From Fidelibacterota bacterium (lineage in GTDB: Bacteria; Fidelibacterota; Marinisomatia; Marinisomatales; S15-B10), in contig JBHIAI010000039.1 of NCBI GenBank assembly GCA_046861655.1, positions 1 through 14,753 on the forward strand: a stretch of DNA of 14,753 nt, in the 5' to 3' direction. Below, one piece after another: positions 1-14,753 of the stretch. The notes below the pieces were generated by a model. That model did no database searches. It saw nothing but the letters and a program-made list of their open reading frames with translations, and was not told the origin of the DNA. Position numbers and translations under genes: made by a program. The stretch's first letter is position 1. Each line of letters starts with the position of its first letter.

Positions 1-2
1 AC

Positions 3-1172
3 GTCTTTTTTCCGCACGGAATCCAGAAGGGCCACAAACCGGTCCGGCCTAACCGGAAACGCCTCCATCTCCCACGATTTTTCCTTGAGAATCCGGGTCA
101 CTTCCCCCACCATCCATTTCGATGCTTCTTTCGGGTCGGCTCCGAGATCAACCGCCTCCTCAAAGTAATCGGCAAATCCGGGATCGGAGGTAAGAATAAG
201 GACATCCTCCAAACGAAGAGCAAACTCTTTCACCAGCCGTTCTTCCCTTTCATGGGGGAGCTCAGGAAGGGCCGCCCTGATCTCTGATAGCCGCTTCTCA
301 GAGACTGTTACCGGCACCAGATCGGGATCGGGGAAATACCGGTAATCGTGAGCCTCCTCCTTGGTCCTCATCACTTCCGCCTTGCGGAGTTCCTCATTCC
401 ACAGCAGGGTCACGTGATCCACTTTCTCCCCCTTCTTGAGAAGCCCCGCCTGCCGCTCAATCTCATATTCAAGACCCCGTTCCACAGAGCGGAATGAATT
501 TAAGTTCTTCATTTCCGTTTTGGTCCCCATGACCGACTTTCCCCGGGGCCTCACCGAAATATTTGCATCACACCGCAGGTTGCCTTCCTCCATATTGCAG
601 TCGCAGATGTCCAGATACTGAAGGATTTGCTTAAGGGTAGAAAGATAGACCCGGGCTTCCAAGGGAGTACGGATAACCGGTTCCGTGACGATCTCCACCA
701 GCGGCACTCCGCAGCGGTTGAAATCCACCGCCGTCCCGTTATCGCGGTGGGCGTGAATCGACTTTCCCGCGTCTTCCTCCAGATGGATGCGTATGAGGGG
801 GATTTCTTTTGTACTTCCACCCAGTCTGATCTTTACGGACCCACCCCTGCACAGGGGTTCTTCATACTGGGATATTTGATACCCCTTGGGGAGATCGGGA
901 TAGAAGTAATTTTTCCGGGCGAATCGGGAAAAGGGGGTGATCTCACAGCCCAGGGCCACACCCAGTCTCAAAGCGTATTCGATGGCCCTGGCGTTGGGTA
1001 CAGGGAGGGAACCAGGGAGTCCCAGACAAACGGGACAGGTGTGTGTGTTAGGGGGGTCTCCGTAGGCGTTCAGGCAGCTGCAGAACATCTTGGTTCGAGT
1101 GGAGAGCTGAGCATGGGCTTCCAAACCGATAACAGCTTCCCACTCCCTCAGAATCGGGGATATCTTGGACAT
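3..1172 (-). CDS. gatB: Asp-tRNA(Asn)/Glu-tRNA(Gln) amidotransferase subunit B (3' end outside window)
   Basis: Not in the ORF track because there is no stop in the window. Manual translation from ATG 1172 gives MSKISPILREWEAVIGLEAHAQLSTRTKMFCSC...NTHTCPVCLGLPGSLP...RKNYFYPDLPKGYQISQYEEPLC...HLEEDAGKS...VDFNRCGVPLVEIVTEP...CNMEEGNLRCDANISV...EMKNLNSF...RTKEEAHDYRYFPDPDL, all GatB signature motifs. Confidence 0.97.
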   Translation of the reverse strand, partial: MSKISPILREWEAVIGLEAHAQLSTRTKMFCSCLNAYGDPPNTHTCPVCLGLPGSLPVPNARAIEYALRLGVALGCEITPFSRFARKNYFYPDLPKGYQISQYEEPLCRGGSVKIRLGGSTKEIPLIRIHLEEDAGKSIHAHRDNGTAVDFNRCGVPLVEIVTEPVIRTPLEARVYLSTLKQILQYLDICDCNMEEGNLRCDANISVRPRGKSVMGTKTEMKNLNSFRSVERGLEYEIERQAGLLKKGEKVDHVTLLWNEELRKAEVMRTKEEAHDYRYFPDPDLVPVTVSEKRLSEIRAALPELPHEREERLVKEFALRLEDVLILTSDPGFADYFEEAVDLGADPKEASKWMVGEVTRILKEKSWEMEAFPVRPDRFVALLDSVRKKD

Positions 1173-1181
1173 GTTGGAACG

Positions 1182-1190
1182 AATTTACCA
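1182..1190 (-). promoter_or_regulatory. Putative extended -10 promoter element for gatB (TGgTAAATT)
   Basis: Minus strand reads ...catGGTAAATTcgttccaacATG. This matches TGnTAnnnT 9 nt before the gatB ATG. No Shine-Dalgarno and no good -35 seen. Confidence 0.45.
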
Positions 1191-1228
1191 TGAGGACGTC
1201 GGCTAAGAAATAAAGAAAATGTCCGGGT

Positions 1229-2086
1229 TTACGGGCTAAACCGGACGGAAAACAGATCAGGATCCGCGGACTCCGTGGAACCGAGGTTGATATTCACCAT
1301 GTACATTCGAATACCGGAATCGGCCAACGTCTTAATCTCCTCAAGAGGAATGGTCTCATCCACGGTCAGCTTGGTCCATCCCCTGGTAAGGTCTTTCACG
1401 CTGCGAATATCATCGGCAGTGAAGTGGAGACAGTAGATCATATCGACCCTGGCGTTTTCCAGCCTGGACAACTGATCAGGATCGGTGATTTCCACCGCTA
1501 CTTTGATGAGCTTCCGGCTTTCTCCGACTTCCCGCGTAACGCGCTGAAGGGCTTCTTTCGCTGAACCTGCCCATTCAATATGGTCCGCGGAAAGATACAC
1601 GATTTCATCCAGTCCCGTGGCGAAGGATACACCTCCCCCCTGCTCAACGGCGTAACGCATCGCCCTGTCGTGCCCCACCGGGAGATCAAGATTGTGGGTT
1701 ACCCGGATGCGTAGGGGTTTGAGCTCATCAACCACGGACTGGATTTTCCGCTGAATCATTGTCAGCATAACCATCAGCGGACGGGCAACCTGCCACCCTG
1801 TGAGGATGGCCTGACCGTTCCCTTCAAGGGTTCCTACAATGCCCCTGGAAAGGTAGGAGGCGTTTTCCGTCTCCTCCGTGGAAACCATCAGGCTGGAATC
1901 CCCGTGCTTCATGACCGCCTCCATGAGCCGGACGCACCAGGCGGGAACTGTGTCGTTTGCGACGACCTCGGCCCGGGTGTGGCGGGGATACGGCCACAGG
2001 CTTTCTGCGGTCACATCCCCGTCACCGAGCCTCCTGTCGTACAAGTCAAGAACCTGTTCAACGGCTTCTGCGTAAAGATCGGACAC
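1229..2086 (-). CDS. NadC/quinolinate phosphoribosyltransferase-fold protein with degenerate active site (probable pseudoenzyme)
   Basis: 285 aa, GTG start. Collinear with NadC over the full length (GDGDVT; RYAVEQGGG...GL; DHIEWAGS; KVAVE; DMI..LHF), but the ER, TRK, NHR, K-D-N-H, LDN and SGG motifs are substituted. Confidence 0.8.
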   Translation of the reverse strand: MSDLYAEAVEQVLDLYDRRLGDGDVTAESLWPYPRHTRAEVVANDTVPAWCVRLMEAVMKHGDSSLMVSTEETENASYLSRGIVGTLEGNGQAILTGWQVARPLMVMLTMIQRKIQSVVDELKPLRIRVTHNLDLPVGHDRAMRYAVEQGGGVSFATGLDEIVYLSADHIEWAGSAKEALQRVTREVGESRKLIKVAVEITDPDQLSRLENARVDMIYCLHFTADDIRSVKDLTRGWTKLTVDETIPLEEIKTLADSGIRMYMVNINLGSTESADPDLFSVRFSP

Positions 2087-2104
2087 CCGTGGACGTCCCC
2101 GTGG

Positions 2105-2635
2105 TTAGGGCCACCGTTTCCGCTTTGATTTCATCTTCATTTTCATCTCGTGCTGATCGGACCCCATGCCGGCACGTCTCCTCACATGGTGCCAAAGATC
2201 ACGCTTGAACCGGCCTTCGAACACCAGGAACCTGGCTTTTTGTTCCGGGGTCAAAATGTCGCCCAGGCCTTCGAAGAACTCACGCTTCTTGTCCAGCTTC
2301 TCCTTCTCAATGACAGTGACTTCCTCCAGAATCCTGGACAGGTCTTTCCCCTGGATCTTCTTTCCCTCGTCCAGCATGGCGTCCACTTCTTTCAAAAGAT
2401 CACTCTGTTTATCACTCAGCGCTCGCACCTGATCGGTAAAGGAACTATGCCGTGGAAAAAACACTTTCGCCTGGTCTTCTGTCAGTTCCAGAACTTCTGT
2501 GAGTTTCCACATTTTCATCATTCGAATACCCTCGTCGCGCTGAGGCATCTCCATTCCATGAGGACCCGGTCCGTAAGGCGGTTCCTGGGCCACGGCTACA
2601 GCGAGCAGAAAAAGGTATACTTTAATCCATTTCAT
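2105..2635 (-). CDS. Spy/CpxP-like (LTxxQ motif) periplasmic helical protein
   Basis: Signal peptide MKWIKVYLFLLAVAVA|QE, Gly/Pro/Met/His-rich N-terminus, two LTxxQ motifs (LELTEDQ, ILTPEQK), helical charged core. GGAGG SD upstream. Lies after an ECF/anti-sigma pair. Confidence 0.75.
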   Translation of the reverse strand: MKWIKVYLFLLAVAVAQEPPYGPGPHGMEMPQRDEGIRMMKMWKLTEVLELTEDQAKVFFPRHSSFTDQVRALSDKQSDLLKEVDAMLDEGKKIQGKDLSRILEEVTVIEKEKLDKKREFFEGLGDILTPEQKARFLVFEGRFKRDLWHHVRRRAGMGSDQHEMKMKMKSKRKRWP

Positions 2636-2638
2636 CGT

Positions 2639-3061
2639 CTAACCCTCCGAATTGGATGGTGATTGGAAGTCAATGTATCCCAGCTGATCCAGTGTTTCCA
2701 CCGTTTTCCAGCCGTTCCCCATGAGATCGGCCTCCTGGATCAGGTAGTTCAGCGCTTCCAGAACAAGGGACGGATCCGCCCAGTCTACCTCTATCGTGTC
2801 CGTCTCACCAATATCAGAAAACAGGGCGAACTCATCATAGACCAGGTAGTCCTGATCCGAGGAGTTCCTCAAGTTCTGGAACAGACCCAGGGTGGTAATC
2901 AGGACGGCGGCCGCGGTGGTAACGGTCACGGCCAGTGTCTGTCTGACCTTTCTTCTATGAGTTAGGGTCCGGTGAAGCCGGTCAAGGAAATCGTGAGGGT
3001 CCGGTGCCTCGATCGTCCGATCAGCGGCCGCAATCAGTCTTTCTTCCAGGTCTTGGGTCAT
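2639..3061 (-). CDS. Putative single-pass membrane anti-sigma factor
   Basis: Short cytoplasmic N-terminus ending in basic HRRKVR, one hydrophobic helix (TLAVTVTTAAAVLITTLGLF), acidic C-terminal part. ATGA overlap with the ECF sigma gene. Function is inferred from position and topology. Confidence 0.65.
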   Translation of the reverse strand: MTQDLEERLIAAADRTIEAPDPHDFLDRLHRTLTHRRKVRQTLAVTVTTAAAVLITTLGLFQNLRNSSDQDYLVYDEFALFSDIGETDTIEVDWADPSLVLEALNYLIQEADLMGNGWKTVETLDQLGYIDFQSPSNSEG

Positions 3062-3576
3062 GATTCGTCCAGGGCCTTCCTCAGGTTCTTGAGAGCGTAG
3101 TGGAAATTCACCTTGGCGTTGTTCTCCGATATTTTCAGGATTCCACCAACTTCCTTAAAGGCGAGTCCCTGAAAGATTCTCAATATCACCACTTCCCTCT
3201 GCCTTTTTGGCAGCTTCCCGACAGCTTTCCATAGTGCGGGGAAGACGGTTTCATGGTCTCCTCCTTGCGACGGAAGATCGTCCGGGTTAACCGAACGGAA
3301 CAGCGTCTGGCGCAACTTCCGCTTCCGGAAGAACGTGTTGGCCACGTTGACGGAGATACGGTACAGCCAGGTGGAAAAGGACGATTCAAGCCGGAATCTC
3401 TTGAGACCGCGATGTACCCGGATGTACGTTTCCTGGCACAGGTCGTCCGCCTCCATCCTGTCTCCGACCATCCGGAAGAAAAACCGGAAGCTGTGTTGAT
3501 AGTACCGCGTGACAAGTTCATCAAACGCCCCTGTCTCTCCTTGTTGAAACCGTTGAACCAGCTGCTCATCCGTCAT
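3058..3576 (-). CDS. ECF-family (RpoE/SigW-like) RNA polymerase sigma factor
   Basis: 172 aa. Region 2: AFDELVTRY...EADDLCQETYIRVHRGLKRFRLESSFSTWLYRISVN. Region 4: LPKRQREVVILRIFQGLAFKEVGGILKISENNAKVNFHYA. Confidence 0.95.
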   Translation of the reverse strand: MTDEQLVQRFQQGETGAFDELVTRYYQHSFRFFFRMVGDRMEADDLCQETYIRVHRGLKRFRLESSFSTWLYRISVNVANTFFRKRKLRQTLFRSVNPDDLPSQGGDHETVFPALWKAVGKLPKRQREVVILRIFQGLAFKEVGGILKISENNAKVNFHYALKNLRKALDES

Positions 3577-3591
3577 TAGCCTTCTGCCCCT

Positions 3592-3619
3592 TTTGACACC
3601 GCCGACACGAAAAGGTTAA
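3592..3619 (-). promoter_or_regulatory. Putative autoregulatory ECF-sigma promoter
   Basis: Minus strand TTAACCT (3619-3613), 16 nt spacer, TCAAA (3596-3592). Same geometry as the sigmaE-type consensus GGAACTT-N16-TCAAA, and the -10 ends 15 nt upstream of the sigma ATG. Confidence 0.65.
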
Positions 3620-3764
3620 ACGATACGGCGGCAATTACAAAACTGTTTTCGAGGCGGATGAACCCGCGAGTGTGGTTGGGTTTCTGAGCCCTTGATATCG
3701 CCGTGTGCCCTGGTGCTCAGGCATGGTAAGTATTATGGGCTGTCATCTTGAGACAAGACTAGGA

Positions 3765-3793
3765 TTGCCTTTTGGAAGCGATTCATGTATGAT
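3765..3793 (+). promoter_or_regulatory. Putative sigma70 promoter for helicase-nuclease gene
   Basis: TTGCCT (3765-3770), 17 nt spacer, TATGAT (3788-3793), ending 14 nt before ATG 3808. Confidence 0.6.
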
Positions 3794-3807
3794 TAGGTTG
3801 TTTTCCC

Positions 3808-4854
3808 ATGAGGATTGAGCCTACCAGAAGGCAGAAGGCAGCCATCGTTCACCCTCCGGGGCCACTTTTAATCATTGCAGGAGCGGGAACGGGGAAAACA
3901 ACCACCCTCATACTCCGGATTGAACACATGATCGAAACCGGGCAGGTTCCACCGGAGTCCATTGTAGTGATAACCTATACCGAAAGGGCGGCGGAAGAAC
4001 TGGCAGCAAGGATTGACGGTCACCTGGGAACCCGGAGTGAGGGAATTACTGTTTTCACCTTTCACGCTCTGTGCCGGCACCTGGTGGCAGAATACGGTAC
4101 CTCTCGGGACGCGGCGAAACCGCTGATCCGGGAGAATGACATCGTTTTTCTCCTACTTGACCGGTACGATTCCCTGCATATGCTCACTTCTCAGGCGTTC
4201 AAGTCCGATCCCATGGGTGCTGTAACGGGTAGCTTTATTCCGTTTTTCAACCGGATCCGGGATGAATTGCTTCTTCCGACAGAGGTGACGATCCTGTCCA
4301 GGGAACTCGAGCTCACGGAAGAAACGGTTCCGGGTCAGTTTCCGGGCCTCAGCGACAAGACAGATGCACAGGAATACGTGAGGCAGTTCCATGACCTGGT
4401 GAAGGTGTACGAAACCTACCAGTCGTGGAAAGTCGATCTGGGGGTGGTGGATTACGGTGACATGGTGACAGAATGCTGGGAGATGCTCCGGAACAGCGGC
4501 GACGTACTTCAGGCAGTTCGGGACCGGTACCGGCACATTGTGGTCGACGAATACCAGGATAACAATTACGCCCTGAATCAGATCATGAGTCTCATCGCCG
4601 GAGATAGTCCTGACATCACAGTAGTTGGAGACGAAGATCAGTGCATTTACAGCTTTCGTGGAGCAAACTACTACAACATTTACGATTTCAAGCAACGATA
4701 CGGTGTTACGCCGGAAAACGGTGAAATCTGGCTGGAGGAAAACCACCGTTCCACCCGGGAAATACTGGACCTGGCCAATGTAGCTATCGAAAGTGATAGA
4801 TACCGGACCCCGAAGAAGCTCGTTCCGGCTCAATCCAATCGGGGCCCCATGTAG
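3808..4854 (+). CDS. UvrD/PcrA-family SF1 helicase, N-terminal part of a frameshift-split helicase-nuclease
   Basis: Q motif (RRQKAAI), Walker A AGAGTGKT, Ia ITYTERAA, Ib TFHA, II VVDEYQDNN, III VVGDEDQCIYSFRGA, IV LEENHRST. Terminates at TAG 4852-4854, shortly after motif IV. Confidence 0.92.
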   Translation: MRIEPTRRQKAAIVHPPGPLLIIAGAGTGKTTTLILRIEHMIETGQVPPESIVVITYTERAAEELAARIDGHLGTRSEGITVFTFHALCRHLVAEYGTSRDAAKPLIRENDIVFLLLDRYDSLHMLTSQAFKSDPMGAVTGSFIPFFNRIRDELLLPTEVTILSRELELTEETVPGQFPGLSDKTDAQEYVRQFHDLVKVYETYQSWKVDLGVVDYGDMVTECWEMLRNSGDVLQAVRDRYRHIVVDEYQDNNYALNQIMSLIAGDSPDITVVGDEDQCIYSFRGANYYNIYDFKQRYGVTPENGEIWLEENHRSTREILDLANVAIESDRYRTPKKLVPAQSNRGPM

Positions 4855-4892
4855 GGAACCGGAATCAGACCCTTGAGGAAATCCCCCGGCTA

Positions 4893-6914
4893 GTGGAGAG
4901 TCTGGTGGAACGGGGATACAACTACGGGGACGTGGCGGTTCTATGCCGCACGTGGAACCAGGCGAGGACCGTGGCCGGCGCCTTGGAACGGACCTTTGTT
5001 CCCGTGGATATTTTTGAGGAACACTTTTTCGACAATCCCCTGGTAAAGGACGTTCTGGCCTGGGGAAACCTGCTGTCCCGAAGTTTCGGGACCGGAGCGA
5101 ATGATGCCCTGTTCCGTGTTTTGAGTCAGCAGGCGGGATCTTCATTCGCCGAATCGTTTTTCCGGAGCCAGGAAGAATCCACCCTTGGGGAGCGACTGGC
5201 CCAGCTGAGAACCATGATTGAACCGGATTCGATGGATCAGGAACGGAGAGAGAAGCTTTCTTGGATGCTCGAGACTCTCTCATCGCTCAAGACAAAGCTC
5301 AAACAGAAGCGGCGGGCAGACGAGATGATCTGGGAGATCCTGGATGCCACGGATCTCCTGAAATCCACCCGTCACAGCTATCGCCACCTGGAGCGCCTGG
5401 CTCTGGTCAATGCTGGCCGCCTATTGTCCCTGGCGGAGGATTTTGTGGCCCGGGAAAACCAGTCCAGTGGCGGACTTGACCGATGGTTGAGGTATATGGA
5501 CATTCTGACCCTGAGAGGTTCCATGCCTACCATCTTCTCCCCCGGACCTCGACGGCAAACTGACCTGGGTGTACAGGTGATGACCATTCACGGCAGCAAG
5601 GGGCTAGAGTTTCCGGTCGTCATGATACCGTTTCTTCAAGCAGGGAGTCTTCCCCTCTCCCATACTCCATCATCCACGGTCGATTGTCTTCCGGAATCGT
5701 GGTACCGATGGACAAGACCCAAGAACATGACCCCCCGGGATGAGCAGGTAAGCGAGGAGCGGAGGATTTTCTTTGTTGGGTTGACCCGGGCCAAGAACGA
5801 GATACATTTGTTTGGCCCGGAAAAGCGCCGATCGCTGTTTATCAAGGAGATCTTTGAACGATCGGACCAATGTTTGGAGGTCAAAACTATGGCTGAGACA
5901 TCCTCTACAATTAGCCATCCCAAAGCCTCGGGACAGACCGTGAAGCAGAGGATCCTGGTGGCACTCAACCGCGAACTTTCCAGCGGTCAATACACCTATG
6001 CCCACGAACTCATTGAAGGGCTGAGATCCCTGGATCAAGAAGGGAAACTTCCGGATGATTTTCCTCTTGCCTTCTCGGTAGAAGATCTGGCGGGACTGGA
6101 GCGCCGGCCGGAGGAGACCGGGGAGTCTTCCCCGGCCAGCTTCCCTGCTCCCGGGGAGCCGCCAGGCCTGAGGCCAGAGGTGACTCTCTCGGCCAGCAGC
6201 GCTGAAGAATACGATCGATGTCCCTACAAATACCGACTCAAGGAAATTGACAAGGTTCCGGAGCGCAAAAGCAGGGTCCAGATGGAATTCGGCATCATCA
6301 TCCACCGGGTCCTCGAGGAGTTCCATGCCAGCGGCACTACAGAGTGGGGGCTGGATCATCTCCTATCCCTGCTGGACAAACACTGGAGATCTGAAGCCTT
6401 CGAGTACGTGGTCCGTGAGGAGGAATTCAAGCGACAGGGAATACAGATGCTCACTGATTACTTCCAATTCTCCCTGGCCCATCCCCCTGAGGTTTTGGCC
6501 AGGGAGGCGCGGTTCGATTTCACTCTGGATGAACTTAACGTGCGGGTCGCGGGAAAGATTGACCGCGTGGACCGGGAGGGCGAAGCCCTAAGCGTGACCG
6601 ATTACAAAACTGGGAGAAACAGGGAAAAAGCCGGATCAAGCCTGCAGCTTGCTCTGTACACGGAAGCCCTGAAGCGGAATGCCGTAACAGGCATTGAAGG
6701 CAAACCGGGTTCAGCCCGCCTGCACTTCCTACGCTTTCCAGAGGAGCCGCTGGAAAGTCACCTCTTCTCCTCCAAAGAACTCCAGACGCATCTCGAAACC
6801 CTGGAAAAGGTGGCAAACGGCATCCGGAGAGGGGAGTTTTCCCCAAAGAAAGGGTGGCACTGCAGGTTCTGCGACTACCGGGACTTTCTCTGTCCGGCCT
6901 GGGAAGAAAGCTAA
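4893..6914 (+). CDS. C-terminal part of the UvrD-like helicase plus PD-(D/E)XK (AddA/AddB/AdnB-like) nuclease with Fe-S cysteines; frame is open upstream past 4848
   Basis: Helicase motifs VAVLCRT, V MTIHGSKGLEFPVV, VI EERRIFFVGLTRAK. Nuclease motifs LSASS...CPYKY, GIIIHRVLE, GKIDRVD, DYKTG, QLALY, terminal CRFCDYRDFLC. Confidence 0.92.
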   Translation: MESLVERGYNYGDVAVLCRTWNQARTVAGALERTFVPVDIFEEHFFDNPLVKDVLAWGNLLSRSFGTGANDALFRVLSQQAGSSFAESFFRSQEESTLGERLAQLRTMIEPDSMDQERREKLSWMLETLSSLKTKLKQKRRADEMIWEILDATDLLKSTRHSYRHLERLALVNAGRLLSLAEDFVARENQSSGGLDRWLRYMDILTLRGSMPTIFSPGPRRQTDLGVQVMTIHGSKGLEFPVVMIPFLQAGSLPLSHTPSSTVDCLPESWYRWTRPKNMTPRDEQVSEERRIFFVGLTRAKNEIHLFGPEKRRSLFIKEIFERSDQCLEVKTMAETSSTISHPKASGQTVKQRILVALNRELSSGQYTYAHELIEGLRSLDQEGKLPDDFPLAFSVEDLAGLERRPEETGESSPASFPAPGEPPGLRPEVTLSASSAEEYDRCPYKYRLKEIDKVPERKSRVQMEFGIIIHRVLEEFHASGTTEWGLDHLLSLLDKHWRSEAFEYVVREEEFKRQGIQMLTDYFQFSLAHPPEVLAREARFDFTLDELNVRVAGKIDRVDREGEALSVTDYKTGRNREKAGSSLQLALYTEALKRNAVTGIEGKPGSARLHFLRFPEEPLESHLFSSKELQTHLETLEKVANGIRRGEFSPKKGWHCRFCDYRDFLCPAWEES

Positions 6915-8827
6915 GACCTCTGAAAATCTCCGATTGTCTTCGCTTCCTTCCTTTCGTTCCCGTACCTGTCGGCGAAGAGAATCAGCATGGTACTCTCCGA
7001 TGCCTCCACGGGAAACTTGACCTCGTAGCCCTCCCGGATCAGATCCTCCGAACTCCAGACGTGATCGGGTCGGAACACCCGTCCGTTCGGGGCACGATCC
7101 AGAGCCACCATCCCAAGGGCACCCACCCCGGCCCGTTCCCGGACCTGGCTTCTGAAATCCTTTATGGTGATGACGGCCTGGTGACCTCGTCCCGGTTTGC
7201 TGGACTCAAGCCGGTACCGGCAGGAAACATCGGGAGGAAGATTGACCTCATACCTGGCAGAATCGACGATCTCCTTGAGGGACTTCTGGACCTCGAAGCT
7301 CTCCGTCCGCAAGCCGCCCTCAGACAAAAGCTCCTCCTCAACGGAATGGGGAACGCGGAGGATTCGAAACTCCGTACCGTTCACCGTTACCACGTCCTCC
7401 AGGAAGGAAACCATCCCCTCGGGGACGACTATGAGAACGCAGTCAAATGAGCCTTCCAGTGGTTCGCTTATCTCCCGGACACGGTGGCGATCAAGTTCGG
7501 AGTTGAACATCAGTACGGGACATCCCTTCCACCTGCCCACGAATTCCATTCCTTTGTGAGCGAACGGCCTGTATTCGAAACCGAGGAGTTCGGCGATGAG
7601 CTGTCGGTAGACTTCCGTGGGAACCTTCTTTCTTGGCCGGCCGTCAGATCCGTTTCCAGGACGAGCCCGGTAGATGGCAAAGGGTGAGGGGGGGATGGCC
7701 TTTCCCCGGTTGCCATTTCCCTGCCTGAGCTGAAGCATCCTGCGGAACACGGTATACGTTGAGGTCCTGGAGGAATCGATCATGATCCACCTCCGGCCCA
7801 TTTTCTCCGCAACGGCGCCGGTGGTCCCCGACCCCCCGAATGCGTCGAGGACAACATCCCCGGGCCTGGATGAGGCACCGATGACCCTTTCAAGAAGGTC
7901 TTCCGAGTTTTCCGAAGGAAAATTCCATTTGAAACTGTACCCCGGGATGTCCGTCCAGTTGGAATCGAGGATCTCCCGGGCTGAGGTGAGGTATTCCAGG
8001 ATCCCTGTTCTCGAATTGACGCGGATGCGGCCTTCATGGGCATACCGTTCGAGCCTCTCCTGAGAGAATGTCCAGTGGCGACCCTCAGGAGGCAACCACA
8101 CCCTATCCTCAAACACCCGTCCGCGGGAATAGATGTTCGCGTCCTGGCGGGCCTTGAGTTGATTCTCCTCGTAGAAGGGAAGGTAGTGGGCATTCACCTT
8201 CGTCCATCGAATCCCCGGGGAGTGCATGGGAACCCATTTCTGTTTTCTCCTGGACCGGGTGAAACCGTTGAAGACGCACTGTTTATTCCTGGAATAAAAG
8301 TAGAGAGTGTCGGTGGCGCTGTTAAAGCGGTGAATTCCGTCGAACACCTTCTTGGTCCTGCGGACGATGATTTCATTCCTGAAGTTTTCCTGACCGAACA
8401 ATTCGTCCAGCAACACTTTCACGTAGTGACCAAAATGGTAATCGGTTCGCAGGTAAAAACTGCCGTCCTCGGACACAAGGTCCCTCAGGAGGACGATCCT
8501 GGTTCTGAGCCACTCCAGGTACCTCGGTCCCTTCAGCCGGGCTGAATAGATGCTGACCTGGTCTCGATCGTAAACATCCCCGGTACCGAACGGAGGATCG
8601 ATGTAGACCAGACGAACGCCGGAAGAACCGTCACCGTTCGTTAGAATACCCTCCTCCTTGTATCCCAGGAGAGTTTTCAGCACCGGTAGATTGTCTCCCA
8701 TGATCATCCGGTTGTGCCATCCGGACAGACCGATTTTGCCCAGGGTTTTCACCGGCTCTAGAACGGAGGGGGCGGTACGGCGAGCTATCTGGTTCCCCGC
8801 GGTCTTTCCCGGATACGCCAGCTTCAT
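6911..8827 (-). CDS. Site-specific DNA methyltransferase, beta class (N6-adenine likely), type III Mod-like
   Basis: GDNLPVL, catalytic motif IV VYIDPPF, FRNEII, then SAM-binding VLDAFGGSGTTG (beta order). About 270 aa C-terminal extension ending ...FADRYGNE. Confidence 0.9.
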   Translation of the reverse strand: MKLAYPGKTAGNQIARRTAPSVLEPVKTLGKIGLSGWHNRMIMGDNLPVLKTLLGYKEEGILTNGDGSSGVRLVYIDPPFGTGDVYDRDQVSIYSARLKGPRYLEWLRTRIVLLRDLVSEDGSFYLRTDYHFGHYVKVLLDELFGQENFRNEIIVRRTKKVFDGIHRFNSATDTLYFYSRNKQCVFNGFTRSRRKQKWVPMHSPGIRWTKVNAHYLPFYEENQLKARQDANIYSRGRVFEDRVWLPPEGRHWTFSQERLERYAHEGRIRVNSRTGILEYLTSAREILDSNWTDIPGYSFKWNFPSENSEDLLERVIGASSRPGDVVLDAFGGSGTTGAVAEKMGRRWIMIDSSRTSTYTVFRRMLQLRQGNGNRGKAIPPSPFAIYRARPGNGSDGRPRKKVPTEVYRQLIAELLGFEYRPFAHKGMEFVGRWKGCPVLMFNSELDRHRVREISEPLEGSFDCVLIVVPEGMVSFLEDVVTVNGTEFRILRVPHSVEEELLSEGGLRTESFEVQKSLKEIVDSARYEVNLPPDVSCRYRLESSKPGRGHQAVITIKDFRSQVRERAGVGALGMVALDRAPNGRVFRPDHVWSSEDLIREGYEVKFPVEASESTMLILFADRYGNERKEAKTIGDFQRS

Positions 8828-9972
8828 CAGGGCGGCGAGTCCTCATCGCTGTCCGATTCGGCCAAAAGATCAACGTCTGCGTCCGTTTGCGACTCTTCCA
8901 GGGGAGGTCCGGACCCGATTTCCTTGATTTTTTTCAGGGGTTTTTCCAGTTGACGGGTTCGTGTCGTGGTAAGGGTTTCAAATTCCTTTCTGGCATCATC
9001 GATCCTCTTGCCCATTCGGTTCATGGATTCCACGTATTTCTGCCACTGGCTTTCGAATTCGGCCAGGAGGGCCATGATCTGCCCGGCCTTTCTCTCCATG
9101 GAAAAACTGCTCAGTGCCTGGTGGATGAGAGACAGAACCGCGTAGAGGGTGATGGGCGAACACAGGATAATGTGGTTTTCCAGGGCGAAATCCAGGAGAG
9201 AAGGGTCATTCTGATGAACAAAGGCATAGATGCTTTCGTTCGGGATGAACACAAGCACATAATCCACTGTTCCACCGGCAGGATCGACATACCCTCTGGA
9301 AGCCACATCTTTTACATGGCCTTTTACATCGCTCAGGAATGATTTGCGTTCCTTGTCCCTCTCCGACTGTGATTGGGCGGATACGTAGCGTTCATAATGG
9401 GTCAGCGGGAACTTCACGTCCATGTTCACCTTCCTTTCTTTGGGCAGAAAGAAGGTAAAGTCGGGCTTCTCCCCTGAGTCCGTCTGCTTCTGTTTCACGT
9501 AGTTCACGTTTTCTATCAGTCCCACCACGTTGAGAATGTCTTCCACCATTCGTTCTCCCCACTGACCCCTGGCCTGAGAACTGGAGAGGACCGTCCGAAG
9601 GTCTTCTGCGGTGGTCCGGAGCTTGTCTGTCTCTTTGCGGCTCTCGGAGAGCTCAGTGGAGAGTCTGGTGGACTTTTCCCTGAGATCCTCCAGGACGGCA
9701 GCCATCTTTCCCAGGTTGGCGTCGATCAGCTTCCGTTTTTCCTCCAGAGTCGCTTCCCCTTTTTCGATCTGACCTCTCAACGTTTCATTGGCCAGTTTGA
9801 GAAACTGATCGGTAGTCTTGATGAGCGCTTCGGTGGAAAGGGAGGTAAACGCCTCTCTCATTTCACCTTTTGCCGCCTCGAGATTCGCCTCCCTTTGATG
9901 GAGAATAAGGTAGATCGCCGCGCCTCCCAGAATGAGGCCGATTAACAATACAAGAATGGAGGAGATGTCCAC
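8827..9972 (-). CDS. rmuC: DNA recombination protein RmuC
   Basis: N-terminal TM helix and coiled coil, then RGQWGE, KPDFTFFLP, MDVKFPL, HVKDVASRGY, TVDYVLVFIPNESIY, SPITL, followed by a C-terminal coiled coil. GTG start. Confidence 0.93.
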   Translation of the reverse strand: MDISSILVLLIGLILGGAAIYLILHQREANLEAAKGEMREAFTSLSTEALIKTTDQFLKLANETLRGQIEKGEATLEEKRKLIDANLGKMAAVLEDLREKSTRLSTELSESRKETDKLRTTAEDLRTVLSSSQARGQWGERMVEDILNVVGLIENVNYVKQKQTDSGEKPDFTFFLPKERKVNMDVKFPLTHYERYVSAQSQSERDKERKSFLSDVKGHVKDVASRGYVDPAGGTVDYVLVFIPNESIYAFVHQNDPSLLDFALENHIILCSPITLYAVLSLIHQALSSFSMERKAGQIMALLAEFESQWQKYVESMNRMGKRIDDARKEFETLTTTRTRQLEKPLKKIKEIGSGPPLEESQTDADVDLLAESDSDEDSPP

Positions 9973-9978
9973 TGCCTC

Positions 9979-10007
9979 AAGATAACAATTCGGACCGTCA
10001 ATGTCGA
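9979..10007 (-). promoter_or_regulatory. Putative sigma70 promoter with extended -10 for the rmuC-methyltransferase operon
   Basis: Minus strand TCGACA (10007-10002), 17 nt spacer ending TGt, TATCTT (9984-9979), then only 6 nt before the GTG start at 9972. Confidence 0.55.
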
Positions 10008-10082
10008 CCTCATTTCTTCCACGACAAAGAGTCCGGAATTTTCAACTTTTCTGGACCCTGGAGAACACGTATTTTGGCCCTC

Positions 10083-11597
10083 ATGCTTCCTGTCATCCAG
10101 GTCTTTCCGAACCCATGGATCACCTTCGTTGCGTTCCTGGTTTTCATCTCTGGTTTCCTGGCACTGGCAGAATTGGCCAGCCGGAGTCTGAGGTGGTCCC
10201 CCGAGACCACCCGTAAACTTGTGCACCTCCTGGTGGGGACCCTTGTGATCCTCTCCCCGTTCCTTTTCGAATCAAGACTTCCCGCCGTCATTCTGGCCAT
10301 CATTTTTGTTGTCGTCAACGCGGTCACCGTTAAGACCGTGCGTTTAAGAGGAATCAACGGCACCGGCCGACAAACATACGGAACGGTGTATTTCCCTTTC
10401 GCCTACATGATCCTGTGCCTGTTCTGGTGGGAGCGTCCCATCACACTGGAGATCTCCCTTCTTCTCCTCACATTTGCCGATACGGCAGCCGCTGTGGTGG
10501 GTGAGAAAATCAAGTCCCCGGATCGATATGTGGTTTGGTCCGACGTCAAATCGGTACAGGGGTCCCTCACCATGTTTCTGGTTTCGCTGTTTGTCGTTGG
10601 CGGTGGAGTTCACCTGCTTCACCAGATCGCCGGTCTGGAGCCTCCGGGTGTGGATATCGTTGTTCCCCTTTCCCTGTTCGTGGCGGCTCTGGTCACCATC
10701 GCCGAGGCAACGTCCCATTCCGGATCGGATAATCTGAGCGTACCCCTGGTGGCCGCGGTGGGAACAGACCTTTTTCTGGCCAACACCCAGAGTGGAGAAC
10801 TCCTGGGGCTCTTGTTCTGGGTGGTATTCTCCCTGATTCTGGCCTGGTCCGCGTACCACGTAAGAGCCCTGACCATGGACGGAAGCATAGCAGCCTTTAT
10901 GATTGGCGTATTCATTTTCGGGATTGGAGCCTGGAAGTTCATGATTCCCCTGGGCACTTTTCTCGTGGCGTCCTCCCTCCTTTCCCGGATCAAGCCCCCG
11001 ATCAAGGCAGAACTTGAAACCCAGGGGCTGGGAAAAGGGGCTCAGCGGGACCTGATGCAAGTTCTTTCCAACGGAGGAGTCCCCCTGATCCTTGCCGTCT
11101 GGTGGTTCTATTCTCCCCTCCCATTGCTGTACGTAGCGTACGTGGCCAGTGTGGCGGCGGCGAATGCCGATACCTGGGCCACCGAAATCGGACTTCTATC
11201 GAGGTCGTCCCCGAGGGATTGCGTTACATTCCGCGTGGTGGAGCCGGGGACATCAGGAGGAATCACTATCCTGGGCACGGCCGGGGCCGCCGCGGGCGGT
11301 GCCGTGATCGCTGTTTCTGCCTTACCCTTCCTGTCCGGTTACACCCCAGCGTTTTTCTGGGTGGCAGGGGCGGGCTTCCTGGCGAGCCTCCTAGATTCCG
11401 TTCTCGGAGCCACAGTCCAGGCCACCTACCGGTGTCCGAACTGCCAGAGAATCACGGAGTTGCCCAATCATTGCGATCAACAGGCCATTCTGGCCAAGGG
11501 GAGGCGATCCATCACAAATGACACTGTCAATCTGTTCTGTTCTTTCGCCGGAGGGGCGTTTATTCTGCTTCTGCCAACTCTTCCAGCCATCGGGTGA
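10083..11597 (+). CDS. Membrane protein: phytol/dolichol-kinase-like (CTP-transferase-like) domain fused to DUF92/TMEM19 domain
   Basis: N-half: ETTRKLVH, YGTVYFPF, FADTAAAVVG, KSVQGS, DNLSVPL. C-half: LTMDGS, QRDLMQVLSNGG, AANADTWATEIG, PGTSGGIT, DSVLGATVQ, CPNC...HC, NDTVN. ATG 10083 preferred over the in-frame TTG at 10074. Confidence 0.88.
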   Translation: MLPVIQVFPNPWITFVAFLVFISGFLALAELASRSLRWSPETTRKLVHLLVGTLVILSPFLFESRLPAVILAIIFVVVNAVTVKTVRLRGINGTGRQTYGTVYFPFAYMILCLFWWERPITLEISLLLLTFADTAAAVVGEKIKSPDRYVVWSDVKSVQGSLTMFLVSLFVVGGGVHLLHQIAGLEPPGVDIVVPLSLFVAALVTIAEATSHSGSDNLSVPLVAAVGTDLFLANTQSGELLGLLFWVVFSLILAWSAYHVRALTMDGSIAAFMIGVFIFGIGAWKFMIPLGTFLVASSLLSRIKPPIKAELETQGLGKGAQRDLMQVLSNGGVPLILAVWWFYSPLPLLYVAYVASVAAANADTWATEIGLLSRSSPRDCVTFRVVEPGTSGGITILGTAGAAAGGAVIAVSALPFLSGYTPAFFWVAGAGFLASLLDSVLGATVQATYRCPNCQRITELPNHCDQQAILAKGRRSITNDTVNLFCSFAGGAFILLLPTLPAIG

Positions 11598-12927
11598 TCC
11601 GCTCCACCTGAGAGACGGGAAGCGAATAAACATAGGGATAATCCCGACGCTTGACGTAACGGTTATCGTTGAACCCGTCACCGATTTCAAAGCCCTCCTC
11701 CTCGCCCTTTGTGCCTGTCAACACTACCTCCAGAAAGGGAATTCGGAGTCCGTAGTTCGCCAGATCGCCCGGTTCGTAGGTGACCAAATCGGTCACCCTC
11801 AGTGACCGGAGGTTAGAATGGAGCCGGTTTATCCTGGATGGGTCAACTTTCAGGGTCGTGTCCCCGTGAGCGTACCATCCCAGGGTGTCTTCCCGAACCA
11901 GGGTCCACCGGTAGGCTCCTGAAAAGCGTATTTCCCGAATCTCTTCTTTCTCAGTACCTACCAGCTTTTTCTCCTCAAAATAGAAAGGATCCTTGGTCAG
12001 GGTGTTTCGGGTAGACTCCCGGATAACAAAAACCGGAGTCCGGCCCGATTCGTGAGCGTAATAGCCTTCCTCTTTCTCGTCGAGTTTCCCCACTACGATC
12101 TCTTTTGTCGACTGCTCCTCCCCCAGAGTTAGTCTTATCCGTACGGAGGGACGGTCGAAACCGTATGGCTTACCATCCTCCCACTCCTCGCTGACAAAGG
12201 TCCTGGCTGAATAGTTCTTCAGACTTCGCAAGAATCCCCGTATCCGGGATTCATCCAAGGGCAAGTCCCTCGGCGCTGCCATACTCCACTTTCCACCCGG
12301 TTTTTCCAGAACGATATCTGTGCCATTCCAGTTCAGCTCCACCTTGTTCACCCGGGTATCATCAAAATGGGCGATCTTTTTGTCCCGTAGATCGAATAAT
12401 GACTTTGTGGCCTGAACCCGGACGGTGTTGGTGGTGACAAGAACGTCCACGGAGTCCTCATCCCCTTCTCCGTCCATGAGGGCGACAAAGATATCCCCCC
12501 GGGTTGCCGTTTCTTTTCCGACCAAGAGATGTTTCTCCGTTCCGTCTTTCTTCTTGATGAGCACCTCCGCTTCGGGAGGATCCAGGCCAAAATCCGCCAG
12601 GGACTCCCTCTTGACGGACCATCGGCGTTTTGTTCTCGCATCGGCGAAGGTGCGAACGTTGGCCCGGATGGAAGATTCTTCGGCGGATGTAGCCACAGGA
12701 GAAACGATGTACCAGGTGTTTCCATCCGGCCCAGACCGGACGTAGGCGAGGGTGTCCCGGCCTTCCTGGACCAGAGTGATGGATTCCACGTCATCGTCGT
12801 TTATTCTAAGAAATAAGGACTCCTGTTCCCGGGCCTTTTCCCGTTCGAGGCCTCCCCTGTACTCGTAGAAATAGACGAAGGCAAACAGAGCCAAGAAAAT
12901 GCCCAGAAGAATCCCCGTTTTCTTCAT
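11560..12927 (-). CDS. DUF4340 domain-containing membrane-anchored protein
   Basis: N-terminal anchor, then repeats carrying W..xP and (F/Y)G(L/F)xxP signatures (LADFGLDPP, KPYGFDRP, LANYGLRIP). Directly downstream of a GldG-like gene. Confidence 0.85.
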   Translation of the reverse strand: MKKTGILLGIFLALFAFVYFYEYRGGLEREKAREQESLFLRINDDDVESITLVQEGRDTLAYVRSGPDGNTWYIVSPVATSAEESSIRANVRTFADARTKRRWSVKRESLADFGLDPPEAEVLIKKKDGTEKHLLVGKETATRGDIFVALMDGEGDEDSVDVLVTTNTVRVQATKSLFDLRDKKIAHFDDTRVNKVELNWNGTDIVLEKPGGKWSMAAPRDLPLDESRIRGFLRSLKNYSARTFVSEEWEDGKPYGFDRPSVRIRLTLGEEQSTKEIVVGKLDEKEEGYYAHESGRTPVFVIRESTRNTLTKDPFYFEEKKLVGTEKEEIREIRFSGAYRWTLVREDTLGWYAHGDTTLKVDPSRINRLHSNLRSLRVTDLVTYEPGDLANYGLRIPFLEVVLTGTKGEEEGFEIGDGFNDNRYVKRRDYPYVYSLPVSQVERITRWLEELAEAE

Positions 12928-12930
12928 ACC

Positions 12931-14505
12931 CTATGACCGGTTGGCATAGACATGGAGACCCCACCGGACTGCCACAAGGGGTAGAAGAATGATCAGGAAG
13001 AACAGCGTCAGTCTCTGCTGTCTCAAGGTCATGGTAAGAGGACGGTTTTCCGGGTCTTTCGGCCGGACCGATATGAGGTCCTCTTCCTCCGCAAGCCAGC
13101 TAACCGCATTGAGGAAAAAATCCATGTTCCCCGGGGCCTGCTGCACGTAGACATCGGACGCGAAATCGGAATCTCCTACCAGAACCAGCCGGCCCTTCGG
13201 ACCCTGAATCTTTTCAACAGCGGCGGCCACGATGGCGGGACCGGGATTGTCGTCCTCGTCCCTGGAAACCTTTCCCTCGGTAAACAGGCGCTGAAGATCC
13301 TTTTCGCCCCAGCTGTTCCTGCTTGTGTACACCAGGGGAGTTGTCCTGAACGTGTCAGACTCTTCATCCACGAGGGCAAGGGACTGAGTCTTGACGAAGG
13401 AGGTGGCAAAGCGAAAATTCTTCGTGATGGTGTGCTCGCCGTATTCAGCCGACGACGGGGCAATACTAACGTTACTCTGGCGGCTGAGTCCTCCGGCGGA
13501 AAGGACAAAACTGGAATGGGATTCCATCACCATGTCGTGATTCAGGGCGACGTTCCATGCTTCCACCAGGGAATCCACGCCCGCGTTCGCCTCCGGATCC
13601 AAAAGGGCCAGTACACTTCCTCCCTCATCCAGAAACTTACCCATGGCGTCTACCTCGTTGGATGCGAGACTGCGCAGAGGGCCCGCGATCACCACCACAT
13701 CTCCATCGTCCGGGACCTGGTTTTCCTGAAACAGGCTCAGTTCATCCACATCGAAATACTGTTTCTCCAGATTCTCTCTCACAAACTGGTACCCGTCCAT
13801 GCCGGGCTGGTCGGGATAGATGGTTTTCTCTCCATGCCCCCGGAGGAAATACACCTTCTGGCTCTCTTTGCGGGTCACCCGGATGAGGGCATTGGTGATA
13901 TCCTCCTCCTGAACGCCGTGGATTTCTTCTTCTTTACCCGGCCGTGCCTCGGACATGTCCGTTTTCAGGAGAACCGTGGGCAGGTCGAGATACTGTTTTT
14001 CCGGACCGAAGAATTCCCGTACCCGGGCCGGTTCTTTAATGGGATCGATGATCTCAAAATGGAATCTCCCGCTGTAGTGGCCATATTCTCTCAGGCGGTC
14101 CTCCATATCCCGAACCTGGGTTTCGTCGACGAAGGCGGTGAGAGTGACTTCATGCTCCAGGTTGCGAAGAATTCTCACCGTTTGATCGGACAGGCTGAAT
14201 CGCTTCTGGGAGGTGGAATCCACTCTCCAGGAATGGCGGATCGATAGGAAGTTCAACAGTCCAATGATACCGATGACAAGAACGGTCACCACGAGGGCGT
14301 TAGCGCTCATCTGTGTCTTCCGGCTCGTGACAGAAGAGACAAGTGTCTTTCGGTTCGAGACAATGGTCAGGACGACAAGAGCCAACCCAAGAGCAATCAG
14401 CGTCCAGGCAATCCAATCGAAATTGACTATGGAAACGCCATACAGCCAACCCAGGAGGAGAATTCCCAAACCGTCATAGCCGGCGCCTCGCCACAACTTT
14501 TTCAT
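12931..14505 (-). CDS. GldG-like ABC-transporter auxiliary component (GIFT domain)
   Basis: Three N-terminal TM segments, RVDSTSQKRFSLSDQT, IIDP, EEDITNALIRV, KVYFLRGHGEK, VVVIAGP, FLDEGGSVL, RLVLVGDSDF, GNMDFFLNAVSWL, ISVRPK, C-terminal TM. ATG 14505 overlaps the upstream stop (TGATG); alternative in-frame ATG at 14517. Confidence 0.88.
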   Translation of the reverse strand: MKKLWRGAGYDGLGILLLGWLYGVSIVNFDWIAWTLIALGLALVVLTIVSNRKTLVSSVTSRKTQMSANALVVTVLVIGIIGLLNFLSIRHSWRVDSTSQKRFSLSDQTVRILRNLEHEVTLTAFVDETQVRDMEDRLREYGHYSGRFHFEIIDPIKEPARVREFFGPEKQYLDLPTVLLKTDMSEARPGKEEEIHGVQEEDITNALIRVTRKESQKVYFLRGHGEKTIYPDQPGMDGYQFVRENLEKQYFDVDELSLFQENQVPDDGDVVVIAGPLRSLASNEVDAMGKFLDEGGSVLALLDPEANAGVDSLVEAWNVALNHDMVMESHSSFVLSAGGLSRQSNVSIAPSSAEYGEHTITKNFRFATSFVKTQSLALVDEESDTFRTTPLVYTSRNSWGEKDLQRLFTEGKVSRDEDDNPGPAIVAAAVEKIQGPKGRLVLVGDSDFASDVYVQQAPGNMDFFLNAVSWLAEEEDLISVRPKDPENRPLTMTLRQQRLTLFFLIILLPLVAVRWGLHVYANRS

Positions 14506-14753
14506 CACGGCCTCCATCTCAGACTTTGAATGGACTCATGGGCAAGAAAGAGGGCGATGCCCGTCAGGGAAAGATAATAAACAAGGTGCCCCGTGTCGAA
14601 AACACCTTTGGCAAAGTCATCGAAGTGTTCCACCACAGAAACATACTCGAAGAAATCGCCGAGAAAACTGGTAGTAAAATGTGAAAACCATCCCACAAGC
14701 CACAGAAACAGCAGCGCCACACAGGTCCCCATGGCTGAGATGATCTGATTCTC
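14505..14753 (-). CDS. GldF-like ABC-2 transporter permease (C-terminal part; 5' end outside window)
   Basis: Frame is open to the window edge: ENQIISAMGTCVALLFLWLVGW...YVSVVEHFDDFAKGVFDTGHLVYYLS...SIQSLRWRP, typical of the GldF-family C-terminus. Confidence 0.88.
   Translation of the reverse strand, partial: ENQIISAMGTCVALLFLWLVGWFSHFTTSFLGDFFEYVSVVEHFDDFAKGVFDTGHLVYYLSLTGIALFLAHESIQSLRWRP

What the first reader, a model, noticed from the sequence alone, without database searches (positions are those of the whole stretch)
1229..2086. Intact, full-length NadC/QPRTase homolog with its active site erased: candidate pseudoenzyme
Seen: an uninterrupted 285-aa ORF that aligns by eye end to end with NadC, yet nearly every substrate-binding motif is replaced. 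ILTAERTALN becomes ILTGWQVARP; LDTRKTTPG becomes THNLDLPVG; GGGxNHRxGL becomes GGGVSFATGL; LIKDNH becomes YLSADH; DIIMLDNF becomes DMIYCLHF; EASGGI becomes TVDETI; VDxISVGAL becomes IRMYMVNIN. Only the Glu of the V-E motif and structural residues remain. Established: the Arg/Lys/His residues of these motifs bind quinolinate, and the Asp/SGG/G residues bind Mg-PRPP. Inference: loss concentrated in catalytic residues, with fold and length kept and no stops, suggests a repurposed non-catalytic protein (ligand sensor, scaffold, or regulatory subunit of a true NadC) rather than a decaying pseudogene.
Basis: partly seen in the sequence, partly recalled or inferred. Interest (0 to 1): 0.78.

Follow-up and report, generated by a model that had tools for sequence, protein, structure and literature searches.

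The report
Dead NadC kept in stress operon
A gene that looks like the NAD-making enzyme NadC but has lost its active site has been kept intact by selection in many Marinisomatota bacteria, inside an ECF sigma factor operon where some relatives still carry the working enzyme, which suggests that this enzyme has a second, non-enzymatic job.

Summary
Observation confirmed. Window 2086-1229 (minus strand) encodes a 285-aa protein with the full QPRTase fold (Z 23 to 1qpr). Four of the five residues whose single mutation abolishes the M. tuberculosis enzyme are replaced. It is not strain-level decay: orthologues at 38-67% identity occur in 11 of 401 phylum genomes, with dN/dS 0.12-0.27. It is gene 4 of an operon: ECF sigma, anti-sigma, Spy-like protein, NadC-like gene and, in relatives, a lipoprotein, behind a conserved ECF-type promoter. 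The same slot holds an intact nadC in two sister families and a second dead family in 27 genomes. Of those 27, 23 have a separate catalytic nadC; 8 of the 11 carriers of this family have none. That argues against the 'subunit of a true NadC' and 'substrate sensor' readings. Intact and dead slot proteins share residues rare in ordinary NadC. Best reading: a moonlighting NadC reduced to a non-catalytic accessory role in the ECF module. The partner is unknown, and most of the phylum keeps the module without it.

The parts
1229..2086 (-). NadC/QPRTase-fold pseudoenzyme (group A), 285 aa, GTG start, no transmembrane segment or signal peptide evident
2105..2635 (-). Spy/CpxP-like exported helical protein (signal-peptide-like N-terminus); stop lies 18 nt before the NadC-like start
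   Evidence: weak Metal_resist/LTXXQ hits below cut-off; family alignment; found in 324 of 401 phylum genomes
2639..3061 (-). single-pass membrane anti-sigma-like protein (hydrophobic segment at residues 43-61); proteins in the same slot in groups B and C carry zf-HC2, this one lacks that domain
   Evidence: the anti-sigma role is inferred from position and from the zf-HC2 slot-mates
3058..3576 (-). ECF sigma-70 factor, first gene of the operon
   Evidence: Sigma70_r2 and r4_2; NCBIfam; alignment
3592..3620 (-). ECF-type promoter-like site (TTTAACC...GTCAAA) 15 nt before the sigma start; conserved upstream of sigma orthologues; the top-scoring site in the genome
   Evidence: a loose AAC-N16/17-NGT pattern matched 67 of 76 upstream regions (redundant loci, a few hits misplaced), mostly 41-54 nt from the start; PWM scan, score 29.2 against next 18.1, window site in the training set
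1..1172 (-). gatB (cut by the window end), follows the NadC-like gene after 56 nt here; not the usual neighbour (a lipoprotein gene is)

Best explanation
The protein is a catalytically dead descendant of a housekeeping nadC that sat as gene 4 or 5 of an autoregulated ECF sigma / anti-sigma / Spy-like / lipoprotein operon in the ancestor of these Marinisomatota (Fidelibacterota) lineages. SHOWN: the fold is kept, the quinolinate- and PRPP-binding residues are lost, purifying selection acts, the operon slot is fixed, and the slot holds an intact enzyme in sister families. INFERRED: the ancestral enzyme had a second job. When catalysis became dispensable (pathway not found in most group A carriers) or was supplied by another nadC lineage (group B), only the second job was kept. 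INFERRED: it still folds as the usual head-to-tail dimer and works as a soluble protein-binding accessory (modulator or scaffold) of the ECF envelope-stress module. It would do so through residues shared by intact and dead slot proteins but rare in ordinary NadC: E28, Y33, G91, W/Y172 and the four-residue insertion carrying E186-x-G188-x-x-R191-x-x-I194. The partner is not identified; the cytoplasmic part of the anti-sigma or the sigma factor are the only other cytoplasmic products of the operon. It is an optional accessory. Odds: no QPRTase activity about 0.95; maintained by selection about 0.9; role tied to the ECF module about 0.45.
For: Mtb R105', R139, R162 and K172 map to Q99, L133, A156 and S166 (register; spacing matches at a constant offset of 6), and each single Ala mutant is inactive (PMC4065032). 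In 18 group A sequences (some near-duplicates), K140, H161, R162, K172 and D222 are kept 0 times, R105 and R139 once each; the phosphate-binding Ser is Asp in 18 of 18. dN/dS is 0.12-0.27 in five unsaturated group A pairs, against 0.13-0.17 for intact slot nadC and 0.05-0.41 for neighbouring genes; Fisher p 0.005, 7e-31 and 4e-39 for three pairs. All 11 group A genomes have the gene right after the Spy-like gene. Seven of 8 intact slot nadC follow the Spy-like gene(s) (the eighth is cut by a contig end) and each is the only nadC found in its genome, with nadA present. Group B occurs in 27 of 401 genomes, and 23 of 27 have a second nadC above the cut-off. G21, G23, D24, T26, E28, G89, G151, L159, H169, G188 and R191 are invariant across 21 A+B sequences that are only 18-23% identical between the groups. 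G188 is found in 18/18 A, 13/13 B and 6/8 intact, with a gap in 112 of 123 ordinary NadC; W/Y172 in 17/18, 13/13 and 8/8, and is not among the common residues in ordinary NadC. A conserved ECF-type promoter heads the operon.
Against: The module does well without it: the Spy-like gene is in 324 of 401 genomes, the dead forms in 11 + 27. Of 40 further module loci, 11 had a dead NadC and 29 showed none in the stretch fetched (some cut short); 12 join Spy directly to the lipoprotein gene. G003 keeps sigma, anti-sigma and Spy but has a 98-aa internally deleted remnant. Intact slot-like nadC is detached from the sigma module in G062, G115, G125 and G166. Fixed synteny can be inertia. The shared signature may only be a reinforced dimer interface inherited from a common ancestor; no coordinates were available to test surface exposure. 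A G258R variant at a column invariant in group A is present in 2 of the 3 runs that cover the site.
Confidence: 0.45

Rival explanations
1. Non-catalytic protein with a role unrelated to the ECF module (binds some other cytoplasmic protein or nucleic acid, such as the salvage enzyme PncB); it stays in the operon through inherited gene order.
For: The module is widespread without it. A PncB-like gene was found with one query in 7 of 11 group A genomes. The promoter's regulon in G000 appears to be little more than this operon, which says nothing about partners.
Against: No dead copy was seen outside the operon in any locus examined (11 group A, about 20 group B), whereas intact copies do move. 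PncB was not found with that query in 4 of 11 carriers. The net charge is negative (-4 to -18), against nucleic-acid binding.
Confidence: 0.2
2. New enzyme or new small-molecule/metal sensor: the barrel mouth has been rebuilt (H131, H169, E199, C219, D243, Y262 in group A).
For: H131, D243 and Y262 are invariant and C219 is at 0.89 in 18 group A sequences, all absent from ordinary NadC; these positions lie at or near barrel strand ends.
Against: Group B has different residues at these columns, so the two families share no new site. E199 varies to Asp in 5 of 18. Pocket-floor aliphatic positions became aromatic (Y164, Y218, F155), which suggests filling-in (inference). With a shallow alignment many columns are invariant by descent (34).
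Confidence: 0.18
3. Regulatory or dominant-negative subunit of a catalytic NadC (heterodimer).
For: 23 of 27 group B genomes and 3 of 11 group A genomes have a catalytic nadC. QPRTase active sites are shared between subunits (PMC4065032), so a dead subunit could throttle activity.
Against: 8 of 11 group A genomes (83-97% complete), including the window's own, have no catalytic nadC found, and 10 of 11 no nadA, yet selection persists in pairs from such genomes (G000/G001 0.165, G018/G056 0.118, G016/G031 0.265).
Confidence: 0.08
4. Slowly decaying passenger: translated, harmless, under selection only against misfolding or polar effects, and on its way out.
For: Frequent loss, an internally deleted copy in G003, a long stem branch, and the G258R variant.
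Against: It is full length, without stops inside the match, in all 11 + 27 genome hits but one (a TAA flagged in G091, whose ORF translates to an intact 282 aa). dN/dS equals that of intact nadC and of neighbouring genes. Family-specific invariant residues exist.
Confidence: 0.07
5. Still an active QPRTase with an unusual active site.
For: The fold, H175 and E201 equivalents are kept; it is the only NadC-like gene found in 8 of 11 genomes.
Against: All four basic quinolinate ligands, D222 and the SGG loop are lost. No quinolinate source was found in G000 (no nadA, kynureninase, 3-HAO or TDO hit), while pncA/pncB salvage is present.
Confidence: 0.02

Closest known systems
NadC / quinolinate phosphoribosyltransferase (TIGR00078, PF01729 + PF02749; type II PRTase)
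   Same: Two-domain fold, length, GDxT motif, His of KDNH, Glu of the VE motif; 20-26% identity; descends from it
   Different: ER, DTRK, NHR, KDN, LDN, SGG and SVG motifs are replaced; 66 bits against a cut-off of 198; lies in an ECF operon and not with nadA/nadB
Intact operon-slot NadC of Marinisomatota families f22/f27 (L041-L047, L049)
   Same: Same gene order and promoter type, same G91/W172/G188-R191-I194 signature; best non-family hits of the group A profile
   Different: They keep every catalytic motif and are the only nadC found in genomes that have nadA
ModD (TIGR01334)
   Same: NadC-like protein of unclear function; nearest named clusters by language-model features, 0.94
   Different: 27 bits against a cut-off of 179, lower than the NadC score; no mod genes nearby; ModD keeping TRK/HR is recalled, not tested
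YbiB/TrpD2 (PMC10123104; passages read)
   Same: A phosphoribosyltransferase-fold dimer without its family's catalytic function, acting by binding macromolecules, in a stress-regulated operon: what this works like
   Different: Type III PRTase fold, positively charged grooves that bind DNA and ObgE; the present protein has the type II fold and is net acidic
Moonlighting human QPRT-caspase-3 interaction (bioRxiv 10.64898/2026.04.01.715697; abstract and one results section read)
   Same: A QPRT fold binding a protein partner independently of catalysis (the K139A mutant still binds)
   Different: An active eukaryotic enzyme with an unrelated partner; a preprint

Membership tests
NadC/QPRTase (enzyme family) | N-terminal alpha/beta sandwich plus open alpha/beta barrel fold | tested here: met
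   (Z 23.1, rmsd 3.5, 271 aligned)
NadC/QPRTase (enzyme family) | Quinolinate-binding R105', R139, R162, K172 (Mtb numbering) | tested here: not met
   Q99, L133, A156, S166
NadC/QPRTase (enzyme family) | PRPP/Mg-binding K140, E201, D222, SGG, G270 (roles recalled; K139 of human QPRT shown essential) | tested here: not met
   only E199 kept; D134, L220, D243-E244-T245, N265
NadC/QPRTase (enzyme family) | TIGR00078 equivalog cut-off 198.4 bits | tested here: not met
   66.4 bits
NadC/QPRTase (enzyme family) | QA + PRPP to NaMN activity; homodimer | not testable with these tools
   needs assay and biophysics
ModD | TIGR01334 cut-off 178.85 bits | tested here: not met
   27.4 bits
ModD | Association with molybdate transport genes | tested here: not met
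   neighbours are sigma, anti-sigma, Spy-like, lipoprotein, uvrD-like and gatB
Pseudoenzyme (class) | Enzyme fold with catalytic residues lost across orthologues | tested here: met
Pseudoenzyme (class) | Maintained by purifying selection | tested here: met
   dN/dS 0.12-0.27 by Nei-Gojobori; one pair saturated
Pseudoenzyme (class) | Expressed, and inactive in assay | not testable with these tools
   no RNA holder listed
Accessory regulator of an ECF sigma/anti-sigma system | Conserved position in the sigma operon behind an ECF-type promoter | tested here: met
Accessory regulator of an ECF sigma/anti-sigma system | Physical or functional interaction with sigma or anti-sigma | not testable with these tools
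   needs pull-down or reporter assay

The most novel reading that the evidence does not exclude
NadC was a bifunctional protein in ancestral Marinisomatota: NAD-synthesis enzyme and cytoplasmic modulator of an ECF envelope-stress sigma/anti-sigma pair, possibly coupling quinolinate/PRPP/NaMN status to the stress response. Catalysis was then shed independently twice (group A with loss of the pathway, group B after gaining another nadC), leaving dedicated regulators. The phylum would hold a complete living series from moonlighting enzyme to pseudoenzyme regulator to loss, and a new way of controlling ECF sigma factors.
Probability: 0.2. Interest if true: 0.8.

Novelty: new variant of a known kind. 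Interest (0 to 1): 0.58.

Why it matters
Pseudoenzyme origins are usually inferred after the fact. Here the intact enzyme, two dead families and clean deletions occupy one orthologous operon slot, so the idea that a second function predates loss of catalysis can be tested by comparing real proteins. It points to an unrecognised non-catalytic role for bacterial NadC. It also warns that Pfam QRPTase_C hits in these genomes (the only NadC-like gene found in 8 of 11 group A carriers) must not be read as de novo NAD synthesis. None of my literature searches listed a bacterial NadC pseudoenzyme or this operon; the library omits most subscription papers.

Tried and rejected
Complex prediction of two NadC-like chains with the ECF sigma: no answer (score 0.00, controls not folded); not evidence either way. 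The anti-sigma and the homodimer were not tested (one job only). One versus two losses of catalysis is unresolved. The careful tree puts A+B on one side of a branch (99/96), but holding A with the intact f22 proteins is not rejected (p-AU 0.483). A+B support vanishes when motif columns and the C-terminus are dropped (quick tree only), and the RpoB tree of 29 genomes leaves A, B, f22 and f27 as an open fork. Expression: no RNA holder listed. Regulon: the PWM scan gave 4 sites against 2-6 in shuffles, so only the operon's own site stands out; sigma-70 promoter and terminator scans were at chance level. The model of the downstream lipoprotein of relatives (pLDDT 78) had no convincing PDB match (best TM 0.28) and no Pfam hit; that gene was not found in G000. 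The search for related loci with the group A alignment added no group A member outside Fidelibacterota/Marinimicrobia-labelled or unlabelled records. No search for fused or shorter forms was made. Earlier scan findings: nothing returned. No supplements were read.

Full report
OBSERVATION. Window 2086 to 1229 on the minus strand is an open 285-codon frame starting at GTG. It hits Pfam QRPTase_C at E 8.8e-13 and QRPTase_N weakly, TIGR00078 nadC at 66 bits (cut-off 198) and ModD at 27 (cut-off 179), and PDB QPRTases down to E 6e-13. An AlphaFold2 model from a 10-sequence alignment (pLDDT 82, pTM 0.82) matches QPRTases over its whole length: TM 0.77-0.79 for the best matches; Z 23.1, rmsd 3.5 A, 271 residues with 1qpr. 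In the register, Mtb R105', R139, R162, K172 and H175 fall on Q99, L133, A156, S166 and H169; the spacing agrees at a constant offset of six. Single Ala mutants of each had no detectable activity (PMC4065032, passages read). Only H169 is kept. Of 28 polar positions conserved at 90% or more in 123 ordinary NadC sequences the protein keeps 5 (one of them in a poorly aligned insertion); of 17 Gly/Pro/hydrophobic positions it keeps 8. A contig from a public run spans the gene with one change.

A FAMILY, NOT A DECAYING ALLELE. Source names give Fidelibacterota / Candidatus Marinimicrobia. Orthologues at 38-67% identity are in 10 of 60 relatives from five families. A profile search of 401 phylum genomes finds the same 11, G000 included, at E below 1e-105, and nothing between that and 1e-42. 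Among 1.8 billion representatives only four clusters score below 1e-30. In 18 sequences (some near-duplicates), K140, H161, R162, K172 and D222 are never kept, and the Ser of SGG is always Asp. Nei-Gojobori dN/dS is 0.12-0.27 in five pairs (a sixth is saturated), like neighbouring genes (0.05-0.41) and intact nadC in the same slot (0.13-0.17); nonsynonymous depletion is significant in the three pairs tested. Against this: a G258R variant at an otherwise invariant column is in two of three runs covering the site, and G003 has a 98-aa remnant with the middle deleted.

CONTEXT. The gene is fourth in a tightly packed minus-strand run: ECF sigma (3576-3058), a single-pass anti-sigma-like protein (3061-2639), a Spy/CpxP-like exported protein (2635-2105), then the NadC-like gene. 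All 11 group A genomes keep this order, usually followed by a lipoprotein gene of about 330 aa, with a UvrD/PD-(D/E)XK gene upstream. Proteins in the anti-sigma slot of groups B and C carry zf-HC2. A TTTAACC-N-GTC(T/A)AA site lies about 47 nt before the sigma start in most loci (a loose pattern matched 67 of 76 redundant upstream regions; several misses have ATC for GTC). In G000 it is by far the best site, and the total number of sites is at shuffle level. That this is the sigma's own promoter, and that the module answers envelope stress, is inferred from general ECF biology.

THE SERIES. The same slot has four states. (i) Intact nadC with all motifs in families f22 and f27 (8 genomes); it is the only nadC found in each, and nadA is present. 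(ii) Group A, the window's family: 8 of 11 have no other nadC and 10 of 11 no nadA in assemblies 83-97% complete. G000 gave no hit for nadA, kynureninase proper, 3-HAO or TDO but has pncA/pncB. (iii) Group B, a second motif-less family with different replacements (it keeps R105' but loses TRK, NH, K172 and D222, and remodels the last strands). It is in 27 of 401 genomes; 23 have a separate nadC of about 318 aa from another lineage above the cut-off, 2 have contig-broken pieces and 2 have none found. (iv) Empty: the Spy-like gene is in 324 of 401 genomes; of 40 more loci, 11 had group B and 29 no NadC-like gene in the stretch fetched, 12 with Spy joined directly to the lipoprotein. Whether A and B lost catalysis once or twice is open.

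WHAT IS KEPT. Across A and B (18-23% identical), G21, G23, D24, T26, E28, G89, G151, L159, H169, G188 and R191 are invariant. Some are general NadC residues. E28, Y33, G91, W/Y172 and a four-residue insertion with E186-x-G188-x-x-R191-x-x-I194 are shared with intact slot NadC to varying degrees (G91 8/8, W172 8/8, R191 7/8, G188 6/8, E28 6/8, Y33 3/8, E186 1/8) and are rare or gapped in 123 ordinary NadC. From recalled QPRTase architecture these elements lie at or beside the dimer interface, outside the substrate pocket; I could not measure this.

MECHANISM. Shown: fold kept, chemistry lost, selection, operon slot, and loss of catalysis that goes with either loss of the pathway or gain of a substitute enzyme. 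Inferred: a second, non-catalytic role predates the loss and is what selection preserves. Most likely (0.45) it is a soluble accessory of the ECF module acting by protein binding, since sigma and the anti-sigma N-terminus are the only other cytoplasmic products of the operon and no dead copy was seen outside it. Rivals: unrelated partner with inherited synteny (0.2); new catalytic, ligand or metal site built from H131/H169/E199/C219/D243/Y262 (0.18; not shared with B); subunit of a true NadC (0.08; possible for B, hard for A); passenger (0.07); active QPRTase (0.02). The strongest point against the favoured reading is that most of the phylum runs the module without the gene.

COMPARISON WITH WHAT IS KNOWN. 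It belongs to the QPRTase fold family but fails the NadC enzyme tests, and it fails the ModD cut-off and context, although ModD clusters are nearest by language-model features. It works like YbiB/TrpD2, a non-catalytic PRTase-fold dimer in a stress operon (PMC10123104, passages). Catalysis-independent protein binding by a QPRT fold is reported for human QPRT and caspase-3 (bioRxiv 10.64898/2026.04.01.715697, abstract and one section). A review of ECF stress responses has no mention of NadC, quinolinate or CpxP (PMC8103513, term search). Searches listed nothing on a bacterial NadC pseudoenzyme or this operon (listings only; open-access library). Other, unrelated motif-eroded NadC-like proteins turned up, so erosion of NadC recurs in bacteria.

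VERDICT. A real, conserved and apparently undescribed NadC pseudoenzyme family with an unusually complete evolutionary series in one operon slot. It is a new variant of a known kind; interest 0.58; the partner and phenotype remain to be shown.

Noticed in passing
window 3808-4854 and 4893-6914 (+): The UvrD/PD-(D/E)XK helicase-nuclease gene is split by a frameshift. One public contig has 13 more bases behind position 4847, and relatives have one ORF of about 1000-1170 aa, so the split is probably an assembly slip or a local variant.
   Followed up: partly
L120-L135, L154-L198; P0137: A separate NadC-like family in soil MAGs labelled Dormiibacterota/Chloroflexi follows panB-panC-like genes, has a long Pro-rich N-terminal extension, and has lost NHR, KDN, LDN and SGG while keeping ER and DTR.
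   Followed up: partly
P0061, P0108, P0122, P0139, P0154: Further unrelated full-length NadC-like proteins with eroded catalytic motifs; their contexts were not examined.
   Followed up: no
L075-L082: Group B genomes encode a divergent catalytic NadC of about 315 aa with an N-terminal extension and an LDN-to-FDH change, on a long branch: the likely replacement enzyme.
   Followed up: partly
L005:455-1444 and orthologues: A conserved lipoprotein of about 330 aa downstream of the slot has no Pfam hit and no convincing PDB fold match; not found in G000.
   Followed up: partly
window 2639-3061; L097:7577-8179: The anti-sigma lacks the N-terminal zinc finger (zf-HC2) in the window's class, in carriers and non-carriers alike, but has it in the f22 and group B proteins tested.
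   Followed up: partly
G000:C41 near 71914 and 71012 (-): Two similar TGTAACC...GTCTAA sites, one 16 nt before another ECF sigma gene, probably that factor's own promoter.
   Followed up: no
window 6911-8827 (-), 8827-9972 (-), 10074-11597 (+), 11560-14517 (-): A DNA methylase, RmuC, a DUF92 membrane protein, and DUF4340 / ABC_transp_aux genes; ordinary, unrelated to the finding.
   Followed up: no
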